Below the pieces are notes generated by a model. It saw only the letters and a program-made list of their open reading frames with translations. It did no database searches and was not told where the DNA came from. Shown here one piece after another: positions 1 through 64,000 of a stretch of 64,000 bases of DNA (position 1 is its first letter; each line of letters starts with the position of its first letter). The translations under genes were made by a program, and so were the position numbers. This DNA comes from Euprymna scolopes. Lineage: Eukaryota. The stretch lies in NCBI GenBank assembly GCA_053919585.1, contig CM132786.1; one strand, given 5' to 3'.

Positions 1-86
1 CCCAAATATCACATGCCAGGTTCCCGATGCTTAACTTAAATGATCGTGTAAGGACCAGTATTTCAACGTTATTATCCTGGCCATGT
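1..86 (-). mobile_element. 5S rRNA-derived SINE head (degenerate; body lies outside window)
   Basis: Reverse complement ACATGGCCAGGATAATAACGTTGAAATACTGGTCC..CGATCATTTAAGTTAAGCATCGGGAACCTGG resembles the 5' two-thirds of metazoan 5S rRNA including box A (AGTTAAGC). Confidence 0.6.
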
Positions 87-639
87 TAATATAAACGAAA
101 CACGGTCAAATATAAACTTTCTTTATTAAATCAATACTAAAAGCAAAATACTTTCTCATGTTTCTGCATATTTGTCGTGGTAGTTATGAAAAGTTGTATT
201 GTTAAAATAATAAAAAAAATATGCATTTACCTGATAAACTGTTACCTAAAACTATGGGAACTTTTGACAGAGGTAAAATATTACTTTTGTAATATAATGC
301 TTTTGAAATGTGAAACAAATCATTTAAATGTGTTATTTTCGGGTCATTATTAATAAAATTTATTGGAAATATAGATTGCTATTGTGAACGTTAAAATCTA
401 CACGAACATGAATATTGGCAGACGGATAAACGTGCATAATATCATCAATTTTCTCTGCAATACTCTTGAAGCTAATGATTTCATCGTTGTGGGGATATAA
501 AAGAGCAATTTCGAAAACTGTGCTTTAAGTGCCAATCGGAATTACATGTTGATTCATTGATGATGTCCCATAACATGCGAAGCTATCCTTAATATTATTT
601 AAAAAAAAAAACACATGCACGAAAAAGTCGATCAGGTCC

Positions 640-1140
640 CACACAACAATATTGCAAGTTCAATGAATTAGGCGACAATGGCGAGTGGTATGAGTACAGA
701 CAAGAAGTGGTACAGGAAAACAACTGTCAAGCTTTTTCAGAAGTCGCGCATAAAAAACTTATGAGGACATTCCATACCTGACATATATTTTGTAATCAAA
801 ACCCAAAGAACTTGATCAATCATTTACATAGTTAATCTTTTCAAAACCAGAATACCGACAAAAGAAGATGAAAAACAAATCGGTATCGAGATGTAAAATG
901 GGAATTAGTATTACTATAAAATAGTAAAGTCGTCAAGATGATTCGAATTTTAATTGGACCTATTGGGAATATATCGAAATAAAAACACTATATTTATTCT
1001 GATTGACAAGACAATTTCCTTTATAATTTATAATAGGGTTTTCTGGTAGACACTGTGAAAGATTTAAAATACGGATTCAATACCTCAAGTTAATGGAAGT
1101 ACCTGATGTTGAAGAAAAAAATCAAACATCACCCAGAAGT
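640..1140 (+). mobile_element. Decayed 3' part (RLE region and tail) of an R4/Dong-type non-LTR retrotransposon
   Basis: Parallels the 3' part of the 1228-2550 copy and is followed by a (CTA)n(TAA)n tail. Confidence 0.45.
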
Positions 1141-1143
1141 CGA

Positions 1144-1153
1144 TACTACTATA

Positions 1154-1189
<36 letters not shown>

Positions 1190-1226
1190 AACTACTACTA
1201 CTACTACTAATAATAATAATAATAAT
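1144..1226 (+). repeat. (CTA)n-(TAA)n microsatellite
   Basis: Directly visible; lies between two Dong-like copies (Dong elements are known to target TAA repeats). Confidence 0.95.
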
Positions 1227-1227
1227 A

Positions 1228-2550
1228 GCCAGGATATACAAGTGAAATTTGACATGGAAAAATGCGCACTGCTAGTTATATGAAAGGTGAAAACGGAGAC
1301 GACAGAATGCATTGCCCAATCAAACTAAGATGGGTAACTAGGGAAACAAGACGCCAATAAATACCTAGGACTTCCGGAAGAAGACACCATCAAAGCAACA
1401 GAAATGAAAGAGGGAATTAGAAAGAAATATATCAGGACAACAAGAAAACTTCTGGAAACTAAATTATATATAAGAACCGAATAAAAGGTATAAGTACATG
1501 GACCGTTCATAGGGTAGACTAAAGAAAACTTAGAAAGGTTGATCAGAAGACCATGAAAGACTTGACCATGCACAACGCACTACACCCGAAGAACGATGTT
1601 AACCGGCTCTATCTGAAAGGGAAATACGGTGGAAATGGGCTGGTTTGTATAGAAGACTGTGGAAATGACACCAAACAACAACTATAAACATACATAATGC
1701 AAAACACTTAAAATATAATTATGGCAGAAAGAGACACAGAAAGACTCAACAAAACAGATAACAGAGAAACAAATAATAAAACAAGAAAAGAAAAAAGTTG
1801 GAAGAGGAACAACTACACGGAAGATTCAAAAGGTAAACTAAAGATGAGTATAACGAAAACACCTGGACATGGAGCGAAAAGGACATGTGAAGCGAGAAAC
1901 TGAATCGCTAATAACGGCAACATAAGATAACCCAATAAGAACCAACAACATTAAAGCAAAACCGGCAAAATACAAGAAAACACCAAATGCGGAATCTGTG
2001 GACAAAGAGACGAAACGATAAACCATATAGTAAGTTAATGCAGCAAACTGGCCCAAAAGGAATATAAGAACAAGCACGACTCAGTAAAAAGGGCAGCGCA
2101 CTTGGAATTGTGGAAAATTCTACACCTCGAACGCACTAACAAGTGGTATACACATAAGTCAGCAACAGTAATTAAAAACGAGAATCCCAAAAACCTATGG
2201 AGCATAAACATACAAACGGATAAACTCACCCAAGCAAGAAGACCGGATGACGTAATAATTTACAAGAAAGAAAAGCCCTGTCAAATTTCAGCTGATCACA
2301 GGATAAATATCAAAGAAAAGGAGAAATGGAGATATGAAGTAAATATACAGAGCCAGAGAGCTTAAAGGGATATGGATGGTTAAAAAAATTAAGATAGAAC
2401 CTATAATAGTAGGCGCACTAAAAACAATTCCAAAAGCTTGGAAAAAAGAAATGGGAAAAATTGGAATCAGAGGAATGACTGGAAGGACACTACGAATAAC
2501 AACAATGAAAACGGCTGAAATATTAAGGAAACCCCTTGGATACGGAGATT
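1228..2550 (+). mobile_element. 5'-truncated R4/Dong-type LINE (RT C-terminus, CCHC finger, restriction-like endonuclease), frameshifted
   Basis: Motifs across frames: KCALLVI, KYLGL, TMHNALHPKNDVNRLYLK.KYGGNGL, KRETESLI, C..CGQRDETINHIVS.CSKLAQKEYKNKHDSV, LWSINIQTDKLTQARRPD, IEPIIVGAL. Confidence 0.9.
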
Positions 2551-2764
2551 AATACACATGTGCCGCATGTACGGGTTAGACGAGCTACTGCAGAGACAAA
2601 ACATGGAGAAGCGCTACATGAAATGAAGAACATTTAAGATGCATATCCATAAATTCTCTGACCCGTCCCCCATCTCCTCCAAAAGCCCAATCCCCCCCCC
2701 GAAAATGATGCCAAAATAGAAGAGAAGTGTAAAAGATGATGAAAAGACCGACGAGAGCCCAATC

Positions 2765-3145
2765 GTACGTATTCAAAATATGGCTAGAAAAAAAAAACTT
2801 ATGCAGAATAAGAACAATGCTATCGTTGGAATTTTCTGGGGAGTTTACGTAAGGCATGTGATAATGTAAAAACGCTGCGTAATGGAATCGCAGCAGCAAT
2901 TTAAGAAATTATTTATTTGCTCTCTGTAGCTTATTATAAAACCCAAGGAATATAAGGTGATGTAAACGAAATAACTAAATAACAGCGAAAACCACGAAAA
3001 AAATAATTTTTATTTGCTATAAGTGTTTGTTATTTAAAAGAAAAATAAATAGATATTCACAATAATTACTATTAGTACTTTATTTCTTGATCGTAATTCA
3101 TTTATTATTTTAAGTTCTGTAAAATTATGCAGTGAGTATTCATTG
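2765..3145 (+). repeat. Dispersed repeat, paralog of 7960-8302
   Basis: Shared blocks ATGGCTAGAAAA..CTTATGCAGAATAAGAAC and TTCTGTAAAATTATGCAGTGAGTATTCATTG. Confidence 0.8.
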
Positions 3146-3169
3146 TACTGACCAGACCTCCGTTGAACA

Positions 3170-3432
3170 AGTGTGAAGAGAACTGGGACGTTGGGAGGCT
3201 TATTGACACTCAAATTCCAGTGTAACCAATGGCCTCTGCTAGCGAGACATCAATGATAACCGGATGTTGCGATAATGCGAATATATTTGCAAATGATATC
3301 AGTGTAGGTGGGGAGTACTGGAAAACTGGGGAGACTTGTTGTCACCCACCTTCCAGGGGACACCACATGTTTTCAAGAAGAGATCCTTAATTACCTGTGT
3401 GGAAGCTTCCGGTGAGCCAATAATAATAATAA
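3170..3432 (+). mobile_element. Tandem Dong-like 3' tail fragments ending in (TAA)n
   Basis: GGAGACTTGTTGTCACCCACCTTCCAG / GGCTTATTGACACTCAAATTCCAGTG motifs also present at 7370-7510; TAA repeats at about 3420. Confidence 0.5.
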
Positions 3433-4489
3433 ATGCATTTACAGATATGTTATTTTTTTTTTGCATCATTTTCTGCATCATCATCCTATCTGATTCTCAT
3501 CTGTATTTTTCTTACCAAATCTTAATCTACATTTGAACCTGCTGGTATTTACACAGACTCTCTTGTAAAATTGAGTTCTGGTCAAAATCCGATTTCTTTC
3601 TGTATTTAATAAGACCCAATGTCACTAAAGAATAAGTTAATATGTTGTAACAATGCATTTGGAGAAAAAATAATCAAAACTAACCGTACGACCAAAAAAT
3701 ATATTTTCGAAATCATGTAGATTAGTCAGAAGAGCTAATATTCTGACATACCCCGTGCTGGCTAGGGTTATATGGATTTTATACCGAGTTTAAATCATAA
3801 TATTACTCGAATAAAAATAATATTTATTGTTCTGTTTACTGTTTGGGTTAATTTATTTGGTTATTTTGTTTTATTATTATTTGTTTGTTATCCTGCCGTG
3901 AGATAAATTGTTTACGAGACTTACTTGAAATGGTATTTTTAAAAAGTGCGGACACGAGGCTGTCTCCCACCTGCTTTCTTTCTCTTTCTCTCGCTCTCTC
4001 TCCCTTTCTCTTTCTTTCTCTCTCTCTCTCTCTCTCTCTCTGACCTTTTAAAGACCCTTGGATCTGAACATGGGAAAGTACTAATGTTACCCGCTTAGCT
4101 CAGAATTAAATCAAACTAATTCTTCCTACATTGCTGCATGTAAATCATCGAATGTTTTGGGAGAGAAAAAGGCTAAGATATAACCTATCTTCATGCAAAA
4201 TTGTTAATATTAATATCCGTCAACATCCCTTAAATAGAAATAAAGTCACTCTCTTTGTTACATAACCACATTTAGAATAACCTTGAGCGTATTTTCAATC
4301 AATAAAGCAGAATGTTAAACCCAGAAGAAAAAGCTGGTTGTTATGACCGGCAGGTGCTTGCTGATCAGCACCGGGGTCCTGCTTGTAATTCTGTTAATGT
4401 TTGCGCTTTTAACTGCAGACGCAAGAATAGTACATACAGTGAACATAAACGCATCCTATCGAGTTTCAGATACTTAAATACAAAACTTA

Positions 4490-5700
4490 TGATAACTGAA
4501 ACAACAAAAAAAACGGAAAAAGAAATGGGTAACAGAAAAGAATGGCTGAAATACATTGAACAATATTTACAGCAAATCAAAGATGAGAAGGGGTGAAATC
4601 AATAGAAAACCCCCAAGATAGCTGAAAAAGAGAGTGAAAAACTAATTCCAACCTGAAAAGATTATTAACAAAGCATATGTGCAAGAATACATGACCAAAA
4701 GCAGAACTGCGCTGACACAAAAATACACAAAAAGGGCAACTACAGGCGTATAACGTTACTACATACAGTTTTAAAATCTTGCCAGAATAATTTGGAAAAC
4801 AAATGTGTTACTCATTTAATAACCGTGTAGTTATTCCTTACATACAGATATGATAATGAAACAAAAAGAGACGAACATGATTTACTATATATGCCAAAGA
4901 ACATCCTGAAGAAGGTAAAAAGTAGAAAAAGGTATATAGCCATGGCATGAATTGACTACAAAAAAGTGCACAACAAAACTTCTCAAACATGGATAATAAA
5001 ATGTTAAGTCTCTACAAAAACAGACAAACGCATCAATTTTATTTTAAAAAATCAGTGTAATAAAATGGTAGATTATAAAGTCATGATATATGCATAAAAT
5101 GGAAGTGTTCACTGCTAAGTATGAGAATTGGGAAACTGATGGCGAAGAAAGGTATGGAATCCCCAGTTTAATCAGAGTGGGAAAGACACTAGTCGAACAT
5201 GAGACTAAAAATATTTTGGGAATTTTCGATGTAGACACCATAAAATCACCTGTAATGAATGATAAAATTAGGAAGGAATACCTAAGAAGAAAATATCTAA
5301 AAATTAACACATATAGTAGTAACCTAATAAAAAGTATAAACACGTGGGCAGTATTACTAGTAAGATACTTTGGACTGTTCATATGCTGGATTTAAAAAAA
5401 AACACCTGCGATATCTGGACAAGAACTCCAGGAAACTCTTGATCATGGCCAATGTACTATTACTGAAGGTTAATGCAGACCGACTTTGTGAAAATGAAAA
5501 ACCGGACGGAGAGGACTGTTTTTTTATAAGAGATTATGTGAACGATAAGGTAATAAAACTAGAAAATGTATAATGCAGAGCACAGAAAGACTAACCTTCG
5601 CAGCATGAGACCCAGCAAAAAGTCAAGTTATAAAACAGAGAGGAAATAGAAAAGACGAAAAAATAAAAAATGGTAAAAAGAAACAGCTGTATTTTATTAT
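4490..5700 (+). mobile_element. R4/Dong-type LINE RT fragment (5' part of a copy split by a CR1-group insertion)
   Basis: NYRRITLL, AMA.IDYKK, KIRKEYLRR..NLIKSINTWAVLLVRY, LDKNSRKLLIMANVL..NADRL. Confidence 0.85.
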
Positions 5701-5829
5701 TCCTAATAGTCATGACCTGCATGATAAAATTGTTCTCGAGATGGGTATAATTGCTCATGACACTACGCTCTATAACAGATTGGAGGTGATACTGTGTGTA
5801 CACATATCTAAAAAAAGTGGCTTAAAACT

Positions 5830-6545
5830 TACACGAAGATCACTAGTCTGTAGTTGAATGAAAATATAAATTGATAGTGACATTTAATGCTACCAAGACT
5901 AAGTTAATCCGTTTATCAAATACAAAGAAATCCTTTCAGCCACTGATGACATGATTAATAAAACGTTACTTGAAAGTTCTTCATTCAAATTTCTTGGCTT
6001 AACATTCCAGTCAACGTGAGTTGAAACAAATACAATACGTACACTGCTAAAGCTGTAGCGAAGAAGAAGGGCTTTTACCTGACGTTCTAGAAAATTACCC
6101 ACACATAAATGTATCTTATATCTCTACAAAGCAACTATTCGCCAATGCATAGCGTAGTGTAGTTGAATCTTGGCTAGTGCATTTGCCACTAGTCTCTCGC
6201 TCTTCGTATTCAATCTAATAGATCGCTCACTTTTAAACAAACATAAACTCCTGCCCCATAGCTGAAAAATAAAATTGTTGCGCCTGTTCTATCAGTATTT
6301 TATTGGAATATGCACTGATGAACTGGAAGCACGTGTACCCACTCGACGTAATTACCCCCGATTAACACGTCAAGTCCAACCGCTACACTACAGGGGTTCT
6401 AGATGCTTGAAAACATCGTACTCTTATAGTTGTTTTTTCATCAAGCTGCTAGGTTTTGGAATCCCCCCCATGATTGTATTGACAAGCAAAAATCTAAGTG
6501 TATTGTTAACAGACATCTCGCTACTCAATTCTAGACATAAAATCG
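5830..6545 (+). mobile_element. CR1-group (L2/Crack/Daphne-like) LINE 3' fragment nested in the Dong copy
   Basis: VTFNATKTKL, ESSSFKFLGLTF, LYLYKATIRQC; homologous to 38240-38950. Confidence 0.8.
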
Positions 6546-6589
6546 CTTAAGCTATAGTCTAACAAAGTATTTCCATTACATCCAAGTGA

Positions 6590-7560
6590 CAGTGTGCTTT
6601 TGTGGGCTAAATATCTGTAAGAAAAATACACTGACAATTCATGGGGATAAAAAGAACTAACCGAATTGCTAATAAGAGCCGCACACGAAAACGAAATTCG
6701 GACGAAGTATATTAAAGAAAAATGGACAAAACAGAAGATAATAGTAAATGCTGACACTGCGGACTAAGAAATAACACGATAAACCAGATAATAAGTGAAT
6801 GCAGCAAACTAGCCCAAGAGAAATATAAGAATAAGCACGATCGAGTGGCTGGCAGTACACTGGTAATTATGCAAAAATCGTGAACATCCTGACAAATATT
6901 ACAAGCACAAACCAGCGACCGTACTTAAAAAGAGAAACAACCCAAGCAAGAATACGGGATTTCATAATAGTTTACAAGAAAGAAAAAGCCAGATCAGTTC
7001 GTAGTTTTTATTCCAATCTAGCAGTCTACATGATTTATACCAAAGAGACGGAAAAGCGAAGCCAATACGCTGAACAAACCCGAGAACTGAAAGGGGTTTG
7101 AAAGATGAAGAAAGCCATAAACTACAAACGATAACCTGACATGTAGCAACTGCAACGAAAGTAAAACAAAAATGATAGAAGAACACCACTTGGAATCAAG
7201 AAAACTGAAACCGAATAATCGTAAGTTCACTCTCCCCCTCTAAGAGTATTTTAATTTTGTCATCAACTGACACTACGCCAAAATAGTCGTTAACAGTCTA
7301 GGATTGAAATACCGAGGAGATAATGCACTAACCAAACCTTCATTTGATTAGTTCGAAGAGGATTTGGGACTATGGGAAGCTTCTTGTCACCTGGATTCCA
7401 GTGAAGACTAATGGTCGTCGCTAACAAGAAATCAATTGCAAATGGCTGTTGCGATAGCTCAAATTTGGAAATCTTGCGTTACTTATTGTCATCCAAATTT
7501 TCGGAAACACCATATGATGTTGAGAAGTACAATTAATTAGTGATTTCCTGTGTAATAATA
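6590..7560 (+). mobile_element. R4/Dong-type LINE 3' part (CCHC, RLE, repeated tails)
   Basis: AAHENEIRTKYIK, TINQIISECSKLAQEKYKNKHDRVA..HW, QARIRDFIIVYKKEK; tail motifs at 7370-7510. Confidence 0.8.
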
Positions 7561-7914
7561 TCTATTAGATACAATAATGAGAATAGAGAGTGAACGAAGA
7601 TAAAATGCTATAGGGGTGCCAGTTAGACGTACATTGTGAAGCTGCAAAGAAGGCTGGTAAATTAAGGATGTTTAATGCCACTAAAACACAAAAAGGGCGT
7701 TAGTCGTTGTCAGCGATTAAAGAATAGTAGGTATAACATTGACTAACACCAAATTGTTCGAAGCGTTTATTACAAATGTTGAATGTGCTTAAAATCTTAA
7801 GAAATTTTTGTCATTCAAATTTCGAAGAAATAATACTGGTTATTGCAAAAGAGCAACTACTGTAAACTTAATGGATAAATGATGTTAATTGCCATGAAAT
7901 TAATTATCTTACTC

Positions 7915-8434
7915 TTAACCCATACGGACCACCTCTATGAGAATTGATAAGAAGCAGATTCGTAAGTCTTCAAAACATGGCTAGAAAAACACTTATGCAG
8001 AATAAGAACAGTGTTATCTTTGGAATTTTACGTAAGACGCATACTAATTTAAAAATGATGCGCTAATGGAATTTCAATAAATTATTTATTTGCTATCATT
8101 AGCTTATTATGATAAGTGAAGTATTTTATTTTAATAAATAAAGAAAAACAAAAATCATAAAAAATGATTTTTATTTGCAATAAGGGTTTGTTATTCAAAA
8201 AAAAAATAGGTATTCATAATAATTACAATTAGTGCTTTATTTTTTATCGTAATTTAATTTTTTTTTTTAAATTCTGTAAAATTATGCAGTGAGTATTCAT
8301 TGATTTCATTTTTAAATTACATTTTCATTAAATAAGCTTAATAATGACGTGAATAATTTCATTTCTTGTAAAAAATTGGCAAATATTTCAGCGAAACAAA
8401 TCAGGAAATCTTCGTTTATCACGTCTAGGGTTAT
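7915..8434. mobile_element. Possible non-autonomous piggyBac-type element
   Basis: TTAA-CCC at left, GGG-TTAT at right; interior duplicated at 2765-3145. TIR match is weak. Confidence 0.4.
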
Positions 8435-9298
8435 ACGTAAACGGCCTAGAAAATTAAGAGGATAGGATGGTCTTTATACAGCATGAGTAGCCTGGAAAGA
8501 TACATAAAAGAAAATACATAAAATATGAGTAGTGCTAACAAAATCGCTACCGAAATTAACAACTAAAGGTCTGACACGTTGTTTTGTATTATTGCATATA
8601 AACATTTTGGTTTCATTTAATACCGAGCGATATTCTGAACTGCTCCCTAAATATATCGATGAAAACGCAAAGGTAATAATGAGGACGTGACTAAGTGGTG
8701 GCACAAAACATTCTAATAAAACGACAAATCAGCTTTGAGACTTGTTATTGTCTATCTATGGTATATCAACGAAAAAAATAAAATATTCTAAATCGTTCAT
8801 TGTACACCATTGATTAAATACACCATGTAATATTACTTATCTGAACTACAACAATCGATATTGACATGAATATTTGAATCGCATATTTATTCTTCAATAT
8901 CCACACACTATGTATGTTCTAAGTGACAGCATAGAGAAATATTCTCTGAGATCGCAGTGAATAAATATTGCTATAGCAGGGTAATTTTAACAGTGCAATG
9001 CACAAGGTTACAGATAACTCAGATAGTTCACGCTTGAATAGCAATGTTTAACCTAAATAGCATTTTCAAATAACATACGTTTCTCCGAGATATGCATATT
9101 CTTCAGCTGTCTAATTTCATGCTTGGCGATGCTCCAATATCCCTGCCTAACAGTGTCCAGTGAAAAAGTGAAAACACTCTATTGGGCTGTAATAAGCTGG
9201 TTTTAATCAGTGGAATCTAGTGGGATTATTCGAAAAAATAAGCTTGAGGAAAAATGTCGAATGTCCATTAGATATTGAGAATATGAAGAGCGGATTCT

Positions 9299-9462
9299 AC
9301 ACACACACACCCACATACACCCACACACATACACACACATGTATATATATATATATGTGTATATATATACATATATAGAGAGAGAGGGAGAGAGAAAGAG
9401 AGACAGCCAGCATAATCTTTTTTCATATTCTCAATATATACATATATATATATATATATATA
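9299..9462. repeat. Compound (CA)n/(TA)n/(GA)n microsatellite
   Basis: Directly visible; abuts the 5'-truncated end of the Penelope element. Confidence 0.95.
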
Positions 9463-11350
9463 TGAACGAAACAAACAAAGTTAAACAATTCTTCAGTAAA
9501 CTGAACCTAGATATATCAATAGACCCAAACCACAAATGTGTAAACTTCTTAGACATAACACTGAATCTAGAAAACAACTCCTATGAACCCTACCCAACCA
9601 AACGCTATTCTACATCGATCACAAGTCCAACCATCCGAATAGTATGAAAAAAGCACTTATACCTAGCATCTCAAAAAGAATATCCAAAATATCACAAAAT
9701 GAAGAATTATTCAATAAAAACAAGGAATATTACAACCAAGCCTTAGCTAGATCAGGATATAAGGAACAAATTAAATTTGTTAAGGAAACTCAAAACAATA
9801 ACATAGCTACAGAAAGAACAATAAATAATGCAAATGTAATATCTTACAACATGTCGATGAGGAAATATAAAAAAAGGAAAATAAGAGCAAAAACAAATGA
9901 AAAAATAAAACATGCAATAAACACGAAAAAGAAAAATGAAAAGATAGACCATTATAAAACTGAGAGAGAAGTTAAAAAGAAAAATAGAAGAAGGAGCTAG
10001 ACGTGGTTTAATCAACCGTTCAGTCACAATATAAAAAAATAACATCCCAAGGGAATTTTACCAAATTATAGAAAAAAAATTCCCGCAAGATAATAAACTA
10101 AGTAAGATAATTAATAAAAACACTGTTAAACTATCTTTCTCAACCTCTACTAACTTAACAAATTCCATAATTGGCTCAAATAACACAAAATTAAACAAAT
10201 TTTTGAAAAACAGAGATAGGACAGAAAATGAATGTAACAATGTAAAAGAATGTAACTGCCGGGACCCTAATGAATGTCCAATGACGGGAAACTGTTTAAC
10301 TTCAAACGTAGTATACAAATGTGAATTTATTACAAATAATGAAACTAAGTATATCTGGGGAGCACCGAAACTTGCTTTAAGCACAGATATCTTAATCACC
10401 TAGCATCGTTTTAAAGTGAAACTGAGAAAGAAAAGAACACCAAACATAACGAAAACAACAACAATGTGAATAAAAAGAAAAATGAAAACATCGGTAGAAA
10501 GAATCATAACAAGAGTGACAACCACAACTACTATAACAAAAATAGAAACAGAACCAATAGCGAAAACAACCGGAAGAAAAACAAAGAAAAACTCAATTAA
10601 AGGAAAATAAAATTGGATATAAATTAAGGTGGTCAATAAATAAAGGGGGGAAAATATAAACCTAGCAAATCGAAAAGATTCAACCTATGTATATTAGAAT
10701 CTTAACATATATTAATATCAAAACAAAAATTATTAAACAAAAGACTAGATGTAATCCACGGGTGTTTGCACAGAAACAAATATTTAATTTCACGCACTAG
10801 AGCATATTAGGAATAAATGCAAAGGAGGTAATCCTAGATAAAAAAATGATACCACAAGAGTGGCCTCCACTGCATCGGGTAATATAATACGAATTAAAAC
10901 ACTAAGCAAAAAAATATATTAAAACAAACACGCATAAATATAGGAATAAAATTATATAAAATTATGATAACTGGGAAAAAATAGGAAAAACAGGTAAAAT
11001 TAAAACAAAAATAAATAATTAATAAATAAAAAATAAAAATACAAAAGTACGGGTTAAAACGGAAAACTATCTTTAGATAACACCAAAAGATGGAGGAAGT
11101 GAGGAAGCATGGCTGTGGAAATCTTTTTATCCGAATACGATGTCTAGCATGTTTAAAATATACCATTTGTTGTAAAAATCTTATGGATAAACATCTGAAG
11201 AAGTTGGTGGGGACAGGATATTTTTACGGAAACATAAATCGTAAAATTGACACTAATTAATGAAACAACTGTAATGGAAAAAGCCAGGAAAAAACGAAGG
11301 TTACAAAGAAGAAAACGTGAGTGTTTGAATTTTCAACAAAACTTTGCACT
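9463..11350 (+). mobile_element. Penelope-like retroelement (Naiad-like architecture), 5'-truncated: RT thumb, linker, GIY-YIG endonuclease, 3' pLTR
   Basis: VNFLDITLNL..SYEPY, YIDHKSNHPNSMKK..SISKRIS, YNQALARSGY, KIINKNTVKLSFS, CNCRDPNECPMTGNCLTSNVVYKC..KYIWG, NLC..LLNKR..GCLHRNKYL; frameshifts and A-rich expansions. Confidence 0.9.
11192..11276 (+). ncRNA. Type I hammerhead ribozyme motif in Penelope 3' pLTR
   Basis: CAT-CTGAAGA-[long stem II: AGTTGGTG/CACTAATT, TTTTACG/CGTAAAA]-GAAAC-AACT-GTA-ATG; stem I CAT/ATG is short. Confidence 0.6.
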
Positions 11351-11486
11351 ATATATGCTATGTCCCTATTAAATAGACACATTGAGTTTAATTCAAACTT
11401 AACGGTGAATAGTTTCAAATAACAATCTAGACACGTTAAACGAAAACGGTATACATTGAAAGTAACGACATTTCAAAAAAAACTTT

Positions 11487-11551
<65 letters not shown>

Positions 11552-11956
11552 TGATTTTGTCCAACAGCTTCACTGTAGTTATCAGACGTGTCCTAACACT
11601 AAAACCATGATAACTTTAAAGTTGAAAAGTCAAAAATGAAAAAATAAAACAAGAAAACAGCTAAAGAAATATGAATTTAGATAAATGCTTATGTAATATG
11701 CTGTCAATTTTGGCTTCTAGATTGTATCATAGCGGATCGATCTTTTACGACCAATTTCATAAAGGTCGGGAATAGCTATGACACAATATAGAAGGATGCA
11801 AATAATAAGTGAATTATATTACAACATAAGTGCGGGTACTCTGTTAACTGGCGATAAAATTTATCTTTCAGGAGTGTTCACACTGTATTCGTATACAACT
11901 ATAAAATGATTTTAGCAATTTAATTTACAAGTATGAATTTTCATTATTATTAGTGT

Positions 11957-12361
11957 NNNNNNNNNNNNNNNNNNNNNNNNNNNNNNNNNNNNNNNNNNNN
12001 NNNNNNNNNNNNNNNNNNNNNNNNNNNNNNNNNNNNNNNNNNNNNNNNNNNNNNNNNNNNNNNNNNNNNNNNNNNNNNNNNNNNNNNNNNNNNNNNNNNN
12101 NNNNNNNNNNNNNNNNNNNNNNNNNNNNNNNNNNNNNNNNNNNNNNNNNNNNNNNNNNNNNNNNNNNNNNNNNNNNNNNNNNNNNNNNNNNNNNNNNNNN
12201 NNNNNNNNNNNNNNNNNNNNNNNNNNNNNNNNNNNNNNNNNNNNNNNNNNNNNNNNNNNNNNNNNNNNNNNNNNNNNNNNNNNNNNNNNNNNNNNNNNNN
12301 NNNNNNNNNNNNNNNNNNNNNNNNNNNNNNNNNNNNNNNNNNNNNNNNNNNNNNNNNNNNN
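11957..12361. other. Assembly gap (other gaps: 16381-16513, 45365-45498, 46211-46359, 55578-55914)
   Basis: Runs of N. Confidence 1.
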
Positions 12362-12384
12362 CTATCATTCAATTTTATTTAGAA

Positions 12385-12790
12385 CTAGCCTGAGTGGCAG
12401 GAATCGGAGTTGTGTGTTAAGAAAAGAATATGGTAGTAGGCAGGCAGGAAGGCTCGAACCCGTACTGCGAAGGAGGAAAAGAACGTGAAAAAATAAACGT
12501 AACGTCTTTACCGTTGCGTCCCGAAGTGGCGAAGGTTTAAATTAAGTCTAGTCAGTCGAAAAGAGAGGATGACTTTCAAATATCGACGAAAAAAGTTACC
12601 CCTCCCTGTAGAAATGTGTCCATGTAAAGGTGAAAGAATTAATGTGTTCAGCTAATTTTCGATACTTGTCGTCTGAAGGTTAGAGACTCGTAAAAAAATT
12701 GTCGCTTTGGTCGAAAGTTTTAGGCAGACATAAAAACATACATACATAAATACATGCATTTTAACAGACAGGTGAGATGCATATTATAGA
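12385..12790 (-). mobile_element. Non-autonomous Helitron, array unit 1
   Basis: Minus strand starts TCTATAATAT and ends CTAG|T; body homologous to units 2 and 4 and to 43266-43688. Confidence 0.8.
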
Positions 12791-13228
12791 CTAGACTGGG
12801 TGCTCGGCGTTGCACGAGTGTTTGAATGTGTGTGTTCAGCAAAAAAGAAGGTAGTTGTATGTAGGTAGATTGAACCCGTAAAGGAGGAAAAAAACGTGAA
12901 ATAAAACTGACGTTTTGCTGTTGCGGCCAATCGCCAAGCCGGCAAGCGTAGGTTTAAATTAAGGCTAGAAAATTGAAAAAAGGTAAGACTTTCGAAAATA
13001 TCGTCGAAAAAAGTAATCCCTCCCTGTAGAAAGTTCCCAGTTGAGGCTGAAGGAATTAATGTATTTGCCCAATTTTTCGATAGTTGCCGTCCGAAGTGTT
13101 GGGCTTCAAAAATTATACAAATTTCGTGAAATACTATTGCATCTCTCGAAAGGTTTAACCAGACATACAAACAAGCAAACATACACACATACATTTAAAC
13201 AGACAGGTGATATTTATATTATAGAAGA
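12791..13228 (-). mobile_element. Non-autonomous Helitron, array unit 2
   Basis: 5' TCTTCTATAATAT; subterminal hairpin CTCGTGC-AAC-GCCGAG; 3' CTAG. Confidence 0.85.
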
Positions 13229-13875
13229 CTAGCGGGGGTACCCGGCGTTGCCCGGATGTGGTGAGGTGCGAATGGGTAAATAGAAACAGAGTGGAAAATA
13301 AAGCAATAACTCTGTTTAAATATTATAACTTCTTTTTCAAGTAAAAAAAAACAGCAAACGTGATGCAAAATAAATAATAAGTAAATGATGTTAAAACTTC
13401 GTAAAAAAACAGCTAATGTGATGGAAAAATAAAAAGAAGAACGAAAAAAAAATCACCGGAATAACCCTGTTTCAATATTAAAAATGTAAAAATCGAAAAA
13501 AATACACCCTATATCTCGTGTCGAACGTGCAATCTTAAGATAACGACGCTGCTACTATAACGACTGGTCAATGACAGCATGAGCGAAATTAAGTCGTTTT
13601 TTTATATGACACTAATTCAAGAAAGAACGTTTTTGGGGACTCCGTGTTTGGCCAAATTGGCATAAAGGAACGATTGTTTGCTACTCATCATGCAGAAAAG
13701 TTTCCAGTTGGGAGTGAAGGGATTCGAGTTTTTAGCTAATTTTTCAATATTTGTCGTCCGAAGGGTCGTGCTTAAAAATAATACCAATCTCGTGAAAATC
13801 CGTCGCCTCTGTCGAAAGTTTTAGGAAGACATACAAACATACATACATTTAGATAGGCGATATGTATATTATAGA
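13229..13875 (-). mobile_element. Non-autonomous Helitron, array unit 3 (shared 5' module, different 3' half)
   Basis: 5' TCTATAATAT; hairpin CCGGGC-AAC-GCCGGG; 3' CTAG. Confidence 0.85.
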
Positions 13876-14260
13876 CTAGCCTGGGCGGACGGCGTTGGCT
13901 GGGTGTTTGTAGGTGTGTGTTTAGCAGTAAAAAAAGGTGATAATGGGGAGGCAGGCTCGAACCCGTGACGCACATGCGGAAAAGACAGTGGAGTTGTTCG
14001 TAAGGTTAAGGATTAACCAAAAATATAAAAAAAATACACACAGAAAATTGCGAGCGCAAAAGTGGTAGAGTAGGCAGGCAAGATCGACCCCGTGGCGCGA
14101 TGAGGAAAAGAAAGTTTTTTAAAAAGTGAAACGTTAGCTGCTGCACCCATCGCCAAACTGGAAGTGGGGTAGGTATAAATTAAGGCTACACAAAGTTTTT
14201 GCGAAACATGCGTATATAAATACATATATTTAAACAGATAGGTGAGATTTATATTATTGA
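13876..14260 (-). mobile_element. Non-autonomous Helitron, array unit 4 (internal deletion, duplicated B-box segment)
   Basis: Host A|TCAATAATAT at 5'; degenerate GCCAACGCC hairpin; 3' CTAG. Confidence 0.8.
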
Positions 14261-14416
14261 TTAAAAATATTGTTTCGAATTTATTTCCAAATTTAGTCAT
14301 ATACTATTTTTGATTTAAACAAAAGTATGAGAGAATAATTATTGAGAAATGTTAACCCAACTGTTGACGTGGATTGTTTTTTCATGCAAATACACACGCA
14401 CACATACACACACACA

Positions 14417-14450
<34 letters not shown>

Positions 14451-14484
14451 GAGGTGTTTGTGTGTAGTCTGTCTATTAAGTTAC

Positions 14485-15565
14485 TAAAGGGTGGAAAATC
14501 TTTGTCATTTTACCATTAATGGTTAATTTTTTTAATTTCAAATATTTTACAGAAAATATTTCGGAAATAAATATAGCAATGAACAAAGTACGCAAATTGT
14601 GAAATTGTTTTACCAAAATCAGGGGTCAAGTGTTTTGTCTCAAAGATCTTATCGACGGCAATTTCATGTAAACATAGCCCAAGTAAAAACACATTTCGAA
14701 ACATTGTGCGCTGATATGAAGACGATGGAGCTGTACTTGATCTGCCGCTAGCTGGCAGAACTCAAAACGTCATCACAACTGGAAACAGAAAAAAAGTGCA
14801 TGAAAGCGTGGAGCAGCAACTTTGAAACATCAATTCGACAACGTATCACACAAGTTTGAATACATCGAGGCTCACTACATAATATTTTGCACAGTTAGAA
14901 CCCCTTTAGAAACAAGGTTTCAATATGCGGTTCAAATACAAGAGCTTGTCCGAAATGAGCACAATGTTCTGCAAAAGTTGGTTAAATCAGATGAAGGTCA
15001 TTTTCATTTGAATGGATTCGTTAAAAAACAAAATTACAGATTTTGGGGCTCTGAAAATCCAAGAGTAAATCACCAAAACCAATTGCATCCCATAAAGTGC
15101 ACTGGATGATATGCAGTAACGGAGGAGAAGATAATTGGGCATTATTTTTTTGAAGATGAAGACGAAAATGTTGTTACTCGAAAGAGATATCGGACTATGA
15201 TTAAAGACTTCCTCAAAATAGGCACGGATTATAGTCCTGACAAGATAGAGTAACGGCACATACGGCGAGAGAAACATGGAGCTTCTCAGGCACTGCTTTG
15301 GCGAAAGCATTACCTCTCCCTATAGCAATGTCGAATGTCCACCACGTACACTTCACTTGACTAGCCTCAACTTTTTCTTGTAGGGATATATTAAAGAAAG
15401 AGTCTATGTTTACAAACCGTAAACCCTGCAAGAATTGAAGGAAAACATCAACAACGAAATAAGGGAGTAATAAGTGCAATCTATCATAAATAATATTTTG
15501 AAAAGAACATGAATATGCAAAGCTGAAAATGGGAAAAATCTAAGACATTATTTTCATAAATAAAG
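14485..15565 (+). mobile_element. Tc1/mariner transposon fossil (DD41D/rosa-like)
   Basis: TA-AAGGGTG start; SDEGHFHLNGFVKKQNYRFWGSENPR..QLHP.KCT, IIGHYFFEDE, degenerate CPPRT..LT.LNFFL.GYIK.RVY..KP.TLQELK. Confidence 0.85.
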
Positions 15566-15669
15566 ATTGTTTGAATTTTGAATTTTTTGTTATAAGTTAG
15601 TAATGTCTTAGTATTAAACTTACAGAAAGATATCATCTTTTCTCTTCTTTCTTTCTATCTATTCTCTAT

Positions 15670-16321
15670 TCTATATAAATAAAATGAACTCATTTTTTCC
15701 AGTCGGATTTTGACCTTAATAGGATTAAAAATCAAGATATTTCATGCAAATATAATATGCACAAACGGCAGAACAATATCTGAGGTGTGTTATAGGCTTA
15801 TTATTTCTCAAATTCCTCGATAATCTTAGATTTCTATACTTTTTCTGCTGAGAAGTCACGGCCAAAATCGGTTAAGATCAATGGAAGTGGTAAAATATTT
15901 TCTCTCTAATAAATTCCTCCTCTCCCTGCCACCACTTAACACCGTTTGGAGATCGTTCACAAGGAACAGTTGAGAAGAGAACACCGGTTTGACTTCGTAG
16001 TTCTTTCATGTGAAGTTATTTAAAATCACTAAACTAAGCTGAAGTGCTCTGTGGCGTAGTGGTTAGCGTGCTAGACAATTTACATTATATTTTCACGTTC
16101 GCGCCGACCTACCGTAGTCGTTTTTTTCCCCCCCTAAACAACTGGAATGGACTTTTCTTGGTGGCCGAACTGTTAACGTTGCAGATGTTTTTTTTTCACA
16201 CTTTATTTTCCTACTTTTACTCATGACTCCGGGTTTGATCCTTCCTACTTACCTACCATAACATTTTTAACCCCCCCGTCCCGGAAACAAACACTCGGAC
16301 AACGCCGGGTACCCCTGCTAG
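15670..16321 (+). mobile_element. Non-autonomous Helitron (second 5' family, 3' end shared with array family; carries tRNA-like segment)
   Basis: 5' TCTATATAAATAAAATGAACTC; 3' CTCGGACAACGCCGGGTACCCCTGCTAG|T. Confidence 0.8.
16045..16110 (+). promoter_or_regulatory. tRNA-derived Pol III A-box/B-box segment inside Helitron
   Basis: A box TGGCGTAGTGG (16052-16062) and degenerate B box GTTCGCGCC (16097-16105); no complete cloverleaf. Confidence 0.55.
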
Positions 16322-16524
16322 TCAAATACAAAGAATTTATTTAAGTTTAATACCCTTAAGTAACTTTTTGGGCTACCTGTNNNNNNNNNNNNNNNNNNNN
16401 NNNNNNNNNNNNNNNNNNNNNNNNNNNNNNNNNNNNNNNNNNNNNNNNNNNNNNNNNNNNNNNNNNNNNNNNNNNNNNNNNNNNNNNNNNNNNNNNNNNN
16501 NNNNNNNNNNNNNTTATTTTCGTC

Positions 16525-16590
<66 letters not shown>

Positions 16591-16849
16591 CGGGGGTAAA
16601 GAGTAGAAGAGAGTAAATTCAATTCTATAAGAGGAGATTTATCGGGAAAATATAAAGCTGAACAAATGTCAATGGAATTTATATAGGAGACAATAGGAGT
16701 GGAAAATGAATTCACAAATTTTATATATTGGAAAATATAGAATGAGTCATTTATTTAATAAGTTCAGTTGTGGGAAAAGAGGACGTTGTAGTAATTTCGT
16801 TTCTTCGTGTATTTTATTTTTTGCAAACAAATGATTTCAGCTTAATTTA

Positions 16850-18340
16850 ACCTAGTTTTGTAGTTGTCCTCTTATTTCTTTACAATATAAATATTCACGA
16901 ACTGACAATCGTATTTCATTATTTTCTTCATTAATTTTTCGTCAGCCACAACTGTTCGTTGTCTGTTGAGTAAATGCAAATTAACTGCTGTCTACACTTA
17001 AGAAAGCTGCAGTTTTGTAAATAAAACTCGTAAAATATGCTTAAATATGATATTTTGATTAATGCAGATTTTGTATCATATTTTACCCAGCATATAGTAA
17101 TGATTAAAAAAGCCCGTGTGCCATCCCCCAGAATTGAAAGCTTAGCTTACGGTTTACTTTTTCCTTTGACCTTAATGCTTGAGCTATTACTATTTACTGC
17201 AAGACTAAAAATTATAATATAAACTGGTCAATGTGCTCCGTAGGTACCTCCAACACACGCCACAGTTTTACCCCTCCCATGTAACACAATGTAACTGTAA
17301 TTTAATTTAATATTATCATCCTAAAAGAAGAGGCTTCAAATAAACTACTAATATTAAAAAAAAATATGGCATACGAAAATAATGGAATTGCGAGACTAAA
17401 ATCGTGTTTACATTAACGCTTTATTTAGTGACGTTTTTGAAGCCGTAAACATACCCATGTTTTAAAAAATCTAATAAAAATCAAATCATATTTTCCTGAA
17501 AATTTCAATATTTATCCATTATTAAATAAGCTTACAAATTAAAAATAGATTTTGTTAAATATATTAGAGGAAATATTTTCTAGGTGTTCTACTCCCCTAT
17601 ATTTCATGTTACGAAAATTAAACAGAATAAATGTAGGTCCATAAAAATTTTAACATTTTGAAAAGCTGAAAAGATCAAATGATTAAAAATTAGTTATATA
17701 TAAATTCTTTATTTCACTTATTTGTAAGTTGTAAATAAATTTAGACATAAAGTCAAGATTATTCCGTTATTTTAACGTAATAATCTTGACTTTATGTCCA
17801 ATTTTAAATGAATAAACACTTTCTTGATAATTTTTCTCGGTAATATAATAATTGGAATTACAACAAAAAAATAGATAAAACAGAATTAAAGAAATATAAT
17901 TTTTATTTTAAGGAAGGAAAATGTAAAGTTTTTTTGTTTTGTTTGTGCTTTTATTTTGAACCAATGTAAAAGTAAGCGTGGTGCGTTTCACCTAAATTGC
18001 AGTTCAGTTTTTATAGAAACCTAACCCAGTGTTCGTCCGTAATTGTCTTCTGTGAAGGATTACGGGCGGTGTAAATGGATGGCGGTGGAAGTATGAATTT
18101 ATTAGAGAGAGAAGAATTTACTACTTCCGTTGATCGTAATCGATTTTGGCAGTGAACTCTCCCCAGATAAAATATAAGAAGCTCCAGTCAGCGAGGTAGT
18201 GGATAGGTAATATGCTTATAACACGCCTCAGATAGCCCGATGCAGTTTGTGTACAGTACATCTGCATAAAATCTCTAGATTTTCAATACAATTAAGGGCA
18301 AACACTGAGGGGAAAAATGAGTTCATTTTATTTATATAGA
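16850..18340 (-). mobile_element. Helitron with the same 5' module as 15670-16321 (3' boundary uncertain)
   Basis: Minus-strand 5' TCTATATAAATAAAATGAACTC; about 320 bp homologous to 15670-15990; tRNA-like segment at 17110-17190 shared with 48472-48555. Confidence 0.6.
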
Positions 18341-18804
18341 TAGAAGAAGAGGAAGAAGAGAAGAGATAACAATAAGAGCGTTCGTGTGTCTGTGTATTCA
18401 ACTCTCATACAGCATACACATGATGATAATCCAACAATTAATGATGGTGCACACAATTTCGCAATGTTAAGGACACAGGTCAATGCCGTACATTATGTAT
18501 ATATATACTTTCCTACAGCCCACAAATCTGGACCGATCATGATTATACCAGGCATAATAATGGTATCTGGCCTAGAGATCGTGCATACAATGTTTCAAGA
18601 TCAAAGCCTTAGGTCATATTTTGATCGGCTGTTCATAAACTCCCCAACCAAGTAAGGATTCGCTAACATTCCGGGGGTCACCACCATGACCTCGGCCAAC
18701 CTTTGTTTGTGAATTTGAATCGGCTTACTCTCCTTAACATCCATATTATCAAAATCTTTATCGAGTTTGGCATGATAGGGGCCAGTAACATAGACATCAT
18801 TTTG

Positions 18805-18900
18805 TTGAAGTACGTCTGATTGAATACAACAGAGTACTTTTTTTCGATTTTTAATCGAACGGTCTTTATTATTTCGATTGGTTTATTTTTGACGCCCAGA
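18805..18900 (-). mobile_element. Penelope-like ORF N-terminal fragment (left inverted arm)
   Basis: KIEKKYSVVFNQTY; DNA homologous in inverted orientation to 19586-19680. Confidence 0.5.
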
Positions 18901-18902
18901 AG

Positions 18903-19585
18903 ATTATCATGTTGTATATTATGCTGTATATTATCATGTTGTATATTATCATGTTGTATATTATCATGTTCTATATTATGTTGTATATTATCATGTTGTA
19001 TATTATCATGTTGTATATTATGTTGTATATTATCATGTTGTATATTATGCTGTATATTATCATGTTGTATATTATCATGTTGTATATTTTCATGTTCTAT
19101 ATTATGTTGTATATTATCATGTTGTATATTATCATGTTGTATATTATCATGTTGTACATTATGTTGTATATTATCATGTTGTATATTATCATGTTGTATA
19201 TTATGTTGTATATTATCATGTTGTATATTATCATGTTGTATATTATGTTGTATATTATCATGTTGTATATTATCATGTTCTATATTATGTTGTATATTAT
19301 CATGTTGTATATTATCATGTTGTATATTATCTTGTATATTTTCATGTTCTATATTATGTTGTATATTATCATGTTGTATATTATCATGTTGTATATTATC
19401 ATGTTGTATATTATGTTGTATATTATCATGTTGTATATTACTATGTTCTATATTATCATGTTCTATATTATGTTGTATATTATCATGTTGTATATTATCA
19501 TGTTTTATATTATCATGTTGTATAGTATGTTGTATATTATCATGTTGTATATTATCATGTTGTATAGTATCATGTTGTATATTAT
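18903..19585. repeat. Minisatellite of mixed 15-bp (ATTATCATGTTGTAT) and 12-bp (ATTATGTTGTAT) units
   Basis: Directly visible, about 680 bp; generates the QHDNI/CCILS/MLYII pseudo-ORFs. Confidence 0.97.
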
Positions 19586-19680
19586 GGCGAATTGAAAATA
19601 CATCTAACAAAATCGGAAAAAGAACTCTGTCGTGTTCAATAAGACGTGCTTGAATAATGACTTACTGCAAAAATATAGAA
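19586..19680 (+). mobile_element. Penelope-like ORF N-terminal fragment (right inverted arm)
   Basis: RIENTSNKI..NSVVFNKTCLNNDLLQKY resembles Penelope N-terminal 'FN.TC....LLPKY'. Confidence 0.55.
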
Positions 19681-19839
19681 ATACAAAATGTATTACACTG
19701 TATCTCTTAACTTTGAAACTTCAAAATAACGCTGCCAAAACAATGTAAGGGATCGTTCTTTTTCTTGAGATGAATATAATTGTTTAGAAAAAAATAAAGA
19801 TAATACTTTCCTATTTCAGATCCGCACTAAAGATGCTAC

Positions 19840-20870
19840 TTAAACAAAATAGAAATGAAATTGATAAAGAAAAATTGGCAAGATTAGAGCGAACAGAATA
19901 AGAGTTGCTGTTGTTCCCTCCAATGAAAACGCTTCAAATAGAGAAAGACGGCTGGAGCTAAACAGAATACGCCAAAGAGAACAGAAAGAAATACTAACAA
20001 TTTAGAAAGAGCAATCAAACGTGAAGCTGAAGAAACTATACATCCTGGAGAGCGGTTAAATTCACAAGAGGAAATTCAAGAAAGGTAGAAAGATGGTCAG
20101 AAAAGGCAAACAATACTACGCGTAAATGAAACAGGTTAGGTTTTACATGAAATCTGGAGTTTTTTTCCACCAGGAGATGAGGCAGCAAAGTATATTTAAA
20201 TCTCCTCTCTGGATATTTTACAAGAGGAGCCACGTACTCAAGTACCTGACAGTAGACTCCATCCAGGCAATTTCTGAAGTCATACTGAACTTTTACATAA
20301 GAACTACTGCCTTATTTGTCAACTGAAAACAAAATAGGAAAGAATTAGAGCATGAAAACTAAAAGTAACACAAAGTTGGCATAATGGACGACCGAGATCA
20401 AAGGAAGATTCAATGTTACAATAAAAATGTATGGGATTAGAATATTAATGAAGAACGAACGAACAGCAAACTGAGATATTCTCTTGCGTTTAAAAATTAA
20501 TATATTGAAAAGGATTGAAGTACATCCTATATATGATACTTTAATGCACCGGTTAATGTACTGATATGGTTATCAATTTTACGACATATATATGAAGCCA
20601 TCAAATGACGAAAATGACACCTAACAGCAGTTGTATTCTTTCATTTGATGACTCAGCCTATATGCTATTTTTCCGGTACCGAAGGTTGTTTCAACAATAG
20701 CTGGTAGATGTGTACTTCAAGATTGAAACAGAACGTTTACAATTCCTGGGGTTGGAGCGACAGCCATTGAGAGCTGACAATGTTAGAAACTTGAGAGATT
20801 CAGTTCTTTGGAAGGACAGGAATCCAGAACAAATTTGGTCACGAGTAATCCCTCAGGCATCTGCAGTGAG
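19840..20870 (+). pseudogene. Autonomous Helitron RepHel fossil (STPR-like repeats and helitron_like_N region)
   Basis: NENASNRERRLELNRIRQRE (STPR-like); HPIYDTLMH; RRLFQQ*LVDVYFKIETERLQFLGLERQPLRADNVRNLRDSV..SRVIP matches RepHel 'LFQQF.VD.Y.KIE.ERL..IR..Q..LRA..Y..LRDA..VILP'. Confidence 0.85.
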
Positions 20871-21478
20871 TTAAATAACTGAAGAGGTATCAATGCATTG
20901 CGGTTATAATAGCAAACAATACTTAAAAACTTTTCTAATTATTAATAAAAAAACAGGAATATCTCGACATTCGAAAAAAACCTCCAGTATCCACTTTTCG
21001 ACTTCCTTAATGTTTAATGCCAAGTATCTGGTTTTATATATGAGTTTTTTTTTACACGGCTATGTTTTCAAGCATCGTCTTCTCAGACAGAAAATTATAC
21101 TCACATTTCCTTCTTTTTTTTCTGTTTGTAGTTTTATTTAAAGTCTACAGTTATTTTCTTTTAAATCTTTCTTTGTAAAATAGAGTTCCATGTTTACGTT
21201 TTCATTATTTCCTCCATCATATTTGTTATATCGTTGATGAGGTGGTGCGTTTTTTTTTATAATTGGTGCGTTCGTTCAATTTATATCGATGCCCACAATA
21301 GACGTAATGTCGACTGTACTTTTTTGCGTAAATTACTGCGATTCAGTTTTTCAATGTTTTTTCTCTTCTTGTTTACTAGTAAGACATTTCTATTACATAG
21401 ATATCGGACTTATTTTTCATTTTCTTACTATTGCCTCAATAATTTGGCGGGGTAAAAAATGTGTCATATATATTTACA

Positions 21479-21559
<81 letters not shown>

Positions 21560-21561
21560 TA

Positions 21562-21945
21562 CTAGCATGGGTGCCCAGCGTTGCCCGGGCATTTGAAGTT
21601 TTATGTTGAGAAAACAAAAAACGGTCAATTTTTTTAAAGTTTGACCCCTATTATGGCCACTTAACATTTACTGTTTTGGGGTCAAATCAAGTTAGATCCA
21701 TGTCCAAGGAACCTATATCTAAATGTTCAAGTGTTTAGACCCAAAATTGGCGGAGGAGTTTGGGAGAATTTTGAAAGGCTAAATCGTTAAACTTTGACCC
21801 CTTAACAGCCAAATTTCTGGCCGAAAATCGATCACATAGATTTTCCCAAATCTCAGTACCCTGTATAACAAATTTCGAATCTATAGACTAAAAATTGACA
21901 GAGTCATGGCGTAGGGAAATGTACGCACACATACAGACACGTTCA

Positions 21946-21950
<5 letters not shown>
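21562..21950 (-). mobile_element. Non-autonomous Helitron (third family) inserted in (TA)n
   Basis: Minus-strand 3' end GCCCGGGCAACGCTGGGCACCCATGCTAG|T; 5' end merges into (TA)n; (TA)n on both sides. Confidence 0.75.
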
Positions 21951-21999
<49 letters not shown>

Positions 22000-22029
22000 A
22001 CTTATAAGAGTATTTCCTTTTTGTCTCAA

Positions 22030-22780
22030 CGCAGGAAGATAAGACACAACGCTGTCTCAAAGAGATACAATGTCCAAGGGCAAGATCAGAGATGTGCCGC
22101 TATAAAACCCATCCTTTCTACCGATCCAGGTTATGCTAACAGGACCATTGCCAGCACCCCACAATGCAATTCCGGACATTTAAACGGTTGAGGGTACCAA
22201 GTTTCTAGTCACGGTTATAGTCTTTGGTGTGGTTTCAAGTGAGAGCACAATTATGCCACTTCCCAGCTTCGAAGTCGGCTAGCAAGTAAACACCAAAGTG
22301 TACCTGGATGTGCTGCAGAGTATGGTGATTCCCTAATTCAGTTAGGTGGTCGCTGGTAGACACTGAGTGTGGCGGCAAGTATCAGCACGGCCCACAATTC
22401 CAAAACGATCTCGGCTGTGTTTTTGAAGGAGTTCTAAACTTTGTACCCTTCTCTCACTGGCCCCGTAACCTCCCGACCATAACCTGCTGAACTTATTCGT
22501 TGTGTCCTACGTCAGGAACATCACCAAAATAATGTCACACAACACCAAAGCTAGAGTATTCGCCGTGTTTTCGCCGACATTTGTCGGAAAGGCATTCTTT
22601 AAGTTCCGGACCTTTATTGAGGTGGTGATTGAGGATTAAGGCGGCTACATTGAATAGATGACATCTCTACTGTATAATCCATTACTTGAATTGATTTTTT
22701 AATAAAAGTTTTCAAATAATTTGATAAAAACATGTACTGTTGTTTTCTTTCGTGCGACATTTTTATCATTCCACCCTGTA
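22030..22780 (+). mobile_element. Tc1/mariner fossil (DD37D/maT-like), 3' half with TIR
   Basis: VFGVVSS, QVNTKVYLDVL, VW.QVSA, HWP...PD.NLL, IEVVIED.GGYIE*; ends CCACCCTG-TA. Confidence 0.8.
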
Positions 22781-24272
22781 GAGAATGAGAACTCTTGCCT
22801 TCTAAAATTACTCGGGCAACCTCGTCGACATTCCACACATCATAAAGTAAGCAATAAGCTTATTTCACCGAAAGACGAAATGATACAACATGGCAGAGGG
22901 GTCGTTTTACGACAACCAAGAACCACAGATTGTATATTTTCAATTGGTGAAAAATATCCAAAAAATGATTAAGAATACTAAATAAATCAAGTTGGGTATT
23001 TAATAAAAAAGTATACTGTAGAGGAAAGAACTCTAGAAATAGCACTCATGACCACAAGAAAAACTGATTTTTTAAGGATATGTTTTACTCAGAAATGTTG
23101 AATTCCTAAGTTGTTGTTTTTTCCCTACAAAATCTAGCGTGTTTTGTTTAATGAAATCAAACTGACAATAATTCATTCATAATTACGACCCCCGCCAAAA
23201 AAAATAGTAAAATAATTTCTAATACTCAACAACGTTCGCATAAGCGGATGTCAATCGCGGCGTGTATTCGATATCATAGAAAAACATAATCACCTCCACA
23301 TAAAATATTGTTCTATGAAATTAATTAATGCTTGCCCCAGGAAAAGCAGGTGTCTTAAACGTTGAGCATGTGCTTTGAAATTGATACAAAAAGTTGAAAA
23401 AAAAACCATTGCGTAACGAATTCATATCAATTGTTTAATTTAGAAAAAAAAAGAAGAATAAAGGAGTCGTATCTAAATCATATATCTTACATAGTTAATA
23501 AAAACATGCAAGCAGATACAAGCATAGAAACACGTGTAGATTTACGAAATTAGGGCACAACATTCTATGTAAAAATTTCAATTTTTCCCCATTAAAACAT
23601 ATACCAATTATACAGAATCCATTAAATTTCAATATCTTTGTTATACGTAAACCAACATTTTGAATTTAAAACATTTTCTAGAACTAAACTTAGGTAATAC
23701 ATTTCCATGAAAATAAGAATGTGCAATCTTTAGTTTAATGGCATCAATTTTGTTTAATAAGCACAAAAGTGTCATTTTATCCCGAAAGGCACCCCTAATC
23801 CGTTCAGTTACTTTTTTTTTTTAACTCCTATCATGTTTAAGTTATTGAGAAAGTACGGGCGGACGAACTGACAAGAGGGAATTTACAGGTCTACCCTCCC
23901 TTTTGTCGGAGGGCCATAATACCACATCTACTAATAGTACAAGTAACGTGTTTTTTTCCAAAGAGAGGATTGTATTTATTACCACAAAATCCTTTAAATG
24001 AATCGAAACTTTTCTATATATTTTAGTAAGCGGCATTGGTCGACAATTCAAAAATATGCGGCTTAATTTTAAAAATTAAGTCATATTACTGAGCAATAAC
24101 AATAAACAGAGGTGATTTATACAGAAATATGAACTAATTAGGATGATCACTTGTAAGCTAAAGATAATGGAATCAAGATAAGAACAGTCATCTAAAAATC
24201 TAAATAATACGAACAATCATTCCATATTGAAAAACTTAAGAACTATAGAGTCTATAACATGTAAGTTTTTAC

Positions 24273-27200
24273 TATTTTTTCATTACATTTTCACGCCAAG
24301 CAAAGCACGCTGCCACTTAGATGTGGGGAGCTACTGTCAGGGACATACGTGTCAGGGATACTAATTAGGGAGTTGAGCAGAAGGGAATTCGAAGTCTTTC
24401 TTAAAACTAGGGGATATCTACTGTGTAGGGGTGGGACTTTGCTGCTTGTCGGGTTTGTTGAGGGTATTTTCGTCCGCGGGGCCATGTCGTCGGAGCATCC
24501 ACAATTAAAGTACTTGTAAAACAGGCATAGGGATGCAACATTTCGTCAATGTGACAGAGGATAAAGCTTAGATAACAGATTCAGACCGATCCGGTTGACG
24601 ACTCTTTTTTTAACCCTCTCCGAGAGTGAGAGAATAGTAGCACATGCACCGGACGAAATGCGACAACAATACTGCATGCATAGGCGGAAGATGACCTAGT
24701 AGATTTATAGGATATTTTCAGACGTAAGTAACTTTCTAGCACGGTAAAAAGCGCACCTTCTTCGCAGCAGCCTTGGCAATACTCTTAATGTATCTGTTCA
24801 ACTCATGTTCCTTGTGAACGTAAAGCTGAGGAGATTGAACGAAGTAATTTCAAGTAATGTATTTTAGCCATATCTATAGGTGGTTGGGAAAGTTTTTTTT
24901 TTGTAATTATTAAAGGAAACGAGCTGAGTCTTGGCAGCATTGGGCGTTATTATCCATTTTAGACTCCGTTTTACTACATACTGGAGGTATTGCCCTAGGG
25001 TTCCCGATATTTCCTTGGATATGTGTTTGTTCGTTTTCCTCACGTGCCGTGTATAGAGCGTGGTGTCGACAGCGAGTATACCCATCTCAGAGACTATTTT
25101 ATCAGGGAGAGAATTTATTGATTTTAGGAATAATAAAGGCCCAAGAACCGACACTTGGGGAACACCCGAATTTATATCATATTTTTAGACGTACGGTCAT
25201 CAGGGACAACCCGACAACCTGGGGTCTTCTATTATTTTAGTAGGATAAAATCATGTAAATTATTCGTCGATAGGATCTAATTTTTATGAGAAGATCATCG
25301 TTTTATTCTCTGTCAAATGTCTTAGATATATTTAGGGCTACTGCCCTTTCCCCTGCCTTATCCAGTTATAACTTATCCACTTATACGTTTAGAGATTACA
25401 GATAAAATATCTGCAGTAGAACGGGCTTGGGATAATCCATATCGATGGTCGGACAGAAGTGTCGCGATTGAAAGGTGGTTGATTAGAGCTTCATTAATTA
25501 TAAACTCAAATGTTTTGGCGGAAGGAGGGAGAAGGCTAATGAATTCTTGTAAACAGAAGTAGTTTTCATCGGTCAGGAAAGCATGATACACTAAGGCATC
25601 TGTTGAAGAGTTTGGAGAGAACTGGAGAAATACTACAACCGGGATGAGATCAAATCCACGTGCTTTTGAGGTGTCTGGGTGTATTATTTAGAAGGGGTTA
25701 TTTTTAGATCATCTATTGTGGTTTTGTCAATAAACAAAAATCAGGGAAGTAGTGGTTTGCTGGGACCAAAGCAGAGTTTCTCGGATGCCATACAAACAAC
25801 CTCATGATTGTTGGATATTTTTACTTTTACTACATTGTTATTTATTACATTATTTACTATACTGTTGTACATTTTCCTAAAATCGCGAGTTCCTAATTTC
25901 TGCGCTTCAATGTTTTTTTTGTTTTTTTTCTAGTGGCTTCAGAATATTATCTCTTATCTGTCGCTACTTCTTTCTTAAAATTACTTTTAGCTTCCATAAA
26001 CTTTTGTTGCCTCTGAGCAATGACAACTGCGCAAGTAGAAGTAAAGAATCGAGGAGAGTGGAGTTTTCTATAGAACTTCCGTGTAGGAACATGTGCTTCA
26101 GTTATTGCTTTGAACCATTTGGTGATTACATTTGCGCACTGTTCCGCAGAAAGAGAAAATATTTCCCCATGGAGCATTTCTGATGTATATCTATAATGGC
26201 ATCTTACTCAGTCTTATTGTTAAACCTTGTCATTTTGTGCCATGACTCTTCAGCTTGGGGTCGAGACTTTAGAGTGATGTCATTAAAGCATGATCAGCAT
26301 TCGCGAGTGGGAAATCGGCATTTGTTACACAATTCTCAGGAACGCTTGTCAGAAAAAGATCCAGAAGTGATACATGCTGATTCTGACAATCTGGGAGTCT
26401 GTGTCAAGGAATGAGATAGAAAAAAAGTTATATATGATGCTATCAGCCGTGTTTGTGTATCTATAGAAGCCATGCTAATTATTATGGTGAGCGTTAAAGT
26501 CACAAAATATATGTATTTGGGCGCTAGTGTCAAAGTGGGGGAGCTACATCTATGCTGTCAGGAACATGATTGATTAGAGTACAGTCCTGCGTCAAGAAAA
26601 ATATAGATAGCTTTCATTATGTTGTAAAGTTAGTTTAAAGCACATGAAAGCCTGGTCATCTGATTCTAGTTTCGGTTCCCTTGTCATGGGGAGAGTGTTA
26701 CAGCTAAGACATACATGCATGTGTCTGTCAGAGTTCTTATGACAAAGTGGAAGATAATCAAACATGTTAAAGATGTTAGAGGGAACGGAGGAGTGCAATT
26801 TTATTTCACTTAGTGCACAGATATCCGAGAAGTTTGCTAGAAATGATTCTACATCATCCAAGCAAGTTCTAATTCCACGGATATTTGTAAATTATAGCCA
26901 CAAAGAAGAGACGAGTTTAAGTGGGTGTCTGGTTTGATCGTTTTTTGTTCATATTCAGTTGCCATTTAATTTTATTTCGTAGTTAAAATTTAGGATGAGA
27001 GGTTGTAGACAAAGTGGCTGTGCATAGCAACCATCATGCAACACAAGTAAACCATCAGCCGATTCCCCATCTATGGTCTCGTCAATGCCCACCAGAGATT
27101 AGTGCTGGGTCCGTTTCCATGTGCGATATGGCACTACAAACATCCTGATACGATACAACTGATGATAGAGCAGATGCTCTAAGTGTTACCAAAGAGTAAG

Positions 27201-27730
27201 GTCTCCTCCACTGTCAGTCAGAAACACAACCAGTAACTGTCAGTTGCCCAGTCCAATCATATTAACATACATGGTAAAACAGCACCCCAAGGTACCCAGT
27301 TAATGGGAATGGAATAAGCAGATGTAAGGGATGACGTTCATTGTCTTAGTCCAAAAAAAGGCCAATAACTAAGCATGTCTAACGAGTCCCTGTGATCGCA
27401 ACTCTGCTCCTTCCTAATAGGGCAAAGAAGAGTATTGAAGCCAGATGGTAGGCAGAGCCTATCTACTTCTTAAGCAGTTTAGGTTTGCAAACCGGTGATT
27501 TGATCGAGTAACCAACTCTAGGGAGGTTGTCAACCAGGACTGTGTATGCCTTCATTTCCCGTTAGGTGCCAAACCTATGAGGTCAGTTGCACAGGTTTGA
27601 CATTGGAGTTTTTCTTCTCCAAGATAAATGACCTGACGAGATCTGCACGTCCATCACATCAAGAATATTAGCCCCTGCGCCTGTTTTCAAAGCCAAGTAT
27701 GTCTACTCCCCCGCATGGTAGTTAGAGTTA
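24273..27730 (-). mobile_element. Near full-length decayed CR1-group LINE (APE + RT, about 0.8 kb upstream leader)
   Basis: APE: FTNIRGIRTCLDDVESFL, CALSEIKL, CDFNAHH; RT: YGLSQARSTADIL, SVLGPLLFL..INSLP, ILAVDTTLY, PNAAKTQL; 3' end GGCGTGAAAATGTAATGAAAAA matches the 39030-39050 end. Confidence 0.9.
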
Positions 27731-27749
27731 ATCACATTAGTATCAAAGG

Positions 27750-28500
27750 TAGCTAGTTTTTGCTATGAAGTTTTAGATTTTGGTTAGATTAATTTTTGAA
27801 GTTTTGGTTAATCACTCGTTATGGGTGAAAGGCTTGGGACGGTTTGCGGATTAATAAACACATTAGAAAAGTATCGTATGATGTGTTTGAGTTAAAGAGT
27901 TTGGATTTTAATAATATTTTTAATAGTTTTTCGTTTACTTGGTACTTATGGTGCATTAGATGTCGATAAAATGTTGTAGGTTTGAATTCTATACTGTTAT
28001 GATTCATATTATTTTTAATTTACTTAAACTGCTATTAAAGATCACGGTTAAGAAATTCATTATTAATTAATATTTGTTAATAATGGTAAATTCACGTGTC
28101 AAAATAAATCGGGAAAATGAGATTAAGTTGGCTCGAGGTAATGAGTGTTCCAAGTGGAGAATTCATTATTGGTTGTGTCGATTAAAACATCTAAAAACAG
28201 ACATGTTCTCATTCATATTTGATTCATGAGTAAACTTAAGTGCTGGAATATACTGAAAAGTTATTTGCAATGTGTTCATTTGGTTATTATTCTTGATAAG
28301 AATTAGAATGTCATCATCCTGAGGTAATTAGATTAGTGTATTTTCTAAGTTTTAGATTTAAAGGCATGTTTTATATTAATAGTGCTTTCGATGGCTAGCT
28401 AATCTGTATAAGTCCTGATACAATATATAGAGTTACTAGTTGGAAGATAATCTATATTGAGACGAAGAATATAGATAATTCTCGCGTGAAGACGAAAAAT
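27750..28500 (-). mobile_element. Penelope-like RT fragment, highly decayed
   Basis: MNSPLGTL (cf. MGSPLGP), DDILIL, FYRHLMHHKYQVNEK. Confidence 0.5.
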
Positions 28501-28729
28501 ATGTTTAATTTTATTGAAAATAAATATAATTGTTTAAAAGAAAACATCGTCCCAAAGCTGAAAAGTTAAGGAATGTGAGAAATGACTAACTAATGTTGCC
28601 TAAGCTAACCTTGCTAAATCCTGCTTTTACTTTCTTCTCACAACACCGTATGTATAAAATTCATTCATCATCGTATACATCCTTCATCGATCGCCCAAAA
28701 CACACATATGACTTATCTACTTAAAACCT

Positions 28730-31300
28730 TTATATTATCTAATATCCAAAAGTGATATGTACAATGACAGGAAGGTAAAAAGGGGGTAATAAAAACACGC
28801 TATATTTTTTAAACTGTGGCAGATAAACTGATATGCCGGTGAAAAATGGCAGATCACTTTATTATCAAAACCATTTCCGTAAACGTCGCAAGAGAACCCT
28901 CGTCCCTCAACTGGTTAAGGACTGGAAGATAACAAAGAGGCTTACTGATATCTCTTGCGCATAAGCTAAGTCATGAACCTTAGTGTCTGAAAATGAATCT
29001 ATAGCTAAATTTTAAGCTTGACTTTATGAAACATTTGTTTTCAGAACCCAAAATCCTCTTACCTTACAAACACTCGCGAGAGACATCCACTTTTATGCTT
29101 CTTTTTAACCTAGGAGGGAAGCTGTGCCTGAATTACATAAATTTTAGCACTATTTTTCTCTCTTCCACTGCTTGGTCTATACTAGCCTCTGATGTCGCAT
29201 TAGCTACCTTAGATTCTAGGTTGAGTCTTCTGCTAAAAGCGGCAAAAAGAACTAGTGTCATCCTTAAGCTGGCCCACCACCTAATTTCTAATTATAGCCC
29301 CCAGCAATTCCCGCTGTAACTGGTTATGATAGCTCTTCACGCTGAACAACGACGTGTTGAACTACCAGTAACCATTCAAGGCTTAAGTCTATATAGGTTT
29401 AGCAAAATGCGAATAAGTTGGCGGTTCGAGTAAACTGTTATGACAACCTGGAAGATATAATACTCCTGTATCGACTCACTCAACTAAGAACCTCTCGATA
29501 TAACTTAAACTGAAAGCTATTCCGCACCAGAGTCGTGCCTAGCTGTCCAAGTCCATACAACATCAAGAGGTTTTTCATTTCGGAAATTGTCAATAAGATC
29601 AAACGCATCAACACACTCGCGAAAATAAAAGGCATCTCGACCCTTTTTAGAACCATAGACGTTAACCCCAAACCGGAATCTATGTTCCAGTTTCCTGATA
29701 AACTAACCGTTCGGGAAGTACACATAATTGCTTGATTGACGAGGAAAAGCAACAAGCTGAGCATGAATAGGCGCATAAACACCCATAAAACGAAAAGTCC
29801 TACAATTTATAGTAACATCTAGAACAAAGAGTCTTCTGTCCAGATTCATTAAGATCAGATAACAGCACGAACCCAAGGCCTGTCTACTAGCCAAGAAACA
29901 CCTCTCGAGCAAGAAGTAAAGTAAGCCGAGTAATCGTGATATCTCCTACACATCGCACTCAAATGGTCATCTGGAATGAGATAAGTTTCTTTAACCTAAG
30001 AAATATCCACTAGGAAGTGCTGCAGATCAGAATTCAGGCAAATCCCCCCCAACATTTACACTAGCAAGATTGAGATACACATTAGTGTTTTAAAGCTGAG
30101 ATTTTTAACAACCATCGTAGTTGTTAACATGCCGATTGCTTTCATATCGAATAGGTGCCCATCCGGGCATCGATGAGCCTTTCACGGGTAATGCAGTTGA
30201 CATGCTAAAGATAAAATAGTTTGGCTATCCTATATATGTAGTGTGTATTTTACGGAGACCCGGCCAACAAAATATTTTCTCAAATTTTTGATGTCAGAGT
30301 ACTTGTAAATTAATAGAGAACGGTGAAAACTACGGGGTTTATTTGCTTTCTCTAGCATTACCTACAGATTGTTTACTTACTCATTCTCTGCATCATAGTT
30401 AGTATTCTTTTTGCACTCGGGAAATTGCTGGGATCTGAAAGCAGCATTCCAGCCACATCCGTGAAATCAATTAACTTCATCAAGTAAGCGTCTTTATAAT
30501 CAATCGCGGTGTTCATTTGCACGTCTCTGGCTGAATAAATACTTTGCAGGAGAGTTAGGGTGCTATTTAATTCCTTTTTCAAGGGAAGGGTTCAGCGCGC
30601 TTTTTCCGGGTTCGAGCAGACGTTTTATTATTACGGGAGGTGTGGACCTTTTATAGGGACTTTCTGAGAATGCTTGAGGAGTACTTAAGGGAGGAGGCAG
30701 ATATTATTTTGATTGGATTAAATGAGACTAATTCAGTAGATGCTGTGGAAATAGAACCTAGGCAGGTGGAGACAAACCTCTGATTTGTGAACGGTGTTTT
30801 AGCATAGTCGGGAACTGGGCGCAGATATGGATGTTAACGGTTCTGGAATTTTGTGGAATTGTTGAATTTTTTAAGAGAACAGAGTTGTTGTTTGATAGGG
30901 AAATCAGAGGTGTCGTTTGTAGAACATCTAATCTCTTCTTCAAATTAAGTACTTCTACATACTTGTGCCTGCGCGGGTCTTTTTTTATAATGGACTCCTC
31001 CTTCATTTGATCTAGGTTCAAGCGGCTAGGAGTCACCTTTCTAGGTACAATTTGCAAAGGCTCGCGTCATTGTCACTCATGAAGTGATTATCACTGTTAG
31101 CCCTTTGCCACGATCTACGAAATCGTTACCCTAACTTTCCGCGGTATGTTCTATTCCGTATTAGTTAGGGTGGTAAGTGTAATATCTACCGACTCCATTG
31201 AGGGCGGCGCACGATGTGCTACAGCCATAGACGAAGGTCGAAGACCGTTAAATACTGTAACTAATAAAGGAAGTTTAACAAATCCGTTAATATATTAATA
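28730..31300 (-). mobile_element. L1/Tx1-type LINE remnant (ORF1 end + APE, internally deleted)
   Basis: LASVNVGG, VKETYLI, LFVLDVTI..FRFMGVYAP, LSGNWNIDSGL; homologous to 35020-35800. Confidence 0.7.
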
Positions 31301-33249
31301 GTGAAACAAAACACAACTATTCATAAATCAGCAACGATAGAAGCTTCAAAATAAACTTACTTTTCAAAAATAATTAACCACGTAACCTTCTAATATACCC
31401 GTTGGATACCCGTACTGTATGTATATATGACGTGTATGTAACGCGTGTATAACCGAGTCTCTATTTATACTGACATAGTCATGTCAGCTTGTACAGAAAA
31501 TCTATTTTGTTTAAACTTTGGGATTAAAAAATGATTTTCCAGAATTCAAAAAACAAGTTTAACTTTATTATTCCTTGGGGGGATTTTAGCATCGTTTCTC
31601 TTCAAAACTAAATCCTTTACTCGAATGCCATCGGCTAGCTCCACAAAACCTGATTCTTTTTATAATTACATGGCCTGTTGCACCACAATCAAAAGACAGT
31701 AGTTACTGTTTGTTGAATTGTAAAATACACATAAAAATAAACAAACGAATGTTCACTAGCAAAGCTCTTCACATTTTTGATAGAGTCTTGTTTGAAGTTT
31801 TTCAATTAACATTCGAAACTTTTGTGGTTGGGTCGCCCAAAATTATATCTGATAATGTCCGTCTTTTCTCATGAGATAAAAATGTTCTTGGAAAAGTTAC
31901 AATTTTTATTTGGGTGAATAATATAATTTCATTTTGTTGGTTTTCAGTGTTCATTTCTGATTTTCATGATACTTTTAGATTCTATATTTTCCCTTATCAA
32001 TTTTCGTTTTTCTTGAAACTATTTAGTGTTACTTTGATTTGATTACAAGTTATAGGTTTTTCATTCTGGGTTATGCTAGTTGTAACCGGATTTAAGTTTC
32101 CCGGCAACACATTAATATCTGTGGAGACTGACGCTAATAACTTGGCCAGACATAGTAATGAATTTTCCGTTGTTTAATAATATAGTGTGTAATCCTCTAA
32201 TTTCATTCGTTTTAGAGATGTAAGTTCTGTTTATAAAGAGAAAATTCTGGGTTTTCCTTTCGATACCTAATGTTTTCTTAATACGTTCAATGATTTGCTG
32301 GCATCATATAAGACTTCTCGCATTATAAAACGTTTGTCATCTATGCGGTGTATCAATTACTACAAATCAATTGCGTTTGTTTCAATAAATATAGCGTCGT
32401 TTGGATTTTCACGTTGTATCTGTTTACTTTTAGAATTCCAAAACAACCCAATACTGTCCCCTAGTACAATTCGAATTTCGATACCGATCCATCGAATAAA
32501 GTCTTCGCCATCCCATAATCTTTTGAATTAAAATGCATGTTTAATTTTAGAAAAGATATTAAGACAAAAATGTATGTACAGAAGTCTAAAAGATTTGGTA
32601 GATTTTATCGAGTGATTTTGGTTTCTGATTCGTTGTTCGCAGATTGTGACTTTATTTTATTGGTCACTTCTTACTTCCCTTGTTTAATAGTTTTGCAGTT
32701 TCGATTTCTTAGAAATTTGGGTAGAAAGTACCAGTTAAAATTCGTTTTTGTCAATCAGCCCGGCAGGTGATATGCCAGTTACGTGGCTCACTACCTGACG
32801 TACTGAACCATGCCGCCTGAGTATTACCTAGGAGGTCAACCCTTTCAGGACTTTCTACCCGGTTTTCGGTTTGGGCAAGTGTTCTGTTTGTTGCCTGCCT
32901 TATCGAGGAATGCCAATGAGGATGCCCAGGAAAATTATGCTGGGCTAAGGAGCCTCACCTTTAGGGGCGCTAACTGGACATCCCTCTTTTTACCTTGTGT
33001 CAACCATGCTAAGGTAAATATGCGCAGCATGTAAATATCCACCTGCACATATCTGTGTTCATATTTGACTTGCGTTGTCACGATTTCTTGAAAACACTGA
33101 TATTCGTAGGATTGCCTTATTGTTATGTGTGAGTGTGTTCTTTACATGTACTTGTATCCGACTTTTTTATTATTGATATTCCTGCGTGTTACCTTTTTGA
33201 TAACCCTTGCCATTTCCTTGACCTTAGCCTTGAGCTAGACTTTTCTATA

Positions 33250-36150
33250 GTGACTAACGACACAATTGTTGAAAAGAGTCTATTCAATTCAGAGTTGGAC
33301 AAACCTCCAGCAGGTAACATTAATGTGGACGATTTTTATGGCAGAAGCCAAACAATATACACCTCTCTTCACAGACAATGGTTGACATCCAAGCTTTGGA
33401 AACTGTTATTAAGAGAACCTTATTGGTATTTCCTCTCGACAGCAAACTTAGACGACTCATCCGCGCCCCTAAAGAACTTGTTAAACAAACTGCTATCAAG
33501 AATATTACACCCCTCAATATATTAAGAAAAATATCTGGTTACAACATACGGGCAACAATATTTTCAACGTTAGATGACTGCAAACAACTTTCGCATTATA
33601 AAATATACATCAATGACCACATTTTGAGAATAGCGTATATGAGGAGACAATTTTAATTTTAGAATTTCCCTCACGTGTAAAGGACAAATATCTCCTCGCG
33701 TTCCTCCTAAAATTCGGATATATCGTGTCTCTCAAAAGTGAGAGGGTAAACGGCATATAGTTTCGACGGTCTCTTGAATAAAAAAACACTCACAGATATT
33801 TTATATTACCTAGAATGTTGCGATTTTACACTGCCTGTGATAGTGGCTGTCCGAAATTCAGCTTGTTCAGAATCTGTGAAAGTGGGGCACTTTACTTGCG
33901 AGTGCCCATTAAAGCAACAGTTTATCCCGACCCTAAAAGTAGTCTTGGAACACTTAGTCCCCAAAATACAGGACAATGCAAAACCTTTCGAGGACATAAA
34001 AAACTTGCGCCTACCCTCTAATTAAAACCGTAATAGATAATTCTGAAGGGAAAACAGGTGAACAAATAACCCTAGAAGATATGAAAAAAGAGAAAATCTG
34101 AATTTCCAAAAAAACTGGTAAAAAAGTATTTAGTGCTCGTAAAATTAAAAAAGACATTTGATGAACAAAGCAAATCGACCCAGACTAAAAAGTATCTTTT
34201 CCTCCAGCTTATTCCAACACTGCCCCAGTTTTACTCCTACCGTGCCTTTCTGAAAAGAAACCCCGATTTTAAAAAGGCTACATTCTAACTAATTTGACTT
34301 ACTGTTCTTCTTCGAAAGTGGCCTAAAACCATGACCCCTGTTGTAGCCTCTCTAATCCTGGAAAAAACTTCAAGAGAGTGCATCTTAGCCAAATTAAGGC
34401 CCATAAGACATGTTTCCTAATATCTTCCCACAACCCACGCCGAAACCAACCCGTCTTGGTATTCGCATAAATATATCCCTCCCATCATCGAACGTCACTC
34501 TTTCATCTTAACCCACGAAATTAGTTATTCTCTCCCTTCCGTCACAAAAATTAGGGGAAAAATAGAGGAAAAAAAATTACTACATTTTCCGGGAAAAGAT
34601 ATGTGACGCAATTAGGAAACGTCCTGGCCTAAAAAACTTACTTCAGTTCAAGAAGATCGGAGCCAGATCGGGAGAAAACATTCAAAACCTTCTCAATGGG
34701 AAATGCGTATTGACTGCCATAACGAATGTAGCAGCAGGTGTGCGGTATTTTATAAAGGATGGTGACAATCATTTAGTTTCATCGTTTTCTCTAACGATTA
34801 TTAAGGGATATGAATTAAAGAAAATGAAAATTAATTGCATTGAAAGAGTCCTTATATAATTGAACCCCTTCCTATACATAATAGAACAATTGACATATCA
34901 TTTGAATGTGTGTCTGGAGATATGGGCTTAGCAATAAAGAGATAAGTTAAATGTTATGTTCCGAGAGCCATCGGCATTCTCACCTCAGCAATTTTTTTTC
35001 TGGAGCTGAAGCCTATGCCACCAGAATAGATCTAGAGCTTGCTAGTTTAAATGCCCGGGGGTTAAAGGCCGAATCACGAAGATTGTATAAGAGCCTAGTA
35101 CTGAAGCACCTCGGAGTGTATATCTGTTGTATACAAGATACTAATCTCATTTCAGATGATCTTTGTGTGCGCTACTTAAGGGGTATCACACTTACACAGC
35201 GTACTTTAACTTCTATCTGATCAGTGTTTTTTTTTAACTAGTGAAAAGGTTTTATTTGGTGGGGTGCGTCGTGTGCCCGGACTACATAGATCTGGATGGG
35301 AGACTGTGAGTTCTGGGTGTTACCATACAAAGAGGTTTTGTTTCATCGCTTTTATGCGCCTTAAAGCCATGTCGAGCTTGTTTCGTTTCTTCGTCGAATG
35401 AAGCAGTTTATGAGTACTTCTGGAACGGTAATCTTAGCGGAAGACTGGGACGCAGTCCAGGATCCTCGTTTGATAGTATTGGGTTACCGTCTAATAAGAC
35501 TAATCAAGATCGAGATGCTGTTTTATTTCGTGAATTTGTAGATAGGTTTAATATTATCGACAAATTTCGAAAGGAAAACCCCTGTTACTTAGTGTGGTCT
35601 AGGATAGGTAGGTTCGGATCCGGCGCTGTACAAATTTTCAGTTATATCGACGGATTCTCATGCAAATCGACGTAAAAGTTTGTCGTTGTCCAAATTTCCA
35701 CAACATAGTTAATTCGGACCACCGTCTTGTTCGTGTACGAGTAAACTTAGATAGACTAAAGCCTAGATTGACCAGATACCCGAAGCTGAGCACGTCCTTG
35801 CTCAAGAAAACTGATATCGTGACGGGCATCTACAGTGATTGTAATCGGGAACAAGTGGTGTGTCAAAATTCAGAAAGCTATTAGATAATTGCCTGCAGAA
35901 TCTATAGCAGTTAAAGCGACACTAGAGTCTAGATAATAACGGGTCGTGGAAAAGGGGGTAGTGCTTGCGTTAATATTATTAATGCACAGCCTGTCATGAA
36001 AGGAGCATCAAACTGTAGTGATTAGGGCTAGTTAAAAATGAATGTCTGTGGAGGCAATCAAGGTAACCATAAACGAAACTCTTCGTGAGACGTTCCCTCC
36101 TCATTTGCAGAAGCTTTCTTCAATGAAACCTGGTCTGTCATTGTAATAGT
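33250..36150 (+). mobile_element. L1/Tx1-type LINE remnant (ORF1 with zinc knuckle, APE)
   Basis: C....KVGHFTCECP knuckle; LASLNARGLK, ICCIQDT, FYAP, VILAEDWDAVQDP, SYIDRI, NSDHRLV. Confidence 0.75.
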
Positions 36151-36199
36151 TCTACACCTATTAGAATAGCTTTTCCCCCATCCAGAAAACATTTGTTAA

Positions 36200-36650
36200 A
36201 AAAAGAGATAATGTATTCATATAACACATCCTTCCAATCTTTATATACCATCTTACCATTCTTCCTCTTTCGTCTGATGTGCTGCCTCATTTGAAGCGGG
36301 ATCTTTTCCAGTTCTTGTAACTGGAAAGCTTCCACTCCATGATTCGTCGCAATATCTGTTATTTTCATCTTACTGAGGTGACCTCGGTATGCCAAATGTT
36401 CATATTCGTCTACAGAGGAGTTAAACCTATTACGTCGACCGAATGTGTAGACAAGTTGACGGAAACAGCGGCATCTAAACGTACGACACCCAGAAAGCAT
36501 TTCTGGATTTGAGAATTGTGCACTCAGACAAGTGGAACACTCACGCTGCCCCGAGGAGGCGAGTTCATTTTTCCATCACGAGTGTCATCGCGCATTGAAG
36601 TCTCTACTTTGTGTGAGGAAAAGCACTTCTGAAACCATGGTGTTCTCTAG
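36200..36650 (-). mobile_element. Possible RTE-type LINE 3' fragment
   Basis: ILRRIMEWK...KRSRFK resembles an RTE C-terminus; weak. Confidence 0.25.
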
Positions 36651-37049
36651 AACGGCATTATATATATATACAGATAGAGAGAGATATGAGAGAAGGAGAG
36701 AGAGAAGCAGAGAGAGACATTTAATTGAACTAAATATTATTTACATTTACATTGTTGGGTTTACACGATTATATTCTACCATTTAATGGAAAGTTCATGT
36801 TTTAAAGGAAATTATACAAGAAAATCATGAAATATTTTATCGATCTAAAAAGGTAGATCTTCATGCTACCACACTCAAAATATGTTACAAACTAGTGAAT
36901 AAAATAAAAGTTTTTTGCTAATTTAGAAATTACGCACTTGAAGATGAATACCGTCCAATAGGTAAGTTCAAGGTTTATGAAAAATAAAATAATGTAACAT
37001 CGCGCATATAAGCGCGTGGAAAAATATCATCAGCAGCAAGGATAGCTGG

Positions 37050-39050
37050 CTTGCAAGTCCCACTCTCCCTAATGGTTTAATTCCACATCTGCAACTGCCA
37101 TTGCGATAAGGCAGTACGCGTACCACCAATTTTACCCACATAAATCCAGTTCAAATAGACAGAAGTATATAAAACCCAGAAGTAACAGCAAGAATGAAAT
37201 AGCGACAGCTAAGAGAGAATTTACTGAAACCACCAAAAAAACGCATCGTACACAAAAAGTGGGAACCCGTGACTTCTGGAAAATCTACAACAGTCTAGTA
37301 AATAATGGGCAATCAACAATTCCTCCACTAACCAGCAATCATGAAGTTGTGTGCTCGGCAACTGAGAAGGCTAACATGCTTGCCAGTCGGTTTGCCTCCA
37401 ACTCCACACTGGACCCTGCTAACCACCCTTTCTCAAACTATCCTTTGCGGACAGACGCCACACTAGACGATCTGAAAATCACCCCTTCTCAGGTGTATGC
37501 TATCATAAAAAATCTTGACACTTCAAAAGCATGTGGACCATATCTCATCTTGGCTGTGCTATTAATAAAGTGCTCCGCCGAAGTAGCTCCAATCCTCTCC
37601 AAAATTTATAACAAATTACTTAATCAATCTTGCTTTCCTGCCTGTTGGAAAACTGCTTCTGTGGTACCAGTTTTCAAGAATTCTGGCGAAAGAACTAACC
37701 CATTAAATTACCTCCCATTTTTTGCCACAATATTTGAGTCCATAATTAACCAAGCTCTAGTCAACCACCTTACAGATGCTAAACGTCTGACCGACCAACA
37801 ATATGGATTTAGGCAAGCCCGTCCCACAGCAGACATTCTAACTGTAATCTCCGATCGTATATACCATTCATTTGACAAAGCACGGGGGTAGAGCGGTAGC
37901 TCTATATATATCTAAGGCTTTTGACAGGATATGGCATGAAGGTCTTCTCAGGAAAATCAGATCATGGAAGAATACTTAACATAATTAAATCCTTCTTAGA
38001 TAAAAGAAAAATCCAGGTTGTCCTCAATGGTCGCACATCTAAACAATATGATATAAATGCGGGAGTGCCTCAGAGGTATATCCTCGGACCTCTAATATTA
38101 TTAATATTCATAAATGAACTCCCTAACAAAATTGTCTGTGAGATGGGTATATATGCTGATGACACCGCGTTCTATAACAGACACAACAGGAAAACAAATG
38201 CGCGCTTATCTAAAGAAATGAGAGAAACACTAGAGGATGACCTCTGATCTGTAGTTGAATGGGAACAAAAGTGGATGGTCACATTCAATGCTGCCAAGAC
38301 TAAACTTGTTCCCTTCAATAACTACAAGAAACCTTCTCTACCACCAATAGCAATGGCAAAAGACTCTTTATCTGAAAGCGCATCTTTTAAACTCCTCGGC
38401 CTTACGTTCACAGCAAACATGAGTTGGAACAATTACATTGAGAGCATTGCCAGGACCGCTACGAAAAAAGTAGGTTCTTACCGTGCTAGAAAGCTACTAA
38501 CGCCCGAAAGTATCCTGTACCTCTTTAAGGCCACCATGTTCCCATGTATGGAGTATTCTTGTCACATTTGGGCCGGTGCATCTGCTACTAGTCTCTCACT
38601 TCTAGACAAGGTTCAAAAGAGAGTCGCCAACCTAATACGTCCTGAACTGTCATTCAACTTTCAGCATCTGTCCCATCGACGTAATGTAGCATCTGGCTGT
38701 TCTACAAGTACTTTAACGGTGAATGTTCTGACGAACTGCAAGCACTTGAATCCCCTCTACGTAAATACCCCCGACAAACCCGACGAGCAGTAAAATCCCA
38801 CCCCTTCACAGTAGAGATCCCTAGTTGTAAGAGAGCCTTCTACGCCAGTAGTTTCTTCCCCAGAACTGCTAGACTTTGGAATTCCCTCACAGGTTCTTGC
38901 TTCCCCAACTGCACTGACATGCAGAGTTAAAGTGTAACGTGAACCAACATCTTGCATCCCAACTCCCCACCCCTGTAGCCTGTGTCCCTAATTGTAGCCC
39001 CCTACACCAAAGTATCAATGTGCCTTGTTTGGGTGAAAATGTAATAAAAA
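37050..39050 (+). mobile_element. 5'-truncated CR1-group LINE RT (best-preserved copy, several stops/frameshifts)
   Basis: ORFs 37259-37891, 37921-38247, 38275-38793: FPACWKTASVVPVFKNSGER, QQYGFR, GVPQ..ILGP, IYADDT, MEYSCHIWAGA, LSHRRNVAS. Confidence 0.95.
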
Positions 39051-40524
39051 CAGTAGTAAACGAAAAACGTCCATATGTAAATTAGGTGTTGGTGTGAAAT
39101 TGAAAAAAAGAAAAAGGACCACGTTCTCGTGGAAGAAACAAAGTTTATCGAAGAAAATTTAAGTCGAAGGCTCGAAATGGATGCATACAGCCGCCATGAG
39201 GTCGGAGTGAAAAAATTTACACCGTCTGAGACGGGTGATGACGAGAGACATTTTAAGTGGTGTCAAGACTGGAAATTAACCGTAATAAAAATCTTTCTTT
39301 AAAAAAAAAATAAAATGCCGACCCGGATTTGTTTTCTTTCTTTCTTTTGTTTGTTTGTAACTGCAACATTACATATATTTATTTTGGACGTTGTGACCCG
39401 GTCTTTTACTATAATAAGGCTAAATATTAAGAGAAAAATAAAGAAAAAAAAATGTTACAGTGGGACAATGCAATCGAGAGGTGAGGCCTCCCTGAATGTC
39501 AAGTGTGAAGAGATTAAAAATGGGATATTACACCATTGGGTGAGTAAATTTGTTCACTTATTTTCTTCTTTGCTAACTTTCGAATGTTCTTCTGTCCTGT
39601 CAGTCATATTTTTTTATCTTAATTTGAATGGTATAGTCTTACTAGTCGGTTTTACATTATTATAAATACATATGAGTTGTTTATAATTGACTATTAATCC
39701 TGCCATTATTAAAAATGGTTATTAAATAAAGGAAAATTGAATTTTTTAAACTAAAAAAAGAAATAAACATGCTCATTTTTAGCACGGGCTATGCTGTGCA
39801 AATTATAAATAATTTCATTTTAGTCGCGAGGTTTTCTACCGTGTCTGCTGCGTTTGCATGTCAGTATTTTGCTACGTGAATTCAGATAAATACAGAACAC
39901 TGAAATATTAAAATGTAAAGTAGTTTTAATTTTTAAATAAATGCAATACGGTCCTGTGGGATATTTGACATGAAAAACATTTTTTCTTTGTAGCTGAAAC
40001 TCTCAATGACGATAATACGTAACAGTTTGCATTCCCGCTATAGTAGAAAGATGGGTGCCTACTTAATATTTGGGTGCTCATAGTACTCGGTTTAGAGATT
40101 AAGGGTGTAAATTGTACCGTTTTTGTGTAGACAGTCCGAAAGTTGCCGACAGAATTCTGACAACTGATCAAATTTTCAGGATATACACGTAACCTAGCAA
40201 TCCGAAGTTAGTGGCTGTGTTTTGTCCAGTCGGCTTACGAACAAAGAACCTTACAGGATAGCGGAAATTAGAGGGTATTGAGTAAATAAACAGTACCTAC
40301 ATATGATCTATCTGCCGATGCTTAATGATTAGGTTAAACTGTATAGTGGCACGAAAAAGAGTACATGCAATAATTGTTGTATAATGTTGATATTCGATTT
40401 AATCGGGGGCAGGGATAATGCTTCTGCTCTGTTGGGCCAGGTATCAACCATAATTTCTCGCATAATCTTCTCAAACGTTACTGAGAACTTATTAGAAAAA
40501 ATATTCCCAAATTGTTTTGAATAA

Positions 40525-40759
40525 ATATTAATTTATTTTTATTTCGGACTACTAGTCTCATCTTTATTAGTTGTTGTTTTCCATTTTTTTATTGGATTGT
40601 TTATTCACGTTTCGGCCAACTAATTCCTCTGGCCTTCGTCCAAAAAAAAAAAGGAAAACAACAACTAATAAAGATGTGACTAGTAGTCCGAAATAAAAAT
40701 AAATTAATATATATAATGCTCATCTCAAAAATGAATTCCAATTAAGGAATAATATATAT
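40525..40759. mobile_element. Palindromic mini Penelope-type insertion with 14-bp TSD
   Basis: About 65-bp inverted arms (40525-40590 / 40642-40710); truncated hammerhead core on minus strand GACGAAGGCC..GGCCGAAACGT; ATTGTTTTGAATAA duplicated at 40511-40524 and 40760-40773. Confidence 0.85.
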
Positions 40760-43265
40760 ATTGTTTTGAATAATCTCGCCAAACATGGGCTGAGCCGTTA
40801 AGCGTCAAAAGGGGTCGTGGACGAAATAAAAGGTTAGATTAACTAGTGTTCACTCCGATAATCTCGTTAAAACTAACCGAGCAATGAAGAGATAAATTAG
40901 TCATACGACTACGAACAATGTTATGATAATTAGTTTAGTCAAGGATTTCAAGAAAAAAGTTTTAACCTAAATAAAACTCTTTAAGCAGTTGGCGTAAAAA
41001 TCTATTAATGTGCAAGGAGAGATATAAATTGCAAGACTGATAGGATATAGAGGGATGATCGGTGATTGATGCTAGAGAACAAGGAGAAAATCTGCGCTAA
41101 AATAAAGCTCACAAGAAAAATTCTGTTCGTATAAATGCATGTTGAAATGCAATTAATAGATATCTTTAAAGTATAATTAATATATATCTTAATATGTCAC
41201 ATATCTTATCCACAATTTTAAGAATTCATTCGCTAACGAAATGTTCAATGCAATATCGGAATAAGAGTTCAGTTGAATAACATAGCACAATTTATATAAG
41301 ATGCTCATACGCATTACTCTTAGAACCATCAACGTATGTACTGTTTATTCCTTTTTGTTGGATCCTCTTTAATATTATTTTATTTAATAATGATATTTTG
41401 TTCAAAGTCGAGATTAAATACATTTTACGAAATATTCAATTGAGAGAACGTGTTTATCGATTCTGAAGTGCGCTTAGGCGTTGGTTCTACACTATTTAAT
41501 GAAAACGGCAGTTGACACAAATAATTAATTTTCGCATGACAATTAGGTGTTAAGTTGGTGTTTGGCTAATTTTCAAAATATTACTTTGCGTGTTCCTGTA
41601 ATACAGACGAAAATAATTTTTTTTGCTGTAACTAATATTCTTCTTATTATTAGTATTTCTATTTTTATTTAAATACTTGTACAGCTATTATTGTACTATC
41701 ATTGCTGTCATAATATGTAGTAAAATTATCAATTATTAATACGATCTGTTTTTAAGTTACGTTCGTTACATTTGTAACCAAATATATTTCCTTCTGTAAG
41801 ATATATTTATTGTGTGCATGTTTTCGAGGTAAGTAACACACTTTTCACTGCTTTCTTTTATATTTTAAATAAATAACAGAGGAGCGATGAGGCGTTATCA
41901 TTATTTATTCATAATATGGTGTCTAAAAAGCTGATAGTTTAATTGTGTTTGTATGTTCTAGATCATGCCAAAGATCTTTAAAATATTTTATATAATTAAT
42001 GCGCATGATTAAATTTACATATGTAATGTCAATATGGATTACAATACGCCAAATGAATTAATACAGAAAAATACAACATAATTGTGTGTAAAGGAACAGT
42101 TAATTTTTATTTATTTATAGTCTACAGTTATATTAGAAATTACCTTTTAAAACAATATGTAAATATTTTATTTATAACAGGTTCTAGATTATATATTGAG
42201 CAAAAATTAACTCCACCCAACAGAACACACGTTCAATCTATAATAATATTATATTTTCATCAGACACACACACACATTAGTAAGGAAGTAGGTATTAGTT
42301 TATGTTATATTTGTAAACGGTACTTATTTAGAGATATAAACGGTTTTATAGTCAACTTTTCAAATACCATTATAGTCAAAAACACATTGTTAATATTCGG
42401 GGTATTAACCTCTGGGTCTAAACATACTTTTATTTCTAGCAGTTATGGTTTTCATTCCAGTTCTATATAGTTGTATGATTACTCGCACATGCTCCATACA
42501 ACAAAATAACTTTTACATCAGAAAATTAAATTCTGTACGTATGCGAGTCTGTATTTTTTTGTTGTTTTAATTATCAATGTAAAAGATTGCTTGACTATTT
42601 ATCTGTAATCCAAAAAATGCAAAGAAAAAAATATTGACAGCATTCGCATATCTTACATTCTGACAGATTCTCTTAAGTATAAAACATTCAACACGTTGTT
42701 ATCTTAAATTCGATATTAAAGATGTTTAATTCACCCATATGCAAATAACTGCATATTAAACTAAAATATCAATTCTCATACAAAATTCGTGTTCAGTTCA
42801 GACGCTTATACATCGAGAACTGCATATACAGCAGATCCTCACTGTACACCACAAACACTATTCTCTCACTCTACATCACAATACACAACTGGTTATTTAT
42901 CCACACGATCAGACACAGCTGACTATTACTCTATACCACCAGGTAGCTGACGATAAAGTTACGCGCCCTGACATAGCTAACCCTCGCCCTACATGACCAG
43001 AGACTAGTCATTTATACACGCCTAAACACAGATAGTCCTCCGCACATGGCTATGCACATGTGGCCGGATAATATTCACAATTTGAACATTTTCGGATGCT
43101 TACTAAATATTCTGCATAACACAGTGACCATTGTCAAAATATCTTGCTCATGAATTCCTATTTTAAGATATCCATGATATACCGACGCTAACTGAAAAAT
43201 AAAATCATACACTCATCTTGGTCACATCCACTGTACTTTTCGTAATGCTGCACATAGCTTGTAAT

Positions 43266-43688
43266 ATATGATATAAATCTCACCTGTCTGTTTACATGTA
43301 TGTATGCATGTATGTATCTATTCCTAAAACTTTCGACAGAGGCGAGGGATTTTCACGATATCGTTTAGATACTTGACCCTTCTGACGAAAAAGGTAAAAA
43401 TTAGCTAAAAACATTTATTTTTCACCTTTAACTAGGCACTTTTCTACAGGGAGTGGTCGCTTTTTTCGCCGATATTTTCAGAAGTCATCCCCTCTTTCCG
43501 ATTGACTAGCCTTAATTTAAACTTACGTCACTTCCAGTTTGGCGATGAGCGATACAGCAAAGTCGTCACTTTTTCCCCGTTCTTTTCCTTCTTCGCGGCA
43601 GGGGTTTGAGCCTTTCTGCCTATTACCACGTTTTTTTTGCTACACACACCTCTCCAAACACCAGGGCAACGCCAGGCATCCAGGCTAG
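43266..43688 (+). mobile_element. Solo non-autonomous Helitron of the array family
   Basis: Reverse-complement homolog of units 1 and 2 along its length; 3' CCAGGGCAACGCCAGGCATCCAGGCTAG|T. Confidence 0.85.
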
Positions 43689-44139
43689 TCTATTAATATT
43701 TATTTAAAAAATTACAGCATTCGAACGACTTCTTACATGCTTTCGTGTTCTCTCCGTTGCAAAAAAAATATGCTATCTGTCCTCTCCAATTCGAAGTTTT
43801 ATAATATCTAATTCATTCATATGCAACTCAATGCATATCTAATCACATTATCATTAATGAAAACATTTCTAACGTAATAGGTTGATATATTTACTGATAT
43901 TACCACCATTTTTAATTTTGTATTGGTTTTGTTTAATAAAAGGCTCGGGTCTGTCAAGCATTAGCAACTAGGACAAACAGAATATTTTGGTCTCAACTGC
44001 TTAAAAAAAAAACTTGTTTGATAATATAATTTTAACGGTTTAAATGGTAAGTTTTAAGAATACGTGCACTAGAATGTCATATTGAGATTGTATAAAAATT
44101 CGAAATGTGTTGTGTTTTCAATTAAATGAAATATTTGTT

Positions 44140-44269
44140 TTAAACTCATTCAGCCGTATGAGCCCTCTAGGTAATCATGCATATTGACTCCCGGAAAATG
44201 TGCTGCGTTATATATAGCCCGGAAGTGGGCGGTGTCGGTAAATTTCACATTTTTGCTGATAAAGGTTAA
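44140..44269. mobile_element. Small piggyBac-type MITE
   Basis: TTAA-ACTCATTCAGC ... GCTGATAAAGG-TTAA (imperfect TIRs, TTAA both sides). Confidence 0.45.
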
Positions 44270-44814
44270 CGAATTTTATAAATATATTTATGTACTTTAA
44301 GAAATCTAGTTTATATATACTATATTCAAATTAGTATTTTAGTTAAATACTTTTTAATATGTATTTTTTATCACAAATTAAGAATGTTAAACAGGCCAAG
44401 TATATTTTATTAGCTTTTTTAGTAACTTTTTTCTTTTGTCAAAAGAGTATATTTATTTTCGTACAATTTTTGGATTAAAAATATTGCTTTTAAGTATAAT
44501 AAATAAGAACAAGCGTAAACTTCGAGGAATTTCTTTGGAACTCCTATTACAAAATATGAAATTATTTTATGAAAAAGGTCGTATTATTAAATGTATAAGT
44601 ATAGAAAATCCGTTCTTAATATAGAAAGTAATATGTAAAACAGTATACATTGTGTATATACAAATAAAACTGTAGACAAACGCAAAAAAGTGAAGATGAA
44701 TATCATGTTATCATTATAGATATTAAGTACAACATAATAATAAATAGAAAATTGCCCCTATAATAATTCATACAAAATCTGCGTCAAGTAAAAAATGATG
44801 TTCAAGTGTATTTT

Positions 44815-44844
44815 ACGACTAGATAACGACGAGTGGCTTGCTAG
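44815..44844 (+). mobile_element. Degenerate Helitron 3' terminus
   Basis: ACTAGATAACGACGAGTGGCTTGCTAG|T resembles the other hairpin-CTAG ends; next to (TA)n. Confidence 0.35.
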
Positions 44845-44848
44845 TGTA

Positions 44849-44914
<66 letters not shown>

Positions 44915-44934
44915 CGATGCCTCCGTTAAGTCTC

Positions 44935-45186
44935 GAAAAACACCATATAACTTTTGTAGGAGACGCTGCACATGTAATTGTGTGGCAAGGGTTGTGCAAT
45001 AACCAACCACACCTCTTCTAAATCGACACTGCTTGAGTCCAGTGGAAAGGAAAAGTCCAGTACAGCTGGAAACGATGTCGAGATTATTAGAGATAACATA
45101 CAGCACCAGGAAGTCCCAAACGGTTCATCGTTGCTTAACTTCGGAGATCTGATGGAAATCTGTATGTCAGCGTGATTATGCCGTAT
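44935..45186 (-). mobile_element. 5S rRNA-derived SINE
   Basis: Head TACGGCATAATCACGCTGAC..GATCTCCGAAGTTAAGCAACG..CCTGGTGCTGTA; body shared with the 49406 and 57273 copies. Confidence 0.8.
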
Positions 45187-45235
45187 AGTTCGAATGTTGG
45201 TTAAAAATAGACATTTGTGAAGATTATTTGCGGGC

Positions 45236-45364
45236 GCCTCTCCCGTGGGTCGATGTGTAGAACTGCCGACTATCAACGTGAAGGTTCTAGGTTCAATCCT
45301 CGACTTGGGAGAGGTGCTAGTCTAGCGGCACTGATGATTTCTGATACAACGAAACAGTACTGCA
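45236..45364 (+). mobile_element. tRNA-derived SINE head (runs into gap)
   Basis: A-box-like GTGGGTCGATGTGTAG and B box GGTTCAATCC at tRNA-like spacing. Confidence 0.6.
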
Positions 45365-46066
45365 NNNNNNNNNNNNNNNNNNNNNNNNNNNNNNNNNNNN
45401 NNNNNNNNNNNNNNNNNNNNNNNNNNNNNNNNNNNNNNNNNNNNNNNNNNNNNNNNNNNNNNNNNNNNNNNNNNNNNNNNNNNNNNNNNNNNNNNNNNTC
45501 ATCAGAGTAGTTAGTCAGTTCGTAGTTTTTTTTTTTCTCTTCGTTTTGTTGTTATAGAGGAAGTAAGTCCTGGAGAAGAAATTTAAAAGTGCGAGCTGTA
45601 CATTTTTGCATATGGTATAAGCAAATAAAGTATATTTCTACACAAATATATATATATATATATATATATATGCGTACATGTTTGTATGTGTGTGTTTATG
45701 TGTATACTTATTGGTATCGAACAAAATGTGACTGTATAGGCAGGGAAGTAGCAGGTTTTCATTCTCTGGTCAGCAAGCATAATACTTCGGGTCATGGAAA
45801 TGTCAGGAATAAACAGTAAGTTAATGCCAGCGAAAAAGTAATAAGGCAAAAAAGTGGAGAACGACGGATACGAAGATTAGAATTGTATCAACTATTCATA
45901 CCTGATCAAATAAAGCTGATAGTTTTGCAATCTCTTGACTTTTAAATATGTCATTTATTAAGAAAGGAAAACCATGTTATTTCGGAATTATTGTGAATGT
46001 ATACTTATGTAAACACGTACACAAGAGCATGGACGTCAATGCGTTTTATTTACGCACGAATAAAGA

Positions 46067-46125
<59 letters not shown>

Positions 46126-46841
46126 TCAACTACAATGTTTGCCAAGAAAAATGCATGTATGCGTGTTCAAATACACTCTTACAATCGCATTTATTTTGTA
46201 CATGGACAAANNNNNNNNNNNNNNNNNNNNNNNNNNNNNNNNNNNNNNNNNNNNNNNNNNNNNNNNNNNNNNNNNNNNNNNNNNNNNNNNNNNNNNNNNN
46301 NNNNNNNNNNNNNNNNNNNNNNNNNNNNNNNNNNNNNNNNNNNNNNNNNNNNNNNNNNNCTACATATTTGCAAAACATATTTCGGACAGAGCAGTAAGAA
46401 GCTTGTCTGTGTAAAGTCGTAATGACTTTTCACGTTCATATTTTGCGGAATGCGGTTAATCTAATCCGTAAAATTATCAGTATGATCAGTAATATTTTAA
46501 AAATCTAACTGAAAATTATTTTGTTTAATTTATTTTTTTATTTTTGCTTGTTTAATGTATTTTATTTAGGAATAAACTCCATTGCTGAATGAGAATATTC
46601 GAAGTCACTTTTAACAAAATTATAGACATTCCAGCTTTTCTGGATCTTATGTAAACCACTTTCATATATACAAACAAAACTACACATGAAAACATGTGTA
46701 CATGCAGCATTCGCAAAAAAAAAACACGCTAGCGGCAATCAGAAAAATAAAACATATAATTAATTATCTGACATTTTAAAACGTGATCTGTCAAAAAGCA
46801 TATCGTTTCACAAACGCACATATATATATTTATATATATTT

Positions 46842-47410
46842 TGTAACCGTCATATTTTTTTCTGATTTTAGTTAGAATATAGCTTCTTATCGAATTCCAC
46901 ATATTCTGCTACTATTTCTCAGATTCCATATATTCTGCTATTACTTCTCAGATTTTTTGTAAGATTCTATTGGCTTCTAATCGCAATTGCTTGTATTTTT
47001 CTCGCATTTGGTTCGACGGGTATATTCATTAGATTTTTTATAAAGATTTTACTGGATGCAATAATAAAAAAATTATTGCGACATTTGCAAGCTTTCAGTA
47101 ATTTTTCAAGTTAACTGCGTTGTCATTATCGTTTTCCTTTAAGCTCGGTTTTATCCAGGATGATTAAGGAAACTGACTTCAAGGAGGTGTGCTACTATTT
47201 TTCAGTTGTCCTCACTGTCCTGACTCTCTGAGACAACTATCTCAGATTTAACAGACTCGTTTCCCACGTATGTACCTGTAGAGGTGTCATGGTTATAGTG
47301 CATGGTGTATGACTTCCTTCCCTCAGTTATTTCTAGTATATGTTCCCTTAACTTGCTGCTTCACTGGAAATTCAACTTTATACTAACGAAAATATTTACA
47401 CACTGTTACA
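46842..47410. mobile_element. Possible solo LTR
   Basis: TGTAAC...GTTACA inverted termini, TATAAA at about 47039, internal 29-bp tandem duplication; no TSD seen. Confidence 0.4.
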
Positions 47411-48143
47411 TTGCATTCTATTATAGCGGTCCCTGGTTATATCTTTAGAGCTCGCACACTATTCATGCGTTAGAACTTGCATTAGTATGCATTGCTGAAA
47501 TTATCCAGCTTCTAAGAAGCATTGGTAATACAGCTTTGATATTAGGCAACCACTGTAATCCTCTTTTACTGGTGAAGCGATCTTATTTTTTGCCAGTCTA
47601 GAGATTTTTCCCCGTCAATATATACCTAAATGCTATATCGTGAGTTTCGATATAAGCAAAATAATAATCCGCTTTGGACTAATCATATGAACAAAGATTG
47701 GGTAACATAGGTATATTGTAAAAATAATATTAAAAAGTATATGTATCTAAGGAAGGATATATATATATTTAAAAAAAAAGAACGACAATATAAACACGGA
47801 AGATTATCTACCTATACTCCTATGAATTTGTTTTTTTTTGTGTGTCTGTTGATATTCATATTAAAAACCCTTTCTATTTATTTAAAAAGAAAATACACCT
47901 TTGTTATATATGGGTCGTTCAACTTAATTAATTTGAAAAAGACTTAGCCAATGTGCATATTCTTTTAAAGTTTTTTTTTAATTTCCCTATTAGTTTCATC
48001 GGTTGTTTTATGGGATGATCATCTTAAGTTAGCTATTATGTGTAATTATATTCATGCAGATAATCTACATTATTCATAGTTGCGTAATATTTGTATAAAA
48101 TAATTAGATTAAACGCACAACTTTCTCTCTCTCTTTTTCTCTT

Positions 48144-48196
<53 letters not shown>

Positions 48197-48199
<3 letters not shown>

Positions 48200-48688
48200 T
48201 GTATTCGTATGTTTAAAAGTTTGGTCATCACAAACGGTTCTCTGAGTTTTTGGACCACAAGTTAAAACTTAATATACGGGAAATTCGAACCTGTGCTAAA
48301 CTTTATATTCGGGCTATCGCCGAGAAAAAATAGTGCAAAAGTGGTAAAAATAAAAATTAAAAAAATGGAATTCACCAAGTGAAGCTTGCACGACGCCATT
48401 ACACATATACATGCGTAATTTAATAACTATTATTCATGTTTTAATTTTTAGTCTGGCAGCAAACACGTCTTCATAGCTTAGGCATTAACGTCAAAGGAAA
48501 AGATAGTCGTTAGCTTTAGGTTTTTTGTTTTATTCTCGGTGTTGGCGCATGAGTCATTTTTTTTTTAAATTTAAATCATTATTATATGTTAGGTTTAATA
48601 TAATATAATAATAAATACAAAATTTACATTAATCAAAATAGCACATTTACGCGTATGTTATAATAGGGCACTGCCTGTCGGCCTGCTA

Positions 48689-48689
<1 letters not shown>
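48197..48689 (+). mobile_element. Non-autonomous Helitron in (TA)n, carrying tRNA-like segment
   Basis: 3' AGGGCACTGCCTGTCGGCCTGCTAG|T; (TA)n on both sides; 48472-48555 homologous to 17110-17190. Confidence 0.65.
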
Positions 48690-48772
<83 letters not shown>

Positions 48773-48906
48773 ACCTGTAAAAAAAGTGTTTTACATGTTT
48801 TCATAATATTATTTTGTATTCCTGCACGTCACCAATTGAAAACGAATAAAGAATACTTATAAGCTTTTATACTTTTGTATTAATTTTTAATTTTTATACA
48901 TTTCCA

Positions 48907-48945
<39 letters not shown>

Positions 48946-49089
48946 AATAAACAGATTAAACTATTTAAGAATGCATACACACGCGCACACACAGACATAC
49001 ACATACACACACATATTTTTTAATGTGTGTTTACGCGTCCGTTAGTTAGTATGGGAACGGATTTAACTTACAACGTGCGTGGCGGTCAT

Positions 49090-49240
49090 TTTATTCAATC
49101 TTCTCGTATGCGTCTAAAACTCATTTTAGTTTTCTATAATTACGTAACCAATCTTAGTTTGTGTTGTTTTTGTTACTCGGACTATTATTCTCATCTTGGA
49201 CGTTTCGGTCGTTGTAACTACGCCCTTTCTCGTGTGTTAA
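49090..49240 (-). mobile_element. Older Penelope pLTR fragment related to the 40525 element
   Basis: CCGAAACGT..AAGATGAGAATAATAGTCCGA resembles AAGATGAGACTAGTAGTCCGA of the 40525 arms. Confidence 0.5.
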
Positions 49241-49405
49241 ATCCATGTCTCCTTTTTTCTACTAAGGAAAAGAGGGGGTGTTCTGCATTGCATCGGACTG
49301 CGGGTTTGAAGGTGTGTCCCTAAATTATGAAGAACTTCAATTTTCAGGGGGCAATTAGATATTTTAGGTCTTTCCTATGACAGTTACACAATATAGGTAG
49401 ATTTT

Positions 49406-49650
49406 ATACGGCATACTCAAGTTGACACATCGGTTCCCATTAAATTACCGGAGTTAAGCAAGTTAAATCTGATCAGTAAAAAAAAATTGGTGACGATTAA
49501 GCAATTTCAGGTCTTACATATGATCTCTGCTTATCTCCGCATTGTTTTCAGTTGTCTAGAAAATTTCTTTTCCCCTGGACTAAAGCAATGTTGTTTCATG
49601 ATATATGTTGATGCGAGACCCGCAACACTTTCCTTACAATTACTGTGTGG
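49406..49650 (+). mobile_element. 5S rRNA-derived SINE
   Basis: ATACGGCATACTCAAGTTGACAC..GGAGTTAAGCAA..TCAGTA..TTTCAGGTC; body TTGTTTTCAGTTGT..CCCTGGACTAAAGCA..ACAATTAC. Confidence 0.7.
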
Positions 49651-49969
49651 ATTCATTGTCTCCTGAGACTGAACGAAGCTATCGATTATCGATCATCATC
49701 AAAATACACACACGAGAAAAACGGAATATCTATGCTAATTGTCACTATTACTGAAAAACGTGTTTTTCGAAAGAGAGGACAGATATCCTACGCGTATAGT
49801 TTTTGTAACAAAATGCAAGGGAGAAAATTCCAAGGGAAGAAGTTCTATTTATGAAATTATCTCCCTCTCAAAAATTTAGAATCCACTTACTCTTACTGCT
49901 TTTCACCTTTAAGAAGGCGCCGAACCACTTAGTCTTGAGGAGATACTATTTATGATTAGATTTGCAGGG

Positions 49970-51340
49970 ATTGGTAGCAAGCTGTCTGTTTACTATACAC
50001 TTTAATTTCTGCATGTTACTTCACTCAGGACAGCTGGAGCCCACGAGGATATCAAAAGTACAGCAGTTTGAGGGAAAAAAGCTATTTGAGTAGAAAGCTT
50101 TACGGAATCCAAGTATCTCTATACAGTGTATGTGTTGGATTTTGCTGTCTTTCGGTTTTGTCGATGGTACTACCCACAAGGAAGATTCAGTGCTTTCAGT
50201 TCGTCAGAAGACTAGCTATTGAAATGCGTATAAAACAGGCACAAGGATGTCGTGTTTTGGCGATAGAATAGAGGTTGGAGTTTATTTAATAGCCCTGGAC
50301 CTATTAGGTTGGTGACTATTTTTCAAACGCTGTCTAGGAGTGAGAAACTTGTGGCAGATACACTAGCCCAGATGTGGCAACAATAGTCCATGCATGGACG
50401 GCAGTGTCCTTATAGAGATATAGGCGTGAGTTGTATTTTTTGGCACGATAGAGCAAGCCCATCTTCCTCGAAGCAATTACTTGACAATTACCTCAATGGA
50501 TTTTCCCCCAATTAATGTTGTCTGCGAATTTTAACACTAGGAACTTGGGTGACGTACTTTCAGGCAGTGTATCAGTAACCATGGTAATAAATGATTGAGA
50601 ATGGTTCTTGTAATTATTCAAATAAATAAGTTTAGTTTTGGCACCATTGAACGTTATCAACCAGTTTCGTTTTATTCCAACTCTAGATTTTGGCGAAAAT
50701 AGGGCATAGTCTAATGGGGCGATAATTGAGTGGGGCAGTTCCTTCTTCAAAATCCTTTTAAACTGGGACAAAAGAAGCAATTTTCCAGCAGTTAGTAAAG
50801 TACAGTTCTTTAAAGCATTTATTGAAGAACTTCGAAGGAACCGAAGCAACAATGCTGTAAGAAAACAGCAATGATACGACGGACCCACAAGCCTTGGAGG
50901 TGCTTTAATTTTTATAGCATCCCGAAAAAAGTAGGAGGTATTTTCAGATTATCAAGTGTGGCTACTGTCTGCAAAGGGGAATTTGGAAGAAAGTTGCCAG
51001 CTGGGTCCAAATTGGAGTTAGCGCTAAACATCAGACAAGCAAAATTTCCTTTTCAGTTGCTGTGCAAACAATCTCAAGGTTCTTAGTAATGGGAGCATTG
51101 TTGATTAGCAATTATTTACTACACTGTTATAATTTTTCAGAAATCACGAGTTCCTATATTCTGCAATCGAATGCATTTTCTGGTGACTTCGGAATGCCTT
51201 CTCTTGGATGCAGTTATATCACTATTACAATTATTTCTAGTTTCTATAAACTTTTTTATTTTTATTTTATTGGACTTAAGCTGGATAAGTCTGAGGAAAC
51301 ATGGTGTCTTTGAGCAATAGCAGGTGCACAATCAGAGGTG
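49970..51340 (-). mobile_element. Decayed, internally deleted CR1-group LINE
   Basis: NWLITFNGAKTKL, ESTSPKFLVLKF, CMDYCCHIWAS, FSANSNLDP; homologous to 37050-39050. Confidence 0.85.
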
Positions 51341-51849
51341 GATCATTGTGGAAAGTGTGGTTTGATGAAGAACTTCCGTGTCGGAACGCGTGTTTCAATT
51401 GTTTCTTTAAAACATTCAGTAGTCTCATTGGTATACTTTTCCACGGGAAGATACATAATATTACTCCCACGAGCATCTCTGCTCTGTTTCCGGTCAGCCT
51501 TCTTATATCACCATGTCTTAAGTTTCGAGTCAGGAATTTAGGGTGATTTATACTATTATCAGTATGATCGGTATTCTGTGGTGGCATATGTGTATTTTTG
51601 GTTCATGAGAAACCTACAATTATTCAAGTTAATGCTAAATTCATCGGCACTTCATTATTGATGGAGGGGGGTAATCTCGAAAATGTCATATTACACTTTC
51701 ATTAGTAAGTTATTATTGTTTTCATGTACCGGAGTTTCTATTGAGTTATATATTATTTCAAAAATAATATTATTTTCATTATCATTTGAATCGTTCTCTC
51801 AATTATTTTTAGACTATACTGTCGTCTGAAAAATGGATTCCGGGACGAT

Positions 51850-52480
51850 GGTTTCTAGAAGTTGTTTCGCAGTTCTTATATGTTTTATACGTTGCATTAT
51901 CTTAAGTATTCTCTTTAATTTATTAATTATTAAAATCGTGTCGAACGCTTAACTGTCAAACATTATTTTAACCGGTGATAACGTTGCGTTAGTATGTTAA
52001 TTTACTCTTGTTTTGAAAGCTGGTTATTCTTTCTTTTTCGGGTTGATATTGTCATTCTTTTACAATGCTCTTTTGAAAGTATCGACAAAGCTTTCGACCG
52101 TTCCGTTAAACCTAAGATTATACGTTAGTCTCGTGACGTGTTAAAATGCAAACGGCTCAATAATACTTAAATATATGTCCTGTGAACATGATAACATTGT
52201 CGCTTACAATTGTACTTAGTATTCCTAAACGAATAAATACTTTGTCTGGCGCCATAACAGTTTTTGCAGATGTTGAGTGTTTGCATATTTAAATTAAAGA
52301 CCATTTCGAAAAGTTAGCCAGGATTATTAGGTTATATTCCCCCTTCAATCATCCTATGTAAGCAATATGATTATGTGTCTAGAAAATGTTTGTTTTGATC
52401 TATGGATGTGTTTTCATTGGTAGATTATATGCGGTTGACAACCTTTCCATTGTTTCATCAAATTTTCAAGATTCTAGTAT
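51850..52480 (-). mobile_element. Gypsy-type LTR retrotransposon integrase remnant
   Basis: NFSKW, FIRLGILSTIVSDN, NGTVESFVDTFKRAL (rve core motifs). Confidence 0.75.
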
Positions 52481-55400
52481 ATTCTACCTAAATAAGTGTA
52501 ATATCTAATTAATGATTTAATCTGGTGATTAAATCTTCTGTAATTCATTGTCTATCATTTCTAGTGATAGATGTGGAACCTTCATTTTTTATTTGAACGC
52601 TTGTCTTACTGCGTCTTTCAGTTTGAAGTTGGCCTTAGTTTTTGTATGACAACCAAGTTCGACATAAATAGACTCGTAAATCCATTTTTAAATTTATCAC
52701 GCATTTTTCTAAGTTGTTTAACTTTATCCATACCTGATGCATTCAATTTTGTACGAAACATATTTATTTATTTAATCCATAAATTAAAAAGTACGCTCTG
52801 CAGGAAACAGAACAGAGTTTCACAGGCGTACAGTTCTACAAAAGAAGTGGCGTTCATTGAATCTACGTTTAGGTTTAAGTACAGAAAAAGAGTGGGGGAA
52901 ATTATTGTCAGTGGTTTAAGCTAGACGAGTGGTTTTCGTGAAAGTCATCCCAAGGGGACGATAGATTAGAGCTCAGATGGGCACTTGCTATGAAAGTAAC
53001 GGTAAATCGGAGACAGGATAACAACGTCTCTTTTCTGCTATTTTAGCTATTTTGAATTTTGTCAGTCAAAATATTTACACGCTTGAAAAATGAATTTTGT
53101 GTGAGCATGCGCAAAAAGAATTAAAAACATGTTGGCAGGTTGACATCAACATTTCGTATTTCAGCTTGCTGATATATGTCTGCACGCATTATTCATCGAG
53201 CCAAACAAAGATTTACTAGTTATAAACAATCCTGAGGGTATAATTATTATTTTCTGTATATTTTAGGGTTATGTTACTAGTAGTTTAACAGTTTACACGT
53301 TAACTATTTACACCCACATATATCTACAGTTTTATTCATATATACATAGATTAGCATAAATATTGATAGCATCGCACATACAGATTTACCATGTGGGTTT
53401 TTTTTTTTTACTTTTGCTCCAAACAAATTTTCTATATACGTTTATGTTTATTTTTGTTCTTAATCTCAACTGAAAAAAATATTTATAAATTGTAATGTAT
53501 ATTGACTAATATATAAATCAATTAGCTATTATGGTTTAGATTAATTGACAATTATTCAGTTATTTATATAATTTTAAATTCAAGACAATAACGTTGTACA
53601 AATGTTTAAAAAATGTTAATAACCTATGTCATTTATATTCGTCATAATGAAATAGAATAGTGAAATATTTTATTAATAAGGAAACAAAAATATTAATTAA
53701 TGACCTGCTAAGATAAGCAGCTTGGGAGAAATTAAAGCATTTTAACGTACACTTATTCTTTCTTTTTATTTATTTATCGACTTGATAAGTAAATGTTAAT
53801 TTCAAACCAAAATTCGAACGTTTTCGTTACATCTTTACTTAATTCAAATATTTTAATATTTTTATTTTAATTAAATAGTTGAAGCAAAATGATATTTTCC
53901 ATTTTTTTTTGGATATGCATTGTTATATAAAATAATAATTGCAGTGTTTACATTATATTTTGGAAGAAGTAGGACTAAGAGAAACAGATTACACTAGAAA
54001 AGAAGGATTTGGTCTAATGGCGAGATCACCTATAAAATAATACACACTTACTGTTCCTACTTGATGGGGGATGTTGCAAAAGAAGCCATTATGTATTAAT
54101 GTTTCGTTTAATCAATAAGATAATTATGTATGAGGACAAGATATTAAAATATATAAAATACAACATTGGAAAATCGGGTATTTCAGCATGTATTGTACTA
54201 ATGTGAGACAAATCCAGCCATTAGTTAAACATGTTATAAAGCAATTCAAGAGTATATTGGAAGGCGTCTCAAAGTAAAAATACGTCCATGATTATAGAAC
54301 ATATGCCAGAAGAGGCTAACATTATTAGACCATAGTATAGTATTTTGAGGGGTACAGTTATACACTCTTAGATTTTAAAACAGATAGCCCAATCCTTTTA
54401 TGAATAAGTTGGTTTTACAAATCCACCAGTAAATTTGTAACATATTGCAGTGTTTTAATAGCTAGCGAGTAAGTTAGCAAGATAAATATGTAGTTTACAT
54501 AGCTTACAGTGGGGAAGTCATGCAGATACAAATTGAATAATTTACAGATGATGTACATATTAATGATAAACAATATAAATCGAACCTAATTAAACGAATA
54601 CAATATTAAAAATATTGACATCAAATGTCAGAGGATGAAGCAGTTTCTAGTTGCGAAAGGAGATCTGTTTTAGTAACAAAATACATTTATTATATAGTTA
54701 CGAGAATCGAATGAGTAAACAGTCAGAGTCAGTGGTGGCGAGAGACGAAAATTCAAACATATTATCTACACAATAGTCAGAGAGATTATGCATGTGAGTG
54801 AAAGAATTTTGCATTGCGGCCGCGATCAATTTTGGGTTTAAAAACTGAAACAAAATTACATGTAAAACTGTGGCAAAATTTATGCCTACTTTTATGTGTT
54901 GACTCTTCTGCACATCAAATTGCCCAGGGACCATAATTCCAGTATCAACAGGACGAGTGTGAATTAACAGCAAAAAGAGGGGTCGTAGAAACACGGTAGA
55001 ATGTACGGCTGTCTATGACTATTTGTTTTATTTTATATGATTACCGAACTATACTTGGCGGCTTAACGTGAATATTTAACAGTTGCTTAGTGTTTGTAAG
55101 TACACGATAAAACTGCACACATTGATAATTTAAACACCTTTATATTTCCAATGCATTCAAATCAAATATATAAGCGTTTTTTTTATTATTTTTAAATTGA
55201 TGCTAATTGGATAAGAGCGTAGTAAGTTTTCTATTTACTGAGATAGTAATTATTATGTTATTCAAAAAGGGAATTCAAAAAAGTGTTTTTTTACAATTAC
55301 ACACGAAGATTAATAATTTAATTTCTACATAAATAGCAATATATTCATATGAATCAGAGGATCAGGAATCGCCTTTTCGAAAATATGGAATGGTTTAAGA

Positions 55401-55914
55401 GTTATGCTAAGGTTCTTACTTGTGTTTGTGAATATGGCTTTAATTTATACTAAGAAAAACTAAAATATAAATCTGTAATGAAAATATATATAATTATGAG
55501 ATTCTTGATTTTTCTTGTTTCTTGCTTACTTGTATATGGTCTTCGAGGATCGGGCGATTCCATAGTTTAAGAAACTGNNNNNNNNNNNNNNNNNNNNNNN
55601 NNNNNNNNNNNNNNNNNNNNNNNNNNNNNNNNNNNNNNNNNNNNNNNNNNNNNNNNNNNNNNNNNNNNNNNNNNNNNNNNNNNNNNNNNNNNNNNNNNNN
55701 NNNNNNNNNNNNNNNNNNNNNNNNNNNNNNNNNNNNNNNNNNNNNNNNNNNNNNNNNNNNNNNNNNNNNNNNNNNNNNNNNNNNNNNNNNNNNNNNNNNN
55801 NNNNNNNNNNNNNNNNNNNNNNNNNNNNNNNNNNNNNNNNNNNNNNNNNNNNNNNNNNNNNNNNNNNNNNNNNNNNNNNNNNNNNNNNNNNNNNNNNNNN
55901 NNNNNNNNNNNNNN

Positions 55915-55989
55915 CGAACCATCTCTAGCACGTGTTGACGAGTTCGAATCTGTCGACTGCTATTAATCGTGATACACACATATATATAT

Positions 55990-56064
<75 letters not shown>

Positions 56065-56131
56065 GGGGGGGTATCACGATTAATACCAGTCGACAGATTC
56101 GAACTCGTCAACACGTGCTAGAGATGGCTCG
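55915..56131. repeat. 61-bp near-perfect inverted repeat around a (CA)n(TA)n core
   Basis: Arms 55915-55975 and 56071-56131 differ at 2 positions by eye. Confidence 0.95.
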
Positions 56132-56909
56132 TTATATATATATATATATATATATATACAAATATGCCTAAGTGATTTCTTGAGTCTTGTCTTCGACGAT
56201 CGGGCAATTTCATCTTTAAAAAAAAGAGATTGCAGGTGAATTTATACGTGTAAAATTTTCTTATAAAATAACTGGAACCTCTTCCTTCAATATTAAGTGG
56301 TTGTAGTGAATTTTATAGGAAATCCTACTCCGGTATATTCACTAATAACAGGATCAATTTATTAATAAATGTGCAAAAGATTATAATTGATAACATCAAC
56401 AACTGCGTTTCTAAGGGTCGAGATGACTCTTTCACGAAGCCATCCAACATTGTGGAAATTCTGAGCAATATCTATGAAAACCTTATTCCGCAGGTCATTA
56501 ATTAAATTTACCATGTAACCACATGGTAATTTATGAAATTGAAGATCTCAATTAATGGTTATTGAACCAGTGCTAATAGAAAAGGGGATGAAATAATAAA
56601 AGTGTTACACATTGATCATCAAATAAATGTGTCTTTATAATAATATTCTCCAAACTAAAAACTAAAAACGCGGTCACCACCCTGTATTAAAGAAGTATCA
56701 GATTTTCATATCACATTTTAAATGAAAAGAAAGAATTTTGGACCGAATCAAACGTTCAGTTTCCAAGGAGAGCAGCATTATCTTTGATAGATGAACCACT
56801 TATTACAGACTATAATGTTTTGTTAGACCTATCTCTATTTTAAGCGATGCTTTTATTGGGAGAAATATAATGAAGTCTAAATATTAACAACTGTTTTAAG
56901 AAAATGATT

Positions 56910-56978
56910 AGTGTCCTCAGCTAGAATCGAAACCAAAACCATTAGCGTTCCAGCCGCATTTCTAGCGATGCTGTTATG
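56910..56978 (-). mobile_element. Degenerate tRNA-derived SINE head
   Basis: GGTTTCGATTCTAGC B-box-like motif preceded by tRNA-like sequence. Confidence 0.3.
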
Positions 56979-57272
56979 GGGGGGGGGATATAATAAAGAT
57001 TAAATATTTACGCAATTTTTCTCATAAAATTTATTTAAAAAATATTTTTAAAATATGTCACGATTTATGGCTCTTATTCCTGGGTAAACTAAGTTCGAAT
57101 AAGTCTTGTTTGATCGCGAATATCACGAGCCAAATGTACCGACAAAATAGATCGAATTGATGGGTTTTTGTGTCACTTATTATCATGAATATTTGCTTGA
57201 AAAGTGGCAGTAAAGTTTGAATCTAAGTACAATTTATTATCGTTTATTATTAATAGAGTATTATCTAATAAA

Positions 57273-57525
57273 ATATGGCAAAATCACATTGACACACGAA
57301 TTCCTTATGTTAAGCGATTTGGAGCTTGGTCGATACTAAAATGAGTGAACATTTGTGAATTCCAGGTGCTGTATATACTCTCTCTATCTCGGCGTTGTTT
57401 TCAGTCATTATTGGGCCTCCTCTTACTACTGAGCCGAAGCACAGCCGATTCAAGAGAGGCGTAGTTAGGATTGCACAACTACTGCCTCACAATCTCATGC
57501 ATAGCTGCCTTTACCGGGGTGTCCA
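57273..57525 (+). mobile_element. 5S rRNA-derived SINE
   Basis: ATATGGCAAAATCACATTGACAC..GTTAAGCG..GAATTCCAGGTGCTGTA; body CGATTCAAGAGAGGCGTAGTTAGGATTGCACAAC matches the 44935-45186 body. Confidence 0.75.
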
Positions 57526-58922
57526 TTGTCTCTTGAGTCTTTACGGAGTCATCTGTCTAATAATATATTAACCCGTTTATTTGTGCAAAATCTGCCATCT
57601 TTATTCCGTGTTAATCCGATTTCGAAACGTTTCTGTTTTATTTTCTTTGATGTTATGGAGGATAAAACTAGTAACTCACAGAAAGGTCTTTGTATCGCAG
57701 CACTTCAGTTTCTTTGGACGGACACATACTTCAAGCAGAATTATGAAACTGACATAACTTGCAACTGTTTATTGCTCTCCTAATGATTTCTTCAGTGTGA
57801 TTCGGAAAACGTGATTAAAGATAACCACTAAAAATTGGGCATTATTTTTACATATCATCGGTAGATTTTACTTGACTGTTTTATCGCATCGTCATTCATA
57901 CATAAATATGATTCGCCGGGAAGATAAACCAATTACGTCATCATGCGAGTGACGTTTCAAAACTAATGTTTCTTACTGTTTTCTCCACATAAATTGATCA
58001 GAAAAGTTTGCAAATTGCATCGTAATGATGACCGAAATTATGTATTCCTGGCATATAAGTTTACTCTTTTCGATGTAGATACTGTTAGCATAGAAATTTA
58101 AAGAATGCAACCCTTACATAGAAATTTTTAAAAAAAAGCAAGCATGCATTAAAAGCAAATATAACTTGCTGATTGTCTGTCTAAAAATCCCAAAGCACAA
58201 AGTCGCTCGTAAACTGTTGAGTTAAAAAAAAAGAAGATTTTACTTTCAGAACTAGCATTGTATGACAAAGCACGCTCCAGGCGAAGTGACCCAGAATGTC
58301 TATGTGAATTCTCAGCAACGGTTTTTAGCCAGGTTGTGTATATGATATATCTGCTTCTAATGCAAGTCAATAGCACAAGTTGATTTCTTTGAAATTATAT
58401 GATGTCAGTATTTGCATCGAAAAGAGGAAACTTACATGTCAGGAATGTATAATTTCGGTCGTCATTACAATGGAGTTTGCAATCTGCTCTGATCAATGCA
58501 ATTTGTTGTGGGCTTGACTAGTCACTATGAAACACACGAGCACGCTCTTTGTATTACGAACGAAAGAGAATATACAGAGATCAACAGTCGTATTACTAAC
58601 GAAAATATTGCGTACTACAAAGTACACATACCACAACGACATTTATTTATACAGTTCGGAAAAGTTCCTATTTCGTGCAAAAACGCACCCCATATAACAG
58701 TAAAAATAGTAAGCTTTACTTTTAGAGAAGCCCTCGTATTTTCATTGTACAGATATTTCTACTTCATCCGACGAATAAAAATAGTAAGTATTACAGAGTA
58801 GATTATGTATAAAACAATTAATACATGATTTGATAAGTATATTTTATTTTCATCAAAAAGAGTATAATAGGATTGTGGCGTTGTCATCATAAATTTACAT
58901 AATAAGAAAGGGCTAAGTCCTA

Positions 58923-59483
58923 TGTAGACGTAACTTAAAGTGACATGGACTTTAGGTAAGCCTTCAAAAACACGTATAATTTTTAGTCAAGAATCGGAAG
59001 TGAGAACGTGCAGCTGCAGTAAGAGTTTAGAGAGAAGAGATAGAGAGACTGTCGAAATATGGTGATGGCTCATAGTAGAGGAGATAAGAAGGCGTTCGTC
59101 TAGGACCAGCGTTCCAATGTGGAAACATCGGTAAATAAAGTTGCTGAAAAGGCAACTCGATATTTGTTTATTCATCCTTTCGATTATAATTCTGTTTTAT
59201 TTTATATTATTATCTTTGCAGCTTTTCTGTGGATCAATCAAACAAGATAAAAGACGGACAAAGTATGTTTTCCGATTTGCACGATCTTACAACCGAAGAA
59301 AACTTTTATTTGCTCTTTTCCGTTGTAATTGTTACATGTTCGTTGTTAAACTGTATCTATTCATTTATGGATGCATGTATATATCAACACTGCTGTAAGT
59401 GTTATACATGCATCAATTAAACAATAGAAAAACTAGAAAGAGGAACACACGTATACAAACGTGTCATAATGATGTTTGTAACA
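58923..59483 (+). mobile_element. Possible solo LTR
   Basis: TGT...ACA ends, TATA-like motif, purine-rich body; no TSD confirmed. Confidence 0.25.
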
Positions 59484-60034
59484 CGTATATACAAACGTAT
59501 ATCTATTCATTAGAATAGCGTTTTATACAACTAGACGATAGACGATTTCAGATACATTACATAATATATACCTCACTCAATGTTATTCAGAATTTCCGAC
59601 ATACGACTCTGATATCTCCATGGCTATGTGCTATAATCTTCCAGGACAAGGACAAAATAAAGAAGTAGGTTCGTCATATTTATTTATAATCCCTTATTTT
59701 TAGAAATTAAATAAAGATGAAGAAACGGTTACAGTAGAAAGCTTTCTAAGTATAGACTACTAAAAGAACATATATTACGCTTTTATGCATTTACATACAC
59801 AAACAGATAACCACAGATTTAAATGACTGTCGCTAAGATAGAATAATAATATCGGTTGTACTTATTCATAAGGCATTTAAAAGGGATAACATGAATAGTT
59901 CATGAGTCATAAATATTTCACGTCATAAGGTTAAGAGTAATTTATAAAATATAGAAATGTAACATCCAAATAGGCTTTGGCTCATACTTAGGAGGGATTC
60001 AATCTCGCTTCTTGATTATAATAGTGTTTCTAAT

Positions 60035-60071
<37 letters not shown>

Positions 60072-60075
<4 letters not shown>

Positions 60076-60285
60076 TATTAATTATACAGAAGTTCAGAAA
60101 AGCATTGGTATCGTCCGTTTTAAGCCCAACACAACGGGAAACTGTTAATGGTAACATGTAAATAATGTTCAGCTGACGAGAACTGAACATTATTTACGTA
60201 TTACCATTAACGGTTTCCCGTTGTGTTGGGATTGACACCGACAGTACCAATGTTTTTTCTGAACTCCTTATAATTAATAAACAAA
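60072..60285. repeat. About 100-bp-arm imperfect palindrome with about 10-nt loop, flanked by (TA)n
   Basis: TGTTTATTAATTATA..CCCAACACAACGGGAAAC..AATAATGTTCAG / CTGAACATTATT..GTTTCCCGTTGTGTTGGG..TATAATTAATAAACA. Confidence 0.9.
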
Positions 60286-60361
60286 TACTTAGCTCTTATA
60301 TCGAAAAAGATTTACCTTGTAACCGAGCACTTTGTTGGAACTCTTTCCCCAAAATACAGAA

Positions 60362-60413
<52 letters not shown>

Positions 60414-60684
60414 ACCTAATCTATAAAGTTCAGTATGGCAAACTCTTTGGAGAAGTTCTTTGGAAAATTAAATATTTTTGCAAGCATAATATAAAGAAGT
60501 ATTTAACTTTTTTTAGAAAATATTTATTGAAAATGTTGTTACATAATGAAGATATTTTAAATTAATATATTATCACATAAACATTATTGAAACTAGAAAA
60601 ATTATGATAGGATATTGACTCATATATATGCATGTGTATATGTGTGTATGTGGATATATATGTATATGTGTGTATGCGTTTATG

Positions 60685-60717
<33 letters not shown>

Positions 60718-60874
60718 CTGTGTGTCTGTGTGTCTGTGTGTGTGTGTGTGTACCAATGACCATCTTCAGTGACATGTTTGCTTGAGGGTGTGCAAGACTA
60801 AAAAATCCTCTTCGGGCACATGGACTTTCAGTGACTGAGGGAGTGGCAGGTATCTGAAAAGACGCGTTGCAATC

Positions 60875-60927
<53 letters not shown>

Positions 60928-61028
60928 AACATTTTATTTTATTTCCAATGAAACATTGCTTCAGAAATATCAGAATATATATTTTATTTTCTCTATACAA
61001 TAGTAAATGAATAATACTTAGACAATGG

Positions 61029-61073
<45 letters not shown>

Positions 61074-61075
<2 letters not shown>

Positions 61076-61830
61076 TTATAAAATATATATGGCAATTAAG
61101 CTACACTGAATATTTCGCGTTTCAACCACTCTTATGCTTATGCGATAATTTTGTGGAGTTTCATCCACTCTAGGATTCTTCAGGCTTATGCGAGAATTTT
61201 GTGATTGTATACCCACCTTCTGTTGAGTTTTTTTTGCTAGCCAATCAGCTTTCTATTATCCGCCGCACTTTCTAATCAGCCAATGAGCAGGCATTTACAG
61301 GACAAAGGCCCATTTAACATCTGGTCGACCAGTTCCTTTGTGTTTGCTATTTAGCGTAGATATCTAGTGTATTGATTTGTTTTAAATCTAGGTTTAAGTT
61401 TTTTTTAATGTTAGTTTATATATATATATATATATATAAATATGCATGTACATAAACTATCACATACATATATATATGTATATATATATAAATATGCATG
61501 TACATAAACTATCACATACATATATATGTATATATATATATATAAACTAACATAAAAAAAACTTAACCTAGGTTTAAAACAGGTCAAGACACAATATGTC
61601 TACACTAAATAGCAAATACAAAGGAACGGGTCAACCGGAGGTGAAATGGGCCTTTGGCATGTAAGTGGCTGTTACTAGAAAGCTGATTAGCTAACAAAAA
61701 TCTCAATAGAAGCTACGTATATAAAACCCCGAGACAACCAAAAAATTCTCGCATAAGCCTGAAGAATCTTAGAGTGGATGAAACGCGGAATATTTAGTGT
61801 AGCTTAATCGCCATATATAGTTTATAACTT
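61074..61830. mobile_element. Inverted pair of Penelope-type pLTRs around a (TA)n core
   Basis: Arms 61074-61418 and 61540-61830 are diverged reverse complements; reading outward each has CCAAT-like and hammerhead motifs, and the right arm has TATATAAAA. Confidence 0.8.
61754..61806 (+). ncRNA. Type I hammerhead ribozyme
   Basis: Stem I TAAGC/GCTTA, core CTGAAGA, stem II ATCT/GGAT, GAAA, imperfect stem III C-GC..GT-G, GTA triplet 61799-61801. Confidence 0.75.
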
Positions 61831-62617
61831 ACTAACTACCTCTATCTACGTGTTGAGCAGTGTTGAAGTAAATACTTAAAGTTTACGCATAAATTTATAC
61901 TTTCGTATATTAATTTATGTGAGTAAATGAAGTAGTTACTTTTCATATTTGATTTATTAAAATTTCAGTGTATAAATTGAGTGTTAATTTTATACAGTTT
62001 TGCTCACGGAATTGTGGCGCATTGAGTAGATGGGGTAATCGGATAACTAAGGTAACGTTAACTAGGATGATGACACAAAGTTTCCTACCAAAGTAGCTGT
62101 ATGTTATCGTTGACCATTTCTGCCACATGTGTTGGCGTTGTGATGGAGGAAATACACATCTTTGTGATTCATTCGTACTTACTTTTTCTAGCATAATGCA
62201 TAGTATACACCAGTCTATTTCGACGAATACCGTTCGGGTTGTTCGTCGCATTCCATAATAAAACATTTGAAGACATGTCTCCAAATAGAAAGTGTCATCT
62301 TGCACAGTTGCAATAGACAATCTTGCGGTTTTAATGACAGCATCCTAAGGAGACAAACCATATGTTGAACGCTGGAGAGTTTCGTAGAAAATCCACATAC
62401 CTATTCTGCTTAGCACTCGATTGAAAGCACGGAAACGTAGGCTTCCACTCGTTGTCTTTCCGGACACCGACATTGTTTGTAGAATTAACTTGCTTACTTT
62501 GTACGGTTTTCCTGGGAAATGCAGGTGAATTCTAACCGTTTCATCGGAAGCTTTAAACTATCTTGCTGTTAGATAATAGCCGGGCAACACTAGGTAGATG
62601 AATTTAATTTTCAGTTA

Positions 62618-63496
62618 TCTATCTATCTATCTAATTATATATATTATATATATCTCGCGGAGTAAACAACAGTCGGAGCGCGGACCGGACGTGACGTGTA
62701 AGGTGTTTCGGTTTAAGTAAGTTTAGTTGAGTTAGTTCTGAGAAGCCGAGTCCGTCAGATGGGTTAAATAGGTGTCTCCCCATAAAAGAGCGACGGTCTC
62801 CAAACGGATGAAGAGGACCGCCACAAGTCCGAGATCGTCGATTTCACTCCACGATGTGGAAGAGCAGATGCCTGGAAATGAAATAAACTTATAGATAAAA
62901 ACTTACATCGTTTTGTGTGCCTTGCAAACGCGCTTGGTATAGCAGCTCTCCAAGACGTTGGCGAATCCCCCAGACATGGCCAAAAGACAGAAGCGGCCAA
63001 CAGCAGACAGGTACTTCATTATGTGTATACGTATTATATGTTTCACAGAAAAAGGCAAACATGACATCTAGACGAGTGTTAAGTAAATAGACGTTAAGAT
63101 ATCTGATGACAATAGTCTGTTTGATAAGCAATTAGATAACACACGCTTAGATAAGAATGAGAACAAATTACACAACATTGCAAGGTCACAACATGTTTGA
63201 TAGTATTTGATTAATGATTGTCTTCAGCACTATTACAGATCTGCCATCGTTCACTGATGAGACAATCACGGGAGGACAAATTTTTCGATTTGAATTTTTT
63301 AACACCAGCTCCTTTCAGCACGTTCATTCACAGGACTATGCTCGAACGCTTCACTTATGCGATGACTCGGTGCCGCTGCTAATAGGTCCATGTGGATGCT
63401 GTAAAGCAAATAACTCTAAAAAAATGTCTTGACAATTTCCCATCCTTCAAAATGCTGCCCGGGTACGGTACACGTGTTGTTTATAACAGCTGCTAG
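62618..63496 (+). mobile_element. Candidate Helitron with (TCTA)n-stuttered 5' end
   Basis: A|TCTATCTATCTATCTAATTATATAT start and GCTGCTAG|T end; subterminal hairpin weak. Confidence 0.35.
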
Positions 63497-64000
63497 TCCT
63501 GCGTCCGTATATCTTGATTATAAATCATTACTATATCTCTTTCTTATATATTTCCCCTCGAATAAATAGCATGAAATGGATGTAACTTTTTAGTAAAATA
63601 ATACTATTTTGTGTTAATTAATTTTTGGTTTAAATCAACGAAATTCAAAGATATGTTCAGATTTATGTGTATAATACGATTTTGGATGATACTTAAATTC
63701 GTTAGTCTAGGTAGGAACACCATTCCACAGAAATATCTAATAATAGTATTATACATTTCTGTGGAATCGTGTTATTGTTTGTCTATTAATTGGCATTGAC
63801 CTTAAAACCATCCAGCTCTTATAGACTTAATGAAACCTACATAACGATCAACATAACCGCTAATGATTATATTGTCCGATTAATTGAACAAGACATAAAC
63901 GAGAGCATCCGAATTTTCGAATTTAGCTGTTCCGGCGAAAAGATTGGAGATCAGATGTAAACAAGATGATTTTATCAATGTTTTAAAGGCTATAGTAATG

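Follow-up and report, generated by a model that had tools for sequence, protein, structure and literature searches.

A head-to-tail array of decayed sibling Helitrons in Euprymna scolopes and how it may have been built

Introduction

How do several Helitrons come to lie end to end, all in the same orientation? The question is raised by the minus strand of positions 12385-14260 in a stretch of 64,000 nt of Euprymna scolopes DNA (assembly GCA_053919585.1, contig CM132786.1), which as a whole is called the window here. The initial annotation saw in this locus four different Helitrons, inserted one after another at an A/T site that each arrival re-creates (a slash marks an element boundary), and likened the result to spacer acquisition. 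CRISPR spacer acquisition serves as an analogy, in that polar growth with all units in the same orientation is conceivable for the array.

Non-identical head-to-tail Helitrons and a mechanism of A/T re-use are already known, and the present array is a longer example. Tandem Helitron arrays are reportedly the subject of a 2007 bat paper and a 2016 plant-centromere paper. Such arrays have been described in Myotis lucifugus, Bombyx mori and Xenopus (PMC4067079, PMC2997563, PMC12001565); 43 arrays of 2-7 repeats are given in PMC12001565, most of them minisatellites, and distantly related Helitrons sometimes directly adjoin in bat and maize (PMC4067079). At maize r1, Du et al. 2008 found two non-identical head-to-tail Helitrons and ascribed them to consecutive insertions; of the two routes they named, one re-uses the A/T that borders the resident on its 5' side. 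The pair is polymorphic, with lines that carry both, one or neither, and its order is unresolved (PMC2267711). Three tandem Helitrons were reported from Metarhizium acridum in 2016, together with self-insertion in the Fusarium element FoHeli, and that paper poses the same alternatives, concatemer versus repeated insertion (PMC5148889). The accessible sections of the open-access literature, to which all statements on published work here refer, yielded no study that tests chains of at least four non-identical units for insertion order, and those of PMC4224331 yielded no passage on directly adjacent Helitrons.

Results

Layout of the array

The array consists of four to five decayed sibling non-autonomous Helitrons, placed end to end without host DNA between them. 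Read on the minus strand, it opens with A/TC at its outer 5' edge (14261/14260), passes through three CTAG/TC junctions (13876/13875, 13229/13228 and 12791/12790) and closes with CTAG/T at its 3' edge (12385/12384). The junction positions and the outer A/T site were confirmed as first described, and so were all the lengths of the earlier four-unit division, 385, 647, 438 and 406 bp. There is no target-site duplication (longest exact match 0). An A before and a T after the element are found at the array and at two solitary copies, with a longest duplication of 0 in these; an empty site was not seen. The features, in 5' to 3' order, are:

14261..14261, minus strand: host A of the A/T target site, directly 5' of the array; no target-site duplication
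14059..14260, minus strand: unit 4a, matched by nhmmer (E 1e-10 and 9e-17) with unit 4 left out of the profile
13876..14058, minus strand: unit 4b, made of a unit-2-like 5' subterminal piece (13991-14058) and profile positions 322-434, with a CTAG end
13229..13875, minus strand: unit 3, with family 5' part, foreign middle and family 3' end with CTAG
13226..13228, minus strand: TCT, apparently a stutter, from unit 3's CTAG to unit 2's homologous start
12791..13225, minus strand: unit 2, full-length non-autonomous copy; hairpin with 4/6 pairs
12385..12790, minus strand: unit 1, full-length copy with a CTAG end and a 12-nt deletion in the 3' hairpin
12362..12384, minus strand: 3' flank of the array, with the target T; 23 nt to a gap of 405 N

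The units differ in structure. Units 1 and 2, like the solitary copy at 43265-43688, carry no deletion over 17 bp. Unit 3 begins with 187 nt of the family 5' part (13689-13875) and continues into a middle of ~390 bp (13298-13688) that matches nothing else within the window; its 3' half had been called unrelated, which holds for this middle but not for the last 40-70 nt, which are the shared family end with an intact hairpin (6/6 pairs). In unit 4a, profile positions 1-77, the family 5' end, are joined to positions 249-378 across an internal deletion of ~170 bp, and there is no 3' end; unit 4b has lost its start, and its hairpin has decayed to 2/6 pairs. Profile positions 322-378 are present twice in unit 4, with the unit-2-like 5' piece in between. 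A stretch of 68 nt there matches unit 2's 5' region (P=0.001, 1000 shuffles; one of five targets tried) and also unit 1's 5' region (P=0.005), and the other three targets gave no match. Judged from this arrangement of the sequence, unit 4 is probably two internally deleted units fused, with the junction between them lost, perhaps via later deletions. The number of units is then probably five. Three internal structures are therefore found in one array: full, with a foreign middle, and internally deleted. A motif near the 5' end lies at 62 in unit 4a and the solitary copy, at 70 in units 1 and 2 and at 54 in unit 3, a spacing that is weak as a character because the motif sits inside a 4-nt repeat.

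The statement that no host base lies between the units is exact at two junctions. At the third, the homologous 5' start of unit 2 is position 13225 and is preceded by the three nucleotides TCT, of which the other two junctions have no counterpart. Since two copies of a second subfamily carry longer TCT-type leaders, these bases appear to be not host DNA but a stuttered start of the element itself.

The arrangement is not a product of chance. With 12,806 oriented A/T sites outside elements in the window and up to seven residents assumed, insertion exactly at the 5' end of a resident would happen three times in succession with p about 1.6e-10. Random insertion is thereby ruled out as the cause of the junctions; the arrangement is genuine, and some mechanism produced it. 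CTAGTC is seen 26 times in the window against 16.4 +/- 3.7, and five of the 26 are element ends. A second copy of any array junction was not found within the window.

Where the array ends on its 3' side is uncertain, given the gap 23 nt past unit 1. This gap of 405 N (11957-12361) is about one unit long and may hide another element. The 23-nt flank itself bears a weak likeness to the 5' end of the second subfamily, with an equal score at 1.5% of 4000 sampled A/T sites and at 5.3% of 829 AT-rich ones; possibly it belongs to a further, unassembled unit, and the chain is longer.

One subfamily inside the array, three in the window

The four copies outside the array are:

43265..43688, plus strand: solitary full-length copy of the array's subfamily; begins TA, with A before and CTAG/TC after
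15633..16321, plus strand: solitary copy of a second subfamily, with another 5' end, the shared 3' end and a TCT-type leader; starts at 15633 or 15636
18067-18366, minus strand: 5' part of a second-subfamily copy, with a 5' end other than the array's
21562..21950, minus strand: third-subfamily solitary copy, located in a TA microsatellite, with the shared 3' end; 5' limit approximate

All four 5' ends of the array fit one profile together with the solitary copy at 43265-43688, so that they form one subfamily, and the description of four different Helitrons does not stand. Three of the four copies outside the array belong to other subfamilies, whereas the identifiable 5' ends inside it are all of one. 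A profile scan of the window gave seven 3' ends, four in the array and three solitary, and no 3' end was found for the second-subfamily copy at 18.3 kb. The third-subfamily element lies between two TA microsatellites (21466-21994).

The units are canonical non-autonomous Helitrons, with a TC start, a hairpin, a CTAG end and an A/T site without duplication. TC starts units 1, 2, 3 and 4a, and CTAG closes 4/4 array ends and 3/3 of the solitary ends found. A 6-bp stem lies 11 nt before the 3' end, and 28 of its 36 cells pair across six ends, against 17-42% when slid; this count leaves out unit 1, with its 12-nt deletion, and uses a structure drawn from these same sequences. Covariation in the stem was not above shuffles (105/500), and the hairpins of single ends were no better than shuffles (z 0.58 to -1.93).

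The second-subfamily copies (15633-15690, plus strand, and 18320-18366, minus strand) are 76% alike over 275 nt. Both show A/TC, then 26-37 nt of TCT/TCTAT stutter, then the conserved start. These leaders may have been left by repeated 5'-end nicking, or they may belong to that subfamily's consensus.

Two solitary copies end in CTAG/TC (43685-43700 and 16318-16335, both on the plus strand) with no second unit after, and the flank at 43689 is one base off the family's own first 10 nt. Taken together, the 3' flanks of the array and of the three solitary copies lean to the element's own start (Fisher p=0.027, four flanks). Against an AT-rich background this likeness is gone (0.05-0.69), and it is a hint at most.

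Two possible traces of the second subfamily in unit 3 were rejected. Its 3' end matches that of the second subfamily at 27/31 positions (P=0.097, with 1.45 such matches expected among 15 pairs), and the score of a putative hidden second-subfamily 5' end is equalled by 27% of 465 random stretches of the window. The reading of the units as tRNA-derived SINEs was also discarded: ARAGORN gave 0 tRNA genes in the window, there is no target-site duplication, and the array has no Rfam match, the 18 Rfam matches over 12000-17000 being microsatellite and below gathering score. In an uncontrolled pattern search with one mismatch allowed, units 1 and 4 and the copies at 43265-43688 and 15633-16321 all carry words resembling the Pol III B-box in their 3' part, some of them with A-box-like words upstream. 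A captured SINE or tRNA-like piece is possible, although ARAGORN finds no tRNA.

The window around the array

The window is AT-rich (26-40% GC per 2 kb), with many TA microsatellites, five N gaps and decayed mobile elements. Of its 186 open reading frames of at least 62 aa (low-complexity frames left out), four have a Pfam match, two of them above the curated cut-off, namely DUF4817 and a reverse transcriptase piece. The array elements encode no protein, and a RepHel partner was not seen, as 0/186 frames match a Helitron or PIF1 family. The DUF4817 helix-turn-helix match (14536-14748, plus strand, E 6.5e-5) lies upstream of the array at a distance of about 280 bp, and we take it to be probably a decayed DNA transposase. 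A broken LINE-type reverse transcriptase occupies 37073-38790 (plus strand), with a reverse transcriptase piece at 37900-38244 (RVT_1, E 2.8e-7) and decayed relatives near 5.7 kb, 24.5-25.5 kb and 50.3 kb. Two adjacent frames at 9587-10403 (plus strand), without a Pfam match, may be the end of a Penelope-type retroelement, which they resemble by eye; related direct repeats lie at 1.9/6.7 kb and 3.0/8.2 kb. MITE-like inverted repeats are present at 40521-40714 (arms of 76 nt, 95%) and 57993-58497 (arms of 119 nt, 82%), and a minisatellite at 18903-19585, with ~48 copies of 12- and 15-nt units, gives rise to meaningless long open frames.

Divergence of the units

When comparisons within the array are pooled, 379 of 1447 aligned sites differ (26.2%); between the array units and the solitary copy of their subfamily, 321 of 1286 do (25.0%). 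The non-identity of the units had been taken to argue against a single concatemer, which would be valid only for differences that predate the array. As the divergence within the array is about that to the solitary copy, the differences alone do not exclude an old concatemer.

Units that adjoin each other are not more similar than units further apart (97/388, 45/186 and 16/58). The tree is a star with all five inner branches open, and the star-fit branch lengths are 0.12-0.16. A local clade of the array units was neither shown nor rejected (p-AU 0.322, with one comparison copy). The best tree pairs unit 1 with the solitary copy, weakly (51/53). Among unit 1, unit 2 and the solitary copy, the odd one out is found at 35, 52 and 35 of 122 sites, respectively, which gives a one-sided p=0.043 against a clade of units 1 and 2, under an assumed clock and with a test chosen after seeing the data. 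Quartet counts are flat (3/5/2, 3/4/1 and 3/1/2), with no excess of shared changes among array units.

Along the array, starting at unit 1 and finishing at unit 4a, private changes amount to 18.5, 18.4, 17.3, 22.6 and 20.5%, as scored against the other copies and not a true subfamily consensus. The rates are homogeneous (p=0.79, at low power). The prediction that unit 4 is the youngest is not borne out: there is no age gradient along the array (Spearman p=0.39), and the 5' units are if anything more changed. As far as sequence comparison can tell, equal divergence is as compatible with a single old event and later decay as with a burst of several insertions.

Discussion

We suggest, at a probability of roughly 0.5, that sibling copies, arriving in a single old burst, repeatedly inserted at the 5' end of one already resident, and that the array has since decayed; this reading is slightly favoured over a decayed concatemer or in-place duplication. 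It is favoured because chance placement is excluded, because divergence among the array units is no lower than their divergence from the solitary copy, and because unit 1 groups with the solitary copy and not with unit 2 (35/52/35). Three internal structures in one array point the same way, and so does the TCT stutter at one of three junctions, as one replicating circle would give identical ones. The 5' spacing common to unit 4a and the solitary copy adds weakly to this, as do the flanks that lean to the element's own start (p=0.027) and the maize precedent of a non-identical head-to-tail pair (PMC2267711). Serial insertion at a re-created A/T, as first proposed, thus remains slightly ahead, but the argument first put forward does not hold.

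A possible mechanism can be outlined. A RepHel transposase supplied in trans would nick the plus strand at the 5' end and integrate the element between A and T. The resident's A/TC would then be a valid target and at the same time a site that the transposase binds and nicks; the nick would free a host 3'-OH, which could accept an incoming copy, so that this copy comes to lie immediately 5' of the resident. The brief TCT-type stutters seen at 5' ends are perhaps aborted rounds of this insertion reaction. Every internal G/TC junction may also be a nick site, so that the order of the chain need not equal the order of insertion.

A system for comparison is Helraiser. Its transposase makes a plus-strand nick at the 5' end and generates circles in which the two ends are precisely joined; most integrations are between A and T (PMC4778049, PMC5876387), with a preference for AT-rich 3' flanks (PMC4778049). 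Helraiser/Helibat1 resembles the array in its 5'-TC, its CTAG-3', its subterminal palindrome, its A/T target and its precise junctions; unlike the array, Helraiser is autonomous and active, while no RepHel gene was found in the window. Its transposase also cuts precisely at the CTAG/TC junction (PMC5876387), so that internal junctions might accept insertions as well; this makes an ordered record doubtful in principle, and together with the missing gradient it leaves the notion of a spacer-like ordered record of activity unsupported. In the accessible sections of the Helraiser studies, no preference for its own 5' end was found (PMC4778049, PMC5876387).

Several results speak against repeated insertion. 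A local clade is not rejected, the quartets are flat, and the divergence is homogeneous, as a one-time concatemer predicts. The array holds one subfamily although three of the four copies outside it belong to others. The flank signal is lost against an AT-rich background, the link of unit 3 to the second subfamily is at the level of chance, and 701 Helraiser re-insertions showed no clustering around three donor sites (PMC4778049).

The rival that survives best is an old rolling-circle concatemer or a duplication in place at the donor site, which would have produced five identical units at about one time; for the latter, a new strand would be copied from the nick and rejoined to the displaced 5' end. 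We regard this as a serious contender that falls short of even odds. It accounts directly for the single subfamily throughout and for the star tree with its equal branches of 0.12-0.16, its homogeneity (p=0.79) and a clade that is not rejected. Precise CTAG/TC junctions are a normal product of Helraiser circles (PMC4778049, PMC5876387), and tandem arrays are known in bat, silkworm and frog (PMC4067079, PMC2997563, PMC12001565). However, the foreign middle of unit 3, the deletions of unit 4 and the TCT stutter would all have arisen later, so that four large rearrangements are needed in ~1 kb of units 3-4, whereas the 1.3 kb made up by units 1 and 2 and the solitary copy would have had none. Adjoining units are also no more alike than distant ones, and no excess of shared changes is seen within the array. 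The differences in structure and junction between units tell against a concatemer as well, although later decay could account for them.

A composite origin is decidedly unlikely. Here the block, or part of it, would have been built elsewhere by nesting and bypass of the 3' end, and moved to this locus as one composite Helitron that runs from the outermost 5' end to a downstream CTAG. The damaged internal hairpins of units 4b and 2 (2/6 and 4/6 pairs) would favour such read-through, and unit 4 is like the multiple-termini elements of maize and Fusarium (PMC3288121, PMC5148889) and the fused elements of silkworm (PMC3789558). Yet the hairpin of unit 3 is intact and the deletion is in the hairpin of the last unit, no second copy of any junction occurs in the window, and the question of how the junctions formed is only moved elsewhere, not answered. 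An assembly artefact, in which repeat copies of different loci were joined beside a gap, is extremely improbable despite the five N gaps in the window and the one 23 nt from the array, because units that differ by ~26% would not be mistaken for one another and nothing would lead an assembler to place three joins exactly at CTAG/TC.

The array differs from the published cases. Maize r1 has two long gene-carrying elements (PMC2267711), whereas the present chain is made of four or five copies, all short, old and from a single subfamily; the Metarhizium acridum case, with non-canonical termini, a fungal host and three copies, is also unlike the array (PMC5148889). The arrays of Myotis lucifugus, Bombyx mori and Xenopus share its perfect head-to-tail junctions, but they are usually read as one repeated monomer, while the units here are 26% apart and structurally mixed. 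Polar growth in the same orientation is conceivable, by analogy, both here and for the telomeric HeT-A/TART arrays of Drosophila (PMC6581046). In contrast to CRISPR or HeT-A/TART, the array has no constant repeat, leader, acquisition machinery, host function or sign of chronology.

The array implies no host function. For repeat annotation it carries a warning, as such Helitron chains get merged into false long elements. If chains of mixed subfamilies proved far above chance genome-wide, the choice between concatemer and repeated insertion, left open in the maize and fungal papers, would be directly testable. More speculatively, the family may prefer its own 5' end as a landing site: nicked residents would be open to incoming copies, chains of independently transposed subfamily members would occur genome-wide and grow mostly from the 5' side, and TCT-type leaders would be aborted events. 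We consider this unlikely on present evidence. If true, self-targeting would be a new property of Helitron integration and a step in integration by RepHel, and self-targeted chains would give a relative chronology of subfamilies.
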